Shown: piece by piece, positions 1 through 64,000 of the stretch | How positions within the stretch are numbered: the first letter of the stretch is position 1 | How the letters are laid out: each line of letters starts with the position of its first letter | Assembly: GCF_003334405.1 (NCBI RefSeq) | Contig: NZ_QOWM01000004.1 | Reading direction: 5' to 3' (one strand) | Length of the DNA: 64,000 bases | Origin: Escherichia coli | GTDB taxonomy: Bacteria > Pseudomonadota > Gammaproteobacteria > Enterobacterales > Enterobacteriaceae | The notes under the pieces: model-generated | The model's database searches: none | The model's input: the letters and a program-made list of their open reading frames with translations, nothing else | What the model was told of the DNA's origin: nothing | Program-made: the position numbers and the translations under genes

Positions 1-29491: not shown

Positions 29492-31713
29492 AGCGTTGGT
29501 TCCCCCGGCGGTAACGGTTCAGCCGGGGTCGCGCCCGGAGCAGGCAGCACCTGATAAGTCTGCACTGGCGCGCGAACGCCCGCCAGGTCGAAATGTTTTT
29601 TCACCTGGCTGTCGAGGGCAAAGCGTACCGTCCACTGTTTGAGTGGCAGCGTGGTGAACGAAACACGCAGTGTAAACGCGGTATTGCTTAAGCCGACAAT
29701 CCCGGCAAAATTCGGTTCACCAATAATCAGCCCGCGAATTTCTTCGTTTTCCATTAATTCCGCTACCGCATCTTTCAGTGCCTGATTGGCTTTATCAGCA
29801 TCTTCATGGCGATCAACATCATAATTTGCCACCACCGAACCAATGCCGCGGACAAAGTTAGCAAAGGTGGTTATCGAAGACCACGGAATGATGTGATACG
29901 CCCCGGTATCCTGTCGTACGCCCACGGAGCGAATCGACATCCGTTCCACTGTGCCGGTCAACGGCCCGATAGTCACCAAATCTCCAGTGTTCATGCCGTT
30001 TTCAAACTGAATAAATACCCCGGTGATAATATCTTTCACCAGCGTTTGCGAACCAAACGAGATAGCCAGACCTAATGCCCCGGCACCTGCCAGCAATGGC
30101 GCGATATTGACGCCGATTTCCGACAACACAATCATGATGGTGATGGTACTGATAATCACCGCCAGCGCGTTACGAAACAGCGTAAGCAGGGTACGCGTGC
30201 GGGCGCTGGGTAGCGGGCGGCCATGAATATCCGAAGCCAGCCGGTTTTCGATCAAACTGGCGAGCACCGTCCAGCCAACCGCCGAGAAGAAAAGAATGAG
30301 TGCGATACGGATCAGGATATCTACGGTTTTCTGCCCCGCGCCGTTTTGCAGCCAGTTCCAGAAATCGAACAATCCCCATGCGCTCAACAGCAACATTACC
30401 GCCACGCAGACTGTCAGAATACGCGCCGTTTTCAGCGCCGCCGACAGCCAGCCATTCAACCGTTTTTGCAGCTCCGGATAGTTACGCTGAGTATGTGGCG
30501 AGAGAGTGATGGTTTTCGCCAGCCAGCGGGAAAACATACCGGAAACAAACGCTGCGATACCAATAATCGCCAGGCTGCGCACCGTTGCACCCATCATAAA
30601 TTTCAGGCTGTTGCCCGGATCGAACAACGAAAAGAAAAACAGCACGATAAAATAGGCGCTTGCCAGCCAGTGCCACACCAGCGCAAAGGCGCGGATAAAC
30701 AGGCTGAAAAAGGCCAGCGAATGCTCCGCGAAGTTGAGCAAATGCTGGGTAATCTCTTTTTTATTACGAAAGATCAGGTACAACGCCCAGACGGTCATGC
30801 ACAGCATAATGATGACGTTCGCCAGCGCACCTATCTGTACATTCACCTGATTAGAGATAATCGGCACGGCCACAATCAGGCCATAACCTATCAAACTGCT
30901 TAACCAGCTCAGGCGACGACTCCAGTAACGGGCGCTCTCGTCCTGAATCGTGAACGGGCGCAGCTCCGCCACGTTTGGGCAAAAAATCAGGCGTAGTACG
31001 GCTTTGAAAAATTCAATGAGGGCAAAGGCGTTGAGAAACAAACTTTGTTGGAAAGCGATGGTGCGACTGCCTGCATTCAGGTTGTCGCTTAATACCTGGC
31101 CGACAAATAATGTCAGGGCCAGTAACAGCAGGTCGATAATAAACGCCCCGATAATCATCGCCGGAAGCTGCAACCAGTTGCTGCGCTCACGATTTTTTTG
31201 CCGCGCCCACTGACCCATTTTGCGATACAGCGGCAGTGCGCACAGGCGAATCAGCCAGTAAAAACCAAACACTAATACCGCTAACATTGAAAAATGGGTC
31301 AGCGCATTGCTGAAGGTTTGTGGATTAAACGGCTTATGCGGGGAGCCGGTGATATTGCGATAAAGTTGCCCGAAGCGGGCGGAAAGGGCTTCACCATAAT
31401 GGCGGCTGACTTCGGTGACCTTTTGCAGCACGGTTTGCTCTTCGACCAGCGTCGGCGGCACTATTTTTGGTACCGGTTCAGCAGGGGGCGTAGCGGCAAC
31501 GGTGCGCAACTGGTCGATCAACTCTTTACGCGAGGTGTCATTATCCAGCACATCCGCCAGTGCGCCATAGGCCGCTTTTTTTTGTTCGATATCCGGTTCC
31601 GGGGCCGGTTCAGTCGTTGAGTCCGTTGTCGTTGTGGTTGTAACGCCGGGTATGGATACCGCGTGGGCAGGTGCGCCCAGCAGGCAGAAGAGGATGAACA
31701 GGATCCACCGCAT
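29488..31713 (-). CDS. ybiO: MscS-family mechanosensitive channel YbiO
   Basis: Start [18 protein letters not shown] (signal peptide) after GGAGG RBS; ORF track extends to 31848. Confidence 0.9.
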
Positions 31714-31863
31714 GACTCCTCCAGTGAGAAAATAGAGCAAAAAGATAAGTATAGATGCTGGAGGAGGGGCGATTTTAAATGAGAGGAATCTGGTGTGCCT
31801 CCCTTTCGGGTGAAAGGGAGGAAGGGATATTAAGCAGGTTGCTGACAACGTGCGGGCTTTTTT

Positions 31864-31963
31864 GCCGGATGCGGCGTGAACGCCTTATCCGTCCTACAAG
31901 TTCATGCAATTTTAATAAGTTGCCAGATATCCTGTAGGCCTGATAAGCGTAGCGCATCAGGCA
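31864..31963. repeat. REP pair (BIME) between ybiO and glnQ
   Basis: GCCGGATGCGGCGTGAACGCCTTATCCGTCCTAC … GTAGGCCTGATAAGCGTAGCGCATCAGGCA. Confidence 0.75.
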
Positions 31964-31973
31964 ATGTGTCTTA

Positions 31974-32696
31974 TTAAGAGACGTGCTGCAAAAATTCCTG
32001 CAAGCGCTGGCTCGGCGGGTTCTTGATCAACACCTGCGGATTGCCATCTTCCGCAATCCGGCCTTTGTCGATAAAGATCAGCCGCGAAGCTACTTTCTCG
32101 GCAAAACCGATTTCGTGGGTCACGATCACCATCGTCATCCCTTCTTCAGCCAGATCCTGCATAACCTTCAGCACTTCATGGCGCAGTTCCGGGTCAAGAG
32201 CGGAAGTCGGTTCATCAAACAGCATCATTTTCGGCTTCACCGCCAGCGCGCGGGCAATCGCCACACGCTGCTGTTGACCACCAGAAAGTTCGGAAGGGTA
32301 GTGATGTGCACGTTCTGCCAGACCGACTTTCGCCAGCAGCTCACGTGCCAGTTTTTCCGCCTCTTCTTTGTTCGCGCCACGCACGCGTAGCGGGCCAAAC
32401 ATGACGTTTTCCAGCGCTGTCAGATGCGGGAAGAGGTAAAACTGCTGGAACACCATACCTGCTTCCTGGCGAATCAGGCGCTCGTCAACTTTCGGATCGT
32501 TAACCTTCAGGCCATCGACAATCAGATCGCCGGAGGTGATTTCTTCCAGTTTGTTGATGCAGCGCAGCAGGGTCGATTTACCGGAACCGGACGGCCCGAT
32601 AATCACCACGACTTCGCCCTGGGCAATGTTCAAATCGATATTGTGCAGCACCTGGGTTGGGCCAAAGTGCTTGGAGACGTTTTTAAATTCAATCAC
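31974..32696 (-). CDS. glnQ: Glutamine ABC transporter ATP-binding protein GlnQ
   Basis: ORF 240 aa; GPSGSGKST Walker A. Confidence 0.95.
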
Positions 32697-33352
32697 AGGA
32701 TTTTCATCCTTCTTTCCAGACGACGCAGAATAAAGCTCAGCACCAGGGTAATAATCAGATAGAACACCGCCACGGCGCTCCAGATCTCAAGGGCGCGGAA
32801 GTTACCGGCAATAATTTCTTGCCCCTGACGGGTCAGTTCCGCCACGCCGATCACAATAAACAGCGAGGTGTCTTTAATGCTGATGATCCACTGGTTACCC
32901 AGCGGCGGCAGCATACGACGCAGTGCCAGCGGTAAAATGACGTAGCGAATGGTTTCCCAACGTGAAAGACCGAGCGCCAGTCCTGCTTCACGAAAACCTT
33001 TGTGGATAGACAGCACCGCACCACGCGTGATTTCCGCAATATACGCGCCGGAGTTGATCATGATGGTGACCACCGCCGCAGTAAATGGGTCGATGCGTAA
33101 GTCGTTAAACGCCATCGGCAGGGCGAAATAAATAAACATCACCTGGACGACGATAGGTGTGCCGCGGATCACTTCAATAAAGACCAGCGCGACGTGGTTG
33201 GCTATCCAACCTCCGAAGGTGCGTGCAAAACCTGCCAGCAATCCGATTACCAGACCGCCTGCCAGACCGAGGACCGAAATCCACAGGGTCATTTTGGCAC
33301 CTTCAATCAGAAGCGGAATGGCAGGCCAGATGGCACTCCAGTCAAACTGCAT
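32693..33352 (-). CDS. glnP: Glutamine ABC transporter permease GlnP
   Basis: ORF 219 aa; ATGA overlap with glnQ. Confidence 0.95.
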
Positions 33353-33436
33353 ATGTTGTTCCTGTTACCGTGGTGTAAATAATCAAATTCAGGGTAATTA
33401 ATGGCCCCGGAGCGGGTTTGCGCCCCTCACCCTAAT

Positions 33437-33457
33437 CCTCTCCCCATAGGGGAGAGG
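33437..33457 (-). other. Intercistronic perfect hairpin CCTCTCCCC-ATA-GGGGAGAGG between glnH and glnP
   Basis: Read in sequence. Confidence 0.6.
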
Positions 33458-33490
33458 GAACTGCCAGTGCGTTTTACAGGTGTAGCGTTA

Positions 33491-34252
<762 letters not shown>

Positions 34253-34289
34253 CTATCCACGGGACGATCCCCTGCGTGACATTCACATA

Positions 34290-34310
34290 TATGAAAAAAT
34301 CGTGCCAGTT
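34290..34310 (-). promoter_or_regulatory. Sigma-54 promoter glnHp2 (TGGCACG-N5-TTTCA on minus strand)
   Basis: -24 GG/-12 element read on minus strand about 50 nt upstream of glnH ATG. Confidence 0.6.
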
Positions 34311-34380
34311 TTGCAACTCCTTGATTTTTCGAGATGCGGCAAAAACGTGATGCACGATTTATAGGGCAATACCCTGAAGA

Positions 34381-34410
34381 TGCACCATTCTGGGGCACCA
34401 ATCTGGTGCG
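34381..34410 (-). promoter_or_regulatory. Two overlapping NtrC-like enhancer sites (TGCACCA-N3-TGGTGCA type)
   Basis: TGCACCATTCTGGGGCA and GCACCAATCTGGTGC about 100 bp upstream of the sigma-54 promoter. Confidence 0.5.
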
Positions 34411-34640
34411 CTAAAATTGTGCACTCAACACAGTGATTATTTAGCGTAAAACCTGATGAAAAAACAATCTTTATGTAACGATTGTGTGATGATGTGGATA
34501 CAAAAAATTTACTTAATCAGCTGGAGATAGCAGATGGATGCACTAAATAAGTGCGTTGAGGTGGGCTGCAAAACAAAACGGCCTCCTGTCAGGAAGCCGC
34601 TTTTATCGGGTACTAAAGTTCTGCACCATCAGCGATGGAT

Positions 34641-35288
<648 letters not shown>

Positions 35289-35405
35289 TTAGATATATTG
35301 ATAAGAACAATTCTTATTTATCTGCTCGCCAGGAATTTTCGGAATAAATATGCTTTTGCATAATTCGATATATAAAGACGGTGTAGAGGAAAAGTAGCGA
35401 GAAAT

Positions 35406-35433
35406 TCTGCATGGTTATGCATAACCATGCAGA
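35406..35433. terminator. 28-bp near-perfect palindrome TCTGCATGGTTATGCATAACCATGCAGA directly after rhtA stop; probable rhtA terminator or protein-binding site
   Basis: Read in sequence. Confidence 0.45.
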
Positions 35434-35442
35434 AATGTAAAT

Positions 35443-36330
35443 TTAATTAATGTCTAATTCTTTTATTTTGCTCTCTTTGCGTACTGTCAGCGTAGACCCC
35501 ATTGAAGCGGCGATGATAGCGCCGAGCGCCAGTAGCTGTATGGGTGTCAGTGTTTCTCCGAGGAAAATCATCCCGGAAACGGCAGCCAGCGCCGGTTCCA
35601 TGCTCATCAGCGTACCAAATGTCCGTGTTGGCAAACGGGTGAGGGCAATCATTTCCAGCGAATAAGGCAGAGCGGTCGAGAGAATAGCGACAGCCAGACC
35701 CAATGGAATAACCGACCAGTGCCAGAGTGCTTCACCAGCCTGAAGCGCTCCAATTGGCACGAAAATTAACGCTGCAATCAACGAACCAATTGCCACCGTC
35801 GCAGGGCCATGTTCCGCTCCTGCGCGTTGCCCACTTAAAATGTAAATAGCCCAACAAGCCCCGGCCCCCAGTGCCAGCGCACAGCCGGTTAAATCGACAT
35901 GGGAAACGTCTTGCCCCAGCGGTAGCAGGAACCACAGACCAAGAACCGCCAGCACAACCCAGACGAAATCTACCGGGCGACGAGAAGAGAACAGCGCCAC
36001 CGCCAGTGGTCCGGTGAACTCCAGCGCCACCGCAATACCCAGCGGTACTGTCTGAATAGAAAGATAAAAAAGATAATTCATCCCACCCAGCGAAACGCCG
36101 TAAAACAACAGCGGTAACCGTTGCTCTTTGGCAAAGCGCAGTCGCCATGGCTTAAAGAACGCGATGAGGATCAGCGTTCCTAATGCCAGACGCAGCGCAG
36201 TGACACCCGGTGCGCCCACCAGAGGAAAAAGTGACTTAGCTAACGAGGCTCCACCCTGAATAGACGCCATGGCAACGAGCAATATGACTATTGGTAACCA
36301 GACCGGCATTTTACGTAATGAACCAGGCAT
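35443..36330 (-). CDS. rhtA: Threonine/homoserine exporter RhtA (EamA/DMT family)
   Basis: Start MPGSLRKMPVWLPIVILL…; ORF track extends to 36342. Confidence 0.9.
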   Translation of the reverse strand: MPGSLRKMPVWLPIVILLVAMASIQGGASLAKSLFPLVGAPGVTALRLALGTLILIAFFKPWRLRFAKEQRLPLLFYGVSLGGMNYLFYLSIQTVPLGIAVALEFTGPLAVALFSSRRPVDFVWVVLAVLGLWFLLPLGQDVSHVDLTGCALALGAGACWAIYILSGQRAGAEHGPATVAIGSLIAALIFVPIGALQAGEALWHWSVIPLGLAVAILSTALPYSLEMIALTRLPTRTFGTLMSMEPALAAVSGMIFLGETLTPIQLLALGAIIAASMGSTLTVRKESKIKELDIN

Positions 36331-36682
36331 CCTTTCTCCCACAAATATCTAGACTTAAGTAAAGCGTGGAGTGTACTGGATATACCCAATGCTGGTTGAG
36401 CATTTGTTGAAAAAATTTTCCCCCGTTTTGACTAAAATGCGCCAGGATTGATGGAATCATTAGTCTGGTGATTAGGAATAATCTGGATGAATGACAGGGA
36501 AAACATGCGTAATACTTACGCAGTTCTCTGAAAAAGTGATTTAAATTTAGATGGATAGCGGTGTATGGAAACGTTCTGTTACATGAAATGGCCCGTTAGA
36601 CATCACAAATCGCGAAGAGTTTCCCATTAATTTTTGATATATTTAAAACTTAGGACTTATTTGAATCACATTTGAGGTGGTT

Positions 36683-37198
36683 ATGAAAAAAATTGCATGT
36701 CTTTCAGCACTGGCCGCAGTTCTGGCTGTCACCGCAGGTACTTCCGTAGCTGCGACTTCTACTGTAACTGGCGGTTACGCACAGAGCGACGCTCAGGGCC
36801 AAATGAACAAAATGGGCGGTTTCAACCTGAAATACCGCTATGAAGAAGACAACAGCCCGCTGGGTGTGATCGGTTCTTTCACTTACACCGAGAAAAGCCG
36901 TACTGCAAGCTCTGGTGACTACAACAAAAACCAGTACTACGGCATCACTGCTGGTCCGGCTTACCGCATTAACGACTGGGCAAGCATCTACGGTGTAGTG
37001 GGTGTGGGTTATGGTAAATTCCAGACCACTGAATACCCGACCTACAAACACGACACCAGCGACTACGGTTTCTCCTACGGTGCGGGTCTGCAGTTCAACC
37101 CGATGGAAAACGTTGCTCTGGACTTCTCTTACGAGCAGAGCCGTATTCGTAGCGTTGACGTAGGCACCTGGATTGCCGGTGTTGGTTACCGCTTCTAA
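36683..37198 (+). CDS. ompX: Outer membrane protein X (8-stranded beta-barrel)
   Basis: MKKIACLSALAAVLAVTAGTSVA… ending …AGVGYRF. Confidence 0.95.
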   Translation: MKKIACLSALAAVLAVTAGTSVAATSTVTGGYAQSDAQGQMNKMGGFNLKYRYEEDNSPLGVIGSFTYTEKSRTASSGDYNKNQYYGITAGPAYRINDWASIYGVVGVGYGKFQTTEYPTYKHDTSDYGFSYGAGLQFNPMENVALDFSYEQSRIRSVDVGTWIAGVGYRF

Positions 37199-37218
37199 TC
37201 ACTTTGGTGATATAAAAA

Positions 37219-37248
37219 ATCCGCCTCTCGGGGCGGATTTTTGTTTTT
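37219..37248. terminator. Bidirectional intrinsic terminator shared by convergent ompX and opgE
   Basis: A-run, TCCGCC-TCTCGG-GGCGGA hairpin, T-run; opgE stop codon lies in the T-tract. Confidence 0.7.
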
Positions 37249-38830
37249 AAGGTTTCGGGTCGAAAATATCGGTTCCGAGATGGTTGTAATCCACCTTCTG
37301 TAACTGGAAGTTGGTGATGTATATCGGCCCGGCTTTCTTCTCAGATATAAACGGGTATTTGATGTTAATTTCCTTCGCTTTAATCCCCGTCCACTGGGAG
37401 AAAAAGCCTAAGAAGTCATTGGCTGAGCGGCGGGCTTTAATCACACGATGCGCTTTATCGTCGCTGGAAATGACCATAAAAGGCACCTGGAAATTTTGCT
37501 GATATTTATCATCATGGGCAAGGTATTGCACGTCTTTACCGCGCTCTTTAAAGGCCAGACCGTGGTCAGAAAAGTAAACCAGCGAGAAGCTGCTGCCGCT
37601 GTTGCGTAACTGATCGTACAGCTTGCGCAGTAAATCGTCCGTTTGCGTCATGGTATAGAGATAGCACGACGTTTCTTTCGATTGCACAAAGGTTTCGTAT
37701 TTTCCTTGTGTCCTGTCGCAGGCCTGCGGATGTGAGCCCATCAGATGTAGAACAATCAGCTGCGGTTGCGAGTGCTCTTGCGCCAGCACTTGAGCGGTCA
37801 TATCCAGTAACGCTTCGTCTTTGGTGTTTTTATCTGCTTCAAAATTACCTTCTTTCAGGAAGTACACTTCATCTGCTCGTTTGGCGATGCTGGCGATAGC
37901 GGTATCGTATTCGCCGATTTGACCCTGGTTGGAAAACCACCAGGTCTGGAAGCCCGCGCGATTTGCCAGGGTGACAAAGTTATCCTGAAACTGTGGTTTG
38001 CCATCGACAACGCGATTGAGCGTTAAGCCAAGCGATTTCTGCGTGGAGCCACTGGCGGCAATGTAGTCAGCAAATATCAAACCGTTAACGCTGCTGGCAA
38101 ACGGGGTATTGTCCCAGTGACCGCCAAAGGCACCGAGGGCATCGCGACGCGCGCTTTCACCGATCACCACCACATAGGTCTGATACTTCGGCTTAACGGC
38201 AGTGACCGTCCAGGTATCTTTCATTCCGGAAAGTTTTGCCATCCGTTCTTGCTCTTCAATCACCTCGTTATTATTGACGATGACATCCTTAGCAAAACGA
38301 AATACCGGATAGCCAGTATCTTTCAGTTTAAATACGCCACCCCAGGCCAGGTTTTGCACGGGAGCAACAAAAAATGTCGCCACACTGAATACCAGACACA
38401 GGCTGTCGAAGGTATTCCAGCGCGCTTTTTCATTCTCTTTTTTTCGCCTGATTGCTATTACGCCGAGCGCAAAAATAAATAAGCCGACCAGGTAGCTGTA
38501 CCACGGAAAAATCGTCAGGATTTCGGTCGACTCTTCCATATTGGTGGAGTGCAATGCCAGCAATGTATTGAAATTAGGCGCGCCGTAGGCCTGAGCAAAA
38601 GGGAAATAACAAGCCGCCACCAGCGAACTGACACCGACCAGAACTTTTTGTACGCGAGGCAATGTTCGCCATAGCAAAAGCAAAATAGCCGTAAACGCAG
38701 CGGTGTAGAGCAAACTGAAGGGGTAACCTAAGCCGAGGTTAATTAATAGCGACTGTAAAAAGTAGAACGCAGTCCACGGGCTAAATACCCGGCTACGGGT
38801 AACAAGCGATTCTTTGAGGGTTAAATTCAT
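37247..38830 (-). CDS. opgE: Phosphoethanolamine transferase OpgE (YbiP)
   Basis: ORF 527 aa; N-terminal TM helices plus sulfatase-like domain. Confidence 0.9.
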   Translation of the reverse strand: MNLTLKESLVTRSRVFSPWTAFYFLQSLLINLGLGYPFSLLYTAAFTAILLLLWRTLPRVQKVLVGVSSLVAACYFPFAQAYGAPNFNTLLALHSTNMEESTEILTIFPWYSYLVGLFIFALGVIAIRRKKENEKARWNTFDSLCLVFSVATFFVAPVQNLAWGGVFKLKDTGYPVFRFAKDVIVNNNEVIEEQERMAKLSGMKDTWTVTAVKPKYQTYVVVIGESARRDALGAFGGHWDNTPFASSVNGLIFADYIAASGSTQKSLGLTLNRVVDGKPQFQDNFVTLANRAGFQTWWFSNQGQIGEYDTAIASIAKRADEVYFLKEGNFEADKNTKDEALLDMTAQVLAQEHSQPQLIVLHLMGSHPQACDRTQGKYETFVQSKETSCYLYTMTQTDDLLRKLYDQLRNSGSSFSLVYFSDHGLAFKERGKDVQYLAHDDKYQQNFQVPFMVISSDDKAHRVIKARRSANDFLGFFSQWTGIKAKEINIKYPFISEKKAGPIYITNFQLQKVDYNHLGTDIFDPKP

Positions 38831-39101
38831 ATGCCACTATCGTAACAAACGCCATGTGCTTACCCTGGCGTCAAGGGTCAATACCTGCAAGAGTGCGTGA
38901 AGAGTGGAAAGGGGTCCGCATCCGCGAGCCGCAATATACGCAGGGCTGCAAGAAGATAGAGCGAGCCGCCGTTCAGGTCAACTACTGACGAACAAATCTT
39001 TTGCGAAGGGGATTGCAAATCCGACAAAAAGTGGGGTTTTTCAGACCAAAACGCGTTATGCCTGCATGAAAGCAGGAGTGAAGCGGCGTACCGCGACGCC
39101 G

Positions 39102-39230
39102 CTATTTATCGGAAGGTTTATCTTGCTGCGGTTTGTTGTTGACCATATCGCACAACATAGAGAGCAGCATTAACCGTACTTTAAAGGGAGAATGACTAAA
39201 CACGCGCATACACCTCTTGAACTCATTCAT
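39102..39230 (-). CDS. mntS: Small protein MntS (42 aa; rybA locus), absent from the ORF track because it is under 60 aa
   Basis: Manual translation of minus strand: MNEFKRCMRVFSHSPFKVRLMLLSMLCDMVNNKPQQDKPSDK, preceded by AGGAGG RBS. Confidence 0.85.
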   Translation of the reverse strand: MNEFKRCMRVFSHSPFKVRLMLLSMLCDMVNNKPQQDKPSDK

Positions 39231-39288
39231 AAGACCTCCTGACTTGCTAATCCCGTCGATCCTTGAGGGATGATTGCATTACATACAG

Positions 39289-39306
39289 ATATAGCACAGG
39301 CTATAT
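39289..39306 (-). promoter_or_regulatory. Candidate MntR operator (palindrome ATATAGC-ACAG-GCTATAT) upstream of mntS
   Basis: Palindrome resembles MntR box AACATAGC…GCTATGTT as I remember it. Confidence 0.5.
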
Positions 39307-39415
39307 TATATAGCTATTGCTAAAACGTTAATTTTTTGTACCTTCGCAACTCTGGTTTACAATGTGCGCACGAAATGAGAACGCTATGTATGCGTCACCA
39401 TAATGAGGAAGCACA

Positions 39416-39883
39416 ATGAGTCGTCGCGCAGGTACGCCAACAGCAAAAAAAGTGACGCAGTTAGTGAACGTGGAAGAGCACGTTGAAGGGTTCCGCCAGG
39501 TCAGAGAGGCGCATCGGCGCGAGCTTATTGATGATTACGTTGAGCTGATTTCTGACTTGATCAGGGAAGTGGGGGAAGCTCGTCAGGTGGACATGGCTGC
39601 TCGTCTGGGAGTTTCGCAACCGACGGTGGCTAAAATGCTTAAGCGGCTGGCAACCATGGGGCTGATTGAAATGATCCCCTGGCGTGGCGTGTTTTTAACG
39701 GCAGAAGGAGAGAAGCTGGCGCAGGAAAGCCGCGAGCGACATCAGATAGTCGAAAATTTCTTGTTGGTGTTGGGCGTCAGTCCGGAAATCGCCCGTCGCG
39801 ACGCGGAAGGCATGGAGCACCATGTTAGTGAAGAGACGCTCGACGCTTTTCGTTTGTTTACCCAGAAACACGGTGCCAAATGA
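39416..39883 (+). CDS. mntR: Manganese-responsive transcriptional regulator MntR (DtxR family)
   Basis: ORF 155 aa. Confidence 0.93.
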
Positions 39884-40998
39884 GCCTGCCTTTTTTACGC
39901 ACGCTGCAAGGCGATCGTTTTTTTCAGTTATTAATTCTTGTTGGTATCGGATTAAGCTTTTTCGTGCCCTTTGCACCGAAATCCTGGCCTGCTGCTATCG
40001 ACTGGCACACCATCATCACCTTAAGCGGCCTGATGCTGCTGACCAAAGGTGTGGAGTTAAGCGGTTATTTTGATGTGCTGGGGCGCAAAATGGTGCGCCG
40101 CTTTGCTACGGAGCGTCGGCTGGCGATGTTTATGGTGCTGGCGGCGGCGCTGCTTTCTACCTTTCTGACCAACGATGTCGCGCTGTTTATTGTTGTTCCG
40201 CTGACTATCACGCTAAAAAGACTGTGTGAGATCCCGGTTAATCGGCTGATTATTTTTGAGGCGCTGGCAGTCAACGCTGGTTCGCTACTGACGCCAATTG
40301 GCAACCCGCAAAATATTCTTATCTGGGGACGTTCTGGTCTTTCGTTTGCCGGATTTATTGCCCAAATGGCACCGCTGGCTGGCGCAATGATGCTGACGCT
40401 CCTGCTCCTGTGCTGGTGTTGTTTCCCTGGAAAGGCGATGCAATACCATACGGGGGTGCAAACACCGGAGTGGAAACCGCGGCTGGTGTGGAGTTGTCTG
40501 GGGCTGTATATCGTCTTTCTGACGGCGCTGGAGTTCAAACAAGAGCTGTGGGGACTGGTGATTGTGGCGGCAGGCTTTGCGCTGCTGGCACGTCGCGTGG
40601 TGCTCAGTGTGGACTGGACGCTGCTGCTGGTGTTTATGGCGATGTTTATCGACGTCCATTTACTGACCCAGCTTCCAGCGTTGCAAGGCGTGTTGGGTAA
40701 CGTGAGTCATCTATCTGAACCCGGGTTATGGTTAACGGCAATCGGTTTATCGCAGGTGATCAGTAACGTGCCGAGTACCATATTGTTGCTGAACTATGTG
40801 CCGCCGTCTTTATTACTGGTATGGGCGGTAAACGTAGGTGGCTTTGGGTTATTACCCGGATCGCTGGCAAATTTGATTGCGCTACGTATGGCGAACGATC
40901 GCCGCATCTGGTGGCGTTTCCATCTCTATTCAATACCGATGCTGTTGTGGGCGGCGTTGGTGGGATATGTTTTGTTAGTTATACTCCCGGCCAACTAG
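39880..40998 (+). CDS. ybiR: Putative ion transporter YbiR (ArsB/NhaD permease superfamily)
   Basis: ORF 372 aa, hydrophobic; ATGA overlap with mntR. Confidence 0.88.
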
Positions 40999-41012
40999 GG
41001 TCTGGCAAATAA

Positions 41013-41040
41013 AAAAGGCGGATTATGAGTCCGCCTTTTG
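41013..41040. terminator. Bidirectional intrinsic terminator between ybiR and ldtB (A6-GGCGGA-loop-TCCGCC-T4)
   Basis: Read in sequence. Confidence 0.65.
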
Positions 41041-41056
41041 CTTTAAGTTTTGAAGA

Positions 41057-41977
41057 TTAATTCAGACGAACCGGCATCCCGGAGCGGTTTTTAATCGCTT
41101 CATCAAGAACAACCTGGTCAACATCTGGCTGACCGGTCACTGTCTGCACGCTCTTCGTCAGGGTAATTGGCACAATTTCCTGACCTTCAAACTGGGCTTC
41201 GGTGGTAGACAGCGGGTTATGGACTTCAATATAACGGCTGCCGTCTGGCTCGGTGGTCGCTTTTACCGGCTCATCAATAAACTGTACGCGGGTACCGACC
41301 GGTACTTTCTCGAACAGGAATTTGATGTCTTCGTTACGCAGACGCACACAACCATGACTTACACGCAGGCCGATACCGAAGTTGGCGTTGGTGCCATGGA
41401 TAGCATACAGGCGACCGATATAGAGTGCATACAGCCCCATCGGGTTATCCGGACCTGCCGGAACGACAGCCGGAAGCGGTTCGCCCGCAGCGCGGTACTC
41501 TGCGTGCATTTTGGCGGTCGGCGTCCAGGTCGGGCCTGCTTTTTTACGCTCAACTTTGGTGGTCCAGTTGATAGGCGTATCTTTGCCTAACTGACCAATG
41601 CCGATCGGCAGCACGATAACGGTGTTGGTCCCTTTCGGATAGTAATAAAGACGCATCTCAGCACTGTTAATGACGATGCCTTCATGAACGGTATCCGGCA
41701 GGATCAGCTGCTGCGGAATGTTCAGTACAGTACCGCCTTTCGGCAGGAAGGTATCCACACCCGGGTTCGCTTCCATCATATTGGAAAGCCCCATCTGGTA
41801 CTCGGCGGCAAAATACTCCAGCGGCTGAGTGTTACCTTCAGGAATGGTGATCACCTGATTCTGACCAACCAGGCGACTCCCGTCGGTTGGCAGAGGATAA
41901 GTTACCGCAGAGGCGGTACTGCAAAAGCCGACAACAGCGAAGGCCGCTGCGAATAATGTTTTCAATTTCATATTCAT
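41057..41977 (-). CDS. ldtB: L,D-transpeptidase LdtB (YbiS), YkuD domain
   Basis: ORF 306 aa; catalytic SHGCVRL motif. Confidence 0.93.
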
Positions 41978-42195
41978 GTTAAGCGAGATTTTGTGCCTGG
42001 CAGGCCATTGGGTTGAGAATATTAGAGTATTGGAAGCGCATTATAAGTTCATTCCAGCTCACAGTGAAATCAGATGTGTACGAAATCACATTTTTTGCCT
42101 TTGGCTTGAGTGTAGACCTTAAGCGAGGAGCAGGATCTTCTTTCAGACTTATGGCATAATGCGCGGTTTGTCATATCTCTTTTCAGGATACGCCT

Positions 42196-43788
42196 GTGTT
42201 AGTTTCCAGTAACGTCACCATGCAGTTCGGCAGTAAGCCGTTGTTTGAAAACATTTCCGTCAAATTTGGCGGCGGCAACCGTTACGGCCTGATTGGCGCG
42301 AACGGTAGTGGTAAATCCACCTTTATGAAGATCCTCGGCGGCGACCTTGAGCCGACGCTGGGTAACGTTTCCCTCGATCCCAACGAGCGCATTGGTAAAC
42401 TGCGTCAGGATCAGTTTGCCTTTGAAGAGTTCACTGTGCTGGATACGGTGATCATGGGGCATAAAGAGTTGTGGGAAGTGAAGCAGGAGCGCGACCGCAT
42501 CTATGCTTTGCCGGAAATGAGTGAAGAAGACGGCTATAAAGTGGCCGATCTGGAAGTTAAATACGGCGAAATGGACGGTTACTCTGCGGAAGCTCGCGCC
42601 GGTGAACTGTTGCTTGGCGTGGGAATTCCAGTGGAACAGCACTACGGCCCGATGAGTGAAGTTGCTCCTGGCTGGAAGCTGCGTGTGCTTCTGGCGCAGG
42701 CGCTGTTTGCTGATCCGGATATTCTCCTGCTCGACGAACCGACCAACAACCTCGACATCGACACCATTCGCTGGCTGGAACAGGTGCTGAACGAGCGTGA
42801 CAGCACCATGATCATCATCTCGCACGACCGTCACTTCCTTAACATGGTCTGTACCCACATGGCGGATCTGGATTACGGCGAGCTGCGCGTTTATCCGGGT
42901 AACTACGATGAGTACATGACGGCGGCGACCCAGGCGCGTGAACGTCTGCTGGCCGATAACGCCAAGAAGAAAGCGCAGATTGCTGAGTTGCAATCTTTCG
43001 TTAGCCGCTTTAGCGCCAACGCCTCGAAATCTCGCCAGGCAACTTCGCGCGCGCGCCAGATTGATAAAATCAAACTGGAAGAGGTGAAAGCCTCCAGCCG
43101 TCAGAACCCGTTCATCCGTTTTGAACAGGATAAGAAACTGTTCCGTAACGCGCTGGAAGTGGAAGGTCTGACCAAAGGGTTTGATAACGGTCCGCTGTTT
43201 AAAAATCTCAACCTGCTGCTGGAAGTGGGTGAAAAACTGGCGGTACTGGGTACCAACGGCGTCGGTAAATCAACGCTGCTGAAAACGCTGGTGGGCGATC
43301 TGCAACCGGACAGCGGCACCGTAAAATGGTCTGAGAACGCGCGCATTGGTTACTATGCTCAGGACCACGAATATGAGTTTGAAAATGATCTGACCGTGTT
43401 CGAATGGATGAGCCAGTGGAAGCAGGAAGGCGATGACGAGCAGGCGGTACGCAGTATTCTCGGTCGTTTGCTGTTCAGCCAGGACGACATCAAAAAGCCA
43501 GCTAAAGTGCTTTCCGGTGGGGAAAAAGGGCGGATGCTGTTTGGTAAGTTAATGATGCAGAAGCCGAACATTCTGATCATGGACGAACCGACCAACCACC
43601 TGGATATGGAATCCATTGAGTCGCTGAACATGGCACTGGAACTGTATCAGGGCACGCTGATCTTTGTTTCACACGACCGTGAGTTCGTAAGCTCCCTGGC
43701 GACCCGCATTCTGGAAATCACCCCGGAACGCGTGATCGACTTTAGCGGTAATTACGAAGATTACCTGCGTAGTAAAGGGATCGAGTAA
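42196..43788 (+). CDS. ybiT: ABC-F family ATPase YbiT (two NBDs, no membrane domain); GTG start
   Basis: ORF 530 aa; Walker [10 protein letters not shown] and GTNGVGKST. Confidence 0.92.
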
Positions 43789-43849
43789 GTGATTATCCGT
43801 CACCCCGATACTGTCGGGGTGACGGCGGCTGATGACAAATGCAAAATAG

Positions 43850-43948
43850 CCTGATGCGCTACGCTTATCAGGCCTACGCAGTACCTGCAATATATTGAAT
43901 CTGCAGGACTTTGTAGGCCGGATAAGGCGTTAACGCCGCATCAGGCAT
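43850..43948. repeat. REP/BIME unit, third copy
   Basis: Near-identical to 1819..1916 and 18523..18621. Confidence 0.8.
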
Positions 43949-44028
43949 TAACAAAGCGCATTTGTCAGCAATCTGAGTAACGTCGAATCGATTTTCTTAA
44001 TCCCACATCAATTCACTTCCATTAATTC

Positions 44029-45294
44029 TCAAACATCCATGCCCAACGCTCGCTTACCGTGAATGTTGAGGTCGGCAAGCGTAAAGCGTCCTTCCCAGTT
44101 TGTTTCATAGTCCTCGCGCGGGAAGTCGCCCGGCGATGCGCCTTTTTCCAGTGCGGCCTTCACCTTGTGCGCGTAGGCAAGATTTTTCTCGCACATCGGT
44201 GCCGCAGGAATGTACATCACGTTGCCCCAACCTTGTTGATTTTCAACGGGGGCAACGGAATGGATGACGTCGCAGTGCCACCAGACGGAGTCTCCGGCTT
44301 CGAGTTTTGGAATGCTGGTTAACGCCTCAATCAACAGTGGATGCCATTGCTCTGATACCGGCAATACTCTTCCGGGCGCTACGCCGCACAGTTCATCCTC
44401 CGGCACATCATCAAGCAGCGGACGTAACAGTACGTACGCCATAGCTTCAGGAATGGGCACGACGTGCAGCAGCCCCTGACCAGGCAGCATATCAGAGAGC
44501 GCTGTCCAGCCCTGGAATGTCCGAAACACGGAACATTTGGTGGTGTTGTCCACCGTGTACTCTTCAACTTCCGTACGATGTGCCGCATGCCAGGGATCAT
44601 ATTGCGCCAGATTGCCATTAAAGACGTTGGCGAAAACGCGCTGATACGCTGGAAGCAGCCAGCGTTCCAGTGCCCCGGAGTCGGTATGCGCTCCAAGACC
44701 TTTGGAGGTCGTTCCGGGCGGACGGCGGCGGATACGGTCAGGGTAGATGACGCTCACATCCGGGTTAAACCATTGCTTTCCATCACTTTCAAATGTCCAC
44801 AGACGATTGAGAAACGACTGCGCATTCGCCATTTCTTCACTCTGGCGGGCCTGCATTTGCGCCTGCGACCAGTAGATGGGGTAAATCTCGGGACGTGAAG
44901 CGCTGAGCGTCCCGAAGAAATTATCGCCGGGGCCTTTGTAGACCTCGTCAAAGCGGTTGCGGTCCAGATAGTCCAGCATCGACTGATCCCAGCCTAGCGC
45001 TTGTTCGCGGGGGAAATGGCCTTTTATCACCGCACAACCGCGACGTTTAATCTGTTCGCGCTGCTCTGCAGTAACATGACCTGCTTTGATATCGGCATAA
45101 GACAGCACCGGCCAGACGGCATCGCCCTGTGCTTTGAGTGCGTTGATTTCAGCCACTCGCGTGGCAATGTCATCGCTTAGCTGATTAAAGATCTGCTGGA
45201 CGTCGCCAAGCTGCGCCCGCAGCGCGTGCTTCATCTGACGGATAGCTGCTTTGTGATCGGCAGGCAATGTGTCGCTGGTAAAAGTAGAAGCCAT
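44029..45294 (-). CDS. ybiU: DUF1479 protein YbiU, putative non-heme Fe(II) oxygenase-like
   Basis: ORF 423 aa (start MASTF after GAGGTGG RBS); AHTDSG and HCDVIH motifs. Confidence 0.88.
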   Translation of the reverse strand: MASTFTSDTLPADHKAAIRQMKHALRAQLGDVQQIFNQLSDDIATRVAEINALKAQGDAVWPVLSYADIKAGHVTAEQREQIKRRGCAVIKGHFPREQALGWDQSMLDYLDRNRFDEVYKGPGDNFFGTLSASRPEIYPIYWSQAQMQARQSEEMANAQSFLNRLWTFESDGKQWFNPDVSVIYPDRIRRRPPGTTSKGLGAHTDSGALERWLLPAYQRVFANVFNGNLAQYDPWHAAHRTEVEEYTVDNTTKCSVFRTFQGWTALSDMLPGQGLLHVVPIPEAMAYVLLRPLLDDVPEDELCGVAPGRVLPVSEQWHPLLIEALTSIPKLEAGDSVWWHCDVIHSVAPVENQQGWGNVMYIPAAPMCEKNLAYAHKVKAALEKGASPGDFPREDYETNWEGRFTLADLNIHGKRALGMDV

Positions 45295-45445
45295 AACCAC
45301 CTCTCATTAACTTTCATTCGAAACCATTCTGATTTGCATGTGACAATATAAGTTATAAATAAGTTAATGCAAGTTTAATGATTTGATGTGATGTACAGGA
45401 TGTAAAAAGAAGGGAAAACCGGAGCGCACGGCTCCGGTAGAGAGG

Positions 45446-46261
45446 TCAGCTGTTAAAAGGGGATGTGTTATCCAGCACCGCCTGAATCACATTCAGCGCG
45501 CCTTCATGATTATTATCATCGGTAGCGTAACGGGCGATTTGTTTAATGTTTTCCGCAGCATTGCCCATCGCAAAGGAATAACGCGCCATTTTCAGCATCT
45601 CCGCATCGTTACCGCTGTCGCCAATCGCTACCACATTTTGCGGTGACAGATCCCAGCGTTTCAGTAACCGCGAAATACCGTTTGCTTTATGTAGACCGGG
45701 AATAATCAGGTCGATAAAGCCAAAACCACTGGTAACGGGTTTCATAATGCCATCGAGCGCTACGTGCAGTTTGTCGATCACTAACGGGATTTGTTCATCC
45801 GGCAGGTTGAGCGAAAACTTGAACAGTACGTCGTCAATCTCCTGATAATCTTTTACAGGTTTCAGGCGATGGTAGTGTTTTGCCATCAGTGCGACAAATG
45901 CTTCGGGGGCATTTTCGCTGACATATGCACTTTGCAGACCGCAGGCGACAAAATTGAGTTGCTTGTCTTTTAGCAACTCGCCAATAACAATCCGCGATTC
46001 ATGTCGGGTCAGTTCGCCGTGGAACAACTGCTTGCCATGTTCGTAAACCAGTGCGCCGTTTTCCGCGACAAAAGAGATCTCATCCTTTAGCTCAGGAAAG
46101 AATGAAATAAGCTGGTAATACTGATTACCGCTGGCAACAACGAACTTAATGCCGCGCTTTTTCAGTTCCTGATATTGCGCCATAAAACGTGGTTGGTTGT
46201 ACGTTTTGGCGTCGTTAAGAAAAGTACCGTCCATGTCTGTGACGATAACTTTTACGCTCAT
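45446..46261 (-). CDS. ybiV: HAD-superfamily (Cof-type) sugar phosphatase YbiV
   Basis: ORF 271 aa; N-terminal DMDGT motif. Confidence 0.92.
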
Positions 46262-46406
46262 AGGTGTGCTCCTGGCTCGAAAATGAAACCGTAACAGTGT
46301 AATAACAATGTGACGCAGAGCACAAATTATATTTCGAATGAAAGTAAGGATGAAATTGATGATGTGAATGATTTAGCCCGGCGACGACGCCGCCGGGCCG
46401 AGGAGA

Positions 46407-48839
46407 TTACAGCATATGTTCAGTACGGGCGATGATATCGTCCTGAGCGTCTGGAGAGAGCGCGGTGAAGAACGCGGAATAGCCCGCGACACGCACTACC
46501 AGATCGCGATACTGATCGGGATGTTTTTTCGCATCCAGCAGCGTTTCGCGGGAAACGATGTTGTACTGAATATGCCAGCCTTTATGCACTTCAAAGAAGG
46601 TACGCAGCAGGATCATCAGTTTCTGCTTGTCAGATTCGTTCTCCAGCGTTGCCGGATTCAGTTTCTGGTTGAGCAACACGCCGCCGAGAATCGCTGCCGT
46701 AGGCAGTTTACCCACTGAGCCAATGACCGCAGTAGGGCCAAGATGGTCAGTACCGGAGGCCGGGCTTGCGCCTTCTGCCAGCGGGGTGTGGGCTTTACGC
46801 CCGTCCGGTGTTGCCATAGTCTGCGCGCCAAACGGTACGTTAGCGGAGATTGATGACGTACCCGCGTAATAGTTGCCGCCAACCGGACCACGACCGTAGC
46901 GCGGATTATGGTACTGTTTCAGTTCGTCGATATAGGTCTGATAAGCGCGAGCCAGCAGCGTATCGACAGTATCATCGTCGTTGCCGTACTTCGGCGCACC
47001 GTTAATCAGCCGCTGACGCAGCTGCTCGTGAGTCAGGCCGTCGAAGTCATCTGCCAGTGCGGCAGCAAGCTGTTGCTGACCAATCGCACCTTGTTCAAAC
47101 ACCAGTTTCTTCACTGCCGCCAGGCTGTTGCCGAGGTTGGCAATGCCGACCTGCAGGCCAGAAACCCAGTCATATTTCGCGCCGCCTTGCTTGATACTTT
47201 TCGCTCGCTCAATACAGTCATCCACCAGCGCCGAGCAGAGAATATCGTGCACGTTCTCTTCCAGCATGGTGTCGACGACATATTCGATTTCGATTGATTT
47301 GCGGGTGTAGTAACGGATTTGCGTATCCCACGCGTCCATCACTTCATCGAAGTTGTTGAAGTTACCTGCCGACAACGCTTTTTCTTGTGGCAGGAACACT
47401 TTGCCGCTGGTGGCATCATGCCCGCCTTCCAGCGCCGCCAGCATCACGCGGGCGAAGTTGATAAAGCTCATGCCGGTACAGCGATAGCCCCATTTGCCAC
47501 CGACGGCGGTTTCTATACAACCAATCGCTGCGTAGTCATAAGCGTCCTGCGGTTCAATACCGAGTTTAATAAATTCCGGGATCACGATTTCGTCGTTGTT
47601 GAACGCCGGCATCCCGAAGCCGCAACGGATCACCTGTACGCAGGCGTCGAGGAAATCGTTGCTCATTCCTGCATGGTAACGCACGCTGAGGTTAGGCTGA
47701 GTGGAACGCAGGCGACCGCAGGATTCGAGGATCGCGTAAGAGAGTGGATTCACCGCGTCCATTGGTTGACCATCAACCAGATTTTGCCCGCCAATAGTGA
47801 CGTTCTGATACAGCGGACTTCCCGCAGAGGCTTTTGAGTGTGAGCCGGAGCGGATCTTGTTCACTTCCAGCAGTTTCAGCCAGCAGCTATGCAGCATCTC
47901 GATGGCGTGTTCGCGATCCAGCGTCTGGTTGAGTTCAACGTCGCGGCGATAGTACGGGTAGAGATACTGGTCCATACGACCAAACGATACTGAGTGACCG
48001 TTAGATTCGATCTGCAAAATCAACTGGATGAAGTAACACAGTTGCAGCGCCTGCCAGAAAGTCTGCGGCGGCTGGTGGGCGATAAGATCGCAGTTTTCTG
48101 CCATCGCCAGCAGTTCATCGCGACGGCTTTCGCGGGTTTCGGTCGCGGCCATTTCACGCGCCAGGGCAGCGAAACGTTCAATGTGTTCACTGACTGCCAC
48201 CAGCACGATATCAATCGCTTTCAGGAATTGCTCACCGTGTAAATCTTCCAGCACCGTCAGGTTGATGCGCGAGCGACGTTCCGCTACTTTCTCGCGCAGA
48301 CCATCAAGCCCTTTTTCCAGCAGCAGCGGGAAATTCACCGCCAGGTGCGCATCGCCGGAGGTCATATTGCCTTCCGCTTTAATGATTCCGGTCGCCAGCA
48401 GACCTTTTTGCTCATCGGTAAACATGCCGTAGCAGCGATCCTGTACGGTCTGACCGCGCCACCACGGGCACACTTCATGCAGAACGCGTTTGTTCTCTTC
48501 GCTCACCGCAAAGCCAGCACCGGGACGATCTGCCAGATCATCAATCTCTTTTTCGATCCACGAGACAGTATATTCCGGGAAGATCGGCGCGGCGCGAACT
48601 TCGCTTGCCTGGTTGCCAATGATCAACTCATCGTGTTTGATCCAGATGGTGCGATTCGCCAGGTGATGCGCCAGTGCCAGCGCGCGACGTACCGGGATCG
48701 GCTTATCGAGATGTTGTTGATACATCTCGGTATAGTGCTGCGCGCGCTCGGTACAGACTGGCGGTTTCACAATATGCACCAGCGCATTTTTGTGCGCTTT
48801 AATGCGGTCGCTGAGCGTGTCCAGTTTCAGTGTGGTCAT
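46407..48839 (-). CDS. ybiW: Glycyl radical enzyme YbiW (pyruvate formate-lyase-like)
   Basis: ORF 810 aa; C-terminal glycyl radical motif RVAGYSA; active-site region GCIE. Confidence 0.92.
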   Translation of the reverse strand: MTTLKLDTLSDRIKAHKNALVHIVKPPVCTERAQHYTEMYQQHLDKPIPVRRALALAHHLANRTIWIKHDELIIGNQASEVRAAPIFPEYTVSWIEKEIDDLADRPGAGFAVSEENKRVLHEVCPWWRGQTVQDRCYGMFTDEQKGLLATGIIKAEGNMTSGDAHLAVNFPLLLEKGLDGLREKVAERRSRINLTVLEDLHGEQFLKAIDIVLVAVSEHIERFAALAREMAATETRESRRDELLAMAENCDLIAHQPPQTFWQALQLCYFIQLILQIESNGHSVSFGRMDQYLYPYYRRDVELNQTLDREHAIEMLHSCWLKLLEVNKIRSGSHSKASAGSPLYQNVTIGGQNLVDGQPMDAVNPLSYAILESCGRLRSTQPNLSVRYHAGMSNDFLDACVQVIRCGFGMPAFNNDEIVIPEFIKLGIEPQDAYDYAAIGCIETAVGGKWGYRCTGMSFINFARVMLAALEGGHDATSGKVFLPQEKALSAGNFNNFDEVMDAWDTQIRYYTRKSIEIEYVVDTMLEENVHDILCSALVDDCIERAKSIKQGGAKYDWVSGLQVGIANLGNSLAAVKKLVFEQGAIGQQQLAAALADDFDGLTHEQLRQRLINGAPKYGNDDDTVDTLLARAYQTYIDELKQYHNPRYGRGPVGGNYYAGTSSISANVPFGAQTMATPDGRKAHTPLAEGASPASGTDHLGPTAVIGSVGKLPTAAILGGVLLNQKLNPATLENESDKQKLMILLRTFFEVHKGWHIQYNIVSRETLLDAKKHPDQYRDLVVRVAGYSAFFTALSPDAQDDIIARTEHML

Positions 48840-48844
48840 GGTTG

Positions 48845-49744
48845 TTATCCTCGTAAGGTCGCGGTTAACCCTTTCTGGCAGGCATACTGCTGGGCAAAGT
48901 CGAGCAGTTCTGGCGCATCAAGCGGTTTTTCCGGGGCGTCATAGGGCAGATTAAGTAAGTGATATTTGTTGATGCCCAGCGTGTGGTAGGGCAGAAAATG
49001 AATTTCGCCAACGTGCAGCTCGTCGGCGGCAAAATCGGTAATGGCTTTTACAGAGGTTTCGTCGGCATTAAAGCCCTGAATCAGCGGCACGCGGATAATG
49101 ATTTTTTTGCCCGCTGCGGCGAGTTTTTTCAGGTTATCCAGCACTCTGGCGGCGTTACCGTCGGTCCACTGTTTAAACGGCGCGTCGGCAACGTGTTTTA
49201 AATCGGCAAGAAACAGATCGATATAGGGCAGAGAAGGGGCGATATATTTCCACGGCACATGCAGACAGGTTTCTACCGCAGTATGAATGCCTGCCTCGTG
49301 GCTGGCTTGCAGTAGCGCCATCGCCATTTCCGGCTGCATAAAGGGCTCACCACCCGAAAGCGTTAAACCGCCGCCGCTGCGATCGTAAAACGGTTTATCG
49401 CGCAGAACGGTCGTCATGATCTCCTCAACGCTTTTCACTTCACCACACACGGTTAATGCCTGTGTCGGACAGCAGTCGGTTAACGCCGTCAGATGCTCCG
49501 GGGTTAACTTTTCCCGATGAATAAGCAAACCATTCAGCGCGCGCTCAATCACTTCCGGCGCGGCCTTAGCGCACAGCTCGCAGCCTTCCAGACACAGTCG
49601 TGCGTCATACAGCAGATCCTGCGTGCGGGCGCGGCTTTCCGGGTTCTGACACCAGCGGCAGCCCAGCGAACAGCCTTTAAGAAATACGACCGTGCGGATA
49701 CCGGGGCCATCATGGGTCGAGTAGCGCTGAATATTGAAAATCAT
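48845..49744 (-). CDS. ybiY: Glycyl-radical-enzyme activating enzyme YbiY (radical SAM)
   Basis: Start [15 protein letters not shown]…; CSLGCRWC motif plus extra Cys-rich ferredoxin-like insert; ORF track extends to 49771. Confidence 0.9.
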
Positions 49745-49874
49745 AGTTGCCTCTCTATTTCGTTCAAGCATTAAAATACTTTCGAATGAAAGTTAGATTG
49801 ATGTGCGTCAACTGTTCAGAGAGTTTTCCCGTGATAGTCTACATTCAGACAAAAAGTACATTTTGAGGATGGTT

Positions 49875-50537
49875 ATGGAACTGTATCTGGATACTTCAGA
49901 CGTTGTTGCGGTGAAGGCGCTGTCACGTATTTTTCCGCTGGCGGGTGTGACCACTAACCCAAGCATTATCGCCGCGGGTAAAAAACCGCTGGATGTTGTG
50001 CTTCCGCAACTTCATGAAGCGATGGGCGGTCAGGGGCGTCTGTTTGCCCAGGTAATGGCTACCACTGCCGAAGGGATGGTTAATGACGCGCTTAAGCTGC
50101 GTTCTATTATTGCGGATATCGTGGTGAAAGTTCCGGTGACCGCCGAGGGGCTGGCAGCTATTAAGATGTTAAAAGCGGAAGGGATTCCGACGCTGGGAAC
50201 CGCGGTATATGGCGCAGCACAAGGGCTGCTGTCGGCGCTGGCAGGTGCGGAATATGTTGCGCCTTACGTTAATCGTATTGATGCTCAGGGCGGTAGCGGC
50301 ATTCAGACTGTGACCGACTTACACCAGTTATTGAAAATGCATGCGCCGCAGGCGAAAGTGCTGGCAGCGAGTTTCAAAACCCCGCGTCAGGCGCTGGACT
50401 GCTTACTGGCAGGATGTGAATCAATTACTCTGCCACTGGATGTGGCACAACAGATGATTAGCTATCCGGCGGTTGATGCCGCTGTGGCGAAGTTTGAGCA
50501 GGACTGGCAGGGAGCGTTTGGCAGAACGTCGATTTAA
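49875..50537 (+). CDS. fsaA: Fructose-6-phosphate aldolase 1
   Basis: Start [17 protein letters not shown]…; ORF track extends from 49803. Confidence 0.92.
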
Positions 50538-50612
50538 CCGGACGTTCTGCATCCTCATAAATTGCTGATGACGTGGCGGAGTGCCGCGTCTTATCAGGCC
50601 TGGAGGTGGCAA

Positions 50613-51362
50613 TTACTGCCCACATACCTCACACCCCGGATTACGCATCAGTTTCATTTCGCGAAACTGACAGGTCATCGCATCGTACATGACGATTTTC
50701 CCGCTGGCCGGTTTGCCATAACCTGCCAGCATTTTGATCGCTTCCATTGCCTGCAACGAACCAATTACGCCGATCAACGGTGCCATTACGCCTGCTTCCA
50801 CGCAGGTTAATGCATTTTCACCAAACAAACGGCTAAGGCAGCGATAGCACGGTTCACCGTCCTGATAAGTAAAGACGGTGATTTGACCTTCCATACGAAT
50901 TGCCGCGCCGGAAACCAGCGGTACCTTCGCGGCAAAACAGCCTGCGTTCAGTTGATTACGTACCGCAACGTTATCCGTACAGTCGAGCACCAGATCGTGT
51001 TCAGCAATCAATGCTGCAAGTTCTGCGTCATCCAGCAGTGCATTGACTGGCGTAATCGCGATATGTGGGTTGATCCGCGTCAGGGCGTCACGGGCGGATT
51101 CCACCTTCGGTTGCCCGACCGTGGCATCACTGTGCAGTGTCTGGCGTTGCAGATTCGAGAGCGAAACCGTGTCGAAGTCGAGCAGCGTCAGGTTACCGAC
51201 ACCGGCGCTTGCCAGATACTGCGAGGCTGCACAGCCGAGGCCGCCCAGGCCCACTATCAGCACGCGAGAATCTTTCAGCGCCTCCTGGCCGTCAAAATCA
51301 AAGCCGCGCAGAATGATTTGCCGGTTGTAGCGCAGCATCTCCTGATCGCTGAGTTCCGCCAT
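50613..51362 (-). CDS. moeB: Molybdopterin-synthase adenylyltransferase MoeB (E1/ThiF-like)
   Basis: ORF 249 aa; GLGGLG nucleotide motif and C-terminal CxxC. Confidence 0.95.
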   Translation of the reverse strand: MAELSDQEMLRYNRQIILRGFDFDGQEALKDSRVLIVGLGGLGCAASQYLASAGVGNLTLLDFDTVSLSNLQRQTLHSDATVGQPKVESARDALTRINPHIAITPVNALLDDAELAALIAEHDLVLDCTDNVAVRNQLNAGCFAAKVPLVSGAAIRMEGQITVFTYQDGEPCYRCLSRLFGENALTCVEAGVMAPLIGVIGSLQAMEAIKMLAGYGKPASGKIVMYDAMTCQFREMKLMRNPGCEVCGQ

Positions 51363-52597
51363 TACAGGCCTCCGAACAACGCGTTAAACGGTTCTACTTC
51401 CACCCATTCGCCCACTTCCACATTGCCGCGATCGCGTTCCAGCACGATAAAGCAGTTGCCGAGGCTAAAGGAGCTAAATATATGTGAACCCTGATGTCCG
51501 GTGGTCGTCACTTCCAGTTCGCCATCGGCGTTGCGTTGCAGCACGCCGCGCTGGAAATCAAGACGTCCTGGCGTTTTTTTCAGGCGGGACGCTGTGCGTA
51601 CGCGCTGGCGCGCGGGCAGGCCGCTGGCGGTGTTACCGCTTAGTTTTGCCAGCAAAGGCTGTACCAGTTGATAGAAGGTCAGCGTCGCTGAAACCGGGTT
51701 GCCCGGCAGGCCGCAGAACCAGCTATTGCTGAGTTTACCGAACGCGAACGGTTTACCTGGTTTAATCGCCAGCTTCCAGAAGGCGATCTCCCCCAGCTCT
51801 TCAAGAATCGTTTTGGTGTAATCCGCCTCACCCACTGAAACACCGCCGGAACTGATCACCACATCCGCCTGGCTGTCGGCTTCAATAAATGCGGCGCGCA
51901 GGGCATGGGGATCGTCGCGGATAATCCCTAAGTTAATTACCTCGCATCCCAACTGTTCTAACATCAGGTGTACGGCGAGACGGTTGGTATCGTAGATTTG
52001 GCCGTCGCCCAGCGGCTGACCGGGCAACTGGAGTTCATCACCGGTAGAAAAAAGCGCTACACGCACTTTACGAATCACCGGAACTTCGGCAATCCCCAGT
52101 GAAGCAATTACTGGCAGCTCTGCGGTAGTCAGGCGAGTTCCCGCCGGGAAAACAACCGCACCTGCAGAGATATCTTCACCGCGACGGCGAATATTTTGCC
52201 CGCTACGCACTTCAGCAGTAAAACGCACGCCATTGTCCATTTGTTCAGTCTGCTCCTGCATCACCACCGCTTCGCAGCCTTCCGGCACCGGCGCACCGGT
52301 CATAATACGAATGCAGGTACCCGCAGGCCATTCACCATGGTATGGCTGACCGGCAAAGGATTTACCGGCAACGGGCAGCGGTTGCCCGGAGGCAATATCG
52401 GCTAAACGCACCGCGTAGCCGTCCATTGCGGAGTTATCAAACCCCGGAACATCAAGCGGCGAAACGACATCGCTCGCCAGAATACGACCAAAACACTGTA
52501 CCAGTGGCAGCGTTTCCTGGGCGGTCAGTGGGGTGACGCGAGAAAGCATCTCATTAAGCGCGGTGTCGAGCGACATCAATCCGGTGGTAAATTCCAT
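51362..52597 (-). CDS. moeA: Molybdopterin molybdenumtransferase MoeA
   Basis: ORF 411 aa; 1-nt overlap with moeB. Confidence 0.95.
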
Positions 52598-52800
52598 GAA
52601 AACACTCCTGCGGAGGCAAAATCGAATTTGCCTATTATGTCAGAAAAACGCCACAGACTGTATGCCACCTCGGGCGTAGCGCTGGGTCCTGCCTTTACAT
52701 GCCATATCCATCTTTCTATATTCAAAAATTGAATGAGTAATTCATAAAAATTCTGATATTTATAGCAAAAGTGGCGAACCACCCTTAATGGACGAATACT

Positions 52801-64000: not shown

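Follow-up and report, generated by a model that had tools for sequence, protein, structure and literature searches.

Background

In a class of Rho-terminated Escherichia coli mRNAs described by Dar and Sorek (2018, NAR 46:6797), precise RNA 3' ends lie just past stable stem-loops that have no U-tract. The stems of this class guard against PNPase and RNase II, and rut sites are located directly downstream of them. REP/BIME elements, which stabilise the 3' ends of mRNAs, are GC-rich palindromes of 3' untranslated regions as well, and they are able to block 3' exonucleases.

The hairpin between glnQ and ybiO of E. coli fits all features of the Dar and Sorek class that could be checked: a stable stem without a U-rich tail, an RNA 3' end a few nucleotides further on, C-rich and G-poor sequence right after it, and read-through that is sensitive to bicyclomycin. 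It departs from the class in that it appears traceable to an ancestral intrinsic terminator, and protection of the RNA is here assigned by analogy. From REP/BIME elements, with which it shares the GC-rich 3'-UTR palindrome, it is set apart by its single copy per genome, by not being a REP sequence, and by the mapped RNA 3' end, which is past the hairpin and not past the REPs, though a REP pair adjoins it in K-12. A third system for comparison occupies the same site after the glnQ stop codon in Enterobacter, Kosakonia, the Citrobacter freundii group, Atlantibacter and Siccibacter. These bacteria carry predicted intrinsic terminators with a GC-rich stem of 8-12 bp, a loop of 3-6 nt and a distance of about 44-47 bp to the ybiO -10 element. 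The E. coli sequence GGCACACCAG has no U-tract, in contrast to GGTTTTTCACCAG of Citrobacter, and termination in E. coli is sensitive to Rho.

Locus and coordinates

The window, the whole stretch of 64,000 nt that was analysed, matches the genome of E. coli K-12 MG1655 at 100%, which confirms the identities of ybiO and glnQ. Coordinates were converted as window = NC_000913.3 - 813767. Both genes are on the minus strand and the hairpin lies in the spacer between them, which is 260 nt long in the window; the hairpin is therefore to be read on the minus strand. An earlier reading of this DNA, made from the letters only (the sequence-only reading), had located it between the REP pair and ybiO, about 85 nt before the start codon. 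Both statements are correct, with 85 nt from the end of the hairpin at 31798 to the A of the ybiO ATG at 31713. The features of the locus, in window coordinates, are as follows.

31974..31976, minus strand: glnQ stop codon (TAA), the coding end of the glnHPQ operon
31862..31965, no strand assigned: REP pair (BIME), inverted repeats I1 and I2
31798..31821, minus strand: probable 3'-terminal stem-loop of glnHPQ, RNA CCUCCCUUUC-ACCC-GAAAGGGAGG, assigned from structure, stem invariance and orthologues
31804..31815, no strand assigned: TTTCGGGTGAAA, inner stem and loop of the hairpin, matching the inferred YciT operator TTTCGAATGAAA / TTTCATTTGAAA at 10 of 12 positions, under a weak ChIP-exo peak
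31794, minus strand: mapped RNA 3' end (...GGGAGGCACA-3'), 4 nt past the last stem base
31726..31797, minus strand: C-rich, G-poor, rut-like segment from the stem to the ybiO Shine-Dalgarno sequence, with 25 C and 4 G in 72 nt
31745..31755, minus strand: TCTATACTTAT, sigma-S-type extended -10 element of the predicted ybiO promoter, with the core TATACT at 31753-31748
31711..31724, minus strand: ybiO Shine-Dalgarno sequence CUGGAGGAG (31724-31716) and start codon (31713-31711)

Structure of the hairpin

The palindrome CCTCCCTTTCGGGTGAAAGGGAGG was found exactly at 31798-31821. An inverted-repeat search gave two arms of 10 nt each (31798-31807 and 31812-31821), which are 100% complementary and 4 nt apart. 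The stem is thus perfect, as the sequence-only reading had it, but consists of 10 bp with a 4-nt loop and not of 9 bp with a 6-nt loop. Folded as RNA of the minus strand, which is the sense strand of ybiO, the hairpin reaches -16.6 kcal/mol against a mean of -6.75 kcal/mol for shuffled sequences (z -4.65; 0 of 200 shuffles as good), and it retained its self-folding in every context tested, including those of 136 nt and 281 nt. Hairpins that combine a perfect stem of 10 bp or more with a loop of 3-8 nt are rare: the 64-kb window holds seven distinct ones, compared with about 0.55 in shuffles, and the remaining ones are mostly gene-end hairpins.

The Shine-Dalgarno-like AGGGAGG that had been reported for the ybiO sense strand is present, in the 3' arm of the stem. 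No ATG, GTG or TTG follows it at Shine-Dalgarno distance, the next bases being CACACCAGATTCC. A scan against Rfam 15 (E <= 10) gave no family match, only sub-threshold REP-derived hits (naRNA4) and noise; the naRNA4 hit falls in the region of the REP pair.

Position after glnQ and variation within Escherichia

The REP pair is missing from about 60% of complete E. coli genomes. The full query was covered by 2230 of 5426 genomes, the rest spanning 227 instead of 371 bp. In strains without the REP pair the glnQ-ybiO spacer measures 116 nt, compared with 260 nt, and in the alignment the hairpin begins 8 nt past the glnQ TAA. K-12-like strains have the REP pair and about 45 nt of additional sequence (to about 31822) between the glnQ stop codon and the hairpin. 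The segment that follows the REP pair, TTGTCAGCAACCTGCTTAATATCCCTT, aligns with the 3' end of glnQ of REP-less strains (TTTTGCAGCACGTCTCTTAACTTCTCTG), pointing to a possible duplication of the target at the REP insertion.

The 117-nt segment from the hairpin to the ATG was found in 5421 of the 5426 E. coli genomes, once per genome (median 1 place). A dispersed palindromic repeat of the REP/BIME kind was ruled out by this single copy. None of the 20 stem positions varies among 13 Escherichia sequences, in which the loop reads ACCC, CCCC, CCC or CCCT and the immediate flanks are variable too. When 15 sequences of Escherichia, Citrobacter and Salmonella were treated with MAFFT and RNAalifold, indels in the loop misaligned the 3' arms and led to a meaningless consensus of 6 pairs; folding of each locus against dinucleotide shuffles was used in its place.

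RNA 3' end and Rho termination

A dominant Term-seq 3' end at NC_000913.3 845561 (minus strand; window 31794) is listed in Supplementary file 1 of Adams et al. (2021, PMC7815308), with ...GAAAGGGAGGCACA before the end and CCAGATTCCT after it. The M63 glucose tab gives an average of 29,295 reads for this end, which was called dominant in M63 glucose only and not in either of the two LB conditions (PMC7815308). The end is labelled 'orphan' solely on account of the REP insertion, which sets it at a distance of more than 50 nt from the stop codon of glnQ.

DirectRNA-seq with and without bicyclomycin identified a Rho-termination region with its top position at 845551 (minus strand), which is window 31784 (Rho score 4.04, p 5.6e-9; PMC7815308). 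Reads upstream and downstream of this position numbered 83 and 58 without bicyclomycin, and 45 and 127 with it (PMC7815308). The Rho score was computed on 800-nt windows, so that it does not pin down the action of Rho exactly at the site of the hairpin. The 8 nt after the stem of E. coli K-12 contain 0 T. Of the leader structure or processing site that the sequence-only reading had proposed, two parts are upheld: a structure of the RNA on the sense strand of ybiO, and the formation of an RNA end at this place. The part concerning ybiO translation found no support.

Orthologous hairpins in other genera

A YbiO scan of species-representative genomes yielded 80 loci, and glnQ is directly upstream of ybiO in nearly all of them. 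Every spacer opens with a GC-rich hairpin, and the loci come from about 25 enterobacterial genera. In 73 enterobacterial loci the median offset from the glnQ stop codon to the hairpin is 8 nt; the median stem has 9 pairs. The sequence of the stem depends on the genus, for example GCCGGGC..GCCCGGC, CCCCTCC..GGAGGGG and GCTCTCCC..GGGAGAGC, and the stems of several groups are listed below.

Escherichia and Citrobacter: CCTCCCTT(T)C
Enterobacter, Lelliottia and Leclercia: GCCGGGC
Kosakonia: CCCCTCC
Klebsiella and Raoultella: GGCTCTCCC

Compared with dinucleotide shuffles, the segment from the stop codon to the promoter gave a mean z of -3.14, with values below -2 in 55 of 67 loci. In 30 of the 67 scored loci the GC core is followed by 5 or more T within 8 nt, with T runs of 5-8; judged by their sequence, these loci are canonical intrinsic terminators. 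Terminator-like examples are GCCGGGCATGCCCGGC-TTTTTTACGC of Enterobacter and CCTCCCTTCGCCTGAAGGGAGG-TTTTTCACCA of Citrobacter braakii, which has GGTTTTTCACC at its glnQ-ybiO junction. Escherichia (GGGAGG-CACACCAG) has 0-1 T in 8 nt, among the lowest values of the set. Because many outlying genera carry the T-run, we infer that it is ancestral and was lost in Escherichia, a polarity drawn from this distribution without a tree. A loss of the same kind seems to have taken place in Salmonella arizonae and in Klebsiella and Raoultella.

In Pseudocitrobacter, Buttiauxella and a related genome, nested palindromes (CCCTCACCC..CCCTCTCCC..GGGAGAGGG..GGGTGAGGG) were observed after glnQ, within the first ~100 nt past the stop codon (loci L060, L067, L070, L086 and L059). 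The same type of element bears a Term-seq 3' end in the glnH-glnP spacer of E. coli (NC_000913.3 847200, minus strand).

The ybiO promoter

The sole block that is invariant across the spacers (76 of 76) is CTATACTTA. It is located 34-36 nt before the start codon in most loci. In E. coli it is 44 bp downstream of the hairpin, and the likely sigma-S promoter of ybiO is placed here. The element TCTATACTTAT agrees with the sigma-S extended -10 consensus TCTATACTTAA (quoted in PMC3367168) at 10 of 11 positions. Expression of ybiO is RpoS-dependent, and sigma-70/S promoters of the gene lie within 135 bp of its start (Edwards et al. 2012, PMC3508906). The sigma-S promoter was detected only via conservation; a scan of the site with sigma-70 and terminator consensus sequences returned no promoter and no terminator. 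With the predicted transcription start near 31741, the hairpin is at about -57 to -80. As the predicted promoter lies downstream of the hairpin, the hairpin would be absent from that ybiO transcript.

The sequence-only reading had named a ybiO transcription start downstream of the hairpin as the observation that would speak against a leader structure. The predicted promoter places the start there, while one RACE 5' end lies upstream. This high-throughput end, listed in RegulonDB at NC_000913.3 845736 (window 31969) and used by Reg-Seq, is 5 nt past the glnQ stop codon, inside the strain-variable REP insertion. Given this position upstream of the hairpin, the hairpin may be part of some of the RNAs that extend into ybiO. 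The Cappable-seq and SMRT-Cappable-seq supplements list no row that matches an experimental ybiO transcription start, and ybiO is not mentioned in Maciag 2011. On balance, we infer a start downstream of the hairpin.

Between the hairpin and the -10 element, the block CCAGAWT...TCYCA(T/A)(T/A)(T/A) (window about 31778-31794, minus strand) is conserved across genera. It is located at about -37 to -53 of the predicted ybiO transcription start and may be an activator site or an UP-like element.

A second perfect stem, of 9 bp, is formed in K-12 on the minus strand by CUCCUCCAG (31758-31766) and the Shine-Dalgarno region of ybiO, CUGGAGGAG (31716-31724). Its upstream arm precedes the -10 element, and it could therefore act only on read-through RNA from glnHPQ, in a manner that would resemble the fold-back inhibition of IS10. 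A conserved silencer of read-through RNA was considered for this stem and rejected, with -11.65 kcal/mol for cognate, -10.55 kcal/mol for shuffled and -10.97 kcal/mol for non-cognate pairings. Across 70 loci the anti-Shine-Dalgarno pairing had a mean z of -0.5.

Binding of YciT

A ChIP-exo peak of YciT described as 'upstream of ybiO' was reported at NC_000913.2 844783-844814 (Gao et al. 2021, PMC8464067). The reads of that study were mapped to NC_000913.2; after a conversion of +777 the peak corresponds to window 31793-31824 and is centred on the palindrome. With an S/N of 2.66 it ranks 48th of 49 peaks, the second lowest. The operator of YciT was inferred from five other strong peaks (yfcV, rdcA, yjiT, yjjI and yhgE). 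The pattern TTTC(A/G)WW(T/C)GAAA, within 2 mismatches of TTTCGAATGAAA, occurs in 5 of 5 of these peaks and is peak-centred in 4 of 5. Only five sites in the 64-kb window match as well as the hairpin core. The rarity of such a match, together with the centred peak, makes weak binding of YciT to the palindrome DNA of K-12 probably real.

Like the YciT operators at ybiUVWY/fsaA, yfcV, rdcA, yjiT and yjjI, the hairpin has a TTTC-N4-GAAA core (10 of 12 positions) and a centred ChIP-exo peak. It differs from them in its central bases, which are GG rather than A/T, in its very weak signal and in a match that is not conserved. The operator resemblance of the hairpin core is regarded as a fortuitous near-match, probably without function at ybiO. 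As by-products, the comparison provides a usable operator consensus for YciT, TTTC-RWWY-GAAA, and an explanation of the weak ChIP-exo peak.

Interpretation

With a probability of roughly 0.85, the hairpin is the 3'-terminal stem-loop of glnHPQ, a former intrinsic terminator that is now without a U-tract, at which transcription is stopped by Rho and the RNA is trimmed, and which protects the operon mRNA and insulates ybiO. This reading draws on the structure, the position after the glnQ stop codon, the orthologues, the mapped 3' end, the bicyclomycin-sensitive read-through and the composition of the downstream sequence. In the proposed course of events, an ancestral intrinsic terminator with a GC stem and a U-tract, apparently still canonical in many Enterobacteriaceae, would have lost its U-tract in Escherichia. 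Rho would halt the transcription that leaves glnQ, in K-12 within the C-rich, G-poor stretch just past the hairpin, and the RNA would be trimmed in 3' to 5' direction back to the stable stem, giving the defined 3' end 4 nt after it. The stem would shield the mRNA of the glutamine ABC transporter encoded by glnHPQ from exonucleases, and the stem and Rho together would insulate the sigma-S-driven ybiO from the nitrogen-regulated operon upstream. Exonucleolytic trimming and protection (PNPase/RNase II) are presumed by analogy with the other members of the class.

The 'orphan' Term-seq end at 845561 (minus strand) and the Rho-termination region can now be assigned to the end of the glnHPQ operon, and annotation of the hairpin as a leader of ybiO is to be avoided. 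Its importance beyond annotation is small: it is an ordinary operon-end element of a well-understood kind in the best-studied bacterium. It nevertheless makes a clean example of one orthologous terminator that would be intrinsic in part of the enterobacterial genera and, in Escherichia, dependent on Rho and without a U-tract.

Alternative explanations

It is improbable that the E. coli hairpin still works as an intrinsic, Rho-independent terminator in spite of the missing U-tract, although a share of intrinsic termination at it is conceivable. The strong GC-rich stem at an operon end, the seemingly canonical orthologues in Citrobacter, Enterobacter, Kosakonia and other genera and the precise 3' end mapped close to the stem agree with such a function, but it is contradicted by the lack of T in the 8 nt after the stem, by the consensus terminator scan, which makes no call, by the position of the 3' end at +4 and not in a U-tract at +7 to +9, and by the bicyclomycin sensitivity of the read-through. 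Less probable still is a hairpin in the 5' untranslated region of ybiO that modulates translation or is an endonucleolytic processing site of the ybiO mRNA. RNAs that include the hairpin are conceivable from the RACE 5' end at 845736 and from read-through of glnHPQ, and in long RNAs of K-12 the second perfect 9-bp stem can sequester the ybiO Shine-Dalgarno sequence. However, the hairpin tracks the glnQ stop codon and not the ybiO start codon, it precedes the invariant sigma-S -10 element, and its GGAGG, 85 nt from the ATG, makes no contact with the ybiO Shine-Dalgarno sequence and has no start codon of its own; on these grounds the leader structure affecting translation that the sequence-only reading had suggested was dropped. 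The RACE position, moreover, falls in a REP insertion that most E. coli genomes lack, no Rfam family matches, and the anti-Shine-Dalgarno pairing is no better than expected from composition, with a C-A mismatch in most E. coli. The 5'-UTR table of Adams et al. (2021, PMC7815308) keeps 3' ends with a dRNA-seq transcription start at most 200 nt upstream, and ybiO / 845561 is not among the 5'-UTR matches listed.

Two further explanations concern the DNA. The pentamer GGCAC, which spans the 3' end of the stem and the tail within AGGCACACCAGATTCC, could be the -24 element of a sigma-54 promoter of ybiO, for which a computational prediction of RegulonDB exists upstream of the sigma-S one (Edwards et al. 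2012, PMC3508906). This is extremely unlikely: the GG-N10 spacing puts TC at -12 and not the near-invariant GC, GGCAC is missing in other genera, and genomic SELEX of RpoN reports the glnH promoter and nothing at glnQ-ybiO. The palindrome might also be a functional operator of the DeoR-family regulator YciT that controls ybiO transcription, possibly alongside a role of the RNA. The centred ChIP-exo peak and the agreement of TTTCGGGTGAAA with the consensus at 10 of 12 positions favour this view, which is nonetheless very unlikely given the second-lowest signal of all 49 peaks and the position of the site at about -57 to -80 of the predicted promoter. In addition, the genes reported to change in a yciT deletion do not include ybiO (Gao et al. 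2021, PMC8464067), the loop of most E. coli is CCCC or CCC, which turns the core into TTTCGGGGGAAA or alters its spacing, and the stems of other genera are unrelated. A composite of these ideas is equally speculative and would be a surprise: the U-less, Rho-dependent terminator of Escherichia would be conditionally leaky, with read-through from glnHPQ into the mechanosensitive-channel gene ybiO under nitrogen limitation when Rho is weaker, and the K-12 palindrome would add a weak YciT roadblock or operator that ties the junction to osmotic or anaerobic control.

Other palindromes in the window

Perfect copies of TTTCGAATGAAA, or of its reverse complement, occur at 45312-45323, 46332-46343 and 49780-49791, in the intergenic regions ybiV-ybiU, ybiW-ybiV and ybiY-fsaA. 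The three copies are probably the genuine YciT operators. Their distance from the ChIP-exo peaks of ybiV and ybiY, as published, is 111-164 bp; a later remark made in connection with Reg-Seq, that the ybiY site is about 100 bases off the ChIP-exo call, agrees with this offset.

The sequence TTTCGGGTCGAAA (window 37253-37265) was noted just past the ompX terminator, under another YciT ChIP-exo peak with an S/N of 14.9. It has TTTCGGGT in common with the hairpin core, and its spacing is 5 nt.

A perfect palindrome of 30 bp, TTCTGCATGGTTATGCATAACCATGCAGAA, with a 13-bp stem, is located at window 35405-35434 in the dps-rhtA spacer, a few nucleotides past the rhtA stop codon, and may be another gene-end hairpin without a U-tract or an operator.

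Follow-up and report, generated by a model that had tools for sequence, protein, structure and literature searches.

The spacer between glnH and glnP in the glnHPQ operon of Escherichia coli contains a perfect hairpin, which raises two questions: to what kind of sequence does this hairpin belong, and does it set the expression of the periplasmic glutamine-binding protein apart from that of the permease and the ATPase encoded downstream? We address both for the locus as it is found in a 64,000-nucleotide stretch of an E. coli contig (NZ_QOWM01000004.1, assembly GCF_003334405.1), referred to in the following as the window, in which the operon lies on the minus strand. Window positions correspond to MG1655 coordinates minus 813,767. 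A search of the literature returned no description of a hairpin in glnHPQ. The elements of the operon are as follows:

34237..33491, minus strand: glnH, the gene for the periplasmic glutamine-binding protein, upstream of the hairpin on the mRNA
33437..33457, minus strand: the hairpin, with the mRNA 5′ arm CCUCUCCCC at 33457-33449, the loop UAU at 33448-33446 and the 3′ arm GGGGAGAGG at 33445-33437
33352..32693, minus strand: glnP, the cistron downstream of the hairpin
32696..31974, minus strand: glnQ, a downstream cistron; glnP and glnQ together span 31974..33352
31798..31821, minus strand: operon-end hairpin after glnQ, a perfect inverted repeat (CCTCCCTTTC..GAAAGGGAGG) at the 3′ end of the full-length transcript

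The preliminary description of this locus had reported a perfect hairpin in the 138-bp gap after glnH, and we can confirm it. Within the gap, which extends from 33353 to 33490, the inverted repeat at 33437-33457 consists of two 9-nt arms, CCTCTCCCC (33437-33445) and GGGGAGAGG (33449-33457), which are 100% complementary and are separated by the 3-nt loop ATA (33446-33448). On the mRNA strand it reads CCUCUCCCC-UAU-GGGGAGAGG, starts 33 nt past the glnH stop codon and ends 84 nt upstream of the glnP AUG, and has an RNA ΔG of -18.3 kcal/mol. When the entire gap is folded (z=-2.5 relative to shuffles), the 9-bp stem is part of the MFE structure as well as of the centroid structure. With a stable stem-loop in the transcribed spacer after glnH, the locus has a property that is characteristic of intercistronic stabilizers, such as REP in malEFG.

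Perfect 9-bp inverted repeats with loops of 3-8 nt are found in 16 registers in the window, compared with 1.87 +/- 1.62 in dinucleotide shuffles. Hairpins are enriched in the window as a class, and a single repeat of this kind in 64 kb is unremarkable when taken alone. Chance can nevertheless be dismissed for the hairpin between glnH and glnP: together with its flanks, it belongs to a repeat family that is dispersed over the genome, at a median of 13 places, and matches the profile of this family with an nhmmer E=1.4e-11.

This family is BoxC. Judged by sequence similarity, the hairpin is the central palindrome of a full-length copy of this repeat, also referred to as PIT or TMECO, and not an operon-specific element. 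Two features define the copy:

33416..33480, minus strand: envelope of the full-length BoxC copy (profile alignment 33470..33423), with the mRNA-strand sequence GCACTGGCAGTTCCCTCTCCCCTATGGGGAGAGGATTAGGGTGAGGGG
33423..33432, minus strand: third G-rich block GGGTGAGGGG, which fits the TMECO consensus

An nhmmer search with a profile of eight canonical MG1655 copies of BoxC matched 33470..33423 in a 48-nt alignment with 40 bits (E=1.4e-11); the hairpin with its flank has the mRNA-strand sequence CCCTCTCCCCTATGGGGAGAGGATTAGGGTGAGGGG. When the gap was aligned with these eight copies and their flanks, the similarity reached ~12 nt upstream of the triplex motif, and the conserved 5′ flank GCACTGGCAGTT at glnH-glnP aligned with the BoxC consensus GCcCGgaCGGTC. 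As a query against 5426 complete E. coli genomes, the 138-nt gap matched a median of 13 places per genome, and its sequence can therefore be assigned to a dispersed repeat. The element thus combines the hallmarks of BoxC, namely homology beyond the palindrome, dispersal in multiple copies and a wholly intergenic site. Within the window, both profile and sequence searches found no copies besides the one between glnH and glnP.

BoxC is without a curated Rfam family, and an Rfam cmscan of 31500-35500 (E<=1) returned no family at the hairpin. We also considered the hairpin as a possible REP sequence and rejected this identity: the REP-derived models in Rfam match only 31833-31894 after glnQ, and the REP consensus is absent at the hairpin. 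The sequence at 31833-31894, which lies on the minus strand beside the operon-end hairpin, is REP-like; its match to the Rfam family naRNA4 is sub-threshold, with 36 bits against a gathering score of 59.5.

BoxC was first described in the 1990s as a repeat of 56 bp with ~32 copies, and totals of 22-32 copies have been reported for E. coli. It was later rediscovered as a 'potential intrastrand triplex' (PIT; Hoyne and Maher) and subsequently as TMECO (Holder et al., 2015; PMC4666352), with the consensus CCCTCNCCC-N3-6-GGGNGAGGG-N3-GGGNGAGGG and 23 copies tabulated for MG1655 (PMC4666352). The third block has been proposed to serve, in single-stranded DNA, as the third strand of a triplex by binding the hairpin (PMC4666352). 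The copy at glnH-glnP belongs to type A, with TTA as the second loop, and consists of the blocks CCCTCNCCC / GGGNGAGGG / TTA / GGGTGAGGG; it deviates from the strict TMECO pattern by one substitution, in that its middle block is GGGAGAGGA. Because it is one base off this pattern, it is absent from the published table of 23 copies, which has no entry near 847 kb. By its sequence, it is a degenerate TMECO, yet a member of BoxC. The first block has a T where most BoxC copies have a G; the internal G.A mismatch that marks the commonest type ('A mm') is thereby abolished and the 9-bp stem is continuous, with a ΔG of -18.3 kcal/mol compared to -16.7 kcal/mol for the 'A mm' type. The annotation of the hairpin is hereby corrected to a BoxC copy that the latest published catalog has missed. 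In the published work on BoxC, PIT and TMECO, function is limited to an association with genome instability, whereas the copy at glnH-glnP coincides with a strong mRNA 3′ end:

33429..33433, minus strand: mapped glnH RNA 3′ ends, 4-8 nt beyond the stem, with no U tract after it

In the Term-seq data for MG1655 (Adams et al., 2021), the curated dominant 3′ end is at 847200(-), which corresponds to window position 33433 and lies 4 nt beyond the stem, within the sequence ...CCCTCTCCCCTATGGGGAGAGGATTA^GGGTGAGGGG. It was found in all three conditions, i.e. in LB at OD 0.4 (mean 30,332 reads), in LB at OD 2.0 (130,459) and in M63, and is listed in the 'orphan' class only because it is located >50 nt past the glnH stop codon. 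Independently, the TRS dataset (TRS 2023) reports dominant positions at 847196, 847197 and 847199(-), labels them 'Alternative primary in TU' for glnH and draws the same hairpin, with a longest U run of 2. Furthermore, SMRT-Cappable-seq, a long-read method for primary transcripts, records a unit comprising b0811 (glnH) only, with the TSS at 848198 and a 'ShorterEnd' relative to glnHPQ. The published Term-seq and TRS tables hence place an in vivo RNA 3′ end at the 3′ base of the stem, as in intercistronic stabilizers, with the proviso that Term-seq and SMRT-Cappable-seq do not distinguish termination from processing. The earlier proposal that the hairpin leads to more glnH message than glnPQ message finds support in substance: the 3′ end is present in two datasets, a glnH-only transcript exists, and all 78 gaps compared below possess a hairpin. 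We propose that the glnP and glnQ message is less abundant than that of glnH.

Several other RNA ends and structures are found in the vicinity. At the end of the operon, TRS reports a terminus at MG1655 845558-845560(-), which is window ~31791-31793. Within glnP, the same dataset contains an 'Internal' 3′ terminus at window ~33005 (minus strand; MG1655 846772), after a predicted structure of -15.7 kcal/mol. In LB at OD 2.0, Term-seq also recorded a 3′ end at window 34290 (minus strand; MG1655 848057), 53 nt ahead of the glnH start codon, where the leader of the transcript may have been terminated prematurely or processed. The intrinsic terminator of dps at 34568-34603 (minus strand; GCGGCTTCC..GGAGGCCGTTTTGTTTT) has a Term-seq 3′ end at MG1655 848340 and gave rise to a spurious, sub-threshold match to the Rfam family ctRNA_p42d. 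A hairpin that resembles a terminator, TTCGGTTCAGTACCGAA and then CCATTTTTTG, is present on the plus strand at 33495-33511, antisense to the last glnH codons, with no plus-strand gene evident upstream of it. A reading of the region as harboring a promoter or an antisense gene was rejected, as a scan of 31700-34500 revealed no sigma-70-like promoter; the 166-aa plus-strand ORF at 33401-33901 is a mechanical ORF antisense to glnH.

The hairpin is not the only element of interest in the spacer, which also contains a target site for the sRNA GlnZ:

33353..33386, minus strand: conserved block TTTGATTATTTACACCACGGTAACAGGAACAACAT at the 3′ end of the gap, common to other Escherichia and partly to other genera
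33373-33364, minus strand: GlnZ sRNA pairing site CCACGGUAAC, just upstream of the glnP Shine-Dalgarno sequence
33363-33360, minus strand: glnP Shine-Dalgarno sequence AGGA, within the conserved 3′ block

The GlnZ seed (nt 6-15) pairs with 33373-33364 with a ΔG of -18.4 kcal/mol in a seed-only prediction. According to published reporter assays, GlnZ represses glnP via the spacer site, and in Salmonella a pulse of GlnZ lowers glnP and glnQ >4-fold. This validated site was overlooked in the preliminary description of the gap. Since the hairpin and the sRNA site are both located there, the spacer would hold two elements that uncouple glnH from glnPQ, and their presence in one spacer provides a testable model of uncoupled expression in an ABC-transporter operon.

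How might the glnH 3′ end arise? As the most likely reading, we favor the view that the BoxC stem acts as a barrier to 3′ exonucleases and leaves a stable glnH mRNA, and we consider this probable. RNA polymerase would mostly pass through BoxC into glnPQ, a read-through that we propose because BoxC is without a U tract. The glnPQ segment would be lost via endonucleolytic cleavage or downstream Rho-dependent termination, presumably to a greater extent when GlnZ blocks the translation of glnP, and 3′->5′ exonucleases (PNPase, RNase II) would trim the transcript back until they stall at the stem of -18 kcal/mol. This would leave a stable glnH mRNA, monocistronic and with its end 4-8 nt beyond the stem; the expected outcome is that the message for the binding protein exceeds that for the permease and ATPase, and that glnH is insulated from regulation directed at glnP. 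As a general rule in E. coli, 3′ ends that lack U tracts and lie just after stable stem-loops arise by PNPase/RNase II trimming; the proposed mechanism matches both this rule and the reported lack of terminator activity in PIT elements. We infer that the glnH 3′ end originates from trimming, not termination, and that it would not form without the hairpin.

Alternatively, the hairpin could be a partial terminator or attenuator, either intrinsic or aided by Rho/NusG, that halts some of the polymerases at or shortly past the stem and so determines, during transcription, the glnH:glnPQ ratio. A 3′ end directly after a GC-rich stem would suit such a mechanism, as would the recorded glnH-only primary transcript and the predicted fold of the gap, in which a second, larger structure (33435-33389) is followed by AAUUUGAUUAUUU. 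However, the glnH-glnP hairpin has the stem of an intrinsic terminator without its U tract: the tail is AUUAGGGUGA, with a longest U run of 2, and the hairpin was not called in a terminator scan. Moreover, earlier reporter tests of PIT/BoxC, in the form in which they are cited by Holder et al. (2015; PMC4666352), gave neither terminator nor promoter activity. An involvement of Rho is likewise difficult to reconcile with supplementary file 2 of Adams et al., which lists no Rho or bicyclomycin (BCM)-sensitive region at 8471xx, 8472xx or 846xxx, and with the G-rich downstream sequence, which is unlike a rut site. While we regard partial termination as unlikely on these grounds, one further point in its favor comes from other genera, where many of the equivalent hairpins have a U tract in the manner of a leaky terminator.

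For this comparison across the Enterobacterales, the glnP loci of 80 representative species yielded 78 glnH-glnP gaps, of which 77 were scanned for hairpins along with the gap of the window (78 in total). A strong single hairpin was found in every one of these gaps (78/78), with a median ΔG of -21.3 kcal/mol vs -12.6 kcal/mol for shuffled sequences, and 72 of the 78 gaps were >5 kcal/mol better than their own shuffles. The hairpins are of unrelated sequence types and include a terminator-like type, which consists of CAGGGGCG-loop-CGCCCCTG and then CTATTTTTGA (Kosakonia, Buttiauxella, Cedecea and others), a REP-like type of the form GCCCGG...CCGGGC CTAC (Citrobacter, Enterobacter, Salmonella) and a long-palindrome type (Klebsiella, Raoultella). 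The U tracts mentioned above, exemplified by CAGGGGCG..CGCCCCTG CTATTTTTGA, correspond to at least five T in the 10 nt after the hairpin and are present in 35 of the 78 gaps. Outside E. coli, the BoxC motif was found in none of the glnH-glnP gaps of the compared species. Even in E. albertii, E. whittamii and a divergent genome labeled 'E. coli' (L007), which have the 5′ sequence TAACGCT and the 3′ block TTTGATTATTTACACCACGGTAACAGGAACAACAT in common with the window, a REP-like hairpin occupies the exact position of BoxC, and the REP-type allele of L007 occurs in 0 of 5426 complete E. coli genomes. The position of the hairpin has been kept across the Enterobacterales while its sequence has been replaced several times, which makes the glnH-glnP hairpins a clear example of selection on structure, not sequence.

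This history also bears on a second alternative, namely that BoxC is a selfish or neutral repeat at this site, that the 3′ end is incidental and that the ratio is set elsewhere, for instance by translation efficiency or GlnZ. Any stable stem would stall exonucleases, and REP and BoxC commonly colonize intergenic gaps. BoxC in particular can be detected at a median of 13 dispersed places in each genome, is found at glnH-glnP in E. coli only and exhibits neither orientation bias nor functional association genome-wide, so that its occupancy of this site could be opportunistic. We nonetheless find a neutral origin of the 3′ end quite doubtful, given that a strong hairpin is kept in 78/78 species gaps despite the repeated replacement of its sequence, that BoxC is near fixation in E. 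coli and that the arms are invariant whereas the loop and the flanks vary.

Within E. coli, 5402 of 5426 genomes possess the BoxC allele at glnH-glnP, as judged by a query coverage of at least 80%. Both arms are invariant in the 12 intact haplotypes (94.6-100% identity), although with 9 variable sites in 138 nt, the finding of zero in the 18 arm positions is not significant (estimated p~0.28). All three loop positions (33446-33448) are polymorphic, with the variants TAT, TCT and GCC, for which gene conversion between BoxC copies or palindrome-driven mutation are possible causes. Variation is otherwise confined to the third G block, which occurs as GGGTGAAGGG or with a 1-nt deletion, and to sites just past the glnH stop codon. 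Covariation in the stem is not obtainable, since the arms are invariant; the pattern of variation as such fits the retention of the stem.

Besides the arms, 78 nt downstream are invariant among E. coli strains. Disruptions of the locus are rare, and two strains carry insertion sequences there. In strain B2.3 (L103), ISEc10, a member of the IS21 family, is inserted in the 5′ arm of the hairpin at window ~33450, and in strain FORC_042 (L006), a copy of IS26 is found in place of the spacer (33353-33490) and glnP.

Finally, a role at the DNA level, in which the three-block motif would fold into H-DNA or an intrastrand triplex, disturb replication or recombination and thereby promote local genome instability, is highly improbable: while the triplex motif is matched with one mismatch, family oligonucleotides form triplexes in vitro, TM loci are more rearranged between strains, the loop is hypervariable, and two strains carry insertions at the locus (ISEc10 within the stem, IS26 instead of the gap and glnP), in vivo DMS footprinting of another copy gave no support for a triplex (PMC4666352), the mRNA has the purine-motif orientation, which is reported not to form in RNA (PMC4666352), the locus is intact in 5402/5426 genomes and the RNA 3′ end would be left unexplained.

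For the exonuclease barrier that we favor, a second BoxC copy offers a hint that this role is possibly general to the family. The copy at tauD/hemB (L088 265-299; MG1655 388,664-388,699) likewise coincides with the 3′ terminus of a transcript, the hemB mRNA, for which TRS records a peak at 388646-388663 (-); here, the transcribed strand is the C-rich strand, in opposite orientation to the glnH copy. Six other BoxC copies have no curated 3′ end in the Adams tables, which is weak evidence, because multi-mapping reads were filtered from this dataset and most of the genes are weakly expressed. As a separate observation, another BoxC copy is located within an ABC-transporter operon, between pstA and pstB (L093 396-430; MG1655 3,908,495-3,908,530), in opposite orientation relative to the mRNA.

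BoxC has been without an accepted function for about 30 years and was last read as a triplex-forming instability motif. The locus described here ties this repeat family of unknown function to a measured RNA phenotype, the dominant glnH 3′ end, and provides a plausible first functional assignment for a BoxC element. On a more speculative note, BoxC elements may, like REPs, serve as stem-loops that protect RNA 3′ ends. In glnHPQ, BoxC would then be an insulator that allows GlnZ to shut down glnPQ, be it by translation block, decay or Rho polarity, yet to spare glnH, and it would have taken over, within the E. coli lineage, from an ancestral hairpin of REP-like or terminator-like type with the same role. 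We advance this wider scenario tentatively, as one possibility that we would not yet call probable.

The features of the glnH-glnP hairpin are best appreciated in comparison with known systems. In its terminator-like stem energy, its low U content and the precise 3′ end immediately downstream, it resembles the trimmed 3′ ends of E. coli that lack U tracts; unlike these, it is located inside an operon and not at an operon end. A second parallel concerns the sRNA SroC, which reportedly derives from the gltI-gltJ spacer of the gltIJKL operon, a finding credited to Miyakoshi et al. in 2015. In both operons, which encode amino-acid ABC transporters, a discrete RNA end is formed in the spacer that follows the gene for the binding protein, and this spacer is involved in regulation by sRNAs, whereas we found no evidence of the glnH 3′ region acting as an sRNA or sponge. 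The closest parallel is provided by REP/BIME sequences, which are said to stabilize mRNA between the cistrons malE-malF and hisJ-hisQ, as attributed to Newbury et al. in 1987. Like these, the hairpin is a stable palindrome between the gene for the binding protein and the genes for the membrane components of an ABC transporter operon, its 3′ end is located at the foot of the stem, with no U tract after it, an excess of the message for the binding protein is expected, and REP-like hairpins occupy exactly this position in sister species. Unlike REP, the glnH-glnP sequence is without the REP consensus, and its stabilizing role is predicted. By analogy, the hairpin most likely works in the same way as the REP-type intercistronic stabilizers, as a member of a known repeat family that would require no new kind of mechanism.

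Follow-up and report, generated by a model that had tools for sequence, protein, structure and literature searches.

The nitrogen-regulated sigma-54 promoter glnHp2 upstream of glnHPQ in an Escherichia coli contig, and conservation of its weak -12 element among Enterobacterales

The window (the whole 64 kb stretch of Escherichia coli DNA that was analyzed) carried glnH (33491..34237, minus strand), the gene for the periplasmic glutamine-binding protein and the first in glnHPQ, together with glnP (32693..33352, minus strand) and glnQ (31974..32696, minus strand), all three recognized from their open reading frames and from RefSeq annotation. The promoter described in an initial annotation was correctly placed, with the glnH reading frame directly downstream of it. 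On the other side of the intergenic region, dps ended at 34641 (minus strand), and the hairpin and T-run of its terminator, recognized from sequence (34570..34600, minus strand), delimited the glnH control region on its upstream side. Rfam searches over the intergenic region returned no match at gathering score; a ctRNA-like match at 34568-34603 (26.9 bits against a threshold of 50) was rejected, being merely the dps terminator hairpin. Elsewhere in the window, a molybdenum cofactor riboswitch (RF01055, 103.6 bits) was found at 3145-3289 on the plus strand and is presumably the moaA leader. Further Rfam matches, on the minus strand, were naRNA4 (RF02564) and three ES036 (RF02751), at 23821-23891, 1839-1880, 18543-18585 and 43870-43912; such short, recurring matches suggest repeated elements.

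The 403-bp dps-glnH intergenic region was 100% identical to positions 848005-848407 of MG1655 (NC_000913.3), and is therefore the published control region containing glnHp1 and glnHp2. A 551-bp region was matched in 5,422 of 5,426 complete E. coli genomes, where the annotation gave glnH and dps. Later papers cite Claverie-Martin and Magasanik (1991) for glnHp2. The sole difference from MG1655 within 4 kb fell outside the control region, at 35188, where the dps strand has G in place of the A of MG1655, in the context TATACTTA(G/A)TCTCG. This base follows, by 3 nt, a TATACT hexamer that itself precedes the dps start codon by about 50 nt; judging from its sequence, the hexamer is probably the dps -10 element.

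Searching the window for TGGCACNNNNNTTGCA with at most one mismatch returned a single match, TGGCACGATTTTTTCA, at 34292..34307 on the minus strand, 55 nt from the glnH start codon. Compared with TGGCAC-N5-TTGCW, its TGGCAC-N5-TTTCA agreed at 15 of 16 specified positions, with the exact 10-bp GG/GC spacing of sigma-54 -24/-12 elements. The GG was located at 34306/34305 and the -12 dinucleotide at 34294/34293, the latter reading TC in place of the consensus GC, so that the G of GC was replaced by T and the C was retained. A T-rich -12 region with TTTCA rather than TTGCA had been claimed from the sequence, and is indeed what TGGCACGATTTTTTCA contains; ChIP studies accept this Enterobacterales variant as a sigma-54 motif. 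The element itself had been written as TGGCACG-N5-TTTCA, a string with no literal match; the sigma-54 element was real, but the spacing was off by one base in notation, the actual sequence being TGGCACG-N4-TTTCA, which equals TGGCAC-N5-TTTCA and has the canonical -24/-12 spacing.

Primers published by Mao et al. (2007) for the fragment from -289 to +63 of glnHp2 (PMC1865078) ended at window positions 34569 and 34218, and both placed the +1 of the published numbering at 34280 (minus strand), 13 nt past the C of the -12 element. In this numbering the GG is at -26/-25 and the TC of the -12 element at -14/-13. As the GG would be expected at -25/-24, the numbering may be off by 1-2 nt, with the real start 1-2 nt further upstream. 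The glnHp2 transcript has a 43-nt 5' leader (34238..34280, minus strand) with the Shine-Dalgarno sequence AAGGAAA and a conserved stretch, GGGGATCGTCCC, at +5..+28. This part of the leader (34253-34276; CGCAGGGGATCGTCCCGTGGATAG) was near-invariant across Enterobacteriaceae and includes GATC, and the leader element GGGGATCG(T/C)CCC was conserved. A GGGG/CCCC hairpin in the leader was tried as a structured RNA and rejected: the fold was no better than that of shuffled sequences (z = -0.25) and the stem bases never varied, giving no structural evidence.

Two overlapping NtrC-like palindromes about 100 bp upstream of the core had also been proposed, and both were recovered. The promoter-proximal site, TGCACCATTCTGGGGCA (plus-strand letters; 34381..34397), is centred at -109, has one mismatch to TGCACCANNNTGGTGCA and has conserved half-sites, while the second, GGCACCAATCTGGTGCG (plus-strand letters; 34394..34410), is centred at -122 and has two mismatches. 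These centres, which follow from the +1 at 34280, agree with those reportedly published for the NtrC sites of glnHp2. The two 17-mers share 4 bp, and their centres are separated by 13 bp; counted from the T of TGGCAC, they lie 82 and 95 bp upstream. The NtrC consensus is TGCACCA-N3-TGGTGCA (PMC8743547). An NtrC enhancer usually comprises two or more 17-bp dyads located about 100-150 bp before the transcription start, and the sites at -109 and -122 have this form. A third, weak NtrC-like 17-mer centred at -135 (34407..34423; three mismatches) was rejected as probably a chance match, with no conservation in an alignment of 26 Enterobacteriaceae.

Between the enhancer and the promoter lay an IHF core, AATCAAGGAGTTG (34314..34326, minus strand; -46..-34), a perfect match to WATCAANNNNTTR within a conserved block and in the position expected of an IHF-assisted sigma-54 promoter. 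Matches to WATCAANNNNTTR numbered 7 in the window against 2.56 expected, so that the motif by itself is weak evidence. At 16893-16908, two perfect IHF cores (AATCAAATGATTG and AATCAATCATTTG) overlapped each other on opposite strands. A need for DNA bending at the promoter had been proposed in the initial annotation, which did not include the bending site; the proposal was right, as an IHF requirement is stated for glnHp2 (PMC2709558) and the perfect core lies at 34314..34326.

Upstream of these elements is the sigma-70 promoter glnHp1 (34431..34503, minus strand), known from published work (PMC1865078) and coinciding with conserved blocks. Its degenerate CRP site, ttgTATCCacatcaTCACAcaa (PMC1865078), mapped to 34503..34482; this site is centred at -61.5 of glnHp1, and the glnHp1 start therefore falls near 34431. 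On the glnHp1 transcript, the NtrC sites at 34381-34410 thus fall at about +22 to +50. A sigma-70 consensus scan of 34150-34750 found no match, in line with the very weak binding reported, and glnHp1 could therefore be placed from the published position of the CRP site alone.

For comparison among species, one genome per species was scanned with a degenerate nucleotide pattern encoding GlnH residues 30-40. Of the 120 loci obtained, we kept the 53 from Enterobacterales in which GlnH identity was 75% or more and the upstream sequence was 300 nt or longer. In 48 of these 53, TGGCAY-N5-TTNCW was present no more than 300 nt upstream of the glnH start codon. In a MAFFT footprint of 26 Enterobacteriaceae, the conserved islands comprised the sigma-54 core, the IHF block, the outer NtrC half-sites, the glnHp1 region including the CRP site, leader positions +5..+28 and the Shine-Dalgarno sequence; the T-run flanking the -12 element was likewise conserved. 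The IHF block read AAA(T/A)CAAnnnnTTG in the 26 Enterobacteriaceae. A strict IHF pattern was unmatched in other genera, which have AAACAA and not AATCAA there, with the block still conserved.

Two further islands were conserved. A distal palindrome, CGCACTTATTTAGTGCA on the minus strand (34539..34555), directly after the dps terminator, is a candidate extra NtrC-type site; its centre lies at -267 in glnHp2 numbering and at about -116 relative to glnHp1. Its TGCAC-N7-GTGCA was sharply conserved in every one of the 26 Enterobacteriaceae of the alignment, whereas the spacer and flanks varied; in E. coli it has four mismatches to the NtrC consensus and is not significant alone. A further NtrC-like site (at most three mismatches) was found 120-330 bp upstream of the core in 30 of the 48 core-bearing Enterobacterales loci, set against a chance expectation of about 0.8% per locus that assumes uniform composition and applies to related, non-independent species. 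The other island is a block at -88..-70, centred at -79 (TGCCCTATAAATCGTGCAT; 34350..34368, minus strand), which was conserved in the 26-species alignment and appeared as TTGCAAC-N~6-ATTGTGCAA in other genera. It ends in GTGCA and resembles either an NtrC dyad whose spacer is one base longer or a single GTGCA half-site. In the literature examined on the glnH promoter we found no mention of the -267 palindrome, and no factor was assigned to the -79 block; these two islands are possibly the sole details that are undescribed. From these motifs we tentatively suggest that NtrC-type sites beyond the two described may exist in the glnH control region. If NtrC binds at -267, glnHp1 would lie bracketed between the distal site and the tandem pair, making a repression loop or a third dimer for the hexamer possible; if it binds at -79, the block might act as a low-affinity "governor" site like those of glnAp2.

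Such bracketing, with a distal palindrome kept in all 26 species and a promoter architecture reported to resemble that of glnA very closely (PMC3870243), would also fit an alternative in which the NtrC sites mainly repress glnHp1, by a roadblock or a repression loop as in the glnAp1/glnAp2 pair, and activation of glnHp2 is secondary. However, NtrC repression of glnHp1 is absent from the cited data, whereas NtrC-dependent activation of glnH is documented (PMC1865078, PMC4591121). As repression of glnHp1 and activation of glnHp2 are compatible, repression would be at most an added function, and we consider it unlikely to be the main one.

The departure from consensus at -12 was itself shared among species. 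Among the 48 core-bearing loci the -12 pentamer was TTTCA in 42, TTCCA in 4 and TTGCA in 2 (both Rahnella), and because TTTCA or TTCCA occurred in 46 of 48 loci, the weak -12 is a conserved property and not decay. The view that the T-rich -12 arose by neutral decay and is without regulatory significance could draw on the tolerance of sigma-54 for -12 variation and on the still high position-specific score of glnHp2 (PMC4591121), but T or C occupied that position in all but two loci across many genera, the flanking T-run was conserved, and neutral decay would not keep one non-consensus base order-wide, making this explanation improbable. The sigma-54 PSSM score of the glnHp2 site (10.79) was not low compared with that of glnK (10.5) in the published data (PMC4591121), whereas its sigma-54 ChIP signal was 6 versus 17-22 at prpB, glnK and a site near gltI (PMC4591121). 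The label "weak" is therefore based on the single G-to-T change at -12, the lower ChIP signal and published statements, and not on the PSSM score.

The geometry of the enhancer was conserved as well. In 33 of the 48 loci, two NtrC-like 17-mers were spaced by 13 bp, and the centre of the proximal one preceded the T of TGGCA by 80-83 bp (82 in E. coli). The distance between NtrC sites and core was constant even in Yersinia, despite a very different distance to the start codon: in Yersinia aldovae and Yersinia artesiana the core and NtrC pair were separated from the glnH start codon by 275 and 133 nt, respectively, compared with the usual distance of about 70 nt. As their enhancer-promoter spacing was unchanged (94/81), an insertion in the leader is implied. 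Orthologues of glnH that were 83-87% identical, yet had no TGGCAY-N5-TTNCW within 300 nt upstream, were found at two Pectobacterium loci and in Brenneria, Dickeya and Ca. Pantoea persica; the soft-rot group may have lost sigma-54 control of glnH or replaced it.

Neither motif was significant singly, as about 2.06 sigma-54-like and 3.48 NtrC-like matches (at most three mismatches) are expected by chance per 64 kb window. We evaluated their joint occurrence in 400 simulated first-order Markov sequences with the length and dinucleotide make-up of the window. A sigma-54-like match with an NtrC-like site (at most two mismatches) 40-200 bp upstream occurred in 0 of the 400, and the combination of the two motifs is far beyond chance.

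Binding by sigma-54, NtrC and IHF, and the dependence of transcription on them, are documented in published work. The sigma-54 ChIP-seq site OS06, CTGGCACGATTTTTTCA, is centred at 847290 in NC_000913.2, which is window position 34300 (Bonocora et al. 2015, PMC4591121), and its motif is the core found here; the position of OS06 also fixed the offset between versions 2 and 3 of NC_000913 at 777. An NtrC ChIP-seq peak reported by Brown et al. (2014, PMC4066584) at 847261-847341 falls on window 34271-34351, glnHPQ being peak 3 with 74.8-fold enrichment (PMC4066584), and a gSELEX peak for both RpoN and NtrC at 847362 corresponds to window 34372 (PMC8743547). Overexpression of sigma-54 upregulated glnH (PMC4591121), and the dependence of glnHp2 on phosphorylated NtrC (NtrC-P) is documented (PMC1865078). 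IHF-induced bending is required at glnHp2 (PMC2709558); IHF binding at glnH has been reported from a footprint and from ChIP-qPCR, the primers for which span window 34285-34389 (PMC8407004, PMC2709558). glnHp2 has been called a weak sigma-54 promoter (bioRxiv 10.1101/086108), and it serves as an in vitro sigma-54 template. The reading of the locus as an enhancer-dependent promoter given in the initial annotation is supported by these sigma-54 ChIP-seq, NtrC ChIP-seq and gSELEX, and IHF data. Mapping of transcription starts had been named as the check on whether another promoter alone is used; published primer extension and RT-PCR show that both glnHp1 and glnHp2 are used (PMC1865078).

The view that the motifs are chance matches and that glnH is transcribed solely from sigma-70 glnHp1, for which speak the near-chance frequency of each motif singly in 64 kb and the existence of the upstream promoter (PMC1865078), is already refuted by sigma-54 and NtrC binding at the locus in vivo and in vitro (PMC4591121, PMC4066584, PMC8743547) and by the separation of p1 and p2 transcripts through primer extension and RT-PCR (PMC1865078), alongside the absence of the combination from the simulations and the coincidence of the elements with the conserved islands of the dps-glnH intergenic region. 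We conclude, with a probability of about 0.97, that the sequence at 34290-34410 is the published glnHp2, the nitrogen-regulated sigma-54 promoter of E. coli glnHPQ, activated by NtrC and bent by IHF. The promoter was already known, and the interpretation first placed on its sequence is supported.

E. coli K-12 glnHp2 is the same promoter, with identical sequence, sigma-54 core, overlapping NtrC pair at -109/-122 and IHF site. E. coli glnAp2 is alike in being a sigma-54 promoter activated by NtrC-P, with enhancers about 110-140 bp upstream and a sigma-70/CRP p1 promoter further upstream (PMC1865078, PMC3870243). It differs in having separate strong sites (-108 and -140), no obvious IHF site and good transcription without IHF (PMC2709558), whereas in glnHp2 the sites overlap at a 13-bp spacing, the -12 departs from consensus and IHF is required. 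Klebsiella nifH and Pseudomonas Pu share with glnHp2 a promoter of weak closed complex and a distal enhancer, with an IHF bend between the two (PMC2709558), but have the activators NifA and XylR and belong to other regulons. The glnH promoter of Salmonella Typhimurium (STM0830) has TGGCATGATTTTTTCATT with the same T-rich -12, a sigma-54 ChIP signal and RpoN-dependent glnHPQ, and differs by a C-to-T change at the final base of TGGCAC.

According to the literature, sigma-54 RNA polymerase on TGGCAC-N5-TTTCA forms a closed complex that is unable to open alone. Under nitrogen limitation, phosphorylated NtrC binds the dyads at -109 and -122 and oligomerizes, and a bend imposed by IHF at -46..-34 on the DNA between enhancer and promoter brings the NtrC ATPase into contact with the polymerase, leading to the open complex. 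The T in place of G at -12 is likely to lower occupancy by the closed complex, which in turn would make activation dependent on proper phasing of the bend and on cis-bound NtrC. The weak sigma-70/CRP promoter glnHp1 provides nitrogen-independent expression, reading through the NtrC sites. A possible reason for keeping the weak -12 is selection for this dependence on the bend and on a cis-bound activator, and conservation of the base supports it.

glnHp2 is a textbook weak sigma-54 promoter whose IHF bend restricts activation to its own enhancer, and its rediscovery here brings no novelty. What the present analysis contributes, modestly, is a comparison: an overlapping NtrC pair 13 bp apart at fixed distance and a non-consensus -12 element (T or C for G) have been kept across Enterobacterales, which argues that the weakness of the promoter is selected.

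Follow-up and report, generated by a model that had tools for sequence, protein, structure and literature searches.

The spacer between rhtA and dps in E. coli carries a long inverted repeat just beyond the rhtA stop codon. The question raised by this locus is whether the repeat serves as DNA, for instance as a distal protein-binding site for dps, or as RNA, in the form of a hairpin at the end of the rhtA message. The repeat has already been noticed in the literature, but as DNA. Within a distal Dps footprint located 216–281 bp from Pdps lies a 30-bp inverted repeat, and binding of Dps to it was proposed, speculatively, to affect promoter topology (Antipov et al. 2017, PMC5553809). That repeat is the same element as the one described here, its published distance fitting positions 35405–35434 of the 64-kb stretch of DNA that was analysed (hereafter, the window). 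While the earlier work takes the repeat for a DNA structure that Dps targets, the comparisons presented below point to a structure selected on the rhtA RNA. A literature search found no paper that contains the palindrome sequence and none that treats the repeat as a 3ʹ hairpin of rhtA; searches for rhtA together with terminator, Term-seq or bicyclomycin likewise found nothing.

A perfect palindrome beside the rhtA stop codon

A first-pass annotation of the window had described a near-perfect palindrome of 28 bp at 35406–35433, self-complementary over about 13 bp per arm, between the rhtA stop codon and dps. The palindrome is indeed there, with the rhtA stop at 35443–35445 (minus strand) on one side and the dps ATG at 35144 on the other, and it is one base longer at each end than had been claimed. 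It is a perfect 30-bp palindrome, TTCTGCATGGTTATG followed directly by CATAACCATGCAGAA, whose 15-nt arms are 100% complementary with zero spacer. No other zero-spacer perfect palindrome with arms of at least 8 nt occurs in the 64-kb window. The longest arm produced by chance in 200 first-order Markov simulations was 12, against 15 at this site, and shuffled sequence gave 0 matches to the 30-mer; the palindrome is not due to chance. Moreover, scans of the window found no other near-match to it, nor any half-site resembling its arms beyond chance expectation.

On the minus strand, the palindrome starts 8 nt after the rhtA stop codon. As rhtA RNA, it folds into 13 bp closed by a UGCA loop, with an energy of −18.7 kcal/mol (z = −6.9). 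RNA from either strand forms 13 bp with a 4-nt loop at z of about −5 to −7, and a hairpin of single-stranded DNA reaches −13 kcal/mol. The flank on the 5ʹ side of the rhtA RNA reads UUUACAU, with no A-tract upstream of the stem. The tail after the palindrome is UUUCUCGCUAC on the sense strand, which in E. coli can also be written UUUCUCGCUACUUUUCC (UUUCUCG as RNA, borderline U-rich), and AUGUAAAUUU on the antisense strand; a consensus terminator scan made no call at the palindrome. The first reading of the site as lacking a clear U-tract on either strand is thus borne out. About 50 bp downstream on the rhtA transcript, ATGCTTTTGCATAA (35350–35363) shows 86% complementarity with the palindrome's right half (35415–35428) and could compete with it for pairing, but this is probably a chance match.

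Table 1. Features of the rhtA–dps region, in window coordinates
Feature	Position	Strand	Evidence
Perfect 30-bp palindrome; stem-loop of the rhtA mRNA, 13–15 bp, UGCA loop	35405..35434	-	Folding; covariation in 58 distinct sequences; wobble test
rhtA CDS (threonine/homoserine exporter), stop at 35443-35445	35443..36330	-	ORF list; RefSeq annotation of identical E. coli K-12 KLY DNA
C-rich, G-poor 78 nt directly 3ʹ of the hairpin (19 C, 9 G)	35327..35404	-	C/G windows
TATACT, probable -10 hexamer of the main dps promoter	35191..35196	-	Read from the sequence
dps CDS, next gene downstream	34641..35144	-	ORF list; K-12 KLY annotation
Canonical intrinsic terminator of dps: A-tract, 13-bp GC-rich stem, UUUUGUUUUG tail	34568..34603	-	Fold; Term-seq end

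Over the 311 bp surrounding the palindrome, identity is 100% to many complete E. coli genomes and 99.7% to K-12. Read along the minus strand, the features are ompX (divergent), rhtA, a spacer of 298 bp, dps and glnH, in that order, with rhtA and dps transcribed in the same direction (Table 1). The dps start site, which we take to lie about 39 nt upstream of the ATG, together with the TATACT hexamer places the palindrome at roughly −220 to −250 relative to that start. This start site agrees with the published footprint at "216–281 bp from Pdps" that holds the 30-bp repeat. A promoter scan of 34500–36700 called no sigma-70-like sites, a result that has no bearing on the reported distal dps promoter P3.

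Several other features were recorded in the window. The dps terminator, about 800 bp from the rhtA hairpin, is of canonical design (AAAAGCGGCUUCCUGACAGGAGGCCGUUUUGUUUUG). It gives sub-threshold Rfam matches to ctRNA_p42d, STnc70 and isrD (34568–34603, minus), most likely reflecting mere resemblance among terminator hairpins. Between rhtA and ompX, the K-12 KLY annotation places yliM, a small ORF of 21 codons (36565–36630, plus). Farther away, a Moco (molybdenum cofactor) riboswitch scores 103.6 bits at 3145–3289 (plus); this is the expected moaA leader.

Conservation of a hairpin at the rhtA 3ʹ end

The comparison set, drawn from Enterobacteriaceae, comprised 80 loci encoding close relatives of Dps, one genome per species. 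Wherever a locus extends far enough, rhtA is found upstream of dps and on its strand. In 86% of 71 loci, an uninterrupted stem of at least 10 bp forms within the first 70 nt that follow the rhtA stop codon, and the stems across these 71 loci have a median of 13 bp and −18 kcal/mol. Stems of this length occur in just 1.4% of two other 70-nt segments from the same spacers and in 0.6% of dinucleotide shuffles. The hairpin starts 5–15 nt after the rhtA stop in nearly all loci, whereas the rhtA–dps spacer ranges from 237 to 408 bp, of which about 200 to 360 nt lie beyond the hairpin and before dps. Because the distance to the stop is nearly constant while the distance to dps varies widely, the hairpin is anchored to the end of rhtA and not to dps.

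Some lineages have lost or replaced the element. Pseudocitrobacter (loci L017 and L018) and Trabulsiella (L051, L064 and L075) show no strong hairpin and keep dps behind a spacer shortened to 118–133 bp, a comparison that covers the dps gene and the spacer rather than the promoter. In Klebsiella (L060, L038, L078 and L052), unrelated GC-rich hairpins occupy the same position 3ʹ of rhtA, some of them with U-rich tails (e.g., AGGCCCUGA...UCAGGGCCUUUGAUU). Retention of the position with replacement of the sequence is as expected of an element that belongs to a transcript end. Two short contigs in the set, labelled Marinobacter sp. BW6 (L009, 703 bp) and Streptomyces polyasparticus (L077, 573 bp), encode Dps proteins 92–97% identical to that of E. 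coli and are probably enterobacterial contamination of those assemblies.

From Escherichia to Enterobacter, the lower stem (UUCUGCAUGG) does not change at all, a degree of sequence conservation that exceeds what pairing or structure alone strictly requires. The loop-less, perfect form of the palindrome occurs only in Escherichia (E. coli, E. albertii, E. whittamii and the cryptic clades); elsewhere the loop measures 4–9 nt. Comparison of the Citrobacter apex (GGTT-TGCATAACC or GGTTGCATAACC) with that of Escherichia (GGTTATGCATAACC) shows that perfect palindromy arose from one inserted A in the loop, which adds two pairs and leaves the UGCA loop. Loop-less palindromy is an incidental, lineage-specific detail of an older hairpin.

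Covariation and the strand under selection

When 58 distinct hairpins were aligned with MAFFT by sequence alone, they fell into one register. In the 15-pair helix, 89% of cells can pair, a percentage that is in part built in by having chosen the hairpins through folding each locus, against 32–46% when the partner is slid by 1–3 columns. Changes on both sides are seen in 13 of the 15 pairs, and double-change cells number 164, compared with 56±6 in shuffles. RNAalifold independently predicted the same helix, with a covariation bonus. Within the genus Escherichia, E. albertii carries a swap from C-G to U-A, for which Salmonella has the U·G intermediate. Further replacements of both arms are listed in Table 2. 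The apical stretch flanked by the conserved arms differs among taxa both in sequence and in length (about 8 to 12 nt).

Table 2. Arms of the rhtA hairpin in representative taxa
Taxon	5ʹ arm / 3ʹ arm
E. coli	UUCUGCAUGG / CCAUGCAGAA
E. albertii	UUUUGCAUGG / CCAUGCAAAA
Kosakonia	UUCAGCAUG / CAUGCUGAA
Kosakonia, second form	UUUGGCAUGAG / CUUAUGCCAAA
Buttiauxella	UUUACCGUGG / CCACGGUAAA
Cedecea	UUUAAUGCGG / CCGCAUUAAA
Raoultella	GUUCUGCACG / CGUGCAGAAC

Wobble pairs distinguish the two strands, since wherever one strand has G·U, its complement is left with a mismatched A·C. On the rhtA sense strand, the 11 core pairs hold 30 wobble cells (G·U or U·G) against 3 mismatched cells (A·C or C·A); wobble cells are often common to related species, and the count represents roughly a dozen independent lineages. 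The excess indicates that pairing is selected on the sense strand, that is, on the transcript. Neither this asymmetry nor the positional controls are affected by the choice of hairpins through folding. Selection thus acts on the rhtA RNA and not on a duplex operator, a two-sided cruciform or an antisense RNA.

Variation within E. coli

A 44-bp query around the palindrome was found in 5,421 of 5,426 complete E. coli genomes, at a single locus in each; the search returned two "places" per genome because the palindrome matches itself on either strand. Of the 5,421 genomes, 1,333 differed from the query at one or more positions. The inner 28 bp were invariant in the divergent E. coli strains inspected. 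At the outermost pair, T35405 is replaced by A in ECE170, TUM17543 and EcPF18, three of the six strains inspected other than that of the window. This change shortens the stem by one pair, converting GCAGAAUUUCUCG in the rhtA RNA to GCAGAUUUUCUCG, and turns the tail into UUUUCUCG, which looks closer to that of an intrinsic terminator. Since 1,333 of 5,421 genomes differ anywhere in the 44-bp query, T35405A can be present in at most about a quarter of E. coli genomes. Additionally, E. coli 2017-02-1CC has an IS1B in the rhtA–dps spacer (L086, 2720–3417; equivalent to about window position 35313). The insertion sits between the palindrome and the dps promoter, leaving the hairpin beside rhtA and about 0.8 kb from dps.

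Relation to known repeats and RNA families

Repetitive extragenic palindromes (REP/BIME) resemble the rhtA palindrome in being intergenic palindromes of about 30 bp, imperfect to perfect, at the 3ʹ ends of genes, and REPs act as barriers to 3ʹ exonucleases. However, REPs are defined by many dispersed copies with a consensus, whereas the rhtA palindrome occupies one locus per genome in 5,421 genomes; to our knowledge, it bears no resemblance to the REP sequence. A dispersed repeat was therefore rejected as an identity for the palindrome, which is single-copy in E. coli genomes and has no other near-match in the window. True dispersed palindromic repeats do exist in the window, distinct from the rhtA hairpin. 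Matches to the Rfam families naRNA4 (CssrE) and ES036 (CssrF, three copies), which we take to be REP-derived, lie at 23821–23891, 1839–1880, 18543–18585 and 43870–43912, all on the minus strand.

A covariance model built from the alignment matched solely at the rhtA 3ʹ end in 478 kb. Rfam 15 placed no family at the palindrome, either in a permissive scan of 34400–36700 or in a scan of the whole window at gathering thresholds; the only match over the hairpin, to mir-19 (18 bits, E = 4), is at chance level.

A probable Rho-dependent-type stem-loop

In E. coli, Rho-dependent transcripts have precise steady-state 3ʹ ends just past stable stem-loops that lack a U-tract, with a mild enrichment of C over G downstream (Dar & Sorek 2018, PMC6061677). 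The diffuse tails left by Rho termination are trimmed back to the hairpin by PNPase and RNase II (Dar & Sorek 2018, PMC6061677). The rhtA hairpin shares the sequence features of this class. It is a stable stem-loop directly downstream of a gene, and it is followed by no U-rich tract: in the 58 sequences, the 10 nt that follow the stem contain 3.3 U on average, and in most taxa outside E. coli the tail is UAUCC, UAUAC or UAAAG. Furthermore, the first 40 nt after the stem contain a mean of 9.6 C and 4.4 G, with C exceeding G in 53 of 58 loci, a likeness to the class in base composition only. Because a stem without a U-tract and the downstream excess of C over G match the signature of Dar & Sorek, the rhtA hairpin is read as one of these protective 3ʹ stem-loops. 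Its folding energy is like that of intrinsic terminator hairpins. The perfect stem of 13–15 bp looks, at first sight, long for the class, and the sequence of the hairpin is unusually conserved across genera.

We therefore favor, with a probability of roughly 0.6, the reading that the palindrome mirrors, at the DNA level, a stem-loop of the very short 3ʹ UTR in the rhtA RNA, a hairpin of the Rho-dependent type that marks and protects the end of the message. The first-pass suggestion of a stabilising hairpin for rhtA, as distinct from a classical terminator, is well supported by the comparative evidence, in which the distance from the stop codon, the covariation, the wobbles on the sense strand and the lack of a U-tract all fit. 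Under this model, the ribosome would leave the rhtA mRNA at the stop codon, and RNA polymerase would transcribe the hairpin and then a C-rich, G-poor stretch. Rho would load on this stretch, the segment at 35327–35404 being a candidate Rho loading (rut-like) region, and would terminate transcription diffusely ahead of the dps promoter. The 3ʹ to 5ʹ exonucleases PNPase and RNase II would then trim the RNA to the base of the hairpin, which would define and stabilise the steady-state 3ʹ end of rhtA. As a consequence, the dps promoter, controlled by OxyR and sigma-S, would be kept free of read-through from rhtA. Base composition is what suggests the Rho dependence of rhtA, and exonuclease trimming and any effect on dps are likewise presumed rather than observed steps. 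Some direct termination driven by the hairpin may also contribute in E. coli, as the tail there contains several U residues: UUUCUCG, or UUUUCUCG where T35405 is replaced by A.

Published 3ʹ-end maps were searched for an end at this position. In the Term-seq tables of Adams et al. 2021, a strong 3ʹ end at 848340 falls exactly in the dps terminator sequence. Among the minus-strand ends listed, some fall at this terminator and inside dps and none in the rhtA–dps spacer: no listed minus-strand end lies at about 849.17–849.20 kb, where the palindrome would sit at roughly 849,172–849,201 by an offset estimated from the dps terminator, and none has a coordinate starting with 8491 or 8492; rhtA is not named. 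It is also unnamed in the TERMITe and SMRT-Cappable-seq supplements. The missing rhtA end may reflect no more than low expression of the gene or incomplete listings, and its absence is weak evidence because rhtA is weakly expressed.

Alternative explanations

The hairpin could instead be a weak intrinsic (Rho-independent) terminator of rhtA, in which the stem and an imperfect U-rich tail release RNA polymerase directly. We regard this as unlikely, although it has real points in its favor. The stem is similar in stability (−18.7 kcal/mol) to that of the canonical dps terminator and, like it, sits right after a stop codon; the E. coli tail, especially UUUUCUCG in the strains with T35405A, approaches a U-tract. 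Terminators can also drift between intrinsic and Rho-dependent modes, and transitional cases have been discussed (Dar & Sorek 2018, PMC6061677). Nevertheless, the marks of an intrinsic terminator, namely a U-tract of 7–8 nt after a GC-rich stem and an upstream A-tract (common, but not obligatory), are absent at rhtA. In most taxa the tail has no such U-tract, the mean being 3.3 U in 10 nt; no A-tract precedes the stem, whose base is AU-rich, unlike that of the dps terminator. The terminator scan, moreover, passed over the hairpin, and conservation falls on the stem and not on any U-run.

Readings at the level of DNA fare less well. One holds that the palindrome extrudes as a cruciform, or is otherwise bound by Dps or another nucleoid protein, and thereby sets the topology or activity of the dps promoter. 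It draws on the DNase I footprint of Dps over the repeat, obtained in one laboratory, and on a dps-promoter reporter that was 1.5-fold lower in a dps mutant (Antipov et al. 2017, PMC5553809), as well as on the preference of Dps for branched DNA (Melekhov et al. 2015); the palindrome is also perfect, AT-rich at its center and able to form the single-stranded DNA hairpin of −13 kcal/mol. Yet the footprint consists of a few protected bands at a 5–10-fold excess of protein, and Dps bound the distal fragment less well than the proximal one (Melekhov et al. 2015). A cruciform would require pairing on both strands, which conflicts with the 30:3 ratio of G·U to A·C. Perfect palindromy is confined to Escherichia, other taxa having a loop of 4–9 nt; the position is fixed relative to the rhtA stop rather than to dps; and Pseudocitrobacter and Trabulsiella retain dps without the hairpin, behind spacers of 118–133 bp. 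This reading is accordingly very improbable. A narrower version, in which the palindrome of Escherichia gained a second, DNA-level role as a supercoiling-sensitive cruciform bound by Dps, coupling the state of the nucleoid to the dps promoter (positive autoregulation), is a comparably long shot. Least probable is an operator at which a dimeric transcription factor such as OxyR, IHF or Fis would control dps, or from which one would act on rhtA. Operators are typically palindromic, and Escherichia, Salmonella, Citrobacter and Enterobacter share the same arms, TTCTGCATGG / CCATGCAGAA. An operator, however, should have fixed half-site spacing and conserve sequence rather than pairing. At this locus, anything from 8 to 12 nt separates the arms, and an apex so variable in sequence and length suits a rigid dimeric operator poorly. 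Both arms are replaced by compensating changes in other genera, with 13 of 15 pairs affected. The arms of 15 bp far exceed the length of an operator half-site, no similar half-site occurs elsewhere in the window beyond chance, and the wobble asymmetry indicates RNA. The earlier proposal of a distal protein-binding site for dps is therefore unsupported by conservation, given the variable arm spacing, the compensating substitutions and the hairpin-less taxa that keep dps; for Escherichia itself, it keeps a small probability.

Two particular regulators were considered and rejected. The only reported site of CecR (YbiH) is the cecR–rhlE spacer, and no paper was found that links CecR to rhtA. The ATGCAT at the apex recalls an NsrR-like half-site, but, judged by eye, its flanks are unlike the consensus, and the apex is not conserved beyond Escherichia, Citrobacter and Salmonella.

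Implications

The rhtA hairpin most likely belongs to a known class as an ordinary member, though one of unusual tidiness and conservation. Outside annotation, the finding is of minor importance. It gives rhtA a defined and conserved 3ʹ-end element and explains why the co-directional rhtA and dps behave as separate transcription units. It also offers an alternative at the RNA level for a repeat that one laboratory reads as a structural target of Dps, which bears on those who use the "dps regulatory region" fragment as a model Dps-binding substrate. Its clean covariation makes the element a convenient test case for stem-loops of the Rho-dependent type. Finally, threonine-production strains make use of rhtA, and how stable its 3ʹ end is could influence expression there.

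Follow-up and report, generated by a model that had tools for sequence, protein, structure and literature searches.

The 48-nt gap between the convergent Escherichia coli genes ompX (plus strand) and opgE (minus strand) very probably contains a classical bidirectional intrinsic (Rho-independent) terminator, in which one G+C-rich hairpin flanked by an A-run and a T-run ends both mRNAs. We studied it within a 64,000-nt stretch of DNA from an E. coli K-12-like chromosome (hereafter, the window). The hairpin, the A-run, and the T-run described between the two genes in the initial annotation of the window were all found at the positions given there (Table 1), and the proposal that this one hairpin serves both genes agrees with published RNA 3′ ends on both strands, which lie 7–9 nt past the stem. 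The element is of a known and ordinary kind. A 901-nt stretch around the site, which carries the RefSeq labels ompX, opgE, and yliM, had a match in 5,423 of 5,426 complete E. coli genomes. Published positions were transferred between maps by adding 813,767 to the window coordinate to obtain the MG1655 coordinate, a conversion that we checked against rows of the published tables (the ompX start, 850450, corresponds to window position 36683).

Table 1 Positions of the ompX/opgE terminator, the mapped RNA ends, and other features of the window
Feature	Window position	Strand	Basis and remarks
ompX CDS, 171 aa	36683..37198, TAA 37196-37198	+	ORF list; RefSeq annotation of identical DNA
opgE (ybiP) CDS, 527-aa phosphoethanolamine transferase	37247..38830	-	ORF list; RefSeq
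opgE stop codon TAA (tta on + strand)	37247-37249	-	ORF list, annotation; 9 nt upstream (in opgE mRNA) of first core-stem base, 37237
Small hairpin TCAC-TTTG-GTGA directly after ompX stop	37199..37210	+	Fold; orthologues
A6 tract	37214..37219	+	Sequence; complement is U6 tail of opgE (- strand) terminator
Shared stem-loop: TCCGCC 37220-37225, loop 37226-37231, GGCGGA 37232-37237	37220..37237	both	Fold, conservation
T5-G-T5 run, U-tail of ompX terminator: T5 37238-42, G 37243, T5 37244-48	37238..37248	+	Sequence
ompX mRNA 3′ end, MG1655 851011-851013	37244..37246	+	Term-seq, two conditions; TRS Supplementary Data 2 and 3; 7-9 nt past stem
opgE mRNA 3′ end, MG1655 850979 (peak 850975-850984)	37212	-	TRS Supplementary Data 3, LB RNAtag-seq; 8 nt past stem
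Premature opgE 3′ end, MG1655 852543-852560	38776-38793	-	~40-55 nt past opgE start codon, within ORF
Second shared hairpin, A-tract / GGCGGA…TCCGCC / T-tract, ybiR (+) / ldtB (-)	41009-41040	both	3′ ends mapped at 854810 (+) and 854777 (-)
Molybdenum cofactor riboswitch ahead of moaA	3145-3289	+	Rfam
REP-derived families, ES036 three times and naRNA4	1839-1880, 18543-18585, 23821-23891, 43870-43912	-	Rfam; long gaps between convergent genes

Reading from ompX, the gap consists of the small hairpin that follows the stop codon, the tetranucleotide ATAT, the A6 tract, the shared stem-loop, and the T-run. In plus-strand RNA the A6 tract can lengthen the stem by A:U pairing, and a U·G pair closes the loop to 4 nt. 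On the opgE side, the stop codon is separated from the core stem by 9 nt and from the A:U-extended stem by 4 nt. The opgE stop had been described as embedded in the terminator tail. This is accurate for the DNA, in that the last two T of the T-run belong to the stop codon, but the mapped ompX RNAs end 1–3 nt before the stop triplet.

The stem-loop is stable as RNA on both strands, with core-stem free energies of −11.0 kcal/mol (plus) and −9.9 kcal/mol (minus). The 35-nt plus-strand RNA folded at −16.8 kcal/mol (z −3.9) and the 41-nt minus-strand RNA at −15.2 kcal/mol (z −5.1), and in neither case did any of 200 shuffled sequences fold as well. Each stem is followed immediately by a U-rich tail, UUUUUGUUUUU on the plus strand (37238-37248) and UUUUUUAUAU on the minus strand (complement of 37210-37219), with TransTermHP-style scores of −5.62 and −5.36, respectively, on a scale where U15 scores −7.15. 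Because stem energies and tail scores are almost equal on the two strands, the element is nearly symmetric. The combination of four A, a perfect 6-bp G+C-rich stem, and four T occurred at two loci in the 64-kb window, here and at 41013 (ybiR/ldtB), both between convergent genes, compared with 0 in 100 first-order Markov-simulated windows. A consensus terminator scan listed only the plus-strand site at ompX/opgE, a result that we rejected as biology and traced to the scan rule, which takes the A:U pairs into the stem and thereby uses up the minus-strand T-run. A gathering-threshold Rfam scan of the whole window placed no RNA family at the ompX/opgE terminator, and we therefore rejected a known small RNA or cis-regulatory family at this site.

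Mapping of 3′ ends on both strands, suggested in the initial annotation as the check on a shared terminator, has already been published, and the ends lie at the hairpin rather than elsewhere. For ompX, Adams et al. 2021 (eLife, PMC7815308, Supplementary file 1) reported a plus-strand Term-seq end at MG1655 851011, primary for ompX and seen in two growth conditions; it corresponds to window position 37244, 7 nt past the stem, and gives an RNA ending in GGCGGAUUUUUGU-3′. The TRS study (Nat Commun 2023, PMC10687069) placed plus-strand ompX ends at 851012 and 851013. For opgE, LB RNAtag-seq in the same TRS study identified a ‘Primary’ end (R = 0.990; adjusted p 0 / 7.8e-12 / 0; significant in 3/3 libraries), at which its authors drew a hairpin and a U6 tract; the opgE RNA terminates at 37212 in GGCGGAUUUUUUAU-3′. 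With both mapped ends at one hairpin, the ompX and opgE mRNAs share an end point and overlap by 33–35 nt, from 37212 to 37244-37246. These data support the reading of the element as a bidirectional intrinsic terminator. The minus-strand end was found in one dataset, TRS, and is not in the curated Term-seq list of Adams et al., probably because opgE is weakly expressed: TRS Supplementary Data 4 gives a signal of 0.16 for opgE versus 15.8–21.6 for ompX, a difference of ~100-fold. Neither gene has a row in the TERMITe supplements, and a full-text literature search pairing ompX with bidirectional terminators found no paper.

Steady-state 3′ ends formed by termination are indistinguishable from those formed by 3′-to-5′ trimming back to a stable hairpin, and a different origin of the opgE end must be weighed. 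The hairpin might be a one-way ompX terminator, with the end at 37212 arising by exonuclease trimming of read-through RNA or by head-on collision of polymerases at the hairpin. The ~100-fold excess of ompX signal would make collisions at the hairpin likely, and for hundreds of E. coli genes with overlapping convergent 3′ ends, termination by collision has been proposed. Trimming also has precedent, since published work shows that it can displace 3′ ends in vivo, and hairpins are described by Dar and Sorek as protecting 3′ ends generated elsewhere. Nevertheless, the minus strand has a canonical U6 tail right after a −9.9 kcal/mol stem and an end 8 nt past that stem, as expected for intrinsic termination, and no Rho-dependent region antisense to ompX is listed by Adams et al. 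The collision class (Ju et al. 2019) has been described as unlike intrinsic terminators, whereas canonical signals are present here on both strands. We therefore regard trimming or collision at a one-way terminator as improbable, and infer that the minus-strand end comes from intrinsic termination.

As a bidirectional terminator, the element would act on each strand in the usual manner. Polymerase leaving ompX would transcribe the A6 tract, the G+C-rich hairpin, and U5GU5, and be released 7–9 nt past the stem; polymerase leaving opgE would transcribe the complementary hairpin and then U6AU, and be released 8 nt past the stem. These release points would leave the two mRNAs with complementary 3′ ends of 33–35 nt. 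The main job of the element is probably to keep the very heavy transcription of ompX from running antisense into opgE, and the ~100-fold weaker transcription of opgE would be terminated by the same element. Its significance would thus lie in insulating a weakly expressed gene from a very strongly transcribed neighbor.

The plus-strand terminator is leaky, not tight. DirectRNA-seq coverage without bicyclomycin was 655 upstream of it versus 186 in the 800 nt downstream, and with bicyclomycin the corresponding values were 587 and 311 (Rho score 1.87). The higher downstream coverage under bicyclomycin indicates that Rho backs up the terminator and clears read-through transcripts antisense to opgE, and its contribution downstream on this strand was modest. 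Within opgE itself, published tables report a Rho-dependent region at MG1655 852560 (Rho score 6.19; Adams et al., PMC7815308) and an ‘Internal’ premature terminus at 852543 (TRS, PMC10687069). This premature end near the 5′ end of the gene suggests attenuation or poor, loose coupling of transcription and translation.

The element is conserved across Enterobacteriaceae. We scanned species-representative genomes for OmpX and obtained 80 Enterobacteriaceae loci, from which 74 distinct orthologous sequences were used for pairing counts. In most of the 80 loci opgE is convergent with and adjacent to ompX; a convergent gene lies downstream of ompX in nearly all of them and, where it is not opgE, is usually another one. 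The core stem TCCGCC/GGCGGA was paired in 100% of the 74 distinct sequences and the A5:T5 flanks in 99.7%, and at least five A upstream of the stem were kept in 73 of the 74. Together, this stem, at least five A upstream, and at least six T downstream show virtually no variation, in contrast to the loop and outer flanks, which are free to change. In three Kluyvera loci (L036, L042, and L047) an unrelated stem, GGGGTC/GACCCC, has taken the position of the usual one between retained A and T flanks. From these comparisons, a swapped stem between unchanged flanks is what would be expected of a structure selected for its function and not its sequence. A further Kluyvera locus (L046) has a degenerate version of this stem. 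In three of these Kluyvera loci (L036, L042, and L046), ompX and opgE are separated by ~1.1 kb of additional DNA that contains convergent ORFs; L047 is cut short.

Conservation of the A-tract bears less directly on whether the element is used in both directions. An upstream A-tract has been named as a hallmark of bidirectional intrinsic terminators, but A-tracts may also persist since they strengthen one-way terminators, as published, and this can be counted in favor of a hairpin that serves ompX alone. We dropped A-tract conservation as a criterion here: because almost every locus keeps a convergent neighbor, it cannot tell use in both directions from lengthening of the ompX stem. The sole locus without a convergent downstream gene (L058), where the long downstream ORFs (mechanical calls) run in the same direction as ompX, has a degraded A-run, which argues against the one-way reading.

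A second, smaller structure accompanies the terminator. Most orthologues have a small hairpin after the ompX stop codon, with stems that differ among them (TCGC/GCGA, TTCC/GGAA, ATCCC/GGGAT, and TTTCACTC/GAGTGAAA); 3/4 pairs are changed on both sides, and the loop is cUUCGg in most relatives. MAFFT left this hairpin out of structural register, and pair counts taken from the alignment understate its conservation. The terminator core lies 19–31 nt from the ompX stop in all but one of the loci with a detected terminator, the exception (L057) having 53 nt. The small hairpin may serve as a ribosome spacer between stop codon and terminator or as a stabilizer of the 3′ UTR.

On the opgE side, the spacing differs between genera. 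All Escherichia loci have 9 nt between the stem and the opgE stop, or 10 nt in the case of some E. coli strains, and this distance is maintained despite base changes within the spacer. In the other loci with adjacent opgE it is at least 17 nt, usually 20–31 nt, in all but one, and the close spacing is therefore confined to Escherichia among the relatives compared. The exception is Entomohabitans teleogrylli (L052, positions 3008–3060), where the opgE frame extends through the A-run and past one arm of the stem, with its stop codon in the loop (−11), encoding an OpgE C-terminus of …SQAKKIRP*; with only 25 nt between ompX and opgE, translation there would have to unwind the terminator. A longer OpgE C-terminus was considered as an explanation of the close spacing in Escherichia and rejected: the protein there ends in …DIFDPKP and has one residue less than the common (Citrobacter-type) …DIFETKSR, and what is missing is ~16 nt of spacer found in Salmonella and Citrobacter. 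The shorter protein end and the missing spacer point to a lineage-specific deletion, not an ancestral design. The 9-nt spacing is most readily accounted for as a side effect of a ~16-nt spacer deletion that would have occurred in the Escherichia ancestor, and not as a designed coupling device.

In toeprint assays the ribosome's leading edge falls at +15/16 from the first base of the P-site codon. A ribosome with the opgE UAA in its A site would accordingly have its leading edge at ~37237, the first base of the core stem; pairing of the A:U extension would be blocked, whereas the 6-bp core would stay free to form. The initial annotation held that termination of transcription and translation of opgE are physically coupled, and the geometry allows this: the 9-nt gap from stop to stem is less than the 10–15 nt of free mRNA estimated to be necessary for hairpin folding by Li et al. 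2016 (PMC4824070), who found full terminator efficiency only beyond ~27–30 nt from a stop codon and almost full repression of the lambda terminator tR2 at 5–6 bp. The same gap counts against the bidirectional terminator that we favor, in that termination of opgE transcripts should suffer when a ribosome follows the polymerase closely.

It can thus be asked whether the position of the opgE stop is a regulatory device. Under that proposal a ribosome at the UAA would occupy the A-rich spacer up to the edge of the stem; close coupling would hinder hairpin folding and lead to read-through antisense into ompX, and lagging translation to termination. In its favor are the closeness of the stop codon to the core stem (9 nt) and to the extended stem (4 nt), the tR2 precedent, the persistence of a 9–10 nt spacing in all Escherichia loci even though spacer bases have changed, and an opgE 3′ UTR of 35 nt, short against the published E. 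coli median of 48 nt. However, such short 3′ UTRs are common (of 83 primary termini sampled, 11 have 36 nt or less), and the close spacing is specific to Escherichia, with at least 17 nt elsewhere apart from the Entomohabitans stop in the loop. In 80 of 5,426 complete E. coli genomes (1.5%) an IS200 element (IS200C) separates the T-run from the opgE stop, indicating that insertions between hairpin and stop are tolerated. Furthermore, the minus-strand end is sharp (R = 0.99), there are no reports of a read-through product, and the weak expression of opgE together with its Rho-dependent premature termination close to the start of the gene suggests loose coupling. Given this balance, we consider it unlikely that the stop position regulates termination. 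The geometry is real, but it does not establish functional coupling, which is a reasonable geometric remark with published precedent, and some of the evidence at ompX/opgE speaks against selection for it.

A stronger version of this idea would hold that the ~16-nt deletion in Escherichia turned the opgE side into a translation-sensing terminator, such that tight translation of opgE suppresses termination and sends polymerase antisense into ompX. We find this very unlikely. If it were true, synthesis of OpgE, an enzyme that modifies periplasmic glucan, would be linked to the output of the outer-membrane protein OmpX.

Comparison with known systems places the element, as a bidirectional intrinsic terminator, in a familiar class. 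Canonical members such as ybiR/ldtB, and mog/satP in the same published tables, have the same G+C-rich hairpin, U-tails on both transcripts, and convergent stops, and their RNA ends map a few nucleotides past the stem on both strands, as at ompX/opgE. Nothing essential differs from this class; the 9-nt spacer on the opgE side is shorter than that at ybiR/ldtB and at the orthologous loci of other genera. Collision-type overlapping bidirectional terminators (Ju et al. 2019), among which ynaJ-uspE has been studied in a single-molecule assay, also involve a convergent pair, an overlap of a few tens of nucleotides around a hairpin, and sharp ends on both strands, but that class is described as showing weak one-way termination, in contrast to the canonical hairpin and U-tract carried on both strands by ompX/opgE. 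Ribosome-repressed terminators, namely the lambda tR2 series (Li et al. 2016, PMC4824070) and leader-peptide attenuators of the pyrBI type, share with opgE a stop codon within about one ribosome edge of the stem, a position from which a terminating ribosome could interfere with folding. Such interference was measured in those systems, whereas at ompX/opgE it would be predicted from geometry, in a weakly expressed gene with a sharp end and a spacing that would derive from a lineage-specific deletion.

The ompX/opgE pair provides a clean, experimentally supported case of one hairpin ending two convergent mRNAs, which matters little beyond correct annotation. The series of spacings, from 9–10 nt in Escherichia through at least 17 nt in other genera to the in-loop stop of Entomohabitans and the IS200 insertions in 1.5% of E. 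coli genomes, might be used as a set of natural tests of how near to an intrinsic terminator a stop codon can lie when transcription and translation are coupled, as they are in bacteria of this kind.

The ompX terminator attracts insertion sequences in both E. coli and Citrobacter. E. coli cS53a has an insertion sequence at this terminator (L086, positions 2560–3280); in Citrobacter sp. NCU1 (L010, one contig) the same IS200 end hairpin follows the T-run; and in a Citrobacter metagenome-assembled genome (L015, positions 3050–4510) a different element, encoding a 438-aa ORF, breaks the terminator loop.

Elsewhere in the window, the hairpin between ybiR and ldtB has the same architecture 4 kb away, with a longer spacer on each side. 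Two other convergent pairs overlap at their 3′ ends and have no intergenic hairpin: ybhQ/ybhR by 39 nt (11235-11273) and rlmF/ybiO by 4 nt (29488-29491, a shared stop region). Upstream of ompX, Adams et al. list an ‘orphan’ plus-strand 3′ end at MG1655 850293 (window 36506-36526), 157 nt before the ompX start; it directly follows a hairpin, TGCGTAATACTTACGCA, and precedes yliM, a tiny ORF (36565-36630).

Follow-up and report, generated by a model that had tools for sequence, protein, structure and literature searches.

The mntS Locus

The question raised by this locus is whether the DNA between mntR and opgE contains a gene too short for routine ORF calling and, if it does, what is controlled by the inverted repeat located immediately upstream of that gene. 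A first-pass annotation had proposed both a 42-codon mntS and an MntR-type operator. The window, that is, the whole 64-kb stretch analyzed here, is an E. coli K-12-like chromosomal segment colinear with MG1655, window positions being equal to MG1655 coordinates minus 813767. We are nearly certain that the locus is the characterized E. coli mntS with its promoter and MntR operator, where Mn-loaded MntR represses mntS, and MntS inhibits the exporter MntP. The mntS gene, its repression by MntR, and the action of MntS on MntP are already known, so nothing here is biologically new; the present analysis establishes the identity of the gene, its family membership and synteny, its coding signature, and the conservation of the operator.

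The minus-strand frame at 39102..39230 encodes 42 aa plus a stop and is supported by the ORF listing, NCBIfam, RefSeq and the substitution pattern. It starts with ATG, and its translation in the ORF listing, MNEFKRCMRVFSHSPFKVRLMLLSMLCDMVNNKPQQDKPSDK, is the very peptide given by the first-pass annotation. The Shine-Dalgarno sequence AGGAGG is likewise confirmed, on the minus strand at 39240..39235, followed by 4 nt (TCTT) and the mntS ATG. The frame is base-for-base the same as RefSeq mntS (b4705, MG1655 852869..852997, minus strand, within the ncRNA rybA), and the mntS CDS annotated in a K-12-type genome, WP_001001761.1, maps exactly to 39102..39230. The NCBIfam equivalog model NF033226 (small_MntS, cut-off 36) matches residues 1–39 of the 42-residue product with 96 bits (E = 6.3e-28). 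Protein search yielded 136 MntS homologues, all with Pfam PF26599, from Escherichia, Salmonella, Citrobacter, Klebsiella, Enterobacter, Kosakonia, Kluyvera, Trabulsiella and their relatives.

Absence of this gene from the ORF track, also remarked on initially, is presumably due to its length, as 42 aa is below the default threshold of 60 aa. Since the 3.5 kb around mntS contain 45 ORFs of 25 aa or more, a 42-aa ORF by itself is little evidence of a gene. Length-thresholded ORF calling skips genes such as mntS, and recovery of a gene of less than 50 codons together with its operator from the letters alone is a positive control for reading of sequences.

The neighborhood is that of mntS as well. 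The divergent gene at 39416..39883 on the plus strand encodes the Mn-sensing repressor MntR, as seen from the RefSeq annotation and a score of 269 bits against NCBIfam NF008273 (cut-off 153), and the intergenic spacing between mntR and mntS is 185 bp. A 601-nt query across the locus has matches in 5,422 of 5,426 complete E. coli genomes, with identity of at least 99% in 4,089 cases; mntS and mntR are annotated under the match in all 12 records listed, and mntS is annotated in approximately 5,400 of the 5,426 genomes.

Conservation of mntS as a Protein-Coding Gene

E. coli was compared with eight loci, each from another enterobacterial genus. The ybiR-mntR pair is divergent from the mntS-opgE pair in E. 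coli and in all eight other genera, and in each of the nine the mntS ORF is intact, stand-alone, and 41–44 aa long. A GGAGG-type motif is retained upstream of it in nine genera out of nine. The translations have in common the motifs MNE(F/L)KRC, (S/T)HSPF and ML(L/I)..(M/L)(L/I)C; the conserved residues thus comprise the N-terminal MNEFKRC, the HSPF (PF) motif, and a central hydrophobic stretch with Cys27.

Over 35 ungapped codons, 16, 7 and 28 columns are variable at the first, second and third codon positions, respectively, and synonymous changes make up 57% of the codon differences in the mntS frame vs. 3–14% in the other forward frames. By this comparison, the substitution pattern is that of a protein-coding gene, pointing to purifying selection on mntS as a protein.

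The Plus-Strand Reading Frame

The longer of the two ORFs at this place is on the plus strand (38904..39173, 89 aa, GTG start), where it is antisense to the 3′ end of mntS and the 3′ region of RybA. Its length is the one argument for it being the real gene and mntS its shadow, a possibility to which we give practically no credence. The 89-aa ORF has no NCBIfam match and is not annotated in RefSeq, and in each of the eight other genera no reverse frame of the homologous region is free of stops, the longest open stretches there being 22–62 aa; comparative data thus refute it as a gene. The first-pass annotation had called this ORF a shadow of mntS, which is correct in so far as the ORF is non-coding and spurious, but imprecise as to what it mirrors: only its last 72 nt out of 270 overlap the mntS CDS, and the other 198 nt face the 3′ region of RybA in antisense orientation, where the sequence is non-coding and poorly conserved (54% identity).

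The RybA Transcript

The mntS frame is carried on the RybA RNA (PMC4361602), annotated in MG1655 as a 340-nt ncRNA (b4416, 852725..853064), that is, 38958..39297 on the minus strand of the window. Seven RybA species sharing one 5′ end, 205 to ~400 nt long, have been described (PMC4361602).

Two candidate structural elements are seen in the transcript. Immediately after mntS, starting at the last base of its stop codon, there is a hairpin GCGGCGU-CGCGGU-ACGCCGC (39083..39102, minus strand), identified from the sequence, alignment and folding, conserved in eight of the nine genera and probably representing a 3′-end or terminator stem. The other element, found by alignment folding, is a small hairpin in the mntS 5′ leader (39252..39270, minus strand), with compensatory changes in two of five predicted pairs, which is weak evidence for it. 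The consensus promoter and terminator scan revealed no canonical terminator at mntS. In Klebsiella, Kosakonia, Enterobacter and Trabulsiella there is a U-rich tract, TTCATTTTT, after the post-stop hairpin (region 39075–39102, minus strand). In E. coli the hairpin is followed by TTCACTCC, with the U-tract degraded. A weakened intrinsic terminator after mntS could explain the existence of several longer RybA species.

Annotation of a 340-nt ncRNA across the locus raises the possibility that the transcript functions mainly as a regulatory small RNA and the 42-codon ORF is incidental. Conservation of the post-stop hairpin and the two compensatory pairs of the leader hairpin are compatible with this, as is the reported influence of RybA on genes of aromatic amino-acid biosynthesis during peroxide stress (Gerstle et al., 2012, cited in PMC4361602). 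Still, we consider this very improbable, given the clear coding substitution pattern and the length of 41–44 aa maintained in nine genera. The predicted folding of the 238-nt transcript is no more stable than that of shuffled sequences (z = –0.89), and no Rfam model matched RybA in the E-value scan of 37000–41500. Furthermore, overproduction phenotypes have been assigned to the MntS protein, are Hfq-independent, and can be obtained with the ORF and its Shine-Dalgarno sequence alone on plasmid pLW112 (PMC4361602). A dual-function RybA/mntS RNA is possible, with mntS as a genuine coding sequence.

The MntR Operator and the mntS Promoter

Upstream of mntS, repeat search and conservation identify MntR box 1, ATATAGC-ACAG-GCTATAT (39289..39306), a 7–4–7 inverted repeat. 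It had been described as a perfect palindrome, which is true of its arms, as ATATAGC (39289–39295) and GCTATAT (39300–39306) are 100% complementary, but not of the central ACAG, which is not self-complementary; the box is symmetric at 14 of 18 positions.

The assignment to the MntR type made from the letters alone is borne out. The core, ATAGC-N4-GCTAT, is common to the mntH, mntP and dps boxes; in box 1 it occupies 39291–39304, with the arms reaching 7 nt, and the box is centered on 39297, the annotated RybA 5′ end. The box is nearly invariant across the nine genera, and repression of mntS by Mn-MntR has been published (PMC4361602; PMC9806134). Two occurrences of this 10-base core were counted in the window of 64 kb, compared to 0.02 expected from shuffles.

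Adjacent to box 1 there is a putative box 2, TTTTAGC-AATA-GCTATAT (39308..39325, minus-strand reading), found by the repeat search and tentatively assigned to MntR. It has one mismatch to the core, and its center is 19 bp from that of box 1. One-mismatch core matches number three in the window vs. 1.4 expected, so that box 2 alone is not statistically distinctive; its TTAGC deviation is also present in the weaker mntP box.

The likely –10 hexamer of the mntS/rybA promoter, TATAAT (39305..39310, minus strand), bridges the two boxes, with an overlap of 2 nt on the side of box 1 and of 3 nt on that of box 2, and precedes the RybA 5′ end, as annotated, by 7 nt. Because of its poor –35 element, the mntS promoter escaped the consensus promoter scan. 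Strict conservation is not seen for TATAAT, which is replaced by TAAAAC in Salmonella and by TAAAAT in Klebsiella.

Mean pairwise identity across the nine genera is 98% in box 1 (39289–39306), 93% in the 60-nt promoter/operator block (39281–39340), 85% in box 2 (39308–39325), and 79% in the mntS coding sequence, with 62% in the sequence towards mntR and 55% in the rest of the mntS leader. The resulting picture of the operator is clean, with box 1 near-invariant across genera and the weaker box 2 deviating in the same way as the weaker mntP box. The exact operator assignment is suggested by sequence comparison combined with the RefSeq RybA coordinates, the start site being taken from annotation; PMC8632737, PMC10003395 and PMC9907080 give no operator sequence.

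As both boxes are within the 185-bp mntR-mntS intergenic region, they might control the divergent mntR promoter, providing for autoregulation of mntR instead of, or in addition to, regulation of mntS. A promoter-like plus-strand sequence, ATTACA-18-TATATT (39278–39307), overlaps box 1, and the invariant plus-strand TACAAT at 39358–39363 could be the mntR –10 hexamer, in which case box 2 would be placed just upstream of the mntR –35 hexamer. However, the center of box 1 coincides with the annotated 5′ end of RybA, the box abuts the –10 hexamer of mntS, published reporters demonstrate repression of mntS itself by MntR and Mn, and the literature search yielded no evidence of mntR autoregulation. 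We therefore regard control of mntR through these boxes as unlikely, if conceivable, and retain their assignment to the mntS promoter.

Other MntR-Regulon Promoters

The same core is found upstream of other genes of the regulon. In the mntH promoter it is contained in AAACATAGCAAAGGCTATGTTT. The upstream region of mntP has one exact core and one core with a single mismatch, 40 bp apart; in MG1655 they occupy positions 970–983 and 1010–1023 of the fetched upstream stretch, the weaker one being TTAGCCAAAGCTAT. The second exact core of the window, ATAGCACCGGCTAT (minus strand ACATAGCCGGTGCTATAC), is at 35194–35207, preceding the start codon of dps (35144) by 50 bp. This position fits the published repression of dps by MntR-Mn, stated in PMC5553809, which cites Yamamoto 2011.

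A Prophage at the mntS Operator

In approximately 30 of the 5,426 complete E. coli genomes searched with the 601-nt query, the mntR-mntS intergenic region is split. E. coli AHB29 (NZ_OZ547246.1) has a P2-family prophage of ~32 kb between mntR and mntS, spanning 7548–39541 of the fetched stretch. The prophage junctions have a common core, TATAATATAGC (39310..39300), consisting of the mntS –10 hexamer and the left arm of box 1. The integrase lineage of this prophage is found in 30 of the 5,426 genomes, and in two divergent examples, XYEH3934 and SC477, the prophage also adjoins mntS. Upon integration, mntS retains its –10 hexamer and box 1, phage DNA replaces box 2, the –35 hexamer and the A/T-rich upstream region, and mntS becomes separated from mntR by ~32 kb. 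A possible MntR-like pseudo-box in the phage-derived arm is ATAGTTGATGCTTT.

The integrase and attP arm have no close relative in the phage collection searched, the best match showing 82% identity over 11% of the query, and none of the papers searched on mntS and prophage integration reports this attachment site. The P2-family attachment site in the mntS operator may be a small new lead. It is tentative, and in our judgment somewhat doubtful, that the mntS control region is a tandem two-dimer MntR operator (box 1 and the weaker box 2) serving also as a P2-family attB; if this is true, mntS expression in lysogens could be altered in its basal level or its sensitivity to Mn.

Recombination of the prophage within TATAATATAGC in approximately 30 genomes may also be taken to mean that the palindrome is a phage attachment core, or mere AT-rich promoter symmetry, and not a repressor site. 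This seems exceedingly improbable, as the palindrome is 98% conserved in eight other genera, at loci without a prophage, and its core is identical at three other MntR-regulon promoters. More plausibly, the phage exploits a conserved host sequence, and box 1 is the repressor site.

Elements Between mntS and the Flanking Genes

Several other conserved elements have been observed around mntS. Upstream of opgE, inside the annotated 3′ part of rybA, there is a promoter-like TTGACC-17-TATCTT (38953–38981, minus strand), with both hexamers nearly invariant across the nine genera. It is probably the opgE promoter, in which case long RybA species would read through it. A conserved inverted repeat TTTGC-N10-GCAAA (39000–39019, minus strand) is located ~20 bp upstream of the TTGACC hexamer, and the opgE leader contains a conserved element CCCTTGACGCCAGGGTAAGCACATGGCG (38850–38877, minus strand) with ACCCT-N7-AGGGT inside it; neither the inverted repeat nor the leader element matches an Rfam family.

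The Rfam scan produced two sub-threshold matches, STnc40 (31.7 bits, gathering score 45) and rnk_pseudo (33.7 bits, gathering score 55), at 41011–41074 on the minus strand and 37156–37250 on the plus strand. One of the sites is just downstream of ybiR and the other near the opgE 3′ end. Membership in these families was rejected, as the scores are below the gathering scores and the sequences look like GC-stem and U-tract terminators.

Proposed Mechanism

The proposed sequence of events is as follows. A sigma-70 promoter (TATAAT, 39310..39305, minus strand) would start the RybA/mntS transcript at about 39297, producing a 67-nt leader with the AGGAGG ribosome-binding site, followed by the 42-codon ORF. 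The Mn(II)-loaded MntR dimer would bind ATATAGC-N4-GCTATAT at about –9 to +9 relative to the start site, and probably also the weaker adjacent box at about –11 to –28. Occupied sites would block RNA polymerase, such that mntS would be made only when manganese is scarce. MntS then binds and inhibits the manganese exporter MntP, keeping manganese in the cell.

Of these steps, the geometry of the sites suggests promoter occlusion and a role for box 2. Repression by MntR, translation of MntS, and inhibition of MntP rest on published experiments with the identical sequence. In particular, mntS transcription is repressed by MntR:Mn, the MntS protein is conserved and expressed, and genetic data place it upstream of MntP (PMC4361602). 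A PmntS-egfp reporter demonstrates MntR-dependent repression by Mn (PMC9806134), and MntS has been found to bind and inhibit MntP (Wright et al., 2023, bioRxiv 10.1101/2023.06.02.543501). The experiments that the first-pass annotation had proposed, tagged MntS and a Mn-dependent reporter, are thus already published.

Comparison With Known Systems

The locus does not differ from that of E. coli K-12 MntS (b4705, formerly the rybA ORF): the 42-aa sequence, the coordinates, the promoter region and the neighbors opgE, mntR and ybiR are identical, and this is the same gene.

The closest counterpart of box 1 among the operators compared is the MntR operator of mntH (AAACATAGC-AAAG-GCTATGTTT), which has the same core and inverted-repeat geometry, and both operators are at promoters repressed by Mn-MntR. 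They differ in the flanks, ATATAGC in mntS vs. ACATAGC in mntH, and in the 4-nt spacers; in addition, mntS has the second, weaker adjacent box, whereas one box was found for mntH in the 1 kb analyzed.

On the protein side, the signal peptides of SitA, a component of SitABCD manganese importers of the Rahnella/Sodalis type, are homologous to MntS according to Wright et al. (2023), who argue that the ancestor of MntS was the signal peptide of a SitA linked to MntR. These peptides share the PF motif and the link to MntR with MntS and can replace it (Wright et al., 2023). Unlike SitA, MntS is a stand-alone ORF and has lost the mature domain of SitA as well as the AXA cleavage motif; its hydrophobicity is also lower.

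As an RNA, RybA resembles dual-function RNAs of the SgrS/SgrT type, which likewise were first catalogued as small RNAs and encode a small ORF product that inhibits a transporter (analogy drawn in PMC4361602). In contrast to them, a base-pairing role of RybA is not well established, and the phenotypes of MntS are independent of Hfq.

Follow-up and report, generated by a model that had tools for sequence, protein, structure and literature searches.

The window, that is, the whole 64,000-nucleotide stretch of DNA analysed, carries at 44029-50537 the minus-strand genes ybiU, ybiV, ybiW and ybiY together with the divergent gene fsaA, all of them intact. This segment matches E. coli chromosomes at 100% identity, and the same gene names are annotated on them. 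The five genes are full-length conserved genes and not chance motifs; YbiW, YbiY, YbiV and FsaA score above the curated NCBIfam cut-offs of the glycyl radical enzyme (GRE), activase, HAD and aldolase models, respectively. Every gene and motif that a preliminary description of this DNA had listed was recovered in place by ORF analysis and a motif check. The features discussed below are as follows.

44029-45294, minus strand: ybiU, encoding a DUF1479/Gig2-like protein of 421 aa (extended by the ORF lister to a GTG at 45300).
45310-45323, minus strand: candidate operator copy 1, TTTCGAATGAAAGT, in the stretch from promoter to ribosome-binding site, 16-29 nt ahead of the ybiU ATG.
45345-45372, minus strand: sigma-70-type elements of the putative ybiU promoter (TTGCAT at 45372-45367, a 16-nt spacer and TATATT at 45350-45345).
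45418-45438, minus strand: putative terminator from a consensus scan, a GC hairpin plus T-run just past the ybiV stop, between ybiV and ybiU.
45446-46261, minus strand: ybiV (supH), encoding a Cof-type HAD-IIB sugar phosphatase of 271 aa.
46309-46324, minus strand: CRP-like box TGTGC-N6-TCACA upstream of ybiV, kept in 14 genera and attributed to CRP by consensus resemblance only.
46332-46345, plus strand: candidate operator copy 2, TTTCGAATGAAAGT, lying between ybiW and ybiV, with the ybiV ATG ~70-85 nt downstream.
46407-48839, minus strand: ybiW, encoding a GRE of 810 aa, in the literature a 1,5-anhydroglucitol-6-phosphate ring-opening dehydratase.
46482-46484, 47511-47513 and 47517-47519, minus strand: ybiW codons for G786, E443 and C441, respectively.
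48845-49744, minus strand: ybiY from its annotated ATG (the ORF reaches 49771), encoding the radical-SAM activating enzyme for YbiW.
49778-49793, no strand assigned: candidate operator copy 3, a perfect palindrome (ACTTTC-GAAT-GAAAGT) common to the divergent ybiY and fsaA promoters.
49798-49811, no strand assigned: FNR-type box TTGATGTGCGTCAA (TTGAT-N4-ATCAA), centred 19 bp away from the middle of the operator, with the ybiY ATG ~60 nt downstream.
49875-50537, plus strand: fsaA, encoding F6P aldolase (the GTG at 49803 is just the farthest-upstream one in this ORF).

YbiW contains the glycyl radical motif RVAGYSA at residues 783-789, with G786 as the glycyl radical residue, and a Cys-x-Glu loop, GCIE, at residues 440-443, which supplies C441 and E443. 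When YbiW is aligned with E. coli PflB and PflD, G786 and C441 are invariant; C441 lies opposite the second Cys of the PflB 'ACCVS', and G440 takes the place of the first. GCIE also pairs with GCVE in PflD and 8id0, and its Cys and Glu fall on positions 433/435 of glycerol dehydratase 1r8w, which we take to be the catalytic Cys and Glu of that enzyme. Scanning the whole 810-aa protein revealed no Cys-Cys pair. Among the NCBIfam models, YbiW scores 1411 bits against the GRE subfamily TIGR01774 (cut-off 678) and falls far below the cut-offs of the equivalogs for glycerol/propanediol dehydratase, CutC, HypD and isethionate lyase. In the PDB, 37 GRE sequences match YbiW at E<=1e-10; with the orthologues 8id7, 8yjn and 6xs4 set aside, the closest solved protein is B12-independent glycerol dehydratase (E 1e-163), whereas PflB ranks as the remotest full-length GRE match (E 3e-44). 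The molecule names deposited are 'Probable dehydratase YbiW' for 8id7 and 8yjn and 'Probable dehydratase PflD' for 8yjo, which is PflD. Taken together, YbiW is, as judged from its sequence, an eliminase/dehydratase-type GRE and not a pyruvate formate-lyase. The preliminary description had suggested this class, and the alignment with characterised GREs bears it out.

The ybiY gene lies 5 nt upstream of ybiW, and the two are neighbours in 80 of 80 species. YbiY scores 370 bits against the activase model TIGR02494 (cut-off 174), and its residues 25-32 read CSLGCRWC (CX3CX2C), with further Cys residues at positions 51, 55, 58, 91, 92 and 100. The NCBIfam model of PflA matches YbiY in two stretches, leaving residues ~45-100 as an insert. 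This Cys-rich insert, which follows the radical-SAM cluster motif and is absent from PflA, appears to be of the auxiliary ferredoxin-like domain type. YbiY had been described beforehand as a radical-SAM activase with an extra Cys-rich insert, and both the motif and the Cys residues at 51-100 are indeed present. On the opposite strand, fsaA and ybiY are divergent neighbours in 61 of 78 species, and in the other 17 fsaA is not adjacent. FsaA scores 451 bits against PRK12653 (F6P aldolase of the FSA/TalC family, cut-off 306), and its K85, located within VVKVP, is presumably the catalytic Schiff-base Lys. In Rouxiella, one locus unites fsaA, ybiYW, a ROK kinase, a GldA-like dehydrogenase, GluP-type MFS and PtsG transporters, yciT and ybiU.

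The statement in the preliminary description that this locus has no assigned substrate is out of date, because the literature assigns both a substrate and a pathway. According to section 5.1 of a review (PMC12441222), which cites Ma et al. (JACS 2024;146:26187), YbiW ring-opens 1,5-anhydroglucitol-6-phosphate (1,5-AG6P) to 1-deoxyfructose-6-phosphate, which is cleaved by FsaA; by the YbiW pathway, named 'radical-mediated glycolysis', E. coli can grow on 1,5-anhydroglucitol (1,5-AG). By the same account, the earlier suggestion of a sugar-phosphate pathway including FsaA was right in kind. 1,5-AG is a dietary sugar analogue. The YbiW substrate assignment is based on the review summary, the PDB molecule names and, in part, what the Ma et al. 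2024 abstract reportedly states. In the sequence of steps drawn from the literature, a PTS imports 1,5-AG and phosphorylates it to 1,5-AG-6-phosphate, the radical-SAM activase YbiY sets the glycyl radical on G786 of YbiW, and YbiW opens the ring to yield 1-deoxyfructose-6-phosphate. Going by the family mechanism, the ring opening may be a diol-dehydratase-type elimination, in which a C441 thiyl radical and E443 as the base break the C1-O5 ether bond. FsaA, for which hydroxyacetone is a usable donor, splits 1-deoxyfructose-6-phosphate into glyceraldehyde-3-phosphate and hydroxyacetone, and GldA, encoded elsewhere, reduces the latter to 1,2-propanediol, both steps again following the literature.

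One exact 14-mer, for which zero occurrences are expected in the 64 kb, is found there three times, ahead of ybiU, of ybiV and of ybiY/fsaA, and its conservation extends to about 50-77 Enterobacterales species; specifically, the copy upstream of ybiY is conserved in 77 of 80 species. An orthologue of yciT adjoins ybiW, fsaA or ybiU in 15 species. In published RNA-seq data, deletion of yciT raises ybiY by 7.7, ybiW by 3.5, ybiV by 2.2 and fsaA by 1.8 log2 units, and ybiU rises as well (see below). Additionally, DNA-affinity mass spectrometry pulled down YciT on ybiY promoter DNA (Reg-Seq, 2026 preprint). In published YciT ChIP-exo data the locus has just two peaks, which lie 103 and 155 bp away from the operator copies closest to them, and the peak list has none for the copy between ybiW and ybiV. 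The 14-mer palindrome fits a candidate YciT operator. We propose that the DeoR-family protein YciT represses four units (ybiYW, fsaA, ybiV and ybiU) via this one type of palindromic operator in three copies, and that its likely inducer is a sugar phosphate, for instance 1,5-AG6P.

The FNR-type box at ybiY is the sole match in the 64 kb. At least 9 of its 10 consensus positions are kept in 61 of 80 species, as compared with 1% of shuffles, and the spacing between box and operator is fixed at 19 bp in 73 of 76 species. No such box was found in 53 ybiU upstream regions, nor upstream of ybiV. In the 2026 Reg-Seq preprint, the ybiYW promoter is active only anaerobically, and an activator footprint, not assigned to a protein, lies ~15-20 bp farther upstream than the YciT site. 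The FNR-type box probably explains this footprint, the YciT and activator footprints being equated with the operator and the box by matching spacing only; the Reg-Seq start site, if right, would put the box near -24 rather than at the canonical -41.5. A predicted FNR site at the ybiYW promoter only would mean, we propose, that the O2-sensitive enzyme YbiW is made only without oxygen. In Shigella, the YbiW protein level goes up in the gut.

Taken together, these findings make it very probable that E. coli has in this locus its module for breaking down 1,5-AG anaerobically, under YciT repression and with YbiU and YbiV as accessories. The core of the locus is already known and the residual novelty is modest; what is added here is the thrice-repeated candidate operator, the linkage to yciT across species and the restriction of the FNR-type box to ybiY.

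The physiological role of the module could also be to detoxify a dead-end glucose-6-phosphate analogue, as sugar-phosphate stress relief, rather than to harvest carbon and energy, which we consider somewhat unlikely. In Yersinia, ybiYW is flanked by sgrR on one side and a SetA/B-type sugar efflux gene on the other, in a glucose-phosphate-stress locus where it is without fsaA, yciT, operator or FNR box, and SgrR control was proposed by Horler & Vanderpool. Additionally, the E. coli regulon includes a HAD sugar phosphatase, and in human cells 1,5-AG6P is toxic unless dephosphorylated, as summarised in the review (PMC12441222). However, the pathway sustains growth of E. coli on 1,5-AG according to that summary, and FsaA and GldA pass its products to glycolysis and fermentation. 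The detoxification and harvest roles of the ybiYW module are not mutually exclusive.

The extent of the anaerobic 1,5-AG module bears on ybiU and ybiV, which are found alongside ybiW solely where the chromosomal context is moeB-ybiT (53 and 52, respectively, of the 72 species that could be assessed). They are missing beside ybiW in about 20 of the 72 species, and more widely in many other species and roughly a fifth of E. coli genomes; for ybiU specifically, ~20% of E. coli genomes have either lost it or carry a replacement, and E. albertii does not have it. This distribution, the presence of just two ChIP-exo peaks and the pathway review (PMC12441222), which in its passage on the pathway gives ybiV and ybiU no role, favour a functional module of ybiY-ybiW (with fsaA) only, in which ybiV and ybiU are bystanders and their 14-mer is no functional operator. 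We regard this as unlikely, because yciT deletion strongly derepresses both genes (ybiU by +7.0 log2, padj 0), and the 14-mer recurs upstream of both, within two mismatches and at constant spacing, in 52 of 53 species for ybiU and 52 of 55 for ybiV. Moreover, a relocated ybiU in Mangrovibacter retains the motif and forms a ybiU-yciT pair beside ybiYW, and in Rouxiella such a pair adjoins fsaA. Taken together, ybiU and ybiV belong to the YciT regulon and are linked to the ybiW module. Co-localisation had earlier been read as pointing to a sugar-phosphate pathway; this holds for the pathway with FsaA described in the literature, and the shared operator and the derepression upon yciT deletion lend it support for ybiU and ybiV, but for these two patchily distributed genes co-localisation alone overstates the case.

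YbiV scores 221 bits against TIGR00099 (Cof-type HAD, cut-off 137), is identical to PDB 1rlm/2hf2 and has the motif D9-x-D11. YbiU matches Pfam PF07350 at E 2e-154 and is identical to PDB 2dbi/2dbn. Its residues H203-T-D205 and H345 form the His-x-Asp...His metal-binding signature noted beforehand, which 16-17 of 18 diverse homologues retain and which is present in four solved family members; it has the form of the facial triad of Fe(II)/2-oxoglutarate dioxygenases, and four Arg/Asn residues are invariant as well. No sequence relation of YbiU to TauD or to other PDB families was detectable, and two distant homologues of YbiU have faint Pfam matches to PhyH. Members of the YbiU family recur in sugar-regulated gene sets, the distant ones inside sugar-uptake or catabolism operons. 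The ybiU promoter block is kept across 14 genera as TTGCAT...TAAAGT, and in the yciT deletion aerobic ybiU expression is very high (baseMean 6488 vs 142 for ybiW). YbiV and the metal-binding Gig2-like YbiU may be co-repressed accessories that handle the same phosphorylated analogue pool, probably independently of O2. A further proposal, which we hold to be quite improbable, is that YbiU is an O2-dependent non-haem iron enzyme acting on the same anhydro-sugar phosphate as YbiW, with the phosphatase YbiV as a relief valve. The shared operator, the +7 log2 response, the sigma-70-type promoter lacking an FNR box, the ybiU-yciT pairs, the metal triad with its invariant Arg/Asn residues and the relatives in sugar operons would fit it, and one conceivable reaction is C1 hydroxylation beside the ring oxygen of 1,5-AG6P, possibly giving glucose-6-phosphate. 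If this were true, the YciT regulon would combine aerobic and anaerobic routes for one dietary sugar analogue.

That YbiW and YbiY constitute a second pyruvate (or 2-ketoacid) formate-lyase, with fsaA, ybiV and ybiU as unrelated neighbours, is hardly credible and in practice refuted despite the MG1655 annotation 'putative pyruvate formate lyase', the label 'formate C-acetyltransferase' on PDB 6xs4 and several other entries and a weak match to the formate-lyase equivalog TIGR01255, since this match reaches 165 bits against a cut-off of 994, YbiW has Gly for the first Cys of the formate-lyase pair and Glu at +2, PflB is its remotest full-length GRE match, the review assigns a different reaction (PMC12441222), and the neighbouring genes share operator and repressor.

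In comparison with known systems, YbiW aligns over residues 1-810 with PDB 8id7/8yjn (1863 bits), differing by few substitutions, some of which resemble crystallisation mutations. It is essentially the same protein as the YbiW of Ma et al. 2024, with the same neighbours ybiY and fsaA, here in a non-K-12 E. coli strain. E. coli has a paralogous module, gldA-fsaB-ptsA / frwCB-pflD-pflC-frwD, with 38% identity between YbiW and PflD, 36% between YbiY and PflC and 70% between FsaA and FsaB; the PflD branch uses 1,5-anhydromannitol-6-phosphate, a different epimer, and gives the same product, according to the review (PMC12441222). Unlike the ybiW locus, the PflD locus has its own PTS genes and gldA and lacks ybiU/ybiV homologues, and no YciT-type operator was found there within three mismatches. 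Glycerol/propanediol dehydratase, CutC, HypD and isethionate lyase share the Gly loop and Cys-x-Glu with YbiW (PDB matches from 1e-163 to 1e-109), and the activases of GRE 1,2-eliminases have an auxiliary Cys-rich domain, as does YbiY. Whereas the leaving group of GRE 1,2-eliminases is water, an amine or sulfite, that of YbiW is internal to its substrate, a phosphorylated sugar analogue whose ring ether oxygen leaves. YbiU belongs to PF07350 together with Candida albicans Gig2 (PDB 6akz) and 2dbi/2csg/4rgk, in which H-x-D and the distal His are conserved; no member of this DUF1479/Gig2 family has a defined reaction. YciT resembles GlpR, AgaR, SrlR and UlaR in combining a DeoR-type HTH with a sugar-phosphate-isomerase-like effector domain and, like other DeoR-family repressors, would repress several transcription units via repeated palindromic operators. 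In E. coli, yciT is unlinked (osmB-yciT), whereas in other Enterobacterales it is linked to the ybiW module.

The segment at 44029-50537 of the window holds five intact genes, listed here from the open reading frames and the RefSeq annotation:

44029-45294, minus strand, ybiU
45446-46261, minus strand, ybiV
46407-48839, minus strand, ybiW
48845-49744, minus strand, ybiY
49875-50537, plus strand, divergent, fsaA (fsa in RefSeq)

The preliminary description had named these same genes, and they are all present; two of its end coordinates were maxima of the ORF caller and give way to the annotated starts at 45294 (ybiU) and 49875 (fsaA). Several E. coli chromosomes are 100% identical to the ybiU-fsaA segment, and part of it occurs in 5,426 of 5,426 complete E. 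coli genomes. A simple promoter and terminator scan across the locus returned no more sites than shuffled sequence. The identities proposed for the neighbours of ybiW also hold. Specifically, YbiY, described as a radical-SAM activase with an extra Cys-rich insert, carries CX3CX2C at residues 25-32, and a region left out of the PflA model matches (residues 51-100) contains six further cysteines. YbiV belongs to the Cof-type HAD-IIB phosphatases and has the same sequence as PDB 1rlm/2hf2. FsaA, with K85, scores above the cut-off of the F6P-aldolase model. YbiU, a member of PF07350 ('Gig2-like', DUF1479), is identical to PDB 2dbi, and its H203-x-D205 and H345 are kept as far as Candida Gig2.

YbiW carries the glycyl radical motif RVAGYSA at residues 783-789, with the radical motif glycine at G786, and GCIE (Cys-x-Glu) at residues 440-443 in place of the Cys-Cys pair of pyruvate formate-lyase (PFL); no Cys-Cys pair occurs anywhere in the full protein. 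In an alignment with E. coli PflB and PflD, C441 of YbiW lies opposite the second Cys of the PflB 'ACCVS' motif, a Gly replaces the first Cys, and the Glu at +2 is common to YbiW and PflD. The Cys-loop fragment of YbiW matches residues 416-456 of the B12-independent glycerol dehydratase 1r8w, so that C441 pairs with residue 433 and E443 with residue 435, the catalytic Cys and Glu of that enzyme. When YbiW itself and the close homologue 6xs4 are set aside, its best matches among all PDB sequences are to glycerol dehydratase (1e-163) and diol dehydratase (2e-151), with PflB far lower (3e-44). Of the NCBIfam models, only the broad PFL2/glycerol-dehydratase subfamily is passed (1411 bits against a cut-off of 678), and YbiW falls below the cut-off of every equivalog, scoring 165 bits against 994 for true PFL. 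The active-site test thus rules out YbiW as a PFL, and the mechanistic guess made at the outset, an enzyme of the dehydratase or eliminase type, was right in kind.

The same description held that the locus had no assigned substrate. That is out of date, as a literature on substrate and pathway, which it had itself named as its refutation, exists; what YbiW does was settled in 2024, and because the claim of an unassigned substrate has lapsed, the finding is already known. Ma et al. are said to have found that FsaA or FsaB splits the YbiW product, 1-deoxyfructose-6-phosphate, into glyceraldehyde-3-phosphate and hydroxyacetone, and that hydroxyacetone is then reduced by GldA to 1,2-propanediol. 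A 2025 review (PMC12441222), which summarises the substrate paper (Ma et al. 2024, doi 10.1021/jacs.4c07718, PMID 39283600), states that a PTS phosphorylates both 1,5-anhydroglucitol (1,5-AG) and 1,5-anhydromannitol, that YbiW opens the ring of 1,5-AG-6-phosphate to give 1-deoxyfructose-6-phosphate, that the glycyl radical is required for the reaction, and that the pathway enables E. coli to grow on 1,5-AG. In the PDB, 8id7 and 8yjn are named 'Probable dehydratase YbiW' and 8yjo is named 'Probable dehydratase PflD'. In 2020, what fsaA does physiologically was still called 'enigmatic', with hydroxyacetone already known as a donor. The 2024 answer filled old gaps for YbiW, PflD, FsaA, FsaB and GldA, and it showed how gut bacteria consume 1,5-AG, a clinical marker of glycaemia; in GSD-Ib and G6PC3 deficiency, its phosphate is the cause of neutropenia.

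The remaining value of the locus lies in its wiring, in which one repressor operator is used three times and an FNR-type site is found only at the radical-enzyme operon. The sites are as follows:

45310-45323, TTTCGAATGAAAGT copy 1, just upstream of ybiU, exact match
46332-46345, TTTCGAATGAAAGT copy 2, upstream of ybiV, exact match
49780-49793 (palindrome 49778-49793), TTTCGAATGAAAGT copy 3, between ybiY and fsaA, exact match
49798-49811, TTGATGTGCGTCAA, FNR-type box, beside the ybiY/fsaA operator, sole TTGAY-N4-RTCAA match in the window

The 14-mer TTTCGAATGAAAGT was first spotted by reading the three intergenic regions. Allowing two mismatches adds nothing to the three matches of the 64 kb, and 100 shuffles gave no exact match; the ybiY/fsaA copy is a perfect palindrome, ACTTTC-GAAT-GAAAGT. 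A scan for YbiW with one genome per species yielded 80 Enterobacterales loci (85-99% identity), and in these the motif, with at most two mismatches, precedes ybiY in 77 of 80 species, ybiV in 52 of 55 and ybiU in 52 of 53, its distance from each gene being fixed. A YciT-type operator sought in the pflD/frw/fsaB/gldA locus was absent within three mismatches. Gao et al. (2021; PMC8464067) reported ChIP-exo peaks of the DeoR-family regulator YciT at what they termed an uncharacterised ybiU-ybiV-ybiW-ybiY-fsaA pathway, and in their RNA-seq supplement deletion of yciT raises ybiY by 7.7, ybiU by 7.0, ybiW by 3.5, ybiV by 2.2 and fsaA by 1.8 log2 units. Additionally, the Reg-Seq preprint (10.1101/2025.05.13.653802) places YciT on the ybiY promoter by DNA-affinity mass spectrometry, overlapping the RNA polymerase footprint. 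The three TTTCGAATGAAAGT copies are very probably YciT operators. Between the ChIP-exo peaks and the operator copies closest to them there are gaps of 155 and 103 bp (coordinates on NC_000913.2), no motif-like sequence occurs inside the peak windows, and the ybiV copy has no peak in the published list (PMC8464067). The Reg-Seq authors independently noted that the ChIP-exo site was set about 100 bases too far upstream (10.1101/2025.05.13.653802). We treat the 103/155-bp offset as a displacement of coordinates or peak calling, and it remains a caveat.

In E. coli, yciT is unlinked to the ybiYW/fsaA locus (osmB-yciT). A YciT orthologue (58-81% identical, supported by a match to the NCBIfam YciT model) stands in the locus in 15 species, right after ybiW, beside fsaA or paired with ybiU (ybiU-yciT); outside the Escherichia-Enterobacter clade, the regulator thus forms a physical part of the module. 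These comparison loci from other genomes and contigs are L053, L056, L058, L065, L066, L068, L072-L075, L078-L081 and L083, with yciT just 3' of ybiW at about 12450-13240 or beside fsaA or ybiU.

The FNR consensus is matched at no fewer than nine of ten positions upstream of ybiY in 61 of the 80 species, 18 of them perfectly, against about 1% of shuffled upstream regions, and no region upstream of ybiV or ybiU reaches nine of ten. A box is present at 76 loci, and at 73 of them its centre is 19 bp from that of the operator. In Reg-Seq, the ybiYW promoter is active only anaerobically and carries an activator footprint with no assigned protein, about 15-20 bp upstream of the YciT site (10.1101/2025.05.13.653802). 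The 19-bp spacing fits this footprint, a match by spacing, as ybiY goes unmentioned in the Reg-Seq supplements and its start site is unmappable. TTGATGTGCGTCAA is a candidate for the activator site, and the box suggests an identity for the unassigned activator; on this reading, the ybiYW promoter would need FNR, a putative dependence, and would be blocked by YciT. At ybiU, the operator sits between the ribosome-binding site and a conserved promoter of the sigma-70 type (TTGCAT followed by TATATT or TAAAGT). Such a promoter fits the very high aerobic expression of ybiU once derepressed, with a baseMean of 6488 in the yciT deletion data versus 142 for ybiW (PMC8464067 supplement). Upstream of ybiV, a conserved CRP-like box, TGTGC-N6-TCACA (46309-46324), is placed between the operator and the -10-like hexamer TAGAAT; its distance from the hexamer is not that of a class II CRP promoter. 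The operator and FNR wiring joins the ChIP-exo study of 2021 and the Reg-Seq study (2026 version), both made without knowledge of the enzyme's function. The Reg-Seq preprint still gives ybiYW as lacking functional annotation and thus seems to have been written without knowledge of the substrate assigned in 2024; work on the regulation of the locus and work on its biochemistry are not yet joined up.

A different arrangement occurs in Yersinia. In Y. alsatica (L082 7310-14134), ybiY-ybiW sits in the glucose-phosphate-stress locus, flanked by sgrR (1051 bits) on one side and a sugar efflux gene of the SetA/B type on the other, with no fsaA, yciT, operator or FNR box; a further comparison locus, L084, resembles it. 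Horler and Vanderpool (2009) described a like insertion in Y. enterocolitica and proposed SgrR control. The arrangement suggests that Yersinia ybiYW is under SgrR control, with the enzyme degrading a glucose-6-phosphate analogue. Wiring to a sugar-phosphate-stress regulator would be sensible because 1,5-anhydroglucitol-6-phosphate is such an analogue.

YbiU and YbiV are conserved members of the regulon with no assigned role. A literature search of low specificity found no paper linking YbiV with anhydroglucitol. The YbiU family is small (1,249 clusters at 50% identity); R150, R240, N371 and R403 are invariant in 18 diverse members, of which 16-17 retain the H/D/H triad. YbiU matches no NCBIfam model, its profile finds only its own family in the PDB, hhalign gives a probability of 0.3% against TauD, and a protein homologue search gave only close 'DUF1479' relatives, none functionally named. 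Among seven contexts of distant homologues, two are clear carbohydrate operons and five are uninformative. In one metagenome contig (L091 3458-15223), a homologue 40% identical to YbiU lies inside a sugar operon that runs ABC sugar transporter, Gig2-like gene, unknown 290-aa protein, epimerase-family gene, Dak1/Dak2, SGL lactonase, IlvD/Edd sugar-acid dehydratase and KDPG-type aldolase, which suggests a role for the family in early catabolic steps of an unusual sugar. Candida GIG2 is among the GlcNAc metabolic genes under Hxk1 repression and is 'GlcNAc-inducible' in the title of a 2014 paper, and the Neurospora homologue is a direct CLR-1/CLR-2 target. An oxygen-tolerant enzyme for 1,5-AG or its phosphate is named in the 2025 review (PMC12441222) as a need for a probiotic strategy.

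ybiU is polymorphic in E. coli, as seen in the regions compared (window 44029-45445, L005 13543-14802 and the further loci L086 and L087). About 4,220 of the 5,426 complete genomes have the window-type allele. In the species-representative strain stands a second, mosaic allele, whose protein is 81-82% identical to the window type overall and about 58% identical over the N-terminal 90 aa; a Citrobacter copy, at 93%, is nearer to the window type than this allele is. About 265 complete genomes carry a gene some 90% DNA-identical to the second allele, one of them adjoining an IS621, and roughly 900-1,100 remaining genomes appear to have neither. E. albertii and E. whittamii have no ybiU.

Across the 80 loci, ybiY adjoins ybiW in all, fsaA is divergent from ybiY in 61 of 78 assessable loci, and ybiV and ybiU are present in 53 and 52 of 72, respectively, being essentially confined to loci between moeB and ybiT. 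In Entomohabitans teleogrylli (L061 12669-13232), ybiW is followed directly by a gene for a glyoxalase III of the DJ-1 family, which may be tied to the handling of hydroxyacetone or methylglyoxal. In the compact locus of Rouxiella aceris (L065 5074-19056), fsaA and ybiY-ybiW are accompanied by genes for a ROK-family kinase, a GldA-like dehydrogenase (508 bits, cut-off 336), PtsG and an MFS transporter of the GluP/FucP type. Two YciT-like regulators are encoded there as well, and so is a ybiU-yciT pair. The locus resembles a near-complete island for the use of anhydro-sugars, in which a kinase route may exist in addition to the PTS. In MG1655, the paralogous locus reads gldA-fsaB-ptsA / frwC-frwB-pflD-pflC-frwD, and the counterparts are 38% (YbiW/PflD), 36% (YbiY/PflC) and 70% (FsaA/FsaB) identical. 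This paralogous locus, the species scan and the Rouxiella locus lend the pathway independent genomic support.
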